Positions 1 through 64,000 of a stretch of 64,000 bases of DNA are shown one piece after another; the stretch's first letter is position 1; every line of letters starts with the position of its first letter. The position numbers and the translations under genes are program-made. The notes beneath the pieces were generated by a model. It made no database searches, was not told the DNA's origin, and was given only the letters and a program-made list of their open reading frames with translations. This stretch comes from Chlorokybus atmophyticus (lineage: Eukaryota; Plantae; Mesostigma and Chlorokybus algae), in the NCBI GenBank assembly GCA_009103225.1, contig RHPI01001965.1:449114-513113 (forward strand), in the 5' to 3' direction.

Positions 1-23
1 TGTAAATACATATATACACGGCT

Positions 24-550
24 TGTAACGGGAGCAATAATAATAGGGGTATTATTGCTACCTAAATAACACATTTTGTATGAATAAGTATTTAAATATG
101 CTTATTTATACCTCTTTTCTACGGTTCCTCGCTTATTAAAGGCTATGATGCTTTATCATAGCTTAAATAAGTCCCAATGGGTGTAGAACCGCTTATTCAA
201 GCCTATTTAGTGTCACATTTGATATAATGTGATCACTATCTCGTTAGGTACCTTACGATAGGTATCTTTGGATAGGTACCTTATTGATAGGTACCTTATC
301 TGAGCTGTGATTGGCTCACGCTAGATTTCCTAACTACCCTATCTGTAGGGTCGATGTCTAGTTGTGAGTTAATTATCGAGAGGTATATAGTTGATATACT
401 CTTGATATAAAAGGTCACATCAATCTAATGTGGGGACTTTTGAGTTCTCTGCTCAGTGGCGGCCACGCCGTAAGAAGGCTTGTCATAGGCGGTGTGGGTG
501 TTGGGGTAGAGGATTGAAGGGGCATCACCGGCGACGGTGGTGCTATTACA
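24..550 (+). repeat. 5' LTR
   Basis: TGTAACGGGAGC...TATTACA; about 11 substitutions versus 7061-7587 by eye (~98% identity). Confidence 0.97.
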
Positions 551-551
551 T

Positions 552-565
552 TGGTATCCAGGAGC
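552..565 (+). promoter_or_regulatory. Primer binding site (tRNA-iMet type)
   Basis: TGGTATCCAGGAGC right after the 5' LTR; resembles the canonical TGGTATCAGAGC. Confidence 0.8.
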
Positions 566-1132
566 TGGAGGGTGACGTGGGTACTTATAGGGGGCGGCGA
601 CCTGCTTTCGGCCAATAAAAAGGCGTCGGCGGCGGCCTCCCATTCGTCCACGCAGCTCAAGCTTCAAGTTCGCTTCCCTGCGCTACCTCAACGTTGAAGC
701 CACCTATCAAAGAGGCGGCCTCTCCACGTGTGAGGTACCATCACACACGTCGGTGACTTGCCTGCTTGCCTGCTTGTCAGCTGCTTGCCAGGTGCTTGCC
801 AGGTGCACGTGTGTACTTTTACACACAGTGACTTGCCAGTGCACTATCATTGCTTGCAGTGAATGCCTGTCATTGCATGCGGTGATTGCGGCTTGCTGTG
901 TGCCATCACTGTTTGTCATACTTAGTGCACTATCATTGCTTGCAGTGATTGCCTGTCATTGCATGCGGTGATTGCTTGTCATTGTGCTTGCCAGTGCATG
1001 TCACCATTAGTCACCGTACGGCTTGCCTGTTGCATGCCTGTGGCTTGCCTGTTGCATGCCTGTGACGTACCTGTGACCTGCCAGTGGCTTTGCCGGGTCG
1101 CTTGACCCGGGTCCGTAAGTTCCAAACCAAAC

Positions 1133-1310
1133 TGTTCCCAAACCCTCCCCCTCTGGCTTCGGCCTGGAGATCGGGACTTGGTTAGAACAGTTGTGGGAAG
1201 GTTCTAGGACATTCTGTTCCCAAACCCTGTTAGTCTGAAACCCTCCCCCTCTGGCTTCGGCCTGGAGATTGGGACTTGGTTGAGGACAACACAGGGTTAG
1301 GACATTCTGG
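1133..1310 (+). repeat. Tandem duplication in the retrotransposon 5' UTR
   Basis: AAACCCTCCCCCTCTGGCTTCGGCCTGGAGAT(C/T)GGGACTTGGTT occurs twice. Confidence 0.8.
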
Positions 1311-1559
1311 TCCCACTCAGACTTGTTCTGTTTGGTGACACTCCAGATCCAACCTTTCCTTATTTGCGACTGGTGTGGACTCTGTTTGGGACTTTTACAA
1401 CTTGAGGTCATTTTGATCCTCTCGTTGAACCTGGTCCATTGGTGAGGTTCTCACCATCCCATTCTGCCTGTTTTGCAGACAGACGGAAGAAAACTCGGTG
1501 CCCACCTCAAAAGGGGAGAGCTCGGAAAAAGAGCAACCTTCCCGTGAGGAGGAATTTTC

Positions 1560-2654
1560 ATGGAAGATATTCCGAATCCGGATGATGCACCTGATGAGTC
1601 TCAAGCTGCCAAAGCTGCGGAAGCTTCAGTGGATGATAGATCACCTTCTATATTTCCTGAGTTTTCTATTCACATGACACAGCAGGACTTGATGGAGCAT
1701 TTCCTTGGCACCTATGATCAGGACCCTCGTGAGGCAATTGTCTCACTCGTGAACTTTCTCTTCCTTTTGGCAGGAAAAGTTTCAAAGCTCACCACCTTTA
1801 TGGGGCGAGATTGGGAGGGGCAGATGGGTGAAGGCAAACGTGTTTTGAACATGGTCGAGCGTCTTCAACGTGCTGATAATGGTCCACCTGTTCAAGCTCT
1901 TGCTCGTCCTGCCGAGTTTATTCCCAACAAGCAAGCGGCCATCTTCGACTGGCTTGTGAAGCTGCGACACCATGTCAACTCCCTTCACATTTCTGAGGAG
2001 GGGAAATTGCGTGTAGCTGAGTTGCTGATCCCAAACGATGCTCTGGCAGAGTGGTACCGCCGTAAGCAACGGGATACAAACCTCGGGCGGGAAGTAAATC
2101 AGTTGTGCTCTTGTATGGAGCAGCGCTATGGTGGCGCAGATCCTGCCCAGGTTGCTTGCAACCAGCTGCACAACCTGCGTCAGAAAGGGCGTCCGGTTCA
2201 GCAGTATATCCAAGATTTTCAATCGTTTGTCAGCAAGATCAATGCTGGCAAACTACCTATCAGTGATGCTGATCAGCTGGATATGTTCAGGCGTGGCTTG
2301 GACACAGATCTCGTGCAGCATGTGGCCGTCAACCCCGCGAGTTTGCAAGAGTGGGCCTCGACGGATTTACCAATGCTGATGCAGATGGTTGCTGCTGTGG
2401 ACAGTGTAAAACGCTCTCACGCCAACATGCAAACCACGGCAAAAGAGGCAGCCCCGGTTTCAGCTGCAAAGCGCCCGGCCACTGGCAACAAACCTTTTGT
2501 GAAAAAGGCGAAACCATCTCATCCTGCTGGCCCCTACAATGCGGCCAAATCCATCATCACTTGCAGTTTCTGCAAGAAGACAGGTCATGGGGAGGCTAAG
2601 TGCTATGCAAAACAGAATGCACAGAAGGCCAAGCAGCAGAGAGACAAGAAATAG
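1560..2654 (+). CDS. gag: Gag with CCHC zinc knuckle
   Basis: 364-aa ORF; retrotransposon-gag-like core (LHNLRQKGRPVQQYIQDF) and knuckle CSFCKKTGHGEAKC. Confidence 0.93.
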   Translation: MEDIPNPDDAPDESQAAKAAEASVDDRSPSIFPEFSIHMTQQDLMEHFLGTYDQDPREAIVSLVNFLFLLAGKVSKLTTFMGRDWEGQMGEGKRVLNMVERLQRADNGPPVQALARPAEFIPNKQAAIFDWLVKLRHHVNSLHISEEGKLRVAELLIPNDALAEWYRRKQRDTNLGREVNQLCSCMEQRYGGADPAQVACNQLHNLRQKGRPVQQYIQDFQSFVSKINAGKLPISDADQLDMFRRGLDTDLVQHVAVNPASLQEWASTDLPMLMQMVAAVDSVKRSHANMQTTAKEAAPVSAAKRPATGNKPFVKKAKPSHPAGPYNAAKSIITCSFCKKTGHGEAKCYAKQNAQKAKQQRDKK

Positions 2655-3255
2655 GAATTGTCCGTGGTTGGTAGCTTAGTCGAGCAGAACGACTTTAAAA
2701 ACTCTGTACTTCTTGATAAAGTTTCCTCTCTTTGTGATGTATCAGATGTATTGACTGATATGAGCACACCACCTGTGTTGACAAATGCAAACGGTTGTGT
2801 TTTAATCAATGTCATTCTCTAAATTAGTAACTGCTGTTAAGCGCTTACACGAGTTGCAATTAGAACATGCTGTCACTGCATGTGTAGTTATCCCTCGATA
2901 TCATGGCCCATGGTCGCGATTGTTGAAAGGGGGAGAAGTCATCATGCAACTCTCACGCAAAGATACAGGAGCTTCACCGTTGCAAGTGATTTTTATCAAG
3001 TCTGCTACCAATCACGGCACTCCGACATTAGCTACATCTGATGGTTATTCAGTGCCACTCAAATGGAGATTTGAGAGTCAACTTATGGGTACACCATGTA
3101 CAGCATTGATTGATACTGGTGCAAACCATAACTTTGTTGAACATGCTTGGGTGAAACGTAATAACATTCCTTTCACACCAGTCACGTCATATGTACGTGC
3201 TGCTGGTTCCACTCTCAATGCAATGGGAGAGGTAAAAGGGCGTTTTGTTATTAAT

Positions 3256-3783
3256 TGTAAAGGTACATTAAATCACCACAAATCGACCATAAAGGCACCA
3301 AGTCTTTTGTGGTCGAGTGGGCTCTGAAATTGGTATCGGAGCTTGAGACCCGGGTTCGATTCCTGCCTTGCACACGAATTCCGCGATCGTTGTTTCTCGA
3401 TCCAATAACATCGTAAATGGTCACTTTATGAGTGCCATCATCGATGGGTCGCGACTTGCCTAATGGCAGTCGCGCCGAACTGACCAGTTCAGTCGGCGCG
3501 GCAGGGTGCGACCTGCCTATCGCGGCGACGCGACCTGTGGGGCCGGCAGCGGCGCGCTATGCGCGCGCTGACCGGTATGGGCCTTAATTGGCCGGTCCTT
3601 GGGTGGTGGGGCCGGTGACCGACCCTAAATCAGACCCCTGGGAAGATTCCCCAGCTGATGAGCGCCAGCTGCCGAGGACGTCAGCGTTCTTAAGTGGGGG
3701 GGAATGTAACGGGAAGGTACATTAAATCACCACAAATCGACCATAAAAGCACCAAGTCTTTTGTGGTCGAGTGGGCTGTGACA
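3256..3783 (+). mobile_element. TRIM-like non-autonomous LTR element nested in the protease
   Basis: LTRs 3256-3329 and 3705-3783, PBS TGGTATCGGAGC (3331), PPT AAGTGGGGGGGAA, perfect TTAAT TSD (3251-3255 / 3784-3788); removing it restores the frame KGRFVIN-GHKTRPAF. Confidence 0.93.
3310..3363 (+). promoter_or_regulatory. tRNA-like Pol III type-2 promoter in the TRIM
   Basis: A box TGGTCGAGTGG (3310-3320) and B box GGTTCGATTCC (3353-3363) at tRNA-like spacing. Confidence 0.7.
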
Positions 3784-6700
3784 TTAATGGCCATAAAACC
3801 CGACCAGCCTTCATCGTGGTGGATATTGGTATCCCCGGGGTGGATGTTGTTTTAGGGAAACAATGGCACATTGAAGCAGCTTTACAATTAGACTCTCGAG
3901 CCAATACGTGCACCCTTCGTAAAAGGAAACGTAGGATGACTTTAACAGTGTCTGTACTCGCACGTATACCTCGCGATAATGTTCCGCTCCTCTCTGCTAT
4001 GCAATTGAAACGTTGCATGCGTAAACGTGAGGAAGTATACTTACTGCACTTATGACAAGTGGAAACACTTGCTGAACAGGCTATTAGTGACCCTGTGGTG
4101 CAGTCACTTACGGAACAATACGCAGATGTATTTCAGGATGAACTCCCAGAGTTGCCTCCCGATCGAAACATACATCATACCATTCCGTTAGAGGAGGGGG
4201 CAAAGCCACCTTGGCGGCCTATATACAGGCGAAGTCCCTTAGAACACGCGGAGATGGAAAAACAGCTCAAAGAGTTATTAGACAAAGGTTTAATAACAAA
4301 GAGCATATCTCCTTTTGGTGCACCAATTTTGTTTGTGCCCAAAAAGAATGGCAAGCTACGCATGTGTATTGATTACCATGCGTTGAACAAGGTCACTGTG
4401 AAAAACAGATACCCTTTGCCTCGGATTGATAATTTGTTTGATAAGCTGTCAGGTGCAACAGTGTTCAGCACGCTGGATTTGACCAGTGGTTATCATCAAA
4501 TCAAAATCCACCCGTCGGATATACAAAAAACTGCATTTCGCACCCCACTAGGACACTTTGAGTATAAAGTGTTACCATTTGGGTTAACAAATGCACCGGC
4601 TACATTTCAGACAGCAATGAACGCGGTATTTGCTGATGAATTGTACAACTTTGTACTGGTATATCTAGACGACATTATTGTGTTCAGCAAAACCCGGGAG
4701 GACCACCACAGGCATGTGGAATTGGTTCTAGCTAAGTTACGCGAACACAAATTCTATGCCAACCTGTCCAAATGCAACTTTGCAAAGGATGAACTACCCT
4801 TTTTAGGGCATGTGATTGGCAAAGAAGGATTGAAACCAGATCCTCAAAAGGTGTGTGCGGTAAAGGATTGGCCACCACCCAAGGATGTACATCAGTTACG
4901 TGCTTTCTTGGGGCTAGCCAATTATTTCCGCAAGTTCATGCGAGCATATTCTGGCATGGCAAATCCTTTAACATCTTTACTAAAAAAAGATGTTAAATTT
5001 ATATGGACGGAGGCACACGAGGTTGCTTTTACACGCATTAAAGATGCATTAACACAAGCCCCTGTGTTAGCCTTCCCTGACCACACCAAGCCTTTTGTGG
5101 TGATCAGTGCCCCACCATTGGGTGTGGGGCAGTCCTTCTACAGGATGACAGACCATGTGCATATGAAAGCAGAAAGTTCATTCCTGCTGAACGTAATTAC
5201 ACAACCACTGAGCAGGAATTGCTCGGGGTGGTGCACGCGCTGCGCACATGGCGTTGCTACTTGGAAGGGGTGGAGTTTTCAGTGATTACTGATCACAACC
5301 CGCTCACATTCTTTCGTACGCAACAAAATCTGTCGAGGCGGCAAGCTATGTGGAATGAATTCATTTCTCGTTTCACTTTCACTTGGCAATACTGTCCGGG
5401 TCGCACCAATGTGGCGGATCCACTAAGTCGCAGCCCTGCTCTTTTGGCACCTACGCGCTCTCGAAGTACGCGTAATGTACAATAGCCTGAAGATCCTTTC
5501 TTAAAGGAAGTGTCCACAGGTTATAACTCAGATGATTGGTTTAGCAGTCAAACCAACTTGCAACAGCTTACTGCTACTAGCAATCTGTGGTATAAAGGGG
5601 AGCAGTTGGCAATTCCCAACTCGGGCGACTTGCGTAAGCAATGCTTACATTCAGTGCATGACCCGCCGTATGCTGGGCATTTGGGGAAACACAAAACACT
5701 CAAATCTGCGCAACAGTTATACTGGTGGCCGTCAATGTCAGCTGACGTGGATCAATATGTTCGCACATGTGACGTGTGTCAACGTAATAAGCCACTACGA
5801 CAAAAACAAGCGGGATTGCTTAAACCATTGGCAATTCCAGAACAAAAGTGGGATAGTGTCAGTATGGATTTAATTACTGACCTACCTGAAACAGCAGCTA
5901 AATACACTGCTATTGTGGTTTTTGTCGACCGTTTGACCAAAATGGTGCATTTTGCCTCGTGTTGCACAACTGTAAGTGCACGGGACTTGGCACATTTATT
6001 TGTGTCCACGGTCTTTCGCGTTCACGGTGTACCGCGTGAACTTGTCACAGATCGTGATCCTCGGTTTGTCTCCAAGTTTTGGCGAGAAGTTTGTGAATTG
6101 TTGGGGGTAAAACAAAGCATGTCGACTGCTTTCCACCCGCAAACGGACGGTCAAACTGAGCGAGCAAATTAAATACTGGAAGAAATGCTTCGCCACTATG
6201 TGGCTCCTAATCATGCTGATTGGGACAGGTACTTGCCAATGGCAGAGTTCGCTGTGAACAACGCGTGGCAGGAAAGTGTAAAGGAAACCCCATTTTTCTT
6301 AAATTATGGGATTCGCCTGAACACACTAGCGTCATTGCGTGTACCTCGCAATGCCCTGACTGTACCAGCGGCAAAGGAATTTGCCACTGATATGCAAGAA
6401 AATTTGGCTCGAGCCAAGCTGTGTCTGTCAGAAGCACAGGACAGGCAAAAAGCTTATGCTGATACACATCGAAAAATGGCCACTTTCGATGTTGGCGATA
6501 ACGTTTTGCTTAACGCAAAGAACATAACCATCAAAGGTACGGGTGCTCGCAAGTTGCTGCCCCGATGGTTAGGTCCATTCTCCATCACTGTTAGAGTTGG
6601 TACGCACGCTTATCGACTGCAATTGCCCCCAAGTGTGCGTATACACAACGTGTTCCATGTAAACTTGTTGAAACCTTACCGCTCAGACGGTAGAACACAG

Positions 6701-7047
6701 CCTCCACCACTGCCAGTTGAGGTGGACAGCGAGCTCGAATACGAGGTGGAAGCTATATTGAACCATAAGCTAAATAGTCGAGGACGCGCAACTCGCTATT
6801 TGGTGAAATGGAAAGGGTATGGCCCGGAACATAACAGTTGGGAGCCCGACAGGCATCTTACGCACTGCCGCGAGTTGCTTCGAGCTTATTGGGATTCATG
6901 TTCTGTCCCATAAACTGTGGGCTTGGTTTTATGACAGACTGGCAGTGCAGTTTCATTACCACCCTGTCATTTCCTGCTATCTCACTGGTTACAATTACTC
7001 GAGATCAAGCCTGATCAACTTGAGTTCAACGAGAACGTTGAAAACCT

Positions 7048-7060
7048 AAGTGGGGGGGAA
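7048..7060 (+). promoter_or_regulatory. Polypurine tract
   Basis: AAGTGGGGGGGAA abutting the 3' LTR. Confidence 0.9.
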
Positions 7061-7587
7061 TGTAACGGGAGCAATAATAATAGGGGTATTATTGCTACCT
7101 AAATAACACATTTTGTATGAATAAGTATTTAAATATGCTTATTTATACCTCTTTTCTACGGTTCCTCGCTTATTGAAGGCTATGATGCTTTATCATAGCT
7201 TAAATAAGTCCCAATGGGTGTAGAACCGCTTATTCAAGCCTATTTAATGTCACATTTGATATAATGTGATCACTATCTCGTTAGGTACCTTACGATAGGT
7301 ATCTTTGGATAGATACCTTATTGATAGGTACCTTATCTGAGCTGTGATTGGCTCACGCTAGATTTCCTAACTACCCTATTTGTAGGGTCGATGTCTAGTT
7401 TTGAGTTAATTATCGAGAGGTATATAGTTGATATACTCTTGATATAAAAGGTCACATCAATCTGATGTGGGGACTTTTGAGTTCTCTGCTCAGTGGCGGC
7501 CACGCCGTTGAAAGGCTTGTCATAGGCGGTGTGGGTGTTGGGGTAGAGGCTTGAAGGGGCATCACCGGCGACGGTGGTGCTGTTACA
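7061..7587 (+). repeat. 3' LTR
   Basis: Direct repeat of 24-550, ending TGTTACA. Confidence 0.97.
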
Positions 7588-8374
7588 CAGCTACCGTTAC
7601 CGGTATATTGTTGCAGCTGCATACAGTATACACACATATATGTATATACATATATATATATATATATGCGCAAGCCATAGATAGGCCGCGGGGTTGATCT
7701 TTGCAATGATGAGGTCATGAAATCATTAGGGTTTGTACCAGTGCAAAGTAATGATCGTAACACACACCTTGTAAAGTATACATTTGTGTACTGTAAATGG
7801 AATCGATCACAACGTACATGATGATGTGTATACCTTTAGCATGCAGCGTGAACGGATTTTTTTTATTGTCGCCGCGTCCTCAATTGCGTTGGGAGTTATA
7901 GCCGCATTGTTAATGATTTGGTTACAACTGTAATCACGATTTGCACATGCTTTTCTCACGACCTAACCTTTATTTACGTCAACGCCGGATCCTCAACGTT
8001 GTTGAGGATTCGGTGTTTACGATTGTCACCGGCGGAGTGCCATTTGTGACAAGTTGTAACAATATTTCGGCTACAGTCATAACATATACACGGATCCGCT
8101 GTGAAGTTGACAAAATCCGCAATTTATGTCCGGCATCATTTCAAAGTTGCGGATCTAGCCTGACTTGCCAAAACCCACTTCTACCGGTGTTATGGCATGA
8201 TTGTACGCTCCCAGCACGCTGCACACGTAACCTGAATTCAACATAAACGACACGAACGCATTCAGACTCGTGATCAGCTTATATCGATCCGCGACGTGCG
8301 TATGCAATCGTCAGCGCCATCGAGACTAGCCGCATTGTTCTTGTAAAAATGCAGCAACGCGGCGGGGCAGGAGG

Positions 8375-8552
8375 GCGAAACCTTCGGCCATTAGCGGCGG
8401 CGCAATTGAGATGACGGCCGCAACTACATTCACTGCTTAACACGTGTATCACTTGAGAGCGCTAGCGTTAACTATTAGCGTTAACCACTGGTGTTAGATG
8501 TTTGTTATGAGCAACTCGCCGGCCAATAGTTGGCGCCGACGAGTATTGCCCA
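8375..8552. repeat. Diverged copy of the ~180-bp unit at 28322-28733 (candidate DIRS terminal/split repeat)
   Basis: Shared blocks CACTGCTTAACACGTGTATCACTT and AGCAACTCGC(C/T)GGCCAATAGTTGGCGCCGACGAGTATTGCCCA. Confidence 0.85.
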
Positions 8553-8949
8553 TTGTACTACTTTGCACGCGATGAACAATTTACATTCCTCCTGTTAAAT
8601 AATTGTCCATACCTACAATTCAAGTTTGGCAAAAACATCGAAGCCATACAATGCGACGCATCCATCGTTATGAGTATGGTTGACGCGATGAACGTCTGTA
8701 AATGCATTCGACATTCTACCTCACCCTCCCAAGCATATATTGGTAGGAAAGAGTTGTAGATGTGCAGCCTAGTGCACTGTATTGCCAAAGTTGCAAATCA
8801 CAATATTTGTCATATGTTGTCTGACCGTGGTTGATCCCTTTGCAGATGAACTTTGCACAACGCTTGTAATATACTGCTAATGCTCAACGCACGGCACGCG
8901 CAACGGTTCGTCCTCTACAAGTAATTGGCTGCAATCTACGTAATCGAGC

Positions 8950-9275
8950 GGCGGCAGCGCTGCTGAAAGTGGAGCGCATCAGCCGCGCAGCTGTATCTAA
9001 TGACACCCGCCATTAACGCGGTCACGTTTGGCAAGACTTTATCAACTCCTTGCAACATTCATAGATCAACATTGCTGTTGCCAATGTCACCCCAGCTGCC
9101 GTCACAAGCTACATTGCTGGGCACTGGACCGACACACACACATTAACAAAGCTTGCATGACGTCGCAATATGTTTTCCCTGCCGGCCGACTAAATATTGG
9201 CAACGGCCGTGCACCTGAGGACGCTAATTTAGACTGTCGTGGCTCAGGCCACCTGTAATCTTGATACAGGGACCT
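8950..9275 (+). pseudogene. Decayed N-terminal part of a DIRS-type tyrosine recombinase
   Basis: One frame reads ...RAAVSNDTRH*RGHVWQDFINSL...ANVTPAAVTSYIAGHWTDTH, matching the pattern I recall for algal DIRS YR N-termini (ST..Y.R.W..F; TP.DV..Y...W...H); stops present. Confidence 0.55.
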
Positions 9276-9632
9276 AACAGTAACTTTCGTTACTGTAAGG
9301 CCCTTTTTGTTACAATTTAGTCTTTAACAGTTGACTTTGCCTAACTAACAGGCGCCTGTTAGTTACCCATCAGGCTCTATCAGGTGACTTTATAGAATAA
9401 ACAGGCACCTGTTAGTCACACACCAGGCCTTAACAAATGACTTTTTGTAATTTACAGGCAACTGTTAGTTACACATCAGGCCTTATTAGGTGACTACAAC
9501 TAATCAACGGGCACCTGTAACTTACACATCAGTCTTACCTAGGTGACTCAGCCTATGTGACAGGCACCTTCAGGTTACACACCAGTCCAGCGCAGGCGAC
9601 TAAGCCTAATTCACAAGCACCAACTAGGTAAT
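9243..9632. repeat. Degenerate 53-bp tandem array (~7 units)
   Basis: Units start at 9295, 9348, 9401, 9454, 9507, 9560 and 9613; consensus ACAGGCACCTGTTAGTTACACATCAGGCCTTA..AGGTGACT plus a variable tail. Confidence 0.88.
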
Positions 9633-9981
9633 TTTCGTCAAAATAAGGCATTCTTCAACAACTGAAGGTGACCAATGCCTAACTGTCGTCATATGTATTT
9701 GCATAGCTTGACTACACGCGACTGTCACTGACTTCCAGCATTGTTATGTGCCCGTGCTGTGTACATGTACCTGAAATGTGTACAGTGTCTCTCAGTCACT
9801 TGCCAAGGCTTGTGGTTCGATTATGTGACTCGAATGCAGTTCTGTTGTATATCATAGGGATGCAAGTATTGATGTGCATGAGCATAATGACGATTGACTG
9901 AGCTGGTTTAAGATGCACAACACTCAGTCACAAGAGCCTTGTAGCTATGTACACTACCAGCTAAACGGACTACCAACTGCG

Positions 9982-11809
9982 CTACAGCTCCTCTCCATCA
10001 TCGCTGGTCTCGTCATTACGGAACAAAGCACCACGCGCTGGGGCCTGTGGAGGAGACGCCGGAGCTTGCTCTTCCTCCTCAAACGGTTGTGCCAGCCAAT
10101 CAAATGCCGCTTCTGCCTCAGCGAGCGGGTCACGAGCTGCTGTCTCTTGCGGCCGGCGCCGATTGGGATCTTTCAGGTATTCGACACAAGATGCAGTGCG
10201 GCGTTTCACAAGGGTGAATGGCTGGAGGGCTGCGTACCGTTGCCTCATCTCCCGCTTCATTGACATGATCATGGTGTTGATTTCGCTGAGGTACTCTTCA
10301 TGTGTGTCTATGCTGGCAGCTAGGAGAGGGTCTCCATCCTTGCCCTTTAGGATGCGCTCCACCTGCGTAGTTTACAGGCATGTCTTAGTGGCATCGAAAG
10401 CCACTATTCACTGCAACGCGTCTGCAAGCCTGTAGTTTGGGGCTACAGCGTTCCTGAATTGCTAATGATGGAGTTCAGAGTGCTCACCGTAAGCAACAGG
10501 TATGCGAGGTGGTTGACTGTCAGCTGCCGGCGATCAGGTGTAGTGACGGCGTAAGACCAGCATTGCACGATCATTTGCCAGATTATGGGATTGCCCCATT
10601 CATGGATGTATCTCCTCCGCTCCGGGTCTGCAGTGTCGGTCACCTCAAATCTCCGCCATGACTTGTCTGCGACAGTCATACCGACAAGGCATTAGTCACG
10701 AAATAGATAGTTCAAGTTGAGCCTGCACCAGGCTAGAATAGTGCCTGTGACTTACTTTGGAGCGCGTTGCGCATCTGGGCTTTTTGGGTCTCGGGGTCCA
10801 TTAGGGCGTCGATGTGCCTGATTGAATCGGTTACAATAGGCGAGATGAGTACGTGTGTATGGAGGCTGAGTAAGAAGGCAGTGTTGCATAGCAGACATGG
10901 TGGTGAGGGACCCAACTCACTTGCGCTTGTTGCTGTTAAACAGTGTCCACTTGTACTCCTTCTCAAGGACATGCTTGATCTTGGTGACGTTCTCAGACCG
11001 GACCTGCGTAGCTTTCTTCAGGGCGACACTCCAGTGGAAGGGGCACTCCTTGGGAGTCCAGTACACCTCATAGAACTTGGCCGCATCGGCCTCGTCGTCA
11101 TGGTCGAAGCCAACTACCTGTCACGGGCAGGTTGGTCAGTGTCACGGTGCAGTGCGGTCATGAAGCATTCACAGCACCTGACACATGACGTTACGAATAG
11201 TGTCCTCCTTGGGATAAACGTGGCTCTCTACCCAGTGGCCGTTTATGATTTCAACGACGGCATCTCGCAAATGCTGTCCACAGAAGAACAATCCGTTACA
11301 CACATACACACAGTGTCACAGTGTCACACAGTGCTTACCTCGTTGCCAATCTTCCACTTGCTTGGGGAAGGGTTGCTGACGGCCGAGGTTGCCACGTCAC
11401 GGCCAAATGCGTTTGGGTTGGGGGTTCCAATCGACCCTCTGCAAGCACAACCACATGAGTCATGCTGCCAGCCATGAAAGATGCAACCCTCACAGTTGCA
11501 AAAGAAGAACAACGTGCACAGTGTATCCAGAACGCATGCAGTGAGTCACTGTGCTAGTCATGATAGAAGCAAGCATCCAAGTTAGCAGTTGAGCAAGAAG
11601 CAACGTGCACAGTGCATCAAGAACGCATGCAGTCTAGCTTGCCCTTGCGACTGCGGTGTCAGGTGGAGTTGTTGTGATGTGCTGGGCGTTAGCGCGGGGT
11701 CTTGCTGCGATTGGTTGGCGACGGTTGCCTGGTTGAACACTGGGGGCAATGTGGACAACTGGCGCCGACCTCCACGACGAGGTGCACTTACGGATGGACC
11801 ACGAGGCAT
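9982..11809 (-). CDS. Multi-exon protein of unknown function (transposon accessory gene A)
   Basis: GT-AG exons join in frame: ...SKWKIGNE|HLRDAVVEIINGHWVESH...VMCQ|VVGFDHDDEAD...NSNKR|HIDALMDP...|DKSWRRFEV...HEWGNPIIWQMI...YLLLT|VERILKG...DDGEEL*; first intron uncertain. Confidence 0.7.
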
Positions 11810-12213
11810 CTCTCCAACTGATAGTCGGGTGCCGCCTGTTTAGCTGTAAGTGGCGCTGCCGCCTCCAACGCTGCCGCCGCCGGTTGGCCCGCCCGAATGT
11901 ATGAGGCGCGAAAACGAAAATGAGGCGGTTTTGAACGTCTAGAGTCCCGCACTAGAGTCGCACTTGTAGTGCGTCCTTGCTCCTATGGTTGATGGTACGA
12001 CTTATGCATTCGTGCCATGCATGCTTCGTACAACCATTGTTACCAATGGTTGTGTCGTAACATTTATGGTACGACAGAGGCATCTCTCGTCCAACCCCAG
12101 CGATTGCCGTACAATGGCTCTGTCGTACCATCCATGGTACGACAGAGGCATTGCTCGATCAGCCCAAATGGGAGTTAGCATGCACTCACCCAAACACGCT
12201 TCATTGATGGCCG

Positions 12214-15128
12214 GATGATGGCACGCAGGGGCACCAGGTCGATGACGGGTCGAATGTCAGGCTTGATGGGCCTGGGTTCGACTAGGAGGCGGAGGACCAG
12301 GAGTCGGAGGAGGCGGCGGCGGCGGCGGCGGCGGGGCACATCTTGCGAGAAGTTGTGGTCGTAAGAGTTCAAGCAGCGAAGCCAGCTACTACCGGTCGCC
12401 ACGTCATGGATCATGGCAGGCGTCAGCAATGGGGCTGTCCAACATGCATCACCAACATTGGACAAACCAGCAGGCAAGCCATTAAAGACCATCTTCACAC
12501 AGAGAGCTGCTTGGTGGCTCGCTTTCTGCAACAGGGAGTGGATCAGGAGCTGCAGTCCTTGGAGCCCCTTGTCAGAACCATGCGGGACCAGTTGCGGCTG
12601 TGGGAACAAGCACAAAGGAATGCAGAGGTACGCTCAACAGTCACATGCATTTCCTTGCAAGAGCAATTTGTTTTTTAGCGCAGTCCATGTGATATATGTA
12701 GCGTGGCTGCAGGCCTCCACTATTCACCCATACCCACCCTACAGTCAAGCCGACATTGCGGAAGCAAGAGCAGATAGACAGAGCTGGGCGGCGGTATGTT
12801 GTTGCCAATCTCGCTGTGCATGTTGACTGCAATGTCGGCTCCAATGCATGCCTACCTTTCCATGCTAGGATGTGCGTGAGCGTGCGAAGTCGCGCGCGCG
12901 TGCCGAACGAAGTAGGCTGGGTTTGAGCACAGGAGCGCGTGGCCATTCGTCCGGCATTCAACCAATAGTGCATCAACCAGCAATGACGCAGTCCATGCAA
13001 TCATTCGTGCATCAACCAGCAATGCCGCAGGTGACTGTTCGAAGCAACCAACTGATGACGGTGTGACGCAGTTGACTATTGCAATTGCAGTGTCGCAAGC
13101 ATGCAGCTAACCCACATGTGATTGGTTGACAGCACCACAGTGCACTAAGTCCTGTTGGAGCTCCTATGCAAGCCTGGATTCAATCCCATCAACTGGTCCT
13201 TCAATCCCACTTGCTGATGGGCGCGGCGGCAATGCGGCATCAGTTTAACATGCATGTTGGCCTGTTGAATCCCGACATGTCCATTGGGGCAGTGGCGCAT
13301 GATGTGCCCATGGCTCAAGAGCTCCGTGACGAGTCTGCCATCGAGGGTGGCGGGGAGAGTGCAGCCAATACCACCTTGTCAGCCCCCATGGCTTCCCCTG
13401 CTCCATGCAGCCCACGGGCCATTGAGGTAAGTCGCTGTCTTTTATGCTCGTGCCTTGGTAACAATGCGTCAGGCACTGCATAAGCTTATATTCGTCCTTT
13501 GCAACATTGTGAGCCATCTTATCCTGGGTCCTGTATACAGCCCCCCTTGCTGCATGCACAAGTGGTCTCACCTGCAGCTCCTGCTCCCCTCCCAGCCAGA
13601 GCGCAACCACCTTCCGCGGCACCAGTCCTTCGTGCACTGCCATCTCCTCCACGAGCAGCACCGGTGATTGCGGGGCAACAATCCTTCTTGCCGCCACCGG
13701 CGAGACCACAGCACAATGCAACAACCGATGTGGCTTCTGCACCTACCTTACCCCACCCGCTGCAAGTTGAAGCCGGCAGTCTGCCCCAAACTCAGGTACT
13801 TTATCAGTCACTGTGACTCTTGCCGTCCACAGTTGGACACACCATGTGAGTGCTGTATGCGCATGCAGCAGGGGTCACCACCTGCCAGCGAGTCATCAGA
13901 GGAGCTGGCCGCAACCCGCATACGGCCATCAGTCATGCTAGGTGGCCAGCTCGCCTCATGGGACCACTTCAATGCGCCAACGGATGGTAATTGCTTCTAC
14001 CATTGTGTATTTCGCGCCAGGCCATCCATAGCGCAAAGTGTCCTGGATGATCACAAGTGCCCCAGCTCGAGCAGATTTTGGGCCATGCTGGACACCATGG
14101 ACGACGACGGCAGGGGGCACACTCTCCGCAAAATCACCGCCAAGGCTGTCGATGCAGGCGTGGCGAGCAGAATCCTAGACTTCTGCAGAGCCACTGGTGC
14201 CGCGGGAGAGATGGCGCAGTATTACGACAAACTGCCTGCGACCATGTTGGCTGATATCAACTGCAACATTGACCTAGCCATGGCCAAGGTGCGACAGATC
14301 GTGCGGAGAAAAGATGTGTACGTCGAGCACCTGCAGATGACCATGTTTGCCAACAAGCTGGGCTTGTTGATTGGCTGCGTGACCGTTCAGCGCGAGCATG
14401 GGGAGTGGGTGCCACGGCCCGGCAGCGCAGTTTGGGTTGGAAATAAAGAAGCCCCCAACTCAGTCCTGGTGGTGGGCAACACTGCTCCTGATGAGCCAGA
14501 AGCACACTTTTGGCTCCTCAAGCCTGCAAGCACCGAACAGTGGTCGTGGCCTATGCATGAAGTGCCACCGGAGGTAACACACCTGATCGGAGAGTGGCGG
14601 CATGGCGTTGCCAATTCCCCGCTACCACCGGCTGTGACCCAGAGTGCTGCGCCAACGCCTCAGGCCTCGCCTTCGTGTGCTAGGCAAGAAGTAGCCGAGT
14701 GTTCTGCACATCCTGCCTCCCCTCAACCACAGCCACATGCTCGCAATCCCAATTCAGCACCCTCCCTTCCTGCCGCGGAGACTCACTTGCCACCGCACTC
14801 TGACCATCCGGAGGCATCTCCATCAAGAAGCAGCTGTAGCTCGCCCTCTCCCTCTAAGCTTGCCACATTGATCCCAGCCTGTCTTGTTGGTAAAGAGATT
14901 GATCGAGGTGTCCTGAAAGCTGCGCTGAAAGACAAAGGCTTCATGCTCGACCTCATGAAGCAACATGAGGTCGTGGAGGAACGGGAGGCAACCAACAAGC
15001 GCAAGGCTGTGGAGCAAGAAGATAACGCCTTACCTCCTCTGAGTGACAGTGCCACGGAGAGCGCCTGCCAGGATGTGCAGGGTGACAAAAAAAAAATAAA
15101 AGAAGGTTGTTGGAACAAAGGACGCTGA
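12214..15128 (+). CDS. Multi-exon gene B: C2H2/U1-like Zn finger, Pro-rich region and OTU-like cysteine protease; 5' end appears disrupted
   Basis: WGCPTC...KDHLHTESC; OTU motifs APTDGNCFYHCV and AHFWLL; in-frame TAG near 12283. Confidence 0.72.
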
Positions 15129-15241
15129 CAGGACCAAAAAAGGAAAGGTGAGGCATCGTTACAACATTAGAAGAAGCGCAGCGCCTCGAAGCCTCACTGG
15201 GGCTGACTGTGTGTCCTGAGTAGGCACAGGCGGGTTTACAG

Positions 15242-16258
15242 CGTCAAGTGGCTGCTCAGCATCGTCCAGAGAGACAGCCGGTGCGGCACGAGCTGCCTAA
15301 GCTCAAAGCACCGACGCGCAGACGCTTTGGGGGGCTGACTCGTAGTGCAAAGGAGTTGATCACCCTACAGTACGCCCAAGACGCGCTGCATCACCGCATG
15401 CGGCATGCCTCGAGGTGGGTGACGAAAGTTTGCAATAAGTGGGAGCAAACGCGGAGAATGCGGTCTAAACAGACCTCTGGGGATTGGCCGTGGTTGGAAC
15501 CCACACACGATATGGCCATCCGTAGTACGTTGTTGCCCCTCGCCGTCCTCGATATGATGGTGTTGTTGCTGCCGCAGCACCCCGGCAATGTGCAAGAGCT
15601 ATCTGCGGAGCAGAACTTCGACCTGCTGCAGCAGATGTACCTGTCGATGTCGACTAATGCGGGTCGAGATGTGTGCCACTACCTGAGCAAACATACTGGG
15701 TGGCAAGTAAAACCATTCGAGCTGTACTTGGCATGCTTTGGCTGGCAGTGGCTGTATGTCATACGGCACGTCGAGCTGATTCTGTGGAAGCTCGAAGAAA
15801 ATGACGATGCGGGGGAGTACACGAGTGACGACAGCCATGTCGAGGGCCTGGATGAACGCATGCTGGACGAGACCACCAAGACCAGCAGGTGGTGTATGGC
15901 GGCAGATGGGCGTCAGGTGATCGAGCAGGCAGTGGAGCGTTATGCTGCGCCATTCAGATGGGAGTCGCTACGCCTGCAACGCGATAACAGAGTTTGGTGG
16001 CAGAGGCAGCTTGCACACCCGCGTGCACCATGTGTGCTGATTTGTCGCATTGAAGAGCCACCCCCCCCAGCGGATGGGGAGACGCCCTGTTGCAAGAAAG
16101 CGATGTGCCATGTCTGCATCATAGCACATCAGAAGACTGTGGCAAATAAATCAAAGAATCTACAAGCGTGTCCATTCTGCAAGCAACCTCACCCGTTTTG
16201 GTCGCCACGCCTGATGCAAGACGCCAACGTGTCGGCGGTGATTTGGCCCCCGCCTTGA
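15242..16258 (+). CDS. Exon/ORF ending in a RING-like Zn finger (probably the 3' part of gene B)
   Basis: CVLIC...PCCKKAMCHVC...CPFCK; acceptor TTTACAG at 15241 and donor AAG|GTGAGG near 15148. Confidence 0.7.
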   Translation, partial: RQVAAQHRPERQPVRHELPKLKAPTRRRFGGLTRSAKELITLQYAQDALHHRMRHASRWVTKVCNKWEQTRRMRSKQTSGDWPWLEPTHDMAIRSTLLPLAVLDMMVLLLPQHPGNVQELSAEQNFDLLQQMYLSMSTNAGRDVCHYLSKHTGWQVKPFELYLACFGWQWLYVIRHVELILWKLEENDDAGEYTSDDSHVEGLDERMLDETTKTSRWCMAADGRQVIEQAVERYAAPFRWESLRLQRDNRVWWQRQLAHPRAPCVLICRIEEPPPPADGETPCCKKAMCHVCIIAHQKTVANKSKNLQACPFCKQPHPFWSPRLMQDANVSAVIWPPP

Positions 16259-16650
16259 TGCCAATTGTGCATGTATTGTAGTTTTGTGTTGGCTTCCTGT
16301 GAACCATGTAGGTACATGTATAGTTGCAGCATGGTGCATGGTGCACCAGAGATCTGCTGTTGTTAGAAGCATTGGCTGTACATGTGTATGATGACTGCCC
16401 GGCGCATGAGTCAGTGCATGGCTTGCATACCTCGCTGGTTTAGAGCGTGGTTGACAGCAACAAACTCGGACAGCGCTCTGGGTTCCATGGCATGACAGCA
16501 CAGTATTACTCTACGATCGTGGTAGTATGCGAGTATCCTTGTACTGTAGTACCATTAACAGATAGAGTACCATTCATGTTGATGTAGTACCATGCATGGT
16601 ACTGCAATAGCGTATAAGGTACAGTCGTGCTTCACTTGAAGTTTGACCCA

Positions 16651-16698
16651 TTTAGGGTTCGTAAGCTGGCAACCCTAAATTGATGCCCATACCCTAAA
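16651..16698. promoter_or_regulatory. Telo-box-like motifs upstream of the methyltransferase gene
   Basis: TTTAGGGTT (16651) / AACCCTAAA (16671) inverted pair plus ACCCTAAA (16691). Confidence 0.45.
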
Positions 16699-16741
16699 GT
16701 CTCGCTCAGTTTGTGGGCAGCCGTGCCGATTCCTATTTTGC

Positions 16742-18470
16742 ATGATGTCGGCGGCAGCAGTTGAATCACCCTCACCTAGGAGACCATGCTTGGTGTGCCC
16801 ACAATGCAATGCGTACGTATGTGCCAATGGCCGTAGGCAGCAAATGCGAGCACACTTGACCGAATGCCAGCGAGTGCAGACAGTGTGCCACGGTTTTAGT
16901 GCTGCTTGCTGGCATCACACCACACACAATGTCGACGTGTTTGGCTGCCGCCTCGGCCAAGTGCTGTGCAAGGAACCCGAGTTTTTCCATTGCGTGCAGT
17001 GCGTGTGCGAATCGTGCTCGCGCTCATGCTTCGAGTGGCGAGGGGAACCCATGCGCTTCTTCACATGGACAACACCGGGACATGTGGTTAGTGGACAGGT
17101 GGTGGATGCTGTGGAGGTAATCCACAAGAGTGGACCGCGACGTATCACTGCATGTTATGTTGGGCGTATGCTTATTTCATGCATGTTGAAGCTGTTGTCG
17201 CATTCAGAGCAGTCTTGCACGGTGTGGGCGTGGGCAGTTCCATCCCCTGGCCGCTGTAGAGGAGGCAGACCATCGACCGTTGGACAGCGCACTGCATCGG
17301 CTGCGGAACGCAGTTAAGTTGGGATGCGAGCAGCTGATCGGTGTGAGTGTCATGGTGCATTGGCCGCTGGATGGGGAATGGTATGCGGGCGTTGTGGAAT
17401 CATTCAAGCAAGCGTCAGGTCAGCATCGCTTCGTGGCGTGCGAGATTGAGGACGCATCATATATGCATGGTGCAATGGAAAATGTCTTTGCAGGGCAGCA
17501 CCGTATAGTATTCGATGACGGTGATCGACCACAAACCATCAACTTCAAAGGGCACAACGTATTCGCGTACACATCAGTTGACGGGGCACGCCATGTTCTG
17601 CGCGCCGGAGGGGAGAACGTCAGTCGCAAAGTAAGCCCGGACGGCATCATTGTTAGTCCCTGGCCAGCACCACGGCCAGCCTTGACCACATACACGCCAT
17701 TTGACAACAAGCTGGGACGCACACGCAGACCAAGGGCACTCGACCTATTCTGCGGCGGTGGCGGTGCCAGTGTCGGTCTATACCACGCAGGCTTTGACGT
17801 GACCGGGATGGACATAAGTCCCTCCTCTGAGTACCCGCTGCCCTTCATACACCGCGATGTATGCACCCTGAGTGCAGGAGAGCTGAGCGAGTACGAGCTC
17901 ATCTGGGCCAGTCCACCATGCCAGGCCTATTCAGGTGCTATCCCGGCACCTCAACGGGCGGCACATGGCACATCCTGGAGACACCAGGATATGATACCGC
18001 TCGTCCGACGTCTGCTGCTTGCAAGCCAGGTCAAGTTTGTGATTGAGAATGTGCCAGGAGCAGCTTCCTCATTCAGACCCAATCTGTCCCTTTGTGGCAC
18101 GATGTTTGGCCTATCAACTTTCCGACACCGTCTGTTTGAGACACAGCCAGTGGTAGCTACCCCACCAGCACGCTGCTCGCACGCGGGCAAGGCAGTTGGA
18201 CTGCTATCGCCGCACCTGTCCGCTAGCGCGAAGAAGACAATCGTGACATCAAACGCGCCACAGCAGATGTACCCGGTCTATGGCCTTCCAAGCACCAGGG
18301 GCGGCATTGCTGCGTGGCAAACAGCGCTGGGAGTGCCATGGATGACCTCGGCCGTTTCCATAGCGAATGCAGTTCCTCCCGCAATGGCGGAGTGCATAGG
18401 GCGTCTCATGCTTGAAACAATGGATATGCGCTGTGACTACCCTCCTGTGTCATGGAACTATGAGGCTTGA
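16742..18470 (+). CDS. Tudor-domain plus C5 cytosine DNA methyltransferase fusion (N-terminal Cys/His-rich exons likely)
   Basis: Tudor pattern LIGVSVMVHWPLDGEWYAGVVESF...HRIVFDDGD after removing intron 17419-17493; MTase motifs I LDLFCGGGG, IV SPPCQAYS, VI VIENVPG, VIII FRHRLFE, X NAVPPAMAECIG; no stops in 17280-18470. Confidence 0.9.
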
Positions 18471-18673
18471 GTGTGGTGCACTGTATTGATGCTTAATGCC
18501 ACACGGCGGACTGATTGTTGAATGTTGCATGGATCATTCGATTGTGGTGACAGTTGTGCAGTGACAGCTGCCCGGTATTGTACACGTCCACATGCAAAAG
18601 TCTTAGCATACGATTAGCAATGCCTAACTGACTGATATGCTCCAAACTCAGAGTAGTGAGACAAGTACATGTG

Positions 18674-21600
18674 TCACGTGGAAGTGCAGTGAACGTTCAC
18701 CCAATACTTGCCCTCTTGTACACGGGCGCTGTCCTTGTCAAACATGGGGAGCAGCTGGACAATGCCTTTTACTTGCTCCAGAGTCACGACATCGAGATGT
18801 GGACCGCCTCGACGCTTTTCCCATTCCAGAGCGATGCACTTTGTGTCGCTCGTCACATCCAGCTTCGTGTACCAGCGGACAAACACGACCTCCTTCCACA
18901 CGCGCTCGCCGCTACCACCCCACACCACCACGCGCAGAAAAAGGAGTGCCTGAGCCCACCACGTCACGTTCACACCGTCCTCATCACCTTCCAACTCAAG
19001 TGTAGAGAACCAAGGCCGCCCATGGAACATCCCAGTTGCGCGCGCCATGCTGACTCCTGATGTCATGTACACCGCTGCGCCTCCGTTCACCACGCGAACA
19101 GCACGCCACCCGTCGGCCAACTCCAGTTGTTCCCTCCTCAACCAGCTGTCCAGGGTGGCAGGCAGCTTGTCGGCAAATGGAGTCTTCAAGGCGACTTGGC
19201 GGCTACGCGCAGATCCGCTCCAGTACGGGCTGGACTCCCTCCTTGTCAGCACATCCATCCGTAGCAACTTGTCCGTCTTCTCCATGACATTACAGCACTG
19301 CTGCCGCGCCTGCGCCATGACCGAGCGCATCTCGGGATCCACGACCATGCCATCCTCTCTCACATATTCCGCACAGCTCCATGCCTTCAGGATACGTGCC
19401 TGGTAGTCCCGGTTGTTGCCACCACGCGCCCACCGTTTGATATTTTGGGCGTGCGTCTGCTCCATGCGGTTGGCGCTGAACCAATCTGGGTGTCCACTGC
19501 TGACAATTGCCGGCCCAAAATGAGTGAGCTGATGCATCTTCTCGATCTTCCAACCTGACTTCTGTGCAGAATATGACGACAGTAGCGGATGCAACACTGC
19601 AGCTTTGAAGGCAGCCAGCTCGTTGTCGGCTGTGGTCAGGGTCTCTCTTGTGTGTTCATGCGCCTTCAGCAACTTCTTGTTCCACTGGGCAAGCGATGCG
19701 GCAGCAATGGTGAAGAAATCGTTGCCCTCACTGTCGAGCAGCAAACCGTCTGCGAGGACCGGCAGCAGCTGCAGCACCGCCACTTTCTCCACCACCTGAA
19801 AGGAGTGGTCGGACAGGAAGAAATCTACTGTGCTTGTGGGTGCCTTGAAGTGCGAAACCCGCAGAGTCGCCTTGCATGCATTCAGCCTGTGCACATCTGC
19901 TCGTGAGCACGTGTTGTTGGCTTTTGTGTTCAACACAAAAGCAACACCAAAGACGTGCCTGGCCTGCAGAATCTGTCTCGTGGATGGACGCATTCGTTCC
20001 TTCGCGGCGTCGTACACAGCAGCAAGCAGGTGGTCAATGATGCCTCCCAGCACATGCATTGCGTCAGGGGCAAGACGAGAGTAGCAGTCAGCTCCCGGCA
20101 CCCGCGACTGTCGCCAACCCCACAGTGCATTCTGTTGCCAAACCACATTGCCTGGTTTCACGGAAAGCCATTCATCCTCACGAATGCCGGTAATTTGACC
20201 ATTACCTCCTCGACATGCATGGAGTGCTGCTCTTTGAAAGCCTTGGCTGTCTGGCGTGCATTCCTAACACCGCTATGCAGGTCCGCCCGCAGCTGACGTA
20301 TTGCTGGTGTGTAGAAGGCCTCGGTTCTCAATTCCCGGTCCTCATCCATCTCCAACAGATCTGATTTGGTGACGAGACAAACATCGCAAGGATGTCGTGT
20401 TTGGTTGCCCGACACAGTGCGTGCGAGTGTGGCAGTCTCCTACAACACGACAAACTCAGATGTTCTACTGACAACATCCTCCATGCACTGTTTGCTGGCG
20501 GGCTGCATCCGGTTACAACCATTCATGCCCACTACCTGCAAATCGCTGATGTAGTTGGCAAGCGCGGGAAACACACGACGCTCGATGCCATTCGGGTCGA
20601 TGAGCTGCAGACCTTCCCAACTCGCCCGCTTCACATCCCCTAACACTACATTCAAAGCGTCATGAAAAATCTCACGTTTCCGAATGGAGAACGATTCCTT
20701 GCCCTGCGCCCAGGTGGGATGCCCGGCCACTGCGTGAACCACCGGCAGAAGCGCTATCATAACAACCCCCATGTTGCTAGCATACATGTCCCAACTGTAG
20801 TTGGCAAGCGATGCCATCAGAGGGTAGCCAGAGCGCTTGCCCGCGCTGTCCAGCGTGGTCTTGTCACTGTACAGAATGGCAGGCGCCAAGTAGGACGCTT
20901 CCCCCACCTCTCTCCTCAAATCCACCTCCACATCCTTCCACCAATCGCCCGTGGAAGGATGGCCAAAGCTGTGCTCGTCACCAGTGTACTGGAGATTGAA
21001 GCCATTGGCGGCATGTGGATTGCCATACAACCGCGCGAGCCATACCTGCTCCGACCAAGAGCATTACTTACTATGCTGGCCTCAGAATAGATACTGCATC
21101 GATACTGCATTAGGTACTGCATTTCACAGACCTTGGCCGGCATATATGTGACGCAGATGTCCTGATCCTCAGGGTCTCCAGGCTTGCGCAGGTCAGCCGT
21201 CACGTAGTTCTGATACGGCAGCACACTCGCATGTGCATATGTGACATGGCTCTGATGGTTGAAGCACATGCACCGCACACCGTGAACACACCTCAGACTG
21301 AGAGAAAGCAATCGTGGTCCGGAGGTAGCTGGCCGCATGCACACCGGTCTCCCACTGGAGCTCTTCCGTCAGGAAGTGTGCATTTCGGATGCACTTGATG
21401 ATCCGCCCCATGTCGGAGGCCGACAGGCCTTGGCCGTTGTTGCACTGCACGAATGCCACTGCAAGAGCATGCTCCGAGCCATACCACCTGGATTCCGACG
21501 CGTGCGAAGGGACGCCTCCACTTCCATGTTGGCGTGCCACAGGTTTCTCAGGCACACGCACACATCGAAAGCCCTCGTTCACTTCCTCCTCCTCCTGTTG

Positions 21601-21816
21601 CTGCTGTGCGTGTGTCTCCTGAAGGAATCCTTCAGCATCAAGCATGTGAGCATCCTGGATCGAACTCCCCGGTTCAACATGACCCGCATCGTACTGTAAT
21701 GGACGCTGGCCGACATACAGCTTGATCTGCTTGCACACCCTGCTGCTAATAATGTGCATGTAGACCGAGCTGCGTGTGGCGAAGCGCATGTGGCAATACG
21801 GACAAAGGACTCCCAT
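18674..21816 (-). CDS. Plavaka-family transposase, spliced, apparently intact
   Basis: N-terminal C2H2 (CPYCH...HIISSRVC); exons join to give AILYSDKTTLD...YPLMASLAN, ISDLQ|ETATLARTVSG...PCDVC, HVEE|NALWGW...APDAMH and FSANRMEQTH, the D-D-H-E pattern of Plavaka transposases. Confidence 0.85.
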
Positions 21817-22319
21817 ATCTCACTACTAACGTCGACACAGGTGTCGCCAATGTAACCTGCATCATATCCAGCAACACGCACACCCGCCGCCGCCGCCGCC
21901 ACCGCCACCGCTACCGCTACCCTTGCATGCCAGAGGCGGGAAACTTGGCCGCCAGTCACTGGCTCCGTCGTACCATTATAATGGTACGAACGAGCCATTG
22001 CACGTCCAGGGTGAGTCTCTGGATATTTTTATATACATATATATTCTGATTGAACCGTTTCAATGGTACGAAGATGCCTTTGCCAAAAGGTCTAGGCATT
22101 GTACAAAGGTACCATTGAAATGGTACCTTTGTACAATGGCAATGGCAGTTCGTACCATTGACAACTCTGGCAATGTCAGTCCCCCTGCGCATGAAAACAC
22201 CATTGATAGCTCCGCCAAGCTATGCCCTTACAGGGGCGTGATGCCGAGGGTATGTGGCGTTTGGAAGATCGTTGGCGGCGCTGCCAGGGGCGTAGTGGGC
22301 ATTGTGGTCGAGGTCCGGG

Positions 22320-23175
22320 ATGAATTCCATGTTCGCACAGGGCGGGCAGGGTGCCGGAGGGGTGTCCTCGGTGTCAAACCCCACCAAGACTACCAAGGGC
22401 ACATCCAATGACAACAGTGACTCGGGCGATATCTTACAGGGCTCCCCATCCGAGTGGGCAAAGGCACACCACAATACTGCCTCTAAGAAAATCCGACCCA
22501 CCAGCAGCTGCGACCACGGCGACATGATTGAAGGGACCAAACAAGACTGGCATAACCAAGGTGGGTTACGATGCACTGTCAATGCCACATGCTAGGGTTC
22601 TTTTATCTTGCACATGCACAGCCTCAAGTATCTTGCACTTGACATACATTGTCAATACGACATGCACACCCTCATGCACAACCTCCAGTGTCATGCACAT
22701 GAACAGCATGACCAATCTCGCAAATGCACAGCCTATTTCTACTTGCGGGAGCTCACAAGTCGCAAAAGAGAAGCTGCGGAGTCAAACGAACGGGTAATCT
22801 ATGACCTAGTTTAATGTTTCCAGCGGTAATTAAGCAGTATGCTTGCAGATTGCCATGTTGGTCAGAGTGAACCAAGAGCAGCGCGGCAGGCTGACTGTCT
22901 GCCTGGCGGAGTGCAACAAAGCGGAAGACGAGGTAAGCGTGTGTATGCTGATGGGCTAGTCCTCTGGCAGCACGCCACTCTTACAGCATTACCAAATGCA
23001 GGTGGTCACTCTCAAAGCGACCATCAAGCGCATGCGCGTGCACGGCGAGGCGCTGACATTCAAGCTGAAGGACGAAGTAGCCGCTGTACTGTCAGCGAGC
23101 GAGGCAGCGGATGAAGATGACTCCGGCGTTGAAGCAGAAGACTCGTCGGAGGAGGAACAGGAGGAGGGGGTTTGA
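22320..23175 (+). CDS. Small multi-exon coiled-coil/acidic-tail protein of unknown function (gene E)
   Basis: Exons ...AYFYLRELTSRKREAAESNER|IAMLVRVNQEQRGRLTVCLAECNKAEDE|VVTLKATIKRMR...EDSSEEEQEEGV* with GT-AG boundaries. Confidence 0.55.
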
Positions 23176-23734
23176 GGAGGAGTTCTTAGGCAGGCACCAC
23201 GGGTTGACAAGCTGCGCATGAGTCCGACAGCTAGACTCAATGTTATAGGATAGTTTCATGCGCAAGTCGGCTGCTCAGTTGTGAGTGGACATACTCTCAC
23301 CACTGCCCGTACATTGTATATATTGTGGGCTTTTAGGTGCAAGACCAAACAATCAGTCCAAGGTTTGTACAAGCTGCATGGCATGTTAGTGTTGGCTTAC
23401 GGCAAGAATTGCCAACTTTTGTCAAATGGCAAGGGTCACATATTAACAGCAGTGTAACGGCAAAGAAACTGCCGGCTATGGCTGTCAGATGTCCGTAACT
23501 ACCGGTTAACGGCCGTCTGTGCACATCGACCAAAGGGTAACTGGTTGACAACTCTCGGCCGGTTAGTGCCACTGACAACCACTTTCGGCCCGCGACCGTC
23601 TGCGTCAGTCCACTTAAGCCAACGGCAAACCCAACAGTCCAAAAGTAATATTTCAGGCAGCAACAGGCAGGCTCAGGCAGGCTCAGGCACCAGTCAGTCC
23701 CTCAGTCCTTAGTCAGTCACCGTGTAAAATTTGC

Positions 23735-24540
23735 GATGGATCAACCGCCATGGCCATTGAATGATCGCTAGCACGACACTTAGCAGTGTGACCTCACATC
23801 TCACATGCTCGTTCAGACTGCTAGGGCGCATCAGCCCGTGGGACAGCAACATGTTAATTGCAAACTTGCTTCTGTCCATAGACGAGCGCGAGTTCCGTCA
23901 AGGGTATGCTAAGATTGCCGCTCGGCAAGGCGTTCAACCTATTGTTGCCTTACCATTGGCAATTGATGACATGCGCGTGCTGATCTGGTACTTTTGCATC
24001 AGCTGTGTACCCTACCTCAGCCATTGACAGTCATATGTGACAAGGCTGTCGTCTGGCGCTACTATGCATTTTGCGTGTAACTGTGGTGCACATGGCAACG
24101 GGGTGGTAAAGGAGCGCGTTCACATGTGCATGAAGTACAAGCGGCAGGATCCGGGCTGACGGCCACTGTAACACATCTCTAGAATTACAGCACTTGAGGT
24201 GTACCAGACAAGTGCGCAGCAATGGTATGCATGTGGAGTTCTCTGAAGTGCTATATGTATCTATCTAACCTACTGTCGCTGAATCCGCTTCGCCATCACC
24301 GCTGGTCCTCTGTTTCAGCCTGCTGCCAAGAATAGGTTACAGGGGAAGAACACAGCATGTCTGGCAACTGCGCATACCATGCTGTTGTGCGCTGCTGCAA
24401 GGCATGTGGCATATATAGGCCGCACCTGCGGTTGCACTCTTTTCGGCGTGGTGCCGCTCAGAGCGCCTTCTATGCTAGTATTACTCTGAAAGACATACAA
24501 GCTTGAGGTACATGGAGAAGTTCCGCCATCATGCACCTTT
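23735..24540 (+). pseudogene. DIRS-type tyrosine recombinase, decayed, antisense to the RT
   Basis: IASTTLSSVTSHLTCSFRLLGRISPWD...EFRQGYAKIAARQG...ALPL and LWCTWQRGG (catalytic-Arg region). Confidence 0.7.
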
Positions 24541-24558
24541 ATTTACACGAAGGTACGC

Positions 24559-26175
24559 TTACCCACCGCACAAAAGCAAAAATGTATAGATAGCGTCCAG
24601 GGTTGATGCTGTTTTTGGGTACTCGCGCACCTCGTTTAAACCATTCAGGCCAAGAGCCTTATTTCCGAAAATAAGTTGCCAATTGCGGAACACTGGCCAC
24701 CACACAGCAGAGTGCCATTCAGGCACCAACACCACAGCTGGCAGCTGGTAATACTGCATTAACGCTATGGCTTCATGCATGAGAGCTAATGGAGGGTGAC
24801 ACCAAACAAAGCCGCCTTCCAAACTTCTTAGAACACCACGCCGGTTTGTAGTTAAAACATTTCCCAAGCTTCCAGGCATGTGTATGTAACTGAAGTAAGC
24901 GGGTGCTTTGCTATTCCAATCAGCTGCAAAACAATATAATGTTGAATGTTGCTGTACATGTGCAGTTGCATCTAGGGTCAAGGCCCAATCCCCTCTGTCC
25001 TTGTTCAGCATTTGAATCGCTGGTGGACAATTGTCAATGATGTGCACTGTACAATGCCGGGGATCGTGCGTGCGCGCCACTTAAATAACCGCTTGCACAT
25101 AGGCCAGTGCATCCTTCACGGCCGAAGGCAGTACCATATGCTCAGGCTTGAAGTTGCCGGCCAGGCCAGGCCAAGGCGTTCGTATTACTCACATTATCGT
25201 CGCATGCATCTGTGGCCAGTGCCATCCCATCACCTGACGAGCAGAAATGCTTGCAGGAATAAATGCTAGCTTCAACACGATCAATTTGCCAGCAATGCAC
25301 GCCAGGTGACGCTTCGTTTATATGGGAGCCTCTGCTAATTCATTCATCGGCTGCAATAGCTTGGCTAGCTTGCTTGCGGGAATGGAAAAAGAGCCGGTCA
25401 CTGCGTCCACCAGCAGACCCAACAACTGCACCACTTGCTCAGGCCACAATTGGCTTTTCTTCACATAAATAAATATGCCAAGCGTCTTAAATACATACAG
25501 CACGCGGCGAATGCGCCAGCACAGATGTCAACGATGGCAATGGCAAAAGTGCATGTCGTAAATATAGGCAAGGCAGGGAAAACCCATTGCCCGTAAAGGC
25601 GTAAAGATAGTTGACAACAAGGTTGTAAACAACCAACATGCTTGATTCAGGCCGAATGGCAGCACATTCCATCTATATGTGATATCAGCAAATTCGAAAG
25701 CCAAGTAAGGCTTGCTGTCCTCATGAATGGGCACATGATGATAACTAGACTTCACATCTGCTGTTACTTACCAAAATTGGTGCTTCGTGTACAATTAAAC
25801 ATCTCGTAACCGCTCATAGCTGAAGGGAATGTGAGGCAAAAAGAGATTGATATACCTTAAATCCATAACGAGTCTTCAACGTTTTTCCTGCTTGACCACA
25901 CCTACGCTAGTGACCACCGCCACGCTATGCGCATTAACATTAAAGATTGCTCCTGTTGTCACCACATTCGCCAATTTAGCGACAACGTAATTGCAATATA
26001 TATAGGCGAACTTGCCAATTCCAAACACCACTGGTGTTGGAGAATCGCGTGACAGTATAGTTGTAATATCATCAACACCGAAACCTTCGGCCTTTATCAG
26101 CGCATATACTTCTTCCCACTTGCGTCGATCCGATGCGTGAGTGCCCACCCATTGTAAGCGATACCCGTAACGCAA
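24559..26175 (-). pseudogene. DIRS pol: RT - RNase H - Dam-like methyltransferase domain, decayed
   Basis: GYRLQW; RLVMDLRYINLFL; KSSYHHVPI...LPFGL...AYIYD; MT-like CFAADWNSK...VWCHPPLAL...VVLVPEWHSAVWWP; stops and frameshifts. Confidence 0.88.
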
Positions 26176-26179
26176 TCAG

Positions 26180-28320
26180 TCAAGCACAAATGCCTTCTTG
26201 TCTTGCATAGTCAACTGGACTTTAGTGGTCTGGGCTGCAAGCCGTTGCTGCAAAGAGGCTGCCATTAAGTTCTCCGCATTTAAAGTTTCAATGCATAACT
26301 GCTTTGCCCATTGAGTTGCAGAGGAGGGAAACTGTTTAAAGCCACTCAGCACTTGTGACAACTCCGCATATATGGAACGAATGTCTTCTGTTGTGCAGCA
26401 GGTACGCTCGCAGCAGTGTGTTGCACTTGTGGAATTGCATGAATGTGCTCCTCTAGTGGGGACAAAGGGTCTATTGCAAATGCTGGCATTACAGGATCCC
26501 ACTCTGCCTGCATGCAGTCATCCTCGTAAATACTACTAATAGCTATCAGTCTTTTAGGTGTGCTATGTCTACGCACATGCAAGTCAATTAGACCATGCCC
26601 GAATCCAGTATTAGCGTGACCCATACGAAATGCACCCGCCACGTAACATAACAGCTGTGCAGCACGCACATGCTATTATCAGCATTGAATAGCTGCACTT
26701 ATGGTACACTGTGGTACATGATCCCAAACAGCATACATGCGCACGTGCGCATTGCTATGATACACACCAGCACCAGCACCTCTCGACATGCACTACCACC
26801 GCAATATAGCTACTCAGCAGCTATACTGGGCTCAACTCACTGCTGTAATACTAAGCGTGGCTGCTCTTGCACGGGGACATAGTATGCTACCTGCTTAGCG
26901 GGTGCAGCCTGTTGACCGTAATAGCCGCCTCCGCAACTGAAGCCACCACGACCGCGGCCAGGCTGGAAGTGGGTTTTCCCCTCTTCTGCGACCGAGCGCC
27001 TGTAGGCGCACAATTGTGGTATGTCACATAGATCAGGTGAGGCTTGTAAACATGCCATGCTGCAATGCTGCATGCACATTGTGTGCAACCTTAAGAGGCA
27101 CGGATGAGCACTCTGCCCTCTCATATTCAACAAGTTGAGCATTGCTAACAATGACCACTACATGCGTACCTTGTAGCTTCATCAACAAAGGGCTGCATGC
27201 ACATTGTGTGCAGCCATGAGCACAGGTGATGCACACATTGTGCGACTTGATGATTGCACATTGTACACTTTCAATGTCTTGTGTGCATTGCACATAATGC
27301 CTCTATAGTAGATGCGCATTGCCGCAACGCGGCGTTGTTTACTATGCATTTTACAACAATGCCAACACTCACAACGAATGTGGTGATTGACCAAGTTGAC
27401 AGTATCAGCTTGCAATTAACAAGTAAACTTGCAGAGGAGCGGATGTCTTTCCCTTTTGTATAACCGCTTTACCTTGGAAGGTGTTGGCGAGCTTGGTGAG
27501 GCGGCGGATGATCTTGTCTTCCTTGTCGTGGGCGATGCAAGCATCATTGATAATACCACGCACCCCCGACTCAAAAGCTGTAGCAAAGTCCAGGCTATTG
27601 TGCACATGCGTGAGCACCATCCGATAGAAATGCCACCATCCATGACACTGGCGGACTTGTGAAAAAGGTGCAACCAATTGCCTCGAAGCAGGCTTAAGCT
27701 TGCACGCCTGGTGAGAGCTTGCGCAAACCTTGCTCCTCCCACAATGCATACATCTCCGTGTTCCTGGACAGGCGTTTGGTGAATCGTCTTGAAGCATGTT
27801 GTATGCTGGGCAGAAGAGTCGGAGCTGCCATCATTTAAGGATGACGACGATGACGATGACAAAGTCGATGAGGATGTGCGCTTCTTTGGGTGTGTAAAAG
27901 CCTTAATCTTCTTCTTCTTCTTCTTCTTCTTGTTTTTGTGCCTCTTTTTCATCACCTCCTCTTCCTACACAGATGACAATGCCTCCCCTCTGCTACCGCA
28001 ACGGCGTGGCACCTTGGGTAGCTTCACAGCGGCCTGTGCAGCGTCTTCCAGAGTCACGCCCTGCTCCTGCATCACAGCGTCACACTTGACACCAGCCTGT
28101 GCATGTGACTTCGGCGGTGGCACCAGCTGCGTAGCTATAGGGGCAGGCTGCGGAGGCCTCATGTCGGCCGTGCTGTTTTGCCCCTCATCGGCTGGACCTC
28201 CAGCAGCCTGCTCAGCGGCCTCGTCAGGCCGCGCAGCCTCTAGCGGCCGCTTTCTTCCGGCCGCGCTGCCGCCAGCAGCCGTAGGCCGAGTCTTCCAAAA
28301 CTTTACTCTCAAAACTTTCA
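26180..28320 (-). pseudogene. Fragmented ORF(s) upstream of DIRS pol (gag/ORF1-like, unassigned)
   Basis: Position upstream of the RT and GC-rich coding-like fragments; no diagnostic motif. Confidence 0.35.
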
Positions 28321-28321
28321 C

Positions 28322-28733
28322 CGAACCTTCGGCTGGCAGCGGCGTCGCCAGCAACGCCGTTGAGGTGACGGCCGTTACTGCAATCACTGCTTAACACGTG
28401 TATCACTTAAAACCCTAGCATTAACTGATACCATCCTTTACTCGTGTTAGTCGTTTATTATAAGCAACTCGCTGGCCAATAGTTGGCGCCGACGAGTATT
28501 GCCCAATCTTTGGCTACAACATTGCTAATCATGGTGTAAAGCTGCGCTAACGGCCGTAACTGCATTCACTGCTTAACACGTGTATTACTTAAAACCCTAG
28601 CCTTCACTGTTACCATCCTTTACTCGTGTTAGTTGTTTGTTATAAGCAACTCGCTGGCCAATAGTTGACGCCGACGAGTATTGCCCAGCCTTTGGCTACA
28701 ACATTGCTAACCAAGGTGTAAAGTTGCGCTAAC
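28322..28733. repeat. Two tandem ~180-bp units, also present once at 8375-8552
   Basis: Units begin near 28368 and 28550; each has ACACGTGT, AAAACCCTAG and a GCCAA-TAG-TTG(G/A)C palindrome. Confidence 0.88.
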
Positions 28734-28739
28734 AACATC

Positions 28740-30720
28740 GCCGACCAACCGCTCAGCTAACGCCACTTTAAAACAAACACGATTACTGAGGAAGATGCCG
28801 CAGCACTGAAAAGATTGCAACGGCGGTATGTACTACTACATACACTACGATAAAAAAGTAATGCCGAATTGTCTCGAACTTTAGTAGCCAATTAGGTCTT
28901 TGGGACCTTAACAACACAGACATTATTGCACTCCATTGACGTCATTGTCAAAGTAGCAAAAGGCTGAAGTAACAAACAACTCTTCATGTAGAGTGCGGGT
29001 GGATGTATGTAGCATTATGATAACTGGGGTGCTTAAGTGTAAAGGAGCCATTGTACTGGTGTGTAAGAAGTATTGACTATTATACTTGGCCACGGAGATC
29101 TTCACCCCAACCTACAAACGTGTGTGACCACGCCCTAATAACATTTTTATGTAATCGGGCTCAACTTCCAATATACATAGCGTCGGGCCTTAAAGTTCCG
29201 AGGAAAATAAGCAATTTTGCAAAGAAGCTCGTATGTCATCGAGTGCACTTCGGGTCACCAATTACAAGGTTTTTATATAAAAATATAATATATTCAAATT
29301 GTTCGGCTGTTGCAATGATCACCATGACCGCCTTTTATAACAATACATTCAAAACAAACGAAGGATGCCATGTTGACATTCTTTAGTGAGTTTAATAACT
29401 TGTTATGACAGCAAATTGCAATGCGGTTGTTTCTCATACATATACTATTATAGTATATCATAATGCCTTCGATTCATTAATTGTGCAAAAGCTTGTGCGT
29501 TATTTCACATTTAAACCGTATCAATTTACTTTTTGATACATTGTTAATTACGTTTATATAGTTTATATAAACCGAATGCAAGATACTTAACAGAATAAAT
29601 GCATAGTATTACTACTAATAGATCACATATAATAAAACACAACATTTCTCTATATTAACAACTTGCGGTTAACCACTATAAGACTTCATATGTATCTACA
29701 ATAGCATTAAAACATATTACGGTATTGTTTAGCAATTGCATGAAAACATACGAGAAATAATCAAAAAGTAAATTTGATGCATTTGGGTAAGTAAGCTGTG
29801 CAAAACTTTGCGCGCTTCGCGCGCATAAGAAGAAAAACTTTTATTATTATTGACCTTCTCAATAAAATGAAGCAAGCAGCTAATGTCAAAAACAAATCCA
29901 ATGTATTGAGGCGTGTATGATGTGCAAAAGGTTGGGCGCTGCGCGCACATGTATGATGTGTTTAATGTATATTGTTGCTTATATATAATCATTCATACAC
30001 TATTTAAGCGTACAATATTGTTATGCCATCAACCGCGGCATATGCAACATATTGGTGGGTAAACAAAGTATGTAGACCTGAGTAAGCTTACTCAGGCAAC
30101 AAATCATGGTAAAATCTTCTACCTCTTTAACACACTTTATCAGTAACTCGTAATTGCAAGCAGAGTAAATGATGAAAAGCAAATTTGATGACTTTCGATA
30201 TGTAAGATGCCAAAAATCTTGCGCGCGAAATGCGTAAAGGGAATGTGCTTTATGTGTGTAAACATTCCTGGTTAATTTTTCATGTTAGTCCACCATAAAA
30301 GGTATTATATCTCCATGAACTAGATGTTCTTTTAGCTACTCTTGTGTTAACTGACAATGTGATTTCATTACGAATCTATGATACAAATATTGGCAACTAT
30401 GAATATTAGTATCATGATCTCTCTATAATAGAAAACTTGTAACGCAAAATTAAATAAGCATTGAAAAACACATATGTGTACATGACGTGATTTTGGGTTG
30501 CGCTTCACGCTTACATGTATAAGTATAGATTATACACATGTTAAAAATGCATTAATATATATAATAACATATACTTTAATACATGAATATATACACATAC
30601 ATAAATGGTAGGCATTAAATAGGCAGGACAAATTGTAAAATATACATAAAGTGAGGCAACATTGTAAAGCAAGACATCATTTACTTAGATATAAGTGTTT
30701 GTGCTTTACTACGAAGAAAC
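28740..30720. other. AT-rich, ORF-poor segment of unknown origin
   Basis: Visibly more AT-rich than the flanking genes; only short broken ORFs. Confidence 0.5.
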
Positions 30721-31325
30721 ATGTGACTAGGCAAGTGTGGACTGTGGGACTCAGTTAGACCAAGGGAAAGTCATACAGACCGTCTATGTCTGAGACGGAC
30801 TGACCGCTCGCCGTACATACGGTCAGCCGATGACGGAATCAACCTTTACACCTGAATGCGACATTCACGCTTAACTTCTAACTTTTATTACGTCGTGTAT
30901 TGGGTTAGCTAGGGCAACTGACACCGTCGATCTTTGTATTTTACTGATTACAAAACACGATACAACGCCGTCCATACGAGCCCCGAAGCCTTCCGCCATC
31001 TCCTACTACCGTCGTGACACATACGGTAGTATGTGCCTCCTCCGGTACATGTCATGAGTAATTACAGCATACGAGCGATGCGGATAGCGCCACGGCCTGG
31101 CAGGCCTTCCAAGACAATCCCCATCGGGATTCAAGCGGCACTCACGAAGGGTGTAACGTCAAACATTGAGTAGTGGTCACTGCATCACGCCGCATGCCGC
31201 TACTATATGTACTCCTTACCCCGTGATAGACGGCCAGTAGAAGGAGTAACATTGTCGTGGCGGCGGCGGTAGCGGTGGTCTCCTTCGTTCCGACACTTAG
31301 GATCTCTCCTCTTACCCACAAGTAA

Positions 31326-31585
<260 letters not shown>

Positions 31586-31892
31586 NTGTGTGTCTGTGTG
31601 ACCAGAGGCGTGCGTGTGTGTAGACAGGGTCAGAGCACTGCATGCAGCCTACACTTGCTTCTTGAGCTGAGAAGTGTGTGTATGAATTTGTGGACAAGAA
31701 GAGACTGCGGCTGTGCTGGACCATGTGCATGCACTCACACACCATGCCAGCGCAGTCCCGGAGGCTTCATGTCTGCATGCTTGCGTGCATCCGCATGCAA
31801 CCACAACTTGATGAACTCAACTACGCTCGTGCCATTGCCAGGCAAGGGAGGGGGGAGTCAGCTCTCTTTCTTCCATTATTTCCTGTCCCACC

Positions 31893-32516
<624 letters not shown>

Positions 32517-34620
32517 AGACTCACAGCTATGCTACATGCTACAAGTGTTAGTTAGCATGCATCCTCTCACACATGCACTCCCTTTCCCTTGAGATCATTA
32601 CCTCCTCCTGTGCTAGTTGGCCCCATGCATTTGTGGACATTGTTCTCTTGCACAACATTACCATTTTACTACAACGGGTACGGTACCTGTTGGATTGCTT
32701 AGCCAGCTGCTGCTAAATTCTGAGTAGCATTACCAACCTGTGTTGCTTGCTTTGCAAATGATGTTGGATATGATTAGTATATGGTATGCTACACTTGCAG
32801 GCGGATTGCATGCACGCAAATAGCATGTCAGCGTACATATTGTTGCAAAAAGTGCATCAATATCAAGTAAACAATCGGTGTAGGGTGTGATGATATTGTA
32901 GCAGTAACTCTGCCAATTTCGCTCGTGCTGTGTAGCCGATAGTAATATTATGCTATTTCATTTTGGTCAATACTGCCTATACTAGCAGTATAACAGCTAT
33001 TACGTACCATTACATGAGCGTATATGTGTGTTGTATATAAGTGCAAAGGCTGCTGGTCATCGTAACTTAATGCTTAGTGATACATGAAACTCAAGTACAC
33101 AACACATCAACATGCTGTGTGCATCATCGGTAGAAGTACGTGCAAGTGTGCGACGCGACAAATATACATATGCGCACAAGTACACAAGCATGATAACTGC
33201 GCAAACAAGACGCGCGTGCGCTGTTCAAGTTGCGTTACACTTAGACTGCAAGCTAGCAAGCTAGCAATTGTGTGGTTGTGTCTACAATGCTGGTTGTGGA
33301 TAATCATTGTAACACATCAATTCACATGTCACACACCTCCTGGTATTGGGCAACCCATCGAGGCCGTCCACAGCTACCGCTGCGAGCGCGCCATGTAGCG
33401 AGTCCACTTCACCTTGTGGCACACAGCAGCAACATTTGCCATCATGAATATGGTATGTTGTGCGTATGCTTACTGCTAGCTAACACTGCTATGACTGCTA
33501 TGACACGGTGTGTGTGTGTGCGTGCGCGTGTGCGTGTGCGTGCGTGCGCGTGCGTGTGCGTGTGCGTGTTTGTGTGTCTGCATATCTCTGTGTGTAGGCA
33601 GAGAGTACGAATTCGCTGAATTGCACATTGCGTGCGTGCATGCTTGTCACGCTCACACGCGGTGCCAGTACCATGCCACAACACCTTGAATACAGCCACA
33701 CACAGTTTGTGTGTTAGCGTATATCCATGTAGCGACACATTAGCTATTATACACATGAATCAAAGCATGCACAGTAGCGCACATTCATGTGGCGACACAC
33801 ATGAGCAGTTGCGTTCATAGATTAGCACGCACAGGCAGTTTGTTTATGAGCGTAACTAGTGAGCATGCTAGCGCAACAGCATCCACACCAATATCATTCA
33901 CACTGACACCATGTCATATGCGCATGTACACAATAACCTCACATGCACAGCACACTTGTCAACAACAACGTACACTAATGTGCAATGTGCACAACGTGCA
34001 CATTGTGCTTCTCTACCACGTGTACGTAACTGTTCCACATAGCCCCACTCCTACCATGCCACACAGCGTGCGTGCGTGCGTGCGCGCGCGTGTACAGACA
34101 AACAAGCACGTGGGTTGATCTCCAGCGCCAGCGGGGTTGGTTGCCACGCTTGTCCTATGCCACATGATGCAGCACTCTTCACTGACTTCAACACAACAAG
34201 CTTGCGTGTGACGCAGCAGGTAGCCCACAACCAGCTGCAAGCCGCTGGAGACTCATCCAGACATCCTTTTGGAATGGTAAGAGAGAGGAGTATGCGCATG
34301 CAAGCAAAGAGTGTCAATGTGCCTCCCCCCCCTTTTTAAGTACCAACACAGTCGCATGGTGTGCACCGGTTGTGTGGAGTGCCAACATATGTTACACGGT
34401 GTAAATACACTAAGTACACTATGATTAGCAACTAGTTCAAGATATTTTCACTGGACAGTCACATGCAGGTACAATACGCATGTACTTCAACCACTTACCC
34501 GGAGCATGTTGCCCCGTTCACCAAAAGAGCAGCATGAGCATTCCTTCCCTCTGTTTTTGCAATACGCATGCGTGCGCAACAACGCACACGCACACTCTTG
34601 CATGTGCGCTCGCAATCTGT

Positions 34621-34684
<64 letters not shown>

Positions 34685-36117
34685 GCCTTGTCGCGTCTGG
34701 GCATCGCACGGCACTGGGGGGCTGCCAGTGTGGGAGTGAGCGGACGGGTGGTTGTACACGCACACGCACATGGAGAGGTGGGCACGCACAGTAAGCACAC
34801 ACAACATACTGACGGCGAATGTTGGGGTGCGTGTGCCACATAGCACACACATGCAAACACGTGCACACGTGGGCATGTGGGCACGCGTATGCCACAGGGT
34901 GCAGCCTGCAGGGCATTTGACGGCGGTTGCTGCGGACCACTTTGGTGGTGCTGCGTGACACTGCTTGAGAGGGCGGCATAGCCAGGTGTGTGACAATGTG
35001 GAGTCAATATGTTGTTTGTTACAGAGACATCGACAACCAACAACACTCTGAGCACAGATGCGCACAAGCTCAGCTGGCAGACCAATCAAATCACATACGT
35101 GCGTGCGTGCGTGCGTGCGTGCGTGCGTGAGCTGCACGGTGGCAGTGCACTCTTGTCTCATAAATGCACACATGCAAATACGACCAAACCCCTCCCAAAC
35201 AGACTTTCTACGGGAGGTTTGGCGGGCCTAGCGGGCTCACAACCACCGGCTGGCGTGCACGTGTCATGTCGTCGACCGGATACCCGGTGGCCATCGTGGC
35301 CCAAGTGCGTGTAACTGTTGCGTGCGTGCGTATGTGTGACACAGTGTCTACGAACATGCGCGTGTGCGTATGCAACGGCCAAATTCAGTGACCATCACCA
35401 GTCACCCACCATTGTTGACACTTACAACAACCCGGCCACTGCCTTCCCCCAGCAGGTCGGCGTGCCCTGTTCGTCGCTCGCTCGCAATCATGTATATAGT
35501 AAAGATGCAATGATTGTGCACACATCCTTGCGCGCATGCTCTCGTGTGCATTCACGTGTGCCTCAAGACAAGCAAGCAATCTTGTTACGGCATTTGAAGA
35601 ATCGTTGAGTCAATCCAACGTGCATGCACAAACCACGAGTACATTGTGAAGAACTTCAAATACACCGTTTGTAATCCATACGGCTGTAATCAAATCAACA
35701 AACCATGGTGTGCAGTAGTTAGTCTACGTACGCGTGCACCACAACGGCCACGGCGGGAACAGCCACGTATAGGCAGGCCTGGCCGCCGCGCCCACACCCA
35801 CCCAGAGCACCCAACTGATGGGGGACAGCGGCTATGCTCATGAGTCGGCTAAGGTGGTGGGAAAACTTTCTAGCCATCGCGCGACCAATGGCGCTGAGTA
35901 AGGTGCTTACAACATGCACGTCACGAAGTCGCGTACGTGCTCCACTCTCGGCAGGCTTCTGGTATGGAAACGCGTCACTAACCAACAGGTTGCAAAGGGG
36001 ACTAGCTGGTTGTCGTTGTCCCCGCAGTTTGCGTTCATGTTGAATACGCCAACACGCAGATCTTACAGTTTTGATAGCAGGGGCAGACTGCATGCAATGT
36101 CCTTGCGGTAGATAAAT

Positions 36118-37208
36118 GCTGTCGTGCCTGGGAGAGTCGAGGGTCACACTATCTCGCACAGGTGTAGGAAAGGATGTGCTCGCTGGACATGCTACTGCAC
36201 CGCGCTGTAGCCAGTTGGCAAAGGCAAAACACAACCCCGCTCCTATGGTGGCAAGCCCCACCGGAGCTTGTCCACTCATCAAGGCAGTGGTCATGTGATG
36301 GTCTCCACACTTGTGTACATGCTGTGCTGTAGGACACAGAGTCAACAAGCCACTACTATAGGTAGCGCTGTTCACACAGTTTGTTGCATGAGTCGAAATG
36401 GAATATTGTTAAGTAGTGAGGTGATTGAGCACACAACTTGTGGATGCTATGCTCTGACTTGTGCCCGCAAGCACACCGCAACCAAGCACACCAAGTCTGG
36501 AGCAATGACAAGCACAGCGCACACGAGCATGCACAGGCTCTTATACGGCGGAGGAATTCATGAAACCGAGACGGCGTGTTCACAGTTTAAGTCTTTTCAC
36601 AAGCTCTGGGGTCAGAGTTTCTCCCTCACAGTGTCACCAACTGATCCGGTGAACACCGTGACTACTTAACAATCCAAATGATGATTGTTCAGGCCATCAG
36701 CTAACGGTTATTTTGAGGCTACTCTTTAAGAATTCCCCAACTCGATGTGGAACGTGACTTATATCTGAACTCGTAGCTGAACAGCTATGCATGGTACCTA
36801 TGTTTGAGTCGGCTGGGGTCATGAGCTAGTCTAAAGTCATGATCTAACTTATGATCAGTTGCGCGCGCGGGTTTTCATGCCAACAGGCCCGACCTTGGCA
36901 GGGTCTGTATGTAGGCATGCCCGATGAAGGCTAGCATGCGGGGCCAAATGGCATGACTGCTGTCGTGCTGGGGAGAGTCGAGGGTCACGCTGTCTCGCAC
37001 AGCTATATGAAGGATGTGCTCACTGGATATGCCACCGCAGCGCGCTGTTGGCAGCCAGTTGGCAAAAGCAAAAGACAACCCCGGAGGAGCGGCTTCCATG
37101 GTGCCAAGCCCCACCGGAGCTTGTCCACCAATCACAGAAGTGGTCATGAGGAGTTGGTCTCCACACTAGTGTACATGCTGTGCTGTAGGACACACATTCA
37201 ACAAGCCA
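36118..37208. repeat. Diverged ~240-bp direct repeat pair (36118-36352 and 36959-37208), probably a TE relic
   Basis: Shared GGGAGAGTCGAGGGTCAC...GCCCCACCGGAGCTTGTCCAC...GTGTACATGCTGTGCTGTAGGACACA. Confidence 0.8.
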
Positions 37209-40200
37209 CCCCCTGACTTATGTGGACATGGCATGTCATACACTGTCAGTCGTACAATAGTGCCAGACAGCGCTGCTGATTAGGCTATTCCGTCTCTCGG
37301 TAGAACAATTAAACCACAGCAAGGGCTGGTCTCAAGTCCTTCCTTGGTAGAGCATGTATTCGAGGCGTAAGAGGACTAGTGATCAATGCACTTACGGGCT
37401 ATGTTGCTTCACACACTGTTATGTACTCTCCTTTGCTAAGCTGCTGAAAGCATCATATGCTTAAAGGTAGGCTATGCAAAGCACACCACAAGCACTTCAC
37501 ATGCTCATGAAGCAGAAGCCTTACACAACTTGACTTACCACTATGTGCAGATACTCAAAAGTTGTAACATGAGACACACACTTACCTGCCCGTGTATGTC
37601 ACATACTTGTGCACACGCACAAGAACTTCTTCACAACAGACCACGGTGCAGCACCTTGATCAAGGAATGATGGAGAGGATGCACAGCAAGCCCTCCACTC
37701 AGCTCACACACACCCACGCACACCCCACTCATGTGCAAGGGTGGCACGGACACTACACCCCAATTGGGATGAGAGGGAGAGCCCCTTAAACAACCGAACT
37801 AGGCACACCCACACACAGGAGTCAAGTATGCACATGCTCAGCTGCCTCAACACTTGTTGAGGCCGTTTATACACCCTCTCTTTGCTGCTCTCTGACCTAT
37901 AACAACCAAGTCCAAGGCTACTTGCCTTGTCATGGCTGCGTTGACCTCTACTCATGCCTCGGAGCTGCCACATCAGCCCTAGGACATCTTGTCAACGCCC
38001 AAGACTGATCACACATCAGCATCGGACATTGTGAACGCCCAAGACTGGTCACATCAGTTTAGGACCTCATACATATACATACATTTGCATACAACATAGA
38101 CATATGCATACACATGAATACATCACTCATATCCGCACATATCAAACCGCGGACATCTGCATGCATATGCAACCATATGAATATACATGCGGACATATGA
38201 CACCCACCAGCCCTGAGTTTGCTAGTTGACAGTGCCTTTGTGTAGCTGCAATGCCCTTGCACACAAAGTGCACAAGAAGAACGAACTTCATGAGCACATG
38301 TGCCAAATACTACACAACTTGACTACCCGGAATCCTCACTTAGTTCTTCTCACTTACCACATAAGTAACAAACATGAGAGTGACTTTTGCCAGCCCTTTA
38401 AGTGTGACAAAGTGAGACACCCTGTCTTACAAGCCTGACGTTACACGCCTCCGAAGGTTGCTTGAAAGCACTATCGAACTAGAATAGTGCGCTGTACAGT
38501 ATGTATGTTTGTAGCACGTAACAGTATGCAGTACAATTGAAAATATATACGGACATGATGTTGATCGCTGAAGAGACATGTTGTAAGGCTGACCACCTAG
38601 GGCTTTTCAACAACTTAGTTAGATAATGCAACCGAGCACCAGCATACATGTGCACACTACCAGTCATGCAATAGTGTATTAAACAAATCATTTATCGGTC
38701 TCTAAGTAGAACCGTCACTGCAGCGGATGGTGTTAAGTTCTATTGTATGAGGAAGGCTCCCAAAGACGCACCCGTGAGGAAGCCTGTCCTCCAGTTGTTC
38801 TTCGCTCCACAGAACACCACCTCAATGTGACGTTTACCACTCAGTGCCAGTTAATGCACTAATGCACACCGAAGCGCCGTCGCTTATGCAAGGGACCGCG
38901 AGGACGTAGAGTCCACTCGCAGCACACAACCAACACTGCCGTATGCAAGTGGCATGCACACTCATGCTTGAGAATGCAGTATGCCCCTAAAAGCATGCGG
39001 CCACACATGCACACATGTGCAAGGCTATTGTGCATGCTCATATGCCATGCACACCCTCAACATACAAGAGGCATACACATACACCAACAGTGTATAAGGC
39101 TACAGCATGCACATACATATGCATGCACACTTACAAGTGTGTAAGGCTATCGCATGCACATACACATGCATGCACACTTAGCAGTACACAAGGGCAGAAC
39201 CAGCTGGGCAGGGGTTGTCCACAACAGCAAGTAGTTAAGGAAGACCACCAACAACACCAGCTGTAGCAGGAAGAGGGAGGCCTACTCTTCAGTGCAGGCG
39301 TCAACCTCAACATAAACACGCCAAACCCTAGCTAGAACACTTAGAAACGCCCCACACAGGTGGGTAAGGAAAGCCCTTTGAACAGTTTAGCCAAGCACCC
39401 CAAACACACAGCAAGTAAGCACAAGGCTGAGTCCAACAAAACTCCCAACACCCTGCTGGCCTAGCTTGTTAATACTCCTCCCTGTTGCCTTCCCACTTGG
39501 CCACATGTGAGCTGAAAAGCCATCAACGCCTTTTCGCCCACACTGTGCTGACACATCAAATTCTCTTAGCCATACAGGTCTCCAAGAGGTATCAGCATAT
39601 GCCACTGGCATATGCCAACATGGTGCGACACATCACCTCAACCATGCTTAACAATTTCTACCACACACATTACACTGTGACACATGTCTCATCAACCCCA
39701 CATGTCTCATTAGCAACCAGCTGATGGCATGTACACTGACCAACTCTATGCAAGTTGCTTATCATTGCCTTGTACAGTTCATCTTGCCGCAGGCTTGTGA
39801 GCACAAGGACTGACTGTATGAGCGAACCACTTAGGTACCGCACACACCCAAGCAGTTAAACTCCCATATAATCATGCTGTCCATATAGCAGCCTAACAGC
39901 GAGCATGCCTTGCCTGTAAAACGTGACAAACCGCCTAACATAGAGCAGAGGGAAGCCTTGAAGGCCCCTTCAACAGCTATCGCCAAGCACCCCTGACACA
40001 GTAGTAAGCATAACGAGTCCCACTCGTAATTGTCTGGACACTGCCAGCAACCTCTTTATATACTTATAAGCAATGCCTTCCCACTTGGCCGCGTATTGGC
40101 CGAGTAGCACCGTACCGACTAAGTGCTGTAAGATCTACACGTGCTGACCTCAGTTATGTGCTCCGCCATCTCGGGCTGTAGCACAACCAGTCAAGTACAT

Positions 40201-41076
40201 CACGTGACTGATCAATATCTGCTCGTCTTTGAGCACTCGTATGCGGATGATACCAACCCGGGGTTGTCCAGACATGAGGCAACAGAGCATGTGAGTGCAT
40301 ACTGATTGGCCCTGTGCTGACTCCTCTTCATACTTGTTCAATCCCTTGCCTAGGCCCTTGGTATAAAAGGCTGGATACAAACCGGAATCCACTGTGCATT
40401 GTGCACACATCGGAAGCCGCAGTCTTCTGCAACCAATTGTCAAGCTATGCTATAGCAAGCAACACGTGAGAACGAGTAAAGCCTTGCCTCTTAAGCGTGA
40501 CACATATATACTATGCACACAACAAAGAATAAGTCATACATGTGTATATATTATGCACATGCTACGCCTAATGGGATCGTTGTAGCATACATACCTTATA
40601 TATCATACAAGACTACATCATTGTATTAAACACGGTACATGTAATTTATACATACACGTATATAAACGATTATATACACGTATATATATAATGCATCTGT
40701 AATATATTTGCTCATTACTACATTGAAAAAATGTGTGCGTATATCTACATATATTTGTGTATATATGTGTATGTGTGTGTGTATGAATATATATTTACAC
40801 GTGACAGCGCACAATGTGCATATCCACATCCATCAAGTATATGGTGGAGGCATATACTACTTTTGAAGATTCTGAGAATACTAGAAGGGCACACAAGTGC
40901 ATACATGGATCACAGATTGGCAGCGGAGCCAACCGACGCTCACGGGTGCGGCGCTCGCTGCGCCGACGACAGCAAAGCCGCGTTCTAGGCAATGTCTCAG
41001 GTGCTGCAATGCTTACAACGATACCACCCTTATCAAGAACATACAACTCGCCACGAGCAACGGAAGTGGCAATGCC

Positions 41077-43655
41077 ATGTGGGCGGCGGCGGCGGCGGCA
41101 GCGGCGCGCGCGCGGGTAAGGGCCTTGGCGAAGGGTGCTGTGTGTGGTCGGGTGGTGCCTAGACGGCATTGGGCTGTCTCAAGCTCACAGCCAGCAACAA
41201 GGTCATCACCGACACCGCCACCGCCTATCCTGCCGCACAGCAAGCCCGCCTTTGGGGTAGGCGCATGCTAGTTCACGCCTTCCATATTGGGGTGCATGCC
41301 TTGACCTTCTGTCTGCGAATCAACAACTGTTGCCATTGCTGTCCTGAGAGCTGCCTCAAAAACTAGTGCTTGCTCTGGTCCAGTGACAAGTCTGTCGTTG
41401 CAATGTTGAGACTGTTTGCTCATAGTCAATAGTCAATCGCTGAGGTTTGGAATAAGCTGATACGTGTGAGTGCGTGTGCAGCGTCTTGAGGCAGCGGGTG
41501 CGTTGGCTGTCTTGCTATCCGTTGCGTATGCTGCCACTCCCGGGACTAAGACGCACAGGTCAGTCTTTGCAATGCATTGCTTGCAGGTCTGTGTTTCTAC
41601 TTTGTCCATGTAATTGTAGTGTCTACTTCATGCTTTGTACTTTTGATCTTGCTTTCCAAGTGTAGACCAAGTGTGCATGGACTTGCTTTGTATCAATTTG
41701 ATTTAGTTGGCTATTGCTTTTTGTGATCAACCAGGTCGTTCATTTGGGTTGTGCGTGATGGTAGTCATTACTTTGTTCTGTACTCGTTGGTTACTTCTGT
41801 GCTCACTCACTTTGCCCTTACCAACTTCATCATCCATACTGCGTCGCCGCAGTGTTGTGTCGTTCTTCCTCTCGGACGCGCTGACCCCTCTCTTCCGTCT
41901 TCTTGACCCTGAGACCGCCCACAACGCGGCCATCTGGCTGGCCGGACGCCGCCTGACGCCCCGCGAGCACCGACCTGACCCGCCCTCCCTGACCACGCGC
42001 GTGTGGGGAAGGGAGTTCAGCAACCCCATCGGCCTGGCCGCGGGCTTCGACAAGGTTAGAGCACTTCGGTTACGTGCATGTTAGCATGCACGTGCGTGTG
42101 TGCGTGTGCTTGTCGGCGTGGGCGTGGGAACCACGGTGTGCGTGTGCACACATGCGGATGTACATACACGTGTGCGGGTGTGCCCGCACCTGTGCGTGCG
42201 CGTGCATGTGTGTATGCATGCATCGCGTGTGCCCTGCTGAAGTGAATGTACTATGCAGAGTGCTGAGGCAATTGACGGCTTGCTGGGGGCCGGCTTTGGG
42301 TTCGTTGAGATCGGGTCCGTGACCCCGCAGCCGCAGCCCGGCAACCCCAAGCCCCGCGTTTTCCGCATACCCGATGAGCGGTACGCCAACATTCCAACAT
42401 GACCAACTTTGACTGCAAGTTTGTTATTGCTATGTGCCACACAATACAACATTCACCTCTTTGTGCAGGGCCGTGATCAATCGCTATGGGTTCAACAGCG
42501 ATGGGGTCGACACGGTAGCGAACAGGTTGCAGCAGTACAGAGGCAATGCGGTTGTCAAAAATAAGCCGACAATAGGCTTGCTCGGTGTTAACCTAGGCAA
42601 GAACAAGGCCACGGAGGATGCCGCGGCCGACTATGAACTGGGCGTGATGGCGCTTAGCAGGTTTGCGGACTACCTGGTGAGGACTGGTGCGTGTGAGTGT
42701 GCGCGTGCACGTGCGCATGTGATGGTGTGGGTGTGGGTGCACGTATGCGTGTGCTTGTGGGTGTATGAACTTACCTTGTGATGCCCATACTCAACGTGTA
42801 TTTAGTGGTTGTGCACTCTTTGTGCAGGTTGTGAATGTGTCGAGCCCGAACACTCCTGGTTTGAGGGCGCTGCAGGGAAGAGAGCAGCTGGAAAGCCTTG
42901 TTGAGCGAGTCAAGGTGAGAGTTTATCGGGATGGTGGGCAATGAGCGCGGGTGTGATATATGTGTGTTTTGTTGTTGTGTAGATTGCACGCGATGCCGCC
43001 TGTAAAGGCCAGCAAAAGCCGCCTTTGCTGGTGAAGATTGCACCCGACCTCACGCACGAGGACCTGCGCGACGTGGTGGCTGTAGCTTTGAGCCAAGGCA
43101 TTGATGGCTTGGTAAGGAGGACCAATATGCAATTCAAGCCTCATGTGCTGCACCATTGCATGATATGTGGAGAACATGTGCATGTGGTTGATGTTATGTG
43201 CGTCTGTGTGCGTGCGCGCACAGATTGTATCCAACACGACCATCGCACGGCCTAGTGAAATCCAGAAACACGCGCACGGCAATGAAGTGGGTGGGTTGAG
43301 CGGCACGCCGCTGCTCCAGCCCTCCACAGACGTGTTGAAAGAAGTGTACAGCTTGTCCAACGTGAGTGGCATTGTCCAACGTGAGTGGCATCAACATTGC
43401 TATGAATTCATATTTACACACATTGACACCTCTGCGCAGGGCAAGATTCCTCTCATTGGCTGCGGCGGCGTGTCCACCGGCCGCGACGCGTACGCGAAGA
43501 TCCGCGCGGGAGCCTCCCTCGTCCAGCTGTACACAGCCCTCGCGTACGAGGGGCTCGGCCTCGTCCCGCGCATCAAGCGCGAGCTAGCTGAGTGCCTTGC
43601 CGCTGACGGGTACGACAGCGTCGCGGAAGCTGTGGGAGCCGACTGCAGAAGGTGA
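41077..43655 (+). CDS. PYRD: Dihydroorotate dehydrogenase (quinone), class 2, mitochondrial; multi-exon
   Basis: Transit-peptide-like first exon; [81 protein letters not shown]. Confidence 0.96.
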
Positions 43656-44087
43656 TGTTGAAGTTGAAGTTGAGGTGGATGTTGATTTGATATTCACTTG
43701 GTTGTAGCTGTTGGCCCTTGTTCAAAATGCAAAGGGAGTCATGTATGCTGGCGAGAGGTGTATCGAGTGACAAAGTGCACTACTATGTTTTGTTCCTTGA
43801 TCACTCCCTCACACGCGCACTCAAATACACTGTGCGCGCGTGTGTGCACACGCAGATTACAAATTGACTGCATGCGCACACACACGCACGCATGCACAGC
43901 TAGTGTACATCTCAAAAATGGATTATATATGATGCATCTTATATCTTATGCATTGCACCCCAAGCTCTGCTGCCAACAGCAACCACAGCTGCACATACAT
44001 ATCAATCACAACTTCACCTAGTATACAACATCCAAAAAGCATATATAGAGTGGCGGCTGTGCCGCGCTTTGCTCTACTGGGCTTGTT

Positions 44088-47000
44088 TTACTTCCTCGAG
44101 TCGGGCATGGCAAACTTCATGGCAAAGCGCGTGTTGGCGTTGGCCTTGATGAATGTCTCGAGGTACTCCAGCGTCACGTTCGTGGACTTGCCGTCCGGGT
44201 AGTCCATCTTGATCACCTCTCCTCCAGCCTAAGCATGCAAAACGATAAGGTAACTGTTATCATCATATAGTACTAGTTGGAGGTGTGCGTTCGTGTGTGT
44301 GCGTACTTTTCTTGTTCACATGATCAATTATTACCAAAACAGCACGGCACCTTCTTGAGGAAGATTGAGGGGATCGTCTTGAACTCAAAAGGAGCGGCGG
44401 GCTTTGAGTTCGTGGTGATGTCCATCTGTGCCACCGTCACCGAGGGGATAGCCTGCGGATGACAACACCGCCAAAGCATGTCAGGTGTGTAGCACACTCG
44501 CTTCAGGAATCTCGGGCACAATGTTGCATAAATACAAGTCACGAGTGTTTAACCACACAATGTTGCACGCCGCTGTTACCTGATAGCGCTTGCCGAGCTC
44601 GGCGTACTTGGGCTCGAGTTGGTTGCAGTACTTGCACCAGGGAGCGTAGAATTTGATGATTACGTCCTTAGTCTGTCTCGAACAAGTGAGTTGATGAGTG
44701 AATGATTGCTCAGTGGCAATGATGCACATGCACCAACATGTGCACGCACGCAATCACAAAGTCACACACACATGCGCCAGCAAGCACGCACGCACGCGCA
44801 TGTGCGCGGGCAAACATGCAAGCACACGTGCACACGCAGAGACGCACGTGCACGCCCACACACACAGGTGGGAGAGACTCAGAGACCACACTCACGTCGT
44901 CGTTCATGATTTCGTCCCAATTGGCCGGCGTGCGGTTGCCCACGGGCATCACGTCCAAGCGCTGCTTCGGGATGCGGCCCGCCACGTACAGCGCGCCCCT
45001 GATCTTGGCGGCGAGCTCCGGCGTTGTGGACCCTGCATGACAGCAGTTGTTGTTATTGATCTGTTGTCACAACGGATGCTTGACCTACTGAAAGGGAGAG
45101 TGTTTCGTGCCTGGTGCCATGCGCCACGTCCAGTTGCCTTTGCTCTTGCCAGGCACATTCATCCTTCCAGACTCGTCCAAACCAAGGTAGTCCTGTTGTT
45201 GAAACAATCTATTAGTTCATAGGTCATTTAGTAAAACACAACGATGCTTGCTCAATTGATCAATCTGTGTATAAGATAATTGCGATGATCACTCAAGCAA
45301 GCAATCAATCTGTCCTTCATCAGTCAATCATGCGTATCAAAAAGAACGCGCACGCGCACGCGCACATGCTGGAGCAATTCCTGTGCTCGAGTGTGTCCAC
45401 CCACCTGCATGGCGACGACGCACACATTTCCAACGCTCGCGAACCCCTGCCTCACGAGGTCCCACGCGACGTCCTCTCCGTCGTTCTTTCCGATATACAT
45501 CTGCGCGAACCTCTGCTCGTCCTTGGAGGCGGACTGCCACCAGCCGACGGTCGTGTTGTTGTCGTGCGTGCCGGGGTACACGAAGCAGTTGTTGTAGTGG
45601 TTGTGGGGGAGGTGGACGTTGTTGCCGTCGCCGCCGAAAGCGAACTGGAGGACGGCCATGCCGGGAGCGCCGACGCCCTCGCGCAAGGATACCACGTCCG
45701 TCGTGATCACCTACATGACAATGTGTCGGCAACTCAACCTAATCCAACATATTATTATATGCCAACATCATTACCCCAATATGACCCTACATATCCTTTA
45801 TGACCCGATGTAACGAAATAAGTGATGTTGTCACTTACCCCCAAGTCCTCAGCTATGATGGGCACGCGCTTGCCCAATGCTTTGCGGCACGCGTCGAAGA
45901 GCGCCGGCCCAGGACCCTGTGTTGGTTGTGTTGGTTAGTTGGGTTTGAATGTTGTTGCATGCAGTGTTGTTGAGTTGAGTGTGTGTGCAAGGAGTTTTCT
46001 TGCTTGCTTACCTTAAGCCACTCGCCGGACTTGGCGCTCGCGGCGCCTGCGGGGATGGCGTAGTAGCCCGCAAAGGCGCGGAAGTGGTCGATGCGGCAAA
46101 TGTCGGTCAACTGTACATGTGGCATTGTCACAATGGTTGGTAAAATAAACTGTGATGAAAGGTGTGCTGGATCACACACATACACACAAGAACAAACACG
46201 AGAACAAACACATGTGCCAGGGTGTATTCGCACACGTGTGCGCGTGTGTAGACATGCACGCAGAGGTACACAGATACACACGTGTGCGCACAAGCGCGCA
46301 GACACACACAGACACCCGCCCGCCCGCCCGCCCGCCCGCACACACACGCATGCACACAGCTGACTTGCCTGGAAGTTGCGTTCCATGCGCTCGATCCACC
46401 ACTTGTAGCCATCTTTGGCGTGTTGCGCCCAGTTGTACAGCGGGCTTCCCCACAGCTGCCCGTCATCACTGCCAACACGCGCACAAGTCGGTCAACCACC
46501 ACGCGGCACGCACAACATGAGCCCCAATTCCCACACTGTGAGCACCTAAAAGCGTCCGGGGGCACGCCACTGACTTGCGTGGGGCGCTTGGTGACGGGAT
46601 CCACCATGAACATGGAGGGAGAGACCCAGACTGAAGTGCTGTGTCCCGCCACATAAATTGGCTGGAAAGAAAGGAACCAGTTGCAAATCTCTCATTCCTT
46701 CACTCTTTCACTGCCTCAATGAAGGGAGCACACACACACACACACACACGCGCACACTCATGTGCACACGTGCACGCACACGCAGGTAGACAGTTGCACG
46801 CACGGACACGCACACACGCACACACGCCGGCTCACATGTCCGCACACGCACGACAACGAACAAGGAGAGTGCACACGCGCACGCACACGCACACGCGCAT
46901 GTATACCCCCGCACAAGCCCCCCNNNNNNNNNNTCTCACCATATCCCCAATGATCTGTATCCCCCTCGCATTCGCCTTCTTCCTCAGCGCCTGCCACTGC

Positions 47001-48869
47001 CTCTCAAAGAGAAACTGCACCGCCATGACATCCTCCACCTCGTTCTTCCACTTCTCCCCAAACTCCCTCAGCGCCCTCTCGTCCCTGTCCCTGTACTCCT
47101 CGGGCCACTCCCAGAAGTTGACTCCGCCGTGAACCTCGTCCAGGACTCTGAACAACGCGGCGTTCTGAAGCCAGGGAGTCTGGGCGCGGTACTCGAGGAA
47201 CTCCTGGAGCAGCTCGGTGGAACAGGCGGAGGAGAAGGCGAGGCCGGAGAGGAGGCGGCGGGCGGCTTTCTTCAGGAGCGGGTCCTTGAAGGCGAAGTAC
47301 TGTGGGGGGGAGAGGGAGAGATAGAGTTAGTAGCAGGAGGGCAGGGGGAGGGGAGGGGAGGGGAGGGGAGGGGCGTGTTGGAGGGAGTGAGGGACAGGGA
47401 GGACTTGTGGGGCATCGGTGCATGCACGGGCGCGCGGGCAACTGTGTGTGCGTGTATATGCGCGCGCCTGTGCGGGCATATGTGTGTCTGCGTGCGTGCG
47501 TGCGTGCATACACATGCTTGTCGAGCGTCTAAGGGTGCACGCGTTTGCACGCACCAATGCATGCATGTATCCCCACACCCATGCACCTCCCACCCACACA
47601 CGCATGCACACATCCACACAAAACTACCACATCTCCCCCCCCTCCCCCTCACCTTCTTCCAATCCCCTCCAAAATCCTCTCCTGCCCCCGTCCCCTCCCC
47701 TTCCTCCAGAAGTCCCAGTCTCCTCAGCTCCCCCAAGTCAATCATCCACGGGCTCCCGCTGAACGCCTCGCTGCTGCTGTACGGACTCCCGTCCGCGTCG
47801 GGCGGGACCAGCGGGAGGACCTGCCAGACGGACAGACCGGAGTCCGCCAACCAGTCGATGAAGGAGTGAGCTGCGGGGCCGAGGGTTCCCAGGGATTCGG
47901 GGCCGGGGAGACAGGTGGGGTGGAGGAGGACGCCTGGGTGGGGGGGAGTATGTTTGGGTTTTGGGGGGTACATGGACACATGTATGGTGGGTTGGGTGTG
48001 GACTTGTGTGTGTTGCGAGTTAGGAGTGGGGTGATGCGTGTGTGGGTGTGGGTGTTGAGGAAGGCGGAGTGTGTGAGTTGTGCAACACGGAAGGCTTGCG
48101 TGGGCTCTTTGGCCTGTCCATGTCGTGTCATGCGTAGAAGGGGATCAGAGTGTTCGTGTGTCTGTACGAGCGTTATGACTCGCTACGTGTGTACCTCCGC
48201 GGCGGGGCTGTGCGGACGCGTCGCGCGTAAAGGTGCCGGGGTAGGGCAGGGACTCGACCGAGTCGCCAAAGGGATATGGGTGGTCGGGATCCTGCGTTGA
48301 TAGCCAACATTCACCACGCACAACAACAAAATGTTGTTAAGACTATAATGTTCCACTCGGTGTTGTGCCCTGTCTCTGTTTCACACCGGAGTGCACACAT
48401 GCTTTCAACCATTCGACCCGCCTATTGTCTTGCGATGCATGCTTTGTGACCAGGAATCAGCCACACTAGAGCAAATACTACTACTTGACTACCAACTAAC
48501 GACTACTTGACTTCACACACACTGGTAAAAGCAAAGCCACATGACAGAATCATGTGTACCTGTTGTGTCGACTGACTACCAGCATGCATTCACACTCACT
48601 TGTTCGCCAGGCTTGAGGGTGGCGGTGACAGTGATGACGTTAGCCTGACGCCGCAAGGGGGTGGCGTTGGCGGCCAGGGGAGCGCCTCGGAGGTCGCCGG
48701 AGAGGCCGCTAGCACGGGCGGCGGTAGCAGCGACAGCGGCTGCCCTGTGGCAGCTGCTGCGGTTGAGGACATGTCTGCTGGCGGAGGTGGCTATTGCTAC
48801 ATGCGACGGCGGCAGCACCGTCGTTGCCGCCATCGCCGCCATGGCCGCGACTACCGCTATGGCGGCCAA
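44088..48869 (-). CDS. DPE1: Plastid 4-alpha-glucanotransferase (D-enzyme, GH77) with a fused C-terminal thioredoxin/PDI-like domain
   Basis: Transit peptide; RRGGVLLHPT, WQVLPL, RIDHFRAF, IAEDLG, GTHDN, GNWTWR; the reading frame continues through a GC-AG intron into ...NWDEIMNDD|TKDVIIKFYAPWCKYC..., stop at 44088. Confidence 0.9.
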
Positions 48870-49715
48870 GGGGTTTTACGCTCGCGCCCCTTTGGCTGCC
48901 AAGGACGACGACAACAGCACAAAGCCCCTCGCCTCCACCAGCGTAGCCCTCAACAAAGACGCCAACAACCTGCTTCACGTGGTGCCCGGCAATCCGCAGG
49001 ACCTGTATTCCTTCTTTGCCGTCTTGATCGGCCTAAAACATAATACCAGCCCTACCCAGGTGACCGAATAATGGCGGTCTTTTTGTCTGGATGGAGACGT
49101 CGCTATCGGTCAGTCGCGAAGGCGAAAGGCGACGTCTTCTCCTAGATCGTGATATCTTGATCAGCCGGATATCTCAATCTATTTCAAGTGATATCGAACT
49201 ATCACGTGACTTTCCTCACGCCCCTGCTGTGTCGGACAGAAATAAGCGGCGCGCGCCCAAGAATCCTGCGACGGACGCCGCCGCCACCATCAACAACAAC
49301 GGCGACGACGACGACGACGACGACGACGTCAATGATTACAACGAAGGCAATCTTAACAACGTCGACGACGGCAAAGACACGACGGCAACCTTGACGTTGG
49401 AGGCGACGTGGCCTGGGTGCTGGAGCGTGTGTGCGCATCAGTCCAGCAGGAGGGCTCTAACCCTGTGCAGTGTGTTGGTGTGAAAGACGCGATACACAGA
49501 GTCAAGCAAACAGATGCACGCAGAAGTGTTGTCTGGATCACTGCATTAATGGGCATACGTCTGGCCTGAACAACCCTAACTCTTGGACCTTAGCTGACCT
49601 TGCCGACAAGATTAAATCAGATGAGTTGCAGCAGTAGTGGATGTAAGAGGCATAGGTTGAGTACTATCCTGTTAGTATCCAACAAGTAGGTTATGTTGTT
49701 ACCATCGCCGATGTC

Positions 49716-52700
49716 ATGACAAACGCCAATGCGGGGGCCGTGCTGGCCCGCCGCACGTCGTTCTGGCGCAGCCAGAAGCCTGCCATCGGCGAGACGGTGG
49801 AGGAAGAGGAGGACCAGGGAGAGGGAAAGGAGGGGGATGAGGCAGATGGGTTACAACAACAACAACAACAACAACAACAAGAGCAAGGAGACCATCATCA
49901 CCCCACTGGTGGCACCTCTGAGCTTGTGGCCTCTGCGCTTGCCGCCCTTGATGATGAGCGTCGCCGTGAAACCGAGTAAGTTTGTACTGACATTTTGTTG
50001 TTGCTATTAAGTAATCGACATCAATTTTATTTAAAAAAGACTACATAATCCAATGTACAGCTCATCTGTGTGAGTTGCAAATGCACATACAACGTGAGGG
50101 GCAACCTATTGCCACCTTCACATGACTATGTGCACGTTGTCAGTCACACAACGTTTCAGTAGTTGTGAATACACGATAGCATTGCAGAGGGTTGGATCCA
50201 CATGCAACTGGTGCTGGTTAACCAGTCTTTGAAATGAAGGTGTTTCAAGAATGATGCACGATGTTCACATGCTCGTGTTTAACAAACTGATTGTGCAGGC
50301 CTGGAGGGGATCGACGCGTGAGTACAAGCGACAGCATCACGGATTTCAACGCAAGCATTGGCCCAAACTCACGCAACTCAACAGTAAGAACTTCACCACA
50401 GTGTCACGCTTTCACCTGACTCAGTGCCATGCACAGATACACACACACTCCCCACCCACCCACCCACCCACCCTCCAGGTCCGTTTCCGCCGCTTCAACC
50501 GCTCCGCCACCATGATCCCCTCCTCCTCCTCCTCCTCCCCTTCCCCTCTGCCCTCCCGCCCCCCCTCCTCCCTCTCCCGCACCCTCCCTTCCTCAGATAC
50601 CAATAGTACCAATCCCAAGCCCGTCCTGGCCCGCACGGTGTCGAGTGCCTTGTCGCGGCCGGGCACGCCGCTGGGGGGCCAGTGGGAGCAGGGGAGGGAC
50701 GGCGCGGTGGAGTCGTGGCCGGGGAACGGGAAGCCGGAGTTCTTGACGAGGCTGGAGACGTTCGTGGGGAGGGAACTGGAGGCCAGAGGGTGAGGAGGGG
50801 GGACAGTTTGGGGGTTGTTGGTCATGGTGTTGGTTGGATTTGTGCGTGTGTGTGTGTGTGTGCTTGTGTGAAAGTGTTTCTAGTGTATGTGAGTTTGTGT
50901 ACGTGTACGTATACGTGTACGTGTACGTGTACGTGTGCATGTGTGTGGGCAGAGTAGTTGAGTGTGCGTGCGTGCGTGCGTGCGTGAGTTGGTAACGAGT
51001 GATTTACTCCAATCATCCTTTCATTCACTACGAATAGCTGTTAACTTAGTCACATAACAGGTGAATCCAGTCTGACTGATTGTGTCATTGTGACATCCAT
51101 CCCTCCATGTCCAGGTGCGACCGTCACGGTCCCGCGGACCCCCTCGGCTCCCGCCTCTCCGTCTTCTCCGAGGCCTTCTCCTACCTCATCAACTCGTTCG
51201 TGACGTACCAGCCTCTGTTACAAGAGATCAAGTCGGCGTACGACGCGCAGGTCGGGCTGGGGACCGCCGCGAGCGCGGAGCTGGGACGGTGCCGGGCGAG
51301 GCTCGCGACGGAAACGGCGGTGCATAAGAGGGATCTGGAACAGGCGCAGAGCACGCTGATGACGGCGGGGTCGCAGCATCAGTAAGGGAGGGGGAGTTGA
51401 GAGTGTGCACATGTGCACACGCATGCGTGCATGCGTGTGCACGTCTTTGCATGTGCACAGCTGGTCAGTGATTGTGTGTGGTCGTGGGTGATGTTCATGT
51501 CATTGCTGATGGATACGCATGATAGCACTGGCGCTATGTTGCTTTGCATACAATGTGGTACGATTACCGCACTGTATGTACCACAGGTAGTGACGGCTAC
51601 CAACAGTGGTTAGTCAATACCACTGTGTTCAATAACTTTACAGTAGTACCCAGAAGTCGACTGCCACTCCCTACTGCCTGACACAACTCGCTCAGGTCCG
51701 AGGCGGAGGCGCTAAAGGAGGAGCTGGCGCACATGCGCAAGGAGGTGGCGGAAGCGCGCAACGAGGGAGTCGAGAGGAGGCGGGAGCTTGAAGAACAAGT
51801 GGAAGAGCTCACGTAAGTGGGTTATGAGACATACACGTCACTAGTAAGAAAGTGCCAACCGATGTGCACGTGTGGCTTTCACTATAGAGACTCGCTTGCG
51901 CACATGGAGATCGACCTCAAGCGCGCGCACGAGGACAACAAGAAGGTCCTCTTCGCCATGTTCAAGGCAAGACACTGTGTTCCCATGGCAGTCACGCACA
52001 CGCGCACATACACACGCTTGCAACCCCGTGTGTTTATGCGAATCTTATCAGACCCATGCGCACTTGCGCGCACACGCATGCGCGCGCAGGCGTGTATACA
52101 CAAAACACTCTGTGCACACACATAACAAACACACTTCACCACCACCCATTACTATTCATTTTTTGCCCAACCATCTCTCTTGTACTCTCAGTCAAGGACG
52201 ACCAAGTCCGCTTCCCACACCCGCGAGCACCTCGTCCTTGCCGCCGGCGCCCAGGAGGCGCTGGAGTCGCTGGACGCGCTGGAGAATCGCGTGACCAAGG
52301 GGGTGCTGGCCGCGGTCGAGGAGAAGATGGGGGCGCTGGAGGAGAAGATGGGGGAGGTGGAGAGGGCGGGGGGGATAAGGAGCATACAACAGGTGAGGGG
52401 GAGGGGAGGATGGGATGATGGCGGTGATGATGATGTCGATGATGATGTTGATGTTGTCGTTCGACTTAAAGGGGCGTATGGCATGTATGTGCGTGTGTGC
52501 GAACACATGTACATAAACGCCATACCAGTGTGTGTGTGTACGTACGTGCACACGCGTACGCAGGCACGCACGCAGGCACGCACGCGCACTTACATAGAGA
52601 CATCGTTTATGTATTGCCATGAGCATGCACACCAGCAGTGGGTTCAAGACCTCGACCTGGTCCTCGCTCCCGACACACGCACACATAGAAGCACACAGAC

Positions 52701-55700
52701 AAGCGCAGACACGTGGTACCCGCACTTCATCACACCATCGTATGATGTAACAGGAGGCCCAGCTGGACGCCGTCCTGAAGCTCGCCTCCTCCGAGTTCGA
52801 CCGCACCGACCGCCTCGCCCGTCTCTGCGAGACCCTCCGTCAGGCCTCGGACCGCAAGACGCCCCGCCCGCAGTGGAGCGCCATGCCGGAGGAGGTGGAG
52901 GACCTGAGCATCAAGCACAAGCGGACGGCGGCGGTCATTGAGAGGTGAGTGGGATTGTGTCTCTGTGTGAGTGCATTGTGATGATGATGATGATACCCTC
53001 AGGTTGTATGCGGAGCTGTCGGCTGCAAGGGAGGAGTTGGGGCACCGGCGTAGGGCGACGGAGTCCGCGGTGAACCAACTGATGCAGGCGAGCGCGAACG
53101 CCAAGGTGGTGGAGGCGAGGGCGAGGGCGGAGCAGGAGGGGAGGGAGAAGGAAGTGGGGGAGTTGAGGGCGTCGGAATCGAGGCTGAAATGGGTGAGTAG
53201 GGATGGTCTGAGTGGCCCTGTGTGCCATGTACACAGGGCTCAGAACGTGTGCAAATGGTTAGTTGCACGCGCGCACACACGCACACATGGACAGGCACAG
53301 GCGCACATGCGGACGCATACGCATGCATGCACACAAACTCAAGCACCCATGCCCGTACACGCACGTGTACATAGACACATGTGTCTGACGCTGAATGTGC
53401 TTGACAGATTGTGGACGAGCTTTTCAGCCAGCTGACGGTGAAGGACGTAGCTGCAGCAAGCGAAAAGCTCAAGGTACACAGAACAGAGCAATGAACTCAT
53501 GGAGTGAGCAAACATATACTCAGCCCTTGCACTCAAGTGGGCTGCAGTAATTGCTTAATGGCACGGTTGTATCACGCTGGCAGTCACAATAACAGCTTGT
53601 GTCCTAACATTGCCACCGTGGCAGGCGCTGAAAGCCGAGACCAACATGTGGAAGCGTCGCGCGAACGAGTTATCCGCCGAGGCCGGCCGTCTCCAGACGC
53701 GTGTTCAGGAGCTCTCATCTCAACCGAGCTCCCCCGTCTCACCTCCCTCCAGCCCGCCCGCATGGCCTGACTCAACCACATCCACATCCACACAGCCACC
53801 CGCGTCATCACCAGTGGCTGAAAGCAGTAAAGAGAGAGAGTTATCGACCAAAGAGACGATGACGGATTTGGTCATGGGTACTGCTGCGACGGGAGCCATG
53901 CGACTTGTGGGTGTGGGGAGTCTGCGCGTGGTCCCGCCGCCACCTCCACCGCTCATCATGCGGTCATCGCCGAGGAAAGGAGGGACAAAAGAGCCCTCGA
54001 GTCCCAACACGCCCAACACGGATGTGTCGGTGTTGCCTTCGCCATCACCCGGCAGTCCAAACCGAGTGAGGAAAGGGTCTGCAGGTAAGAAGAAGAAAGG
54101 TGGTGGTGGGAAGAAGAGTGGGAAACATACGCCGGCAGCAGTGTCACCGCCATCGTCGCCGCCACCCACGCAACCAAAGACCAGGCCAGGCAGCGCCTCC
54201 GTGAGCACGCCGAAGGAGGACAAAGCCAAGCACAAGGAGGAGGACAAGGTGAAGAACAAAGAGGAGGAGGAGGACAAGGCGGGTGAGGGTGAGAGAGAGG
54301 GTGAAGATGAGGGTGAGGACAGCAGAGATGTGTTGGAGGGTGGAGAGAAGGAGGAGGATGGGGAGGAGGAGGTTGAGGTTGAGGAAGATGATGAGGACGA
54401 GGAGGAGAGGGAGAAGCAGCAGCAGCAGCTCATGGAGCAGTACGAGCAGATGGCAGCCGCTTACGAGGCCATGCAGCAGCAGCACGCGCTGATGCAGCAG
54501 CAGGCGGAGGAGTTGCAGCAGGAGATGATGGTGACGATGATGCAGCAGCAACAACAAGAGCAGAAGATACAACAGCAGCAGCAACAGATACAACAACAGA
54601 GAGACGTCGTCGGCAGCAGTAGCAGCCCAACGTCGCCATCGTCCTCACCGTCACCTCTCTTGCAGCAGCGTGTACACGCCGTGGAAGTGACGGCGGATGC
54701 CACGCAAACGAACCTCACGGGTGAGGTGGAGCAAGCCGCAGCCAAGACGGCAAAGCAAAGAGACCGGATACAGGTCCTGGAGGAAGAGGTGGAGAAGGCT
54801 GTCACGTCTGCGGAGAGGTGGCAGGCCAAGTGGCGGGACCTCAAGAACGTCCTGTAAGTGTGCACACTTGCTATTGAGCTTGGGTTGTCTGTGTGCGCGT
54901 GCAGGCGTGCCTGCGAGCACGTGAACGTGTGTGGGTGCGTGCCTGCATGCGTGTGCATGCGCATGCGGGTTTGCAGCGCATGAAAACTATGTGTCTGCCA
55001 GCCCGGAGGACTCTCCGATGGTGATGCTTCAGGAGCTTGAGGACGCCTTCAACGGCATCTCCGAGGCACCCGACAGCGGCGGCGGCAGCACCATGGACCC
55101 GTACAGCCAGCTCTCAGTCTTCCAGCGCCTCGAGACACGCGCCCGAGAACTCCTGCGCAGCATCCGAGGCCACCGCACCACGGTAACTGTCACACAAACA
55201 TACTCACGTGCGCGCGCACAGGCGCATGCGCATGCATACGCACAGGCACACACACAGAAGACATTCTATGTGTGTGTGTGCCTGCACGCGCACCCGCACG
55301 CGCGCGCGCGCGCACACACACACACACACATATCCGTCGCAGCCTCTGGACTTTGGGTCCGTCTTCGGCAACGATCCAGGAGGATCCGGAGGTGTCAACA
55401 ACACAACCTCCTCCTTGCCTCTTATGTCCAATCTTCACCCTCGTCCCGGTAGTCCCCCCTCTTCCTCTGCCTCCGCTATCGACCCGTGGGCGCGTGTCGG
55501 GACAGCCCCGTCAGCGTTGGGACCTCCTTCGACATCACTGCTCGGCAGTCGCGGAGGAGCTGGGATGGAAGGGAGTCTGTCTTCAACGATGCAGGAGCAG
55601 AGAGCGGGGATTAGGAGTGCCAGTCCGGGGAGCGGAGGGGTGTTCCAGTTTCAGATGAATGATCCGAGGATGGGCAATACCAACAAGCGCAACAACAACA

Positions 55701-56127
55701 ATGTTAGTAACAGCAGCGGCAATGCCGGGCTGGCGGATGCGTATGCGGCGGGTACTTTCAGACCCGCGCCCACGTGTAAGCTGCGATGAAAGCGTGCGTG
55801 CGTGTGTGCGTATGCATATGGGCGGGTGCATGTGTATGCGCGCGTGTGTATGTGTCATACTATACCAACATGCCAACTGATACACGTCTCGTCCCCTCCC
55901 TCTCTCCAGCCCCTGCGTTGCGCGCCTCCTCCGTGATGCTCCAAGCCCGCGCGATCCAGCACCGCCTAGCGGTCCTGGGTCTCGGACGCGCCCCGCTGCC
56001 GCGCGACAAGCACTCCTTCGCCGCGTTCCCGGACGGGATCGGAGGGGGAGGGGGAGGGGGAGCAGGGAATAAGAGATTGGCGGGGGCGCACGTGTTTGAG
56101 ACGCTGGAGTCACAGGTGAGACGAAAA

Positions 56128-56208
<81 letters not shown>

Positions 56209-57273
56209 NNNNNNNNNNNNNNNNNNNNNNNNNNNNNNNNNNNNNNNNNNNNNNNNNNNNNNNNNNNNNNNNNNNNNNNNNNNNNNNNNNNNNNNNNNNN
56301 NNNNNNNNNNNNNNNNNNNNNNNNNNNNNNNNNNNNNNNNNNNNNNNNNNNNNNNNNNNNNNNNNNNNNNNNNNNNNNNNNNNNNNNNNNNNNNNNNNNN
56401 NNNNNNNNNNNNNNNNNNNNNNNNNNNNNNNNNNNNNNNNNNNNNNNNNNNNNNNNNNNNNNNNNNNNNNNNNNNNNNNNNNNNNNNNNNNNNNNNNNNN
56501 NNNNNNNNNNNNNNNNNNNNNNNNNNNNNNNNNNNNNNNNNNNNNNNNNNNNNNNNNNNNNNNNNNNNNNNNNNNNNNNNNNNNNNNNNNNNNNNNNNNN
56601 NNNNNNNNNNNNNNNNNNNNNNNNNNNNNNNNNNNNNNNNNNNNNNNNNNNNNNNNNNNNNNNNNNNNNNNNNNNNNNNNNNNNNNNNNNNNNNNNNNNN
56701 NNNNNNNNNNNNNNNNNNNNNNNNNNNNNNNNNNNNNNNNNNNNNNNNNNNNNNNNNNNNNNNNNNNNNNNNNNNNNNNNNNNNNNNNNNNNNNNNNNNN
56801 NNNNNNNNNNNNNNNNNNNNNNNNNNNNNNNNNNNNNNNNNNNNNNNNNNNNNNNNNNNNNNNNNNNNNNNNNNNNNNNNNNNNNNNNNNNNNNNNNNNN
56901 NNNNNNNNNNNNNNNNNNNNNNNNNNNNNNNNNNNNNNNNNNNNNNNNNNNNNNNNNNNNNNNNNNNNNNNNNNNNNNNNNNNNNNNNNNACCCCCCACC
57001 CACCCACACAAGCACACACCACACTCTCTCTCACCCCCCCTCCTTCTCTCTCAGCAGCATCAGTTGGCTGAGCAAGCCCGTCTCCGCGCCCTCAGCAAGG
57101 CCGTCTCCTCGATCCTTGACAGCAACGGGGGCGTGATCGGAGTCGGCGCGCTGTCGTCGTCCTCCTCCCTCGCGGCGCTGCCTCACCAGCAGGGGCAGGG
57201 GCAGGGGCAGGGTGGAAGGGGGTCCTTGAGAGGGGGGGCGCTGAGGCCGTACAAGTCGTCGCAGCGGCTCTGA
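49716..57273 (+). CDS. Large multi-exon coiled-coil protein with a TSNAXIP1/CLHC1-like N-terminal domain (probably cilia-associated); spans an assembly gap
   Basis: KPEFLTRLETFVGREL...RLSVFSEAFSYLINSFVTYQPLLQEIKSAYD followed by long coiled-coil and low-complexity exons; exon structure only partly resolved. Confidence 0.65.
56209..56990. other. Assembly gap (N run)
   Basis: 782 N; a further 10-N gap at 46924-46933. Confidence 0.99.
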
Positions 57274-58082
57274 GGGGAAAGGAGGAGATGTGCAGGAGAC
57301 ATACAGACACTCGGGCGCCGCACGCGCGTGAGGAGAGACTCTCCGAGAGAGTGATGAGGGGCGTGATGGCGATGACTGAGCCTTTGACAACACGACGCGT
57401 TGTCTGAGCTGAGGTAAGCGAATGACGACGTTTCTTGAGGAGTGTTTGCTTTGATTGTTGTTGCTTCAATGCTATTGTTTTGGTAGAGCTTCAGTCCACC
57501 GACGATTGGCATGGAAGGCGTAACAACACTGCCGTGGACGGCGTATTGCTATTTGACTGACTTTGGATCGCTCTACCAGATTAAGCTGCCCAGGTAACCT
57601 ACCGCACGTGTCGGCATGCATAACACGCTTCATTTGTTGTATCCACCTGCCTAGAAAGTTGTCCTTGTGTGCAGCACAGCAAAGACTGCAAGCGTTGCCA
57701 ATGAGATCACAAGGACAGGCAGTGCTGACGGAAAGGCAGCAGTGAGGCGACTCAGACCACGGAGAACACTGGTAGATGCCCTTGAAGCGTTGCTACAACA
57801 TGATGGGGCTAGGTGCAGCGCAGTCACTGCAGGCATTGGTTTGAACGGAGCAACTGTTGTTGGGTTGGCAACGTGCCAGCCTAAGCATGTCATTTTGTGA
57901 GCACAAGCGCACTGTACAGTTGCACAAGGCGCAGAAGCAAATACACAGAAACAAGCTCTCCAGAAGGCAAGGCACCCCACAAACCAACATCCATAACTCT
58001 CAAAACCAACGTCCAAATATACAACTTTGCAACTTTGTGACAAGCGCTCACACGCACACATCAAGCGCGCCATCGTCAACTC

Positions 58083-61000
58083 TCAACCCTGCTTCCCGCA
58101 GTTCTCGTTGTGGTCGTTGTCCCCCTTCTTATAACTGCAGAATCGCACCTTTGCGGTGCCCCACCCTGCCGACACCTCCCCTCCCGCTGCTGATTTGGGT
58201 GCACCCTCACCCACAGCAGCAGTGATGGTTGCATCTACAGCATCGCCCTCGGCCTCCAGCTGAGCGTAGATCATCTGCTCCAGATCGTAAGAGTGGCCTG
58301 CGAGAAGTAGAGGTCGTGTTTGAGTGTGACATAAACGCTCAAATGCGTGCCCAAGCACATGCGCGCGCACATAGGCACACGCAGACGAGCGCACACTGTT
58401 TCTCCAAGATTCAGTGCCCACGCACGTGTGCATATGCACACGTGCACAGACACACACGCGCACGCATGCATGTGTGTGCATGCATCCGCGCGCGCACACA
58501 CAGGCGCACGCACCCATACAAAGGGGCACACAGGCACGCACACACGTGAAGGCACTTGCACAAGTACAAATCACCGACCCTTCTCACCTGGATACATAGA
58601 CTGCCTCCCCCCACTCCAATAATGGTACCTGACTCCCCTCTCCATCTCCACCAGATCCCCCGCCCCGAACCCGTACACGCTCACTTCGTCACACATCTGC
58701 ATCAGCACGTACAACGCCACAAACCCGCTCGACGGCGACGGCACGCGTTCCCCCTCCTCGCTCGTGATGACACCATGACAAAGCAGGCGGAGGCGGTAGG
58801 ACTGGAAGAGCTCCTTGGCGCGAGCGAGGAGAGAGCCTGATGCTTGGATGAAGGTCACATCGGGACGGGAGGAGAGGGAGTGGAGGACGCGACGGGACTC
58901 GGAGTCGGTGCTGCGAGTGGTGATGAGGACGACGTCCTCCTGGGACAGGAACGAATGCACAGTTGGAGTTTTGCGCACAATCGACGTAAGCAAGGTGGTA
59001 GAACAGGTAGTAGAATGCCAGCCACACGTGCACATCGCAGCCAGTAAAGAGTGGTTTTGTAACTGGTTGGCAGCAATATACACATACCAGTGCTCAGTCT
59101 GGCAGTATGCGCGTGTGCGCGTGCTTGTGTGTGGGTAAGTGCGAGCAAGCAGTGCATGCGTGTAGGTGTTACGTTTTGTCTCCGTGGGTGTTACTGCACC
59201 ACCACAAGTAGCCAACACTCACCTCCAAGGGCCTTCCGCGGGCTCCACGGCAGAACTCTGTGTTCGATGGTGGTCTGGAGTCATGCTTGGAGTTGCCATA
59301 CCTGAGCAGCAAGCACAACTCAACTGCAAGACCACAAACCCAAACCCCGTGCTCGCACATCAGAACCCAGCACGTCGTTCTGTGCCAGACCCTTCCCCTC
59401 CTCCACTGCTCCTCACCTTGTTCCCCACATGTGGTTGAGTATCCGCAGCGTGGTGCGTCTCCCGACGTACTTGTCGAAGCACGTGGCGGTGGGCGCCTCG
59501 TTGATCCGCGCGACGATCTCGTGGCTGTCGATCGCGGCGCCGAAATGGGTGTGGAGGAGGGCGCCCGAACTACCCGCCAGAGCACAACTCCTGGTGGATC
59601 CAACCCAGCTCATCAGTACAACGATTTTCCCACACGCATGTGCTCCCCCAAGTCATCTCTCTCGTGGTGTGTGGGTGTGGCTGTCTCTCCCGCGCATGCG
59701 CACATGCACGTGTCCGTGCGTGCATGCATGGGTACGCGCGTGCATGTGTGCATGCGTATGCATGCGTGTGCGCAGTGTATGTATAATCTTGCATGTGCTT
59801 GCAAATGCGTGTGCGCGTGCGCGTGTATGCCCGCGCAAACGCGTGTGTCTGCAGGGGGCGCGCGTGTATGCCTGTTCTTATTGACAGAGTGCACACATAT
59901 GCATGCTCATCCACTCACATCCGCCCCCTTCCCCCCCCCCCCCCCCCCCCCNCAAGCAATATTCTTGTGCATTGCTGCAATTGTAAAACACGTGCAAGAC
60001 TTGTTATGGCTACTCAATAATTCAACTATTTTTGTGTAATAAATTGCAAATTTGTAATGATTTTTTATCAACTACAATATCGGGTGACGGCCTTGCTTCC
60101 AATATTATCATAATCAAATGCAATCATGCTTTACTCGCAAGCTGGTTTCGCACCTGGTGATTAGATGATACCATTTTTATCGTAGTGCTATGATTCATTT
60201 GTGCTTCCGATAAACACATCTTGTCAAGTGGCACCATATAGTGCCTTAATAAGCATTGATACTGATGTTTGTTACTTAACATGCGAAAATGTTTATGCCT
60301 ACCGTATATTCAGTGAATTTTAGAAAACGATGGATACTCCATGGCATTACGGTCCTATGCACGAGCTATTATATCTAATGACGTCCTCAGATATTACGTA
60401 ATCAACGCATGAATACGGTCCAACGAGGCAATATGAAGTTTTAGCCAAATGTGGTGAACATTTGTGTAATGGTTGTTTGATTGAAGCCTCCCTCTTACTT
60501 CCATCTCTTCCTGGCCATCTCCCCCGCCGCCGCCTCCGGCCTGCTCCACTCCCACATCGCCCCGCGTCCGATCGTCCGGCCGGGCAGGCCGCCCAGCGAG
60601 GGGGTGGCGCCGCGGGGGAGACCCGGCTCGCAGAAGGGGGAGGGGTCGCGGTCGTCCGTCTCGGGGGGGGCCTGGAGCAAGGGGGAAGAGTGGGTGGGTG
60701 GGTGGGGGTGGGGTTTGACATGCGGTTCTAGGGTCGATGGTCAGCATGGGAGCTGTGTGCGCATGCGTGTGTGCGTGTGCCATGCGTTGCGTGTTTGCAC
60801 CGTCCGTCCCAAGATGCAATTGCAAGTCGAACTCAAACAGTGTTTGCAGAGTGTGTGTTGTAAGCGCAAAGGCGTGTATGCGCGTGCGCGCATACAAATG
60901 AGCACGCATGCGTGTCTTTGTAGACAAGTTGCCTCAAAACAACTCAACAATCACTTGGTATACTTGCGCATGCGAATGCGCCGTTTCGCCCGCAACAATA

Positions 61001-61235
61001 ACTCTTTGCTTGTAGCCAACACACAACACCTGTACACGCTAATCTAAAAGTCACTAGCAGTCATCCACACAAACAGACACACTCAGAATTCCATGGCATC
61101 TCCACGGTGCAGCAGCATCACGTTGATGCTACGTTTCAACTAACTCACATGCGGGTCAAACTCCTGCGCCCAGGCCCCTCCGCCACTCAACATCAGCGCC
61201 ACCCACGCCAGCAGCAGCAACCCCTTGGGCTCCAT
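58083..61235 (-). CDS. GT29 sialyltransferase-like glycosyltransferase, multi-exon
   Basis: N-terminal hydrophobic segment; L-motif CALAGSSGALL...GAAIDSHEIVARINEAP...VGRRTTLRILN; S-motif PSSGFVAL...MCDEVSVYGF; YHYW; VS-motif HSYDLE; 3' end approximate. Confidence 0.88.
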
Positions 61236-61270
61236 CTTTGCCGACAGGACACAGCTCCACGCCAGCGGCA

Positions 61271-61309
<39 letters not shown>

Positions 61310-61899
61310 ACGGAGTGGGGCTCACGTGGCCGGGGGGAAAGAATTCGGTTAAGTACAGCTGTTAGTGAACAGCAGATGCCTTTACCGCAGTTTGGCGTAA
61401 CCGCCGCCAACGGCCTGAACCACAGCTCACTATACACTGACTACGATTCGCAGTAGTGAACCGGCGGTTCCGTGAACCAAGGCTTCTGGTTCAGTGAGTC
61501 ACGTGAGTTGGCTCAATGCGGCTTCACTGCCACTTACGTGCCAATGGAAGGCATACACTGGACGGCAGCTCTACTTCTTCCTTTTCAGAGGACCCGTTGG
61601 CAGTGGGCCATTGGCAATGGGCCAAGTGCTTTGTCACATGTCACATCAACGTGGAGGACTTCTCAGTATAGTTCTAAGTGAAACCGATAGGCCCCATGCA
61701 CTAGGAGCAGTGAGGCGTTGCATGCAGCCGCAGACCAGAGGCTGACATGGCGGAGCGCAGTGCTTATTACACTGTTGAGCCTTGTGGAGTGGGGTTCAAT
61801 GGACTTCATGCTCAACATGAGGCCAGTCTTCTGTAGCAGACTTCTAGGCTGCTGCTGCTGCTGTACCATACAGCAGCAGCAGCAGCAGCGTTTATAGGC

Positions 61900-61907
61900 T
61901 ATAAATA
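61900..61907 (+). promoter_or_regulatory. TATA box of the glucanase gene
   Basis: TATAAATA about 110 bp upstream of the ATG at 62010. Confidence 0.6.
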
Positions 61908-62009
61908 GCTCCCTAAGGAGCAGAGAGTGTGTGCGTCCGTGTTGAGTGAAGTAGGTGTTGTGTTGTTGTTGAAGTTGCGTATTGTGTGATTAGTCTCTCT
62001 CTCTTTGGA

Positions 62010-64000
62010 ATGGCCACCATGGCTTCGGTCACGGCTGCTGCATTCGCGGCTGCCGTCGCCACGCTCCTCCTCATGCATGCGATCGCTGTGAACGCTGCGG
62101 ATCCATATGACAGGTACGAGCTCAACTGCATGCGCATCTGTGTGCATGCACACCATACATTATGCGTGCGTGTAACACTGTCGTTAACTACCTCGTATAA
62201 CGCAGCTGCCAGAAGGCCATCACCACCCCTCTGACCTGCAAAGTCCAAGCCTCAGCCTCCGATGCAGACCTATGCAACGGTACCCACCCACACATACATA
62301 CCGAAACTGCATCACCCACCCCCACCCCACCCACCTCCCCCCTCCCCTCTCAGGTGTCATCTCCTGGCTCTGTCCCCCTCCCTCCAAGCTCCCCGTCCCC
62401 AACGCCTGCCCCTCCCCTCTCCCGGACTGCTCCCAGCTCTCCCCCGAGTCCGCTCCCGCCCTACGGACCGCCGCCGCGTCGCTCATGGAGAGATGGTACC
62501 AGATGAACCTGGCGGAGCAGGGATCCGCAGCGTGCGCGTTCGGGAAACTCCGGTACGTGGACTATGTGAACTTCCCGTGGGAGAAGGGTATGCATTGCAG
62601 GCCCAAGGGTGATACGCCCGCCGATACCCTGTGCGGGATCCTTGGCTACGTCTGCTACAACACCGCCGTGTGCTGCACCTCAGCGCAGGTACACACACCT
62701 GCATCCAACGTACCGGCAACACAAACAGGTCACACTCCTCTCACCCATTCTCGCACTGCGACATTAAACAGAAAGACTGCCAGTCCCCCGACCTCATCCA
62801 CAACGTCGCCAACGTCATGAACGCCTTCTTCGACCTCGCAGGCCCCGGACAAGGTAGAATCTACCTTGTGTGTCTGTGTGCGTGTGTGTGCACGCGCACA
62901 GACACGCACATACCCACACAGCAACATCACCATCATGTTCCTCATCCAGGCTTCTCCGCCTGTTACTTCGACGGTCACGGCGAGGTCTACACCTCCTCCT
63001 CCTGTCCCCCTCCCCCTCCTCCCTCCCCTCCAACTCCGCTCCCGAGCCCACCGTGCCTGTCGACCCCCGCGGAACGCATCGCCGCCGTGCAAGAAGGCAC
63101 GACTCCAGTACGCGGGGTTAATGCCGGCAGCTGGCTGGTGCTCGAGCGACCGATGGCTCCAATGCTGTGGGAGGTGCGTGCGTGCGCGCGTGTGTGTGTG
63201 TGTGTGTTCACATACGCGCGCTTATGCCTGGGGTTACGCCTGCAACCTGTCTGTGCGTGCGTGCTTGTGTGCATGCCTGTGCGTGTGTGTGTGTAACAAC
63301 AAGATACTGTCTCTCTACAGGGCATTCCTAATCCCGGGCCGGAGCTCAACGCCAACGAGTACCTCCTCATGACCTCCACATCAATCTCACGCGACACAGC
63401 CATAGCCCGAGTAAACGTACGTGGACTTGGAACACTCGTTTGCTTTCTCTCTCTCACACACACTCCCCCCCTCCAGGCCCACCGTCAATCCTGGATCACC
63501 GAGTCCGACTTCGCCTCCATGTCCTCCCACGGCTTCAACCTCGTGCGTCTCCCCGTGCCGTACTGGCTGTGTCTCGACGACCCCGCCATGATCAAGGACG
63601 CGGATGTGAGGGACTTTGTCGTCGGACACGCCGGAGCGTATGCGCCGGGAGTACTGAAATTCATCGATGACGCCATGGACTGGGCCGCCACGTATGGCCT
63701 CGCAGTCCTACCTGTAAGAATGATGATGGTGTTGTTGCTGTTGTTGTTGTTGGTAGTGGTGGTGTGTGTGTGTGTGTGCGCGCTTGCTTACAGGCATGTG
63801 CAGGATCTTCACGCGGCGCCGCTCGGCCAGAATCCGTTTGACAACAGTTCTCCTGAAACAGTTACCGCAGTAAGCGACCCATAATGTGTGTGTGTGAGCG
63901 CACACATGATGATGTGTGCCAATCATCCAAGCAGCTCACAATTAGACATGACACATACCCTCCTCACCTTCACAGGATGGCACTGCCTACATCCCCCTCT
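62010..64000 (+). CDS. Secreted GH5 exo-1,3-beta-glucanase-like protein with two N-terminal X8 (CBM43)-like domains; runs off the window
   Basis: Signal peptide; two Cys modules (DLC..ISWLC...DCSQL...MERWYQ...ACAFG and TLCGILGYVC...MNAFF...ACYFDG); Pro linker; VRGVNAGSWLVLE, WITESDF...GFNLVRLPVPYW, DLHAAPLGQN. Confidence 0.83.

Follow-up and report, generated by a model that had tools for sequence, protein, structure and literature searches.

Chlorokybus atmophyticus carries, on the minus strand, a gene of 14 exons (CDS 48842..44088, 2235 nt, 744 aa) in which a plastid-type disproportionating enzyme runs in frame into a thioredoxin-fold domain. The encoded protein begins with a transit-peptide-like N-terminus, continues through a complete GH77/DPE1 region (aa 111-615) and is followed by a PDI a'-type thioredoxin (Trx) domain (aa about 616-727), with the GH77 and Trx domains joined without a linker (Table 1). 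The best explanation for this arrangement is a nuclear gene of a green (streptophyte-type) algal host, in which one gene yields one mRNA and one 744-residue protein. We propose that the fused domain would act as a tethered thiol-disulfide oxidoreductase, held by DPE1 at the starch or malto-oligosaccharide machinery, and we assign this statement as a whole, the one-gene fusion together with its tethered role, a probability of roughly 55%. That the fusion protein itself exists is, in our estimation, very likely. The gene lies in a 64,000-nt stretch of genomic DNA (the window), in which no tRNA and no Rfam family was found.

Table 1. Exons, junction intron and transcript extent of the GH77-Trx fusion gene (positions within the window; aa, residues of the 744-residue protein)
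Feature	Position	Strand	Evidence
Mature mRNA extent	43904..48989	-	X2 transcript contig, 2566 nt
Exon 1, aa 1-81, start ATG at 48842, no Pfam match	48600..48842	-	
Exon 2, aa 82-114, GH77 alignment begins at R111; joint seen in transcript contigs	48195..48291	-	
Exon 3, aa 114-207, GH77 N-terminal part (LLHPTCLPG...)	47653..47933	-	PF02446 4e-17
Exon 4, aa 208-327, GH77	46940..47299	-	PF02446 3.2e-23
Exon 5, aa 328-366, GH77	46546..46661	-	Gene model, transcript contigs, MalQ alignment
Exon 6, aa 366-399, GH77; then GC-AG intron 46368..46111	46369..46468	-	
Exon 7, aa 400-432, nucleophile motif CRIDHF (D407)	46012..46110	-	MalQ alignment
Exon 8, aa 433-458, acid/base motif IIAEDLG (E455)	45839..45916	-	MalQ alignment
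Exon 9, aa 459-560, GTHDN (D508)	45405..45710	-	Pfam 2.7e-24; PDB 5cpq 4.5e-30
Exon 10, aa 561-588, GH77 motif MNVPG...GNWTWR	45111..45192	-	Pfam GH77 profile up to 460/465
Intron 10, 78 nt, GC-AG, phase 1	45033..45110	-	Absent from X1 and X2 contigs
Exon 11, junction exon, aa 588-633: last GH77 helix and Trx first strand/helix region	44896..45032	-	
Exon 12, Trx active-site exon, aa 634-664, WCKYC	44580..44672	-	Pfam Thioredoxin 3.3e-9
Exon 13, aa 665-698, Trx strand 3 to strand 4, cis-Pro loop T-I-P-S	44351..44452	-	Pfam, TrxC alignment
Exon 14, aa 699-744 and TAA (44090-44088), last Trx strand and helix (to about aa 727)	44088..44228	-	

On the minus strand, the last letters of exon 10 are ...CCAG at 45111, with GCACGA next, and ...TGCAG precedes the start of exon 11 at 45032. 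Transcript contigs from two different studies, X1 (2013) and X2 (2021), both make an exact 78-nt skip at 45031/45110; a 4-letter ambiguity leaves five possible placements of this skip, and an AG acceptor is obtained only with GC...AG. The splice CCAG/GCACGA...TGCAG/GG that the earlier note had read from the genomic letters is therefore a real 78-nt GC-AG intron, removed in contigs of both studies. This splice type is in use elsewhere in the gene, since intron 6 is a second GC-AG intron (transcript joint 46110/46369, with ends CT..GC on the plus strand). In both contigs three downstream and nine upstream introns are likewise removed. Each is a single intron-free contig (X1, 2079 nt; X2, 2566 nt), with X2 running from the 5'UTR to the 3'UTR with 13/13 introns out, and exon-length arithmetic divides X2 into a 5'UTR of 147 nt, a CDS of 2235 nt and a 3'UTR of 184 nt. 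Because the intron bins stand at zero depth, we regard these contigs as RNA-derived; the joined message is expressed in two independent studies.

When exons 10 and 11 are spliced, the protein reads ...GNWTWRMAPG/STTPELAAKIRGALYVAGR..., and the frame then stays open across exons 12-14 to the TAA at 44090-44088. Since the final helix of GH77 and the opening residues of the Trx domain are both coded in exon 11, this is one reading frame rather than two adjoining genes. If retained, intron 10 would bring in an in-frame TAG at 45087-45085. The earlier note had further held that the Trx part has no separate start, which does not quite hold: an in-frame ATG (M616, 44949-44947) stands exactly at the GH77/Trx boundary, and the contigs are compatible with an internal transcription start. 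Beside the joined message there may be a further internal start, at M616 or close to it, or a minor isoform that keeps the intron and stops at the TAG. The central claim of the earlier note, that the DPE1 frame carries on into a PDI-like Trx domain bearing a WCKYC site, is borne out by the gene model, by homology and by the spliced transcripts of the two studies, and the combination of Pfam matches in both halves with a spliced joint is far beyond chance.

The GH77 half is complete. PF02446 matches exons 3, 4, 9 and 10 at profile positions 1-76, 88-200 and 330-460 of 465, and aa 111-615 align with a bacterial MalQ of 508 aa (P0098) at 45% identity, ending at MalQ residue 506/508, with the last GH77 helix reaching about V615 (44950). 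The MalQ alignment crosses the exon 10/11 joint without a gap, in agreement with the earlier suggestion that the spacing here resembles the C-terminal helix of bacterial amylomaltase. The motifs RIDHF (D407), AEDLG (E455) and THDN (D508) align with the same motifs of MalQ and of Arabidopsis DPE1, which is also the best solved relative of exon 9 (PDB 5cpq, 4.5e-30), and the catalytic Asp/Glu/Asp residues are spaced alike in the two proteins (407/455/508 in the Chlorokybus fusion, 373/420/473 in Arabidopsis DPE1; PMC12892837). From these features we infer that the GH77 half would be active as a 4-alpha-glucanotransferase. It contains six cysteines, including C404 (3 residues before the nucleophile Asp407) and C500 and C555 (barrel strands); several of the six fall where bacterial MalQs also carry Cys, so no regulatory pair is obvious among them.

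The Trx half is most similar to domains from the family of protein disulfide isomerases. Taken alone, exon 12 matches PF00085 (3.3e-9, 37.1 bits, cut-off 23.5) and, among NCBIfam models, TIGR01130 ER_PDI_fam (1.6e-12) and TIGR01126 pdi_dom (5.6e-10), scoring 47.7 bits on the PDI family model vs. 26 bits on the thioredoxin equivalog and 21.2 on the APS reductase model. Its best HMM and PDB matches are the a' domains of PDIA3/ERp57 and PDIA1 and the Trx domains of TXNDC5/ERp46. Its identity to the active-site stretch of PDIA3 a' is about 75%, and it has in common with PDI a' domains the pattern ...KDV.I.FYAPWCxxC..LEPKY.ELG... and, with the TXNDC5 Trx domains aligned to this exon, the Lys before FYAPWC. 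The WCKYC site occupies aa 645-649 (Cys646 and Cys649; CKYC codons 44636-44625), its dipeptide being KY and not GH. Exon 13 adds a weak PF00085 match (profile positions 50-79, E=0.026) and the cis-Pro loop T-I-P-S (P692, 44371-44369), which is kept as in PDI a' and aligns with S-I-P-T of the thioredoxin TrxC, IP(T/S) being conserved. Alignments by tblastn to environmental Trx proteins begin at aa 618 and end at aa 720-727. Exon 14 alone gave no HMM match, and PDB searches with exon 11 alone and with exon 14 alone gave no match. The Trx half, too, is predicted to be active.

The resemblance to a PDI a' domain does not make the protein a classical PDI, since it has a single Trx domain after GH77, a transit-peptide-like N-terminus and a C-terminus reading ...PDSRK. 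Classical PDIs differ in having CGHC in place of CKYC, several domains in the order a-b-b'-a', a signal-peptide-like N-terminus and a KDEL-type end, whereas the Chlorokybus domain is fused to a glucanotransferase, is probably plastidial and closes, after a 17-residue tail past the Trx fold in exon 14, with no KDEL-type end. The plastid regulatory thioredoxins (f, m, x, y, z) likewise differ, with WCGPC rather than CKYC and a stand-alone domain of ~12 kDa rather than a fused one. The N-terminal 80 aa comprise 21 Ala, 15 Ser/Thr and 7 Arg with only 2 acidic residues, a composition like that of a chloroplast transit peptide, by which the fusion protein would probably be located in the plastid. 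GC3 is 0.84 in the GH77 half and in the Trx half alike; the codon bias of the Trx half thus fully matches the host gene, which argues against the join being recent debris.

Comparison with known plastid proteins helps to place this architecture. Land-plant DPE1 (Arabidopsis 5CPQ, potato 1X1N) has the GH77 catalytic domain and a plastid-type N-terminal extension in common with the Chlorokybus protein. The solved plant chains end ~51 residues past the exon 9 match, equal to exon 10 plus the last helix, leaving no room for a Trx domain, whereas the fusion has ~129 more residues that form the PDI-type domain. The plant-type APS reductase (APR), also a plastid enzyme, likewise combines an enzyme with a C-terminal Trx-fold domain in one chain, and environmental APRs (PAPS_reduct + Thioredoxin, ~455 aa) have exactly the same YAPWCKYC. 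APR chemistry uses up thiol electrons and its fused Trx domain is part of catalysis; GH77, in contrast, has no redox step, and exon 12 favours the PDI over the APS reductase model by the scores given above. Two further plastid proteins with a redox module fused to a partner are NTRC (NADPH-thioredoxin reductase + Trx), which controls starch synthesis via AGPase, and GAPDH-B, whose CP12-like C-terminal extension renders the enzyme redox-regulated on its own. Their folds and partners are different, and GH77 enzymes and PDI a'-type domains are absent from both.

We also searched for relatives of the fusion and for its active-site motif. With the junction exon (45 aa), HMMER against 1.84 billion representative proteins returned only 2 spurious repeat proteins and no self match, so the fusion is not a cluster representative in that set. 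A word search of short database proteins (~58-185 aa), with exon 11 scored within a 106-aa stop-free stretch, found none, and in the JGI metagenomes exon 11 plus 3 intron-derived codons gave 600 pattern matches, 0 of them confirmed. Thus no orthologous fusion was found in searches made with the junction exon, which are weak ones, their queries being exon pieces and not the spliced full-length protein. In a 5.8-billion-protein set, searched with exon-fragment profiles on a bacterial MalQ scaffold, the best 120 matches listed were filled by bacterial MalQs; the fusion itself was simulated at 732.6 bits vs. a 730-bit cut, so that its absence from the best 120 is uninformative as to its presence. 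For the GH77+Trx combination, we found no paper and no other organism. Scanning the JGI metagenomes for YAPWCKYC yielded 25 loci, about half of them plant-type APRs with a built-in Trx domain, with GH77 nearby in 0/25; the motif is also present in environmental PDI-like proteins. The description of CKYC as atypical in the earlier note therefore stands insofar as the motif is unusual and falls short insofar as it recurs, on 25 metagenome contigs: CKYC is rare, not unique.

As for what the fused domain might do, GH77 transglycosylation has no redox step and needs no thiol, and the last helix of a (beta/alpha)8 barrel ends on the face opposite the active site. With a Trx domain hanging, by this textbook geometry, at the opposite face of an enzyme that needs no thiol, a tethered role in trans appears the most likely of the functions considered, and we put the odds that the domain acts in trans at a little short of even. 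The targets of such a domain would be disulfides in redox-sensitive starch enzymes nearby, or in the partner subunit, which it would oxidise, reduce or isomerise. According to the title of a 2006 paper by Lu and Christopher, as listed in PMC4030966, a PDI was reportedly immunolocalised to Arabidopsis chloroplasts and associated with starch biogenesis. Thioredoxin m binds DPE1 in apple (PMC13681392), DPE1 complexes with PHO1, and both GWD and BAM1 are Trx-regulated (PMC12892837).

A switch on DPE1's own cysteines is the second possibility after the trans role. Here the Trx domain would make or break a disulfide in the GH77 half of the same chain or, within a DPE1 dimer, in the partner chain, such that activity tracks plastid redox, much as GAPDH-B is redox-regulated on its own through its C-terminal extension. 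The absent linker favours such a fixed intramolecular geometry and the six GH77 cysteines, C404, C500 and C555 among them, would offer targets, but bacterial MalQs that lack a Trx domain also have cysteines where C500 and C555 lie or immediately beside them, a domain that begins where the last barrel helix ends should, on structural reasoning, sit far from the catalytic face, and CuCl2 oxidation left land-plant DPE activity unaltered in vitro (PMC13681392). Taken together, we consider this switch rather unlikely. The domain could also be a lineage-specific PDI a' copy that is transcribed and translated and adds nothing, or does no more than aid folding or solubility as an appendage. Searches with the junction exon brought up no relative among representative proteins, short database proteins or JGI metagenomes, and exon 14 has no HMM match of its own, both as expected for a neutral fusion; yet both Cys, the preceding Trp, the cis-Pro loop and the full-length fold alignment are intact, with no frame damage, the three extra introns are precisely spliced, and the GC3 of 0.84 is shared by both halves, which together make neutrality improbable.

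Least probable is the existence of two products, in which the main DPE1 message would keep intron 10 or terminate close to it, with its stop at the intron TAG, a separate Trx message would arise from intron 10 or exon 11 and start at the ATG at 44949, and the contigs would have been merged in assembly. An in-frame ATG does stand right at the domain border, and short-read contigs show neither transcript starts nor single molecules. The spliced exon 10-exon 11 joint is nonetheless present in both X1 and X2. Transcripts ending at the intron TAG, together with an independent Trx transcript, had been named in the earlier note as the observation that would speak against a fusion, and no contig retaining intron 10 was reported. 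Moreover, a DPE1 stopping at this TAG would be without the conserved terminal helix, which exon 11 codes in the Trx frame, and a stand-alone product from M616 would be without a transit peptide.

The tethered-oxidoreductase reading bears on how starch metabolism is coupled to plastid redox. Redox control of starch metabolism is known to be exerted by free thioredoxins, whose targets include GWD, BAM1 and AGPase, and the fusion suggests, short of proof, that starch turnover may be tied to redox state within a single protein. Plastid enzymes that contain a Trx module of their own are few (APR, NTRC), and GH77 now joins them. Land-plant DPE1 binds thioredoxin yet looks redox-insensitive, and a natural DPE1 with a C-terminal PDI-type dithiol domain offers a ready means of testing whether disulfide exchange has been drawn into the malto-oligosaccharide step; it could also supply a function for the plastid PDI that, going by the title of the 2006 paper, is associated with starch. 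Should the fusion prove neutral and confined to a single lineage, it would be a curiosity. A broader, "Rosetta stone" reading, which we hold to be doubtful, takes PDI-type thiol-disulfide exchange to be part of starch turnover in early streptophytes, with a starch-localised redox switch that would set, through a domain borne by the enzyme, the activity of DPE1 or of its neighbours (GWD, BAM, PHO1, AGPase). If true, it would provide a testable entry to the coupling of starch breakdown with the light/dark redox state.

Gene model, homology and spliced transcript contigs support the proposal of the earlier note that a minus-strand gene in the window encodes DPE1, a GH77 4-alpha-glucanotransferase, running in frame into a PDI-like thioredoxin (Trx) domain with a WCKYC site, and we regard the existence of this fusion protein as very probable. 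A look-up of public sequencing runs for positions 44000-49000 returned two matching runs, X1 (2013) and X2 (2021), which belong to different studies and whose shares of sampled words (0.50 and 0.43) were close to the expectation for exons only. When their contigs were placed on 43500-49300, one contig from each (2079 nt from X1, 2566 nt from X2) matched with zero mismatched letters, and bins holding intron alone had zero depth, indicating that the contigs derive from spliced RNA rather than DNA. Intron 10 is absent from both, with 78 nt skipped between 45031 and 45110 (4 ambiguous letters); the cut could be placed in five ways, and GC...AG is the sole one that provides an AG acceptor. The non-canonical splice that the earlier note had posited is thus present in two separate studies, and with intron 10 kept in, the frame would end at TAG 45087-45085. 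Twelve exon joints were tabulated directly in the contigs, and the thirteenth (47299/47653) follows from adjoining record coordinates.

GT-AG sites bound eleven of the 13 introns and GC-AG sites the other two; since both of these GC-AG introns are backed by transcript contigs, GC donors may occur fairly often in the Chlorokybus genome. Imperfect (GTGTGCGTGC)n-like GT/GC-rich simple sequence fills most introns, and short contigs from unrelated transcripts also align to it when X1 and X2 contigs are placed. A scaffold gap (10-N run, 46924-46933) lies inside intron 4 directly past the exon 4 donor; exon 4 is intact beside it, and the transcript contigs bridge it. Downstream lies a convergent dihydroorotate-dehydrogenase-like gene, whose X2 transcript contig stops at 43803, leaving only about 100 nt before position 43904, where the DPE1-Trx mRNA ends. 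The composition profile reveals a sharp AT-rich island at 56001-58000 (GC 0.35 vs. 0.55-0.60 on both sides).

Features of the DPE1-Trx locus, its neighbor and metagenome loci sharing its motif
Feature	Position or locus	Strand	Remarks
Dihydroorotate-dehydrogenase-like gene	41700-43803	+	multi-exon; characteristic protein motifs
DPE1-Trx gene	49.0 kb to 43.9 kb	-	eukaryotic; 14 exons
CDS	ATG 48842 to TAA 44090-44088	-	2235 nt, 744 aa
X2 transcript contig	43904..48989	-	147 nt 5'UTR + 2235 nt CDS + 184 nt 3'UTR
Intron 6	46368..46111	-	GC-AG, donor GCAAGT; backed by transcript contigs
Intron 10	45110..45033	-	78 nt; GC-AG, donor GCACGA; backed by transcript contigs
Simple-sequence stretches in introns	44700-44890, 46180-46360, 46760-46920, 47440-47640	-	GT/GC-rich
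Environmental plant-type APS reductases with WCKYC (JGI metagenome contigs)	L003, L005, L012, L015, L018, L020, L022-L024		PAPS_reduct + Thioredoxin, about 452-459 aa

The N-terminal 80 residues are rich in Ala, Ser, Thr and Arg with only two acidic residues, a composition that fits the chloroplast transit peptide expected of DPE1, and the C-terminus lacks an ER retention motif. Exons 3, 4, 9 and 10 match Pfam GH77 (PF02446), reaching profile position 460 of 465, and the spliced model (aa 111 to aa 615) aligns at 45% identity with the bacterial MalQ P0098 (508 aa), without gaps over the exon 10/11 joint and as far as MalQ residue 506, so that the GH77 domain is complete including its terminal helix, encoded by exon 11. 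The catalytic motifs RIDHF (D407), AEDLG (E455) and THDN (D508) are all found. For exon 9 the best solved relative is Arabidopsis DPE1 (5cpq, 4.5e-30), whose chain stops about 51 residues past the match and therefore lacks an extra domain.

Exon 12 matches PDI models (TIGR01130, 1.6e-12, at the a' position, 363-393 of 476; pdi_dom, 5.6e-10) more strongly than Pfam Thioredoxin (3.3e-9) or a thioredoxin model (6e-6). Among solved structures it comes nearest to the PDIA3 a' domain (about 75% identity across 28 residues), and it shares with TXNDC5 domains the Lys preceding FYAPWC. Exon 13 covers thioredoxin strands 3 through 4 in its alignment and retains the cis-Pro loop, and alignments with environmental Trx proteins span aa 618 to aa 720-727, so the whole Trx fold is represented at sequence level; the Trx half has C646 and C649 as its only cysteines. 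CKYC is rare but not unique: scanning JGI metagenome contigs for YAPWCKYC yielded 25 loci, none with GH77 nearby. About half encode proteins, some 455 aa long, that combine PAPS_reduct and Thioredoxin domains and are plant-type APS reductases with exactly this motif in their built-in C-terminal redox domain (Arabidopsis APR has WCPFC instead); the others are PDI-like or other Trx-fold proteins. The motif is thereby compatible with a functional redox domain fused to an enzyme.

The GH77 alignment stops at ...RLDV (aa 615); M616 comes next, and aa 618 is the first residue covered by Trx-type alignments. With no linker and a domain border inside exon 11, two adjacent genes joined through a mis-predicted intron are ruled out, and simple exon shuffling is disfavored because the border is not at an intron. 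Speculatively, M616 might descend from the start codon that a PDI-domain gene had before its capture. The two halves share a GC3 of 0.84, so recently arrived foreign DNA does not account for the join.

GH77 transglycosylation involves no redox step. The Trx domain is joined at the end of the last GH77 barrel helix, which by general (beta/alpha)8 topology should lie on the face opposite the catalytic cleft. A chloroplast PDI was reportedly associated with starch biogenesis, going by the title of a 2006 paper, and PDIs in chloroplasts have been cited (PMC4030966). The starch-pathway neighbors GWD and BAM1 are Trx-regulated, and PHO1 and DPE1 form a complex (PMC12892837). Apple DPE1 binds thioredoxin m4, yet CuCl2 oxidation in vitro leaves DPE activity unaltered (PMC13681392).

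Our tentative reading, with a probability of about 0.45, is that DPE1 holds a PDI-type oxidoreductase at the starch or malto-oligosaccharide machinery, where it would act on other proteins or a partner subunit. That the domain instead works as a cis-acting switch of DPE1 itself seems unlikely, and that it is a neutral appendage less likely again. It is highly improbable that the locus yields two separate products: assembled contigs do not prove single molecules and leave room for an extra internal start, but the exon 10/exon 11 joint itself occurs in both X1 and X2.

Searches with the junction exon turned up no relative in 1.84 billion representative proteins, in database proteins 58-185 aa long or in JGI metagenomes, a weak negative because the query was 45 residues rather than the spliced full-length protein. 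Full-text literature searches (GH77, 4-alpha-glucanotransferase or DPE1 with thioredoxin; Chlorokybus with starch) found no such protein described. The fusion is apparently unreported and so far seen in a single organism, a variant both of DPE1 and of the enzyme-Trx fusions already known from APR and NTRC, among others, and the functional link between starch turnover and redox state that the earlier note had envisaged appears plausible.
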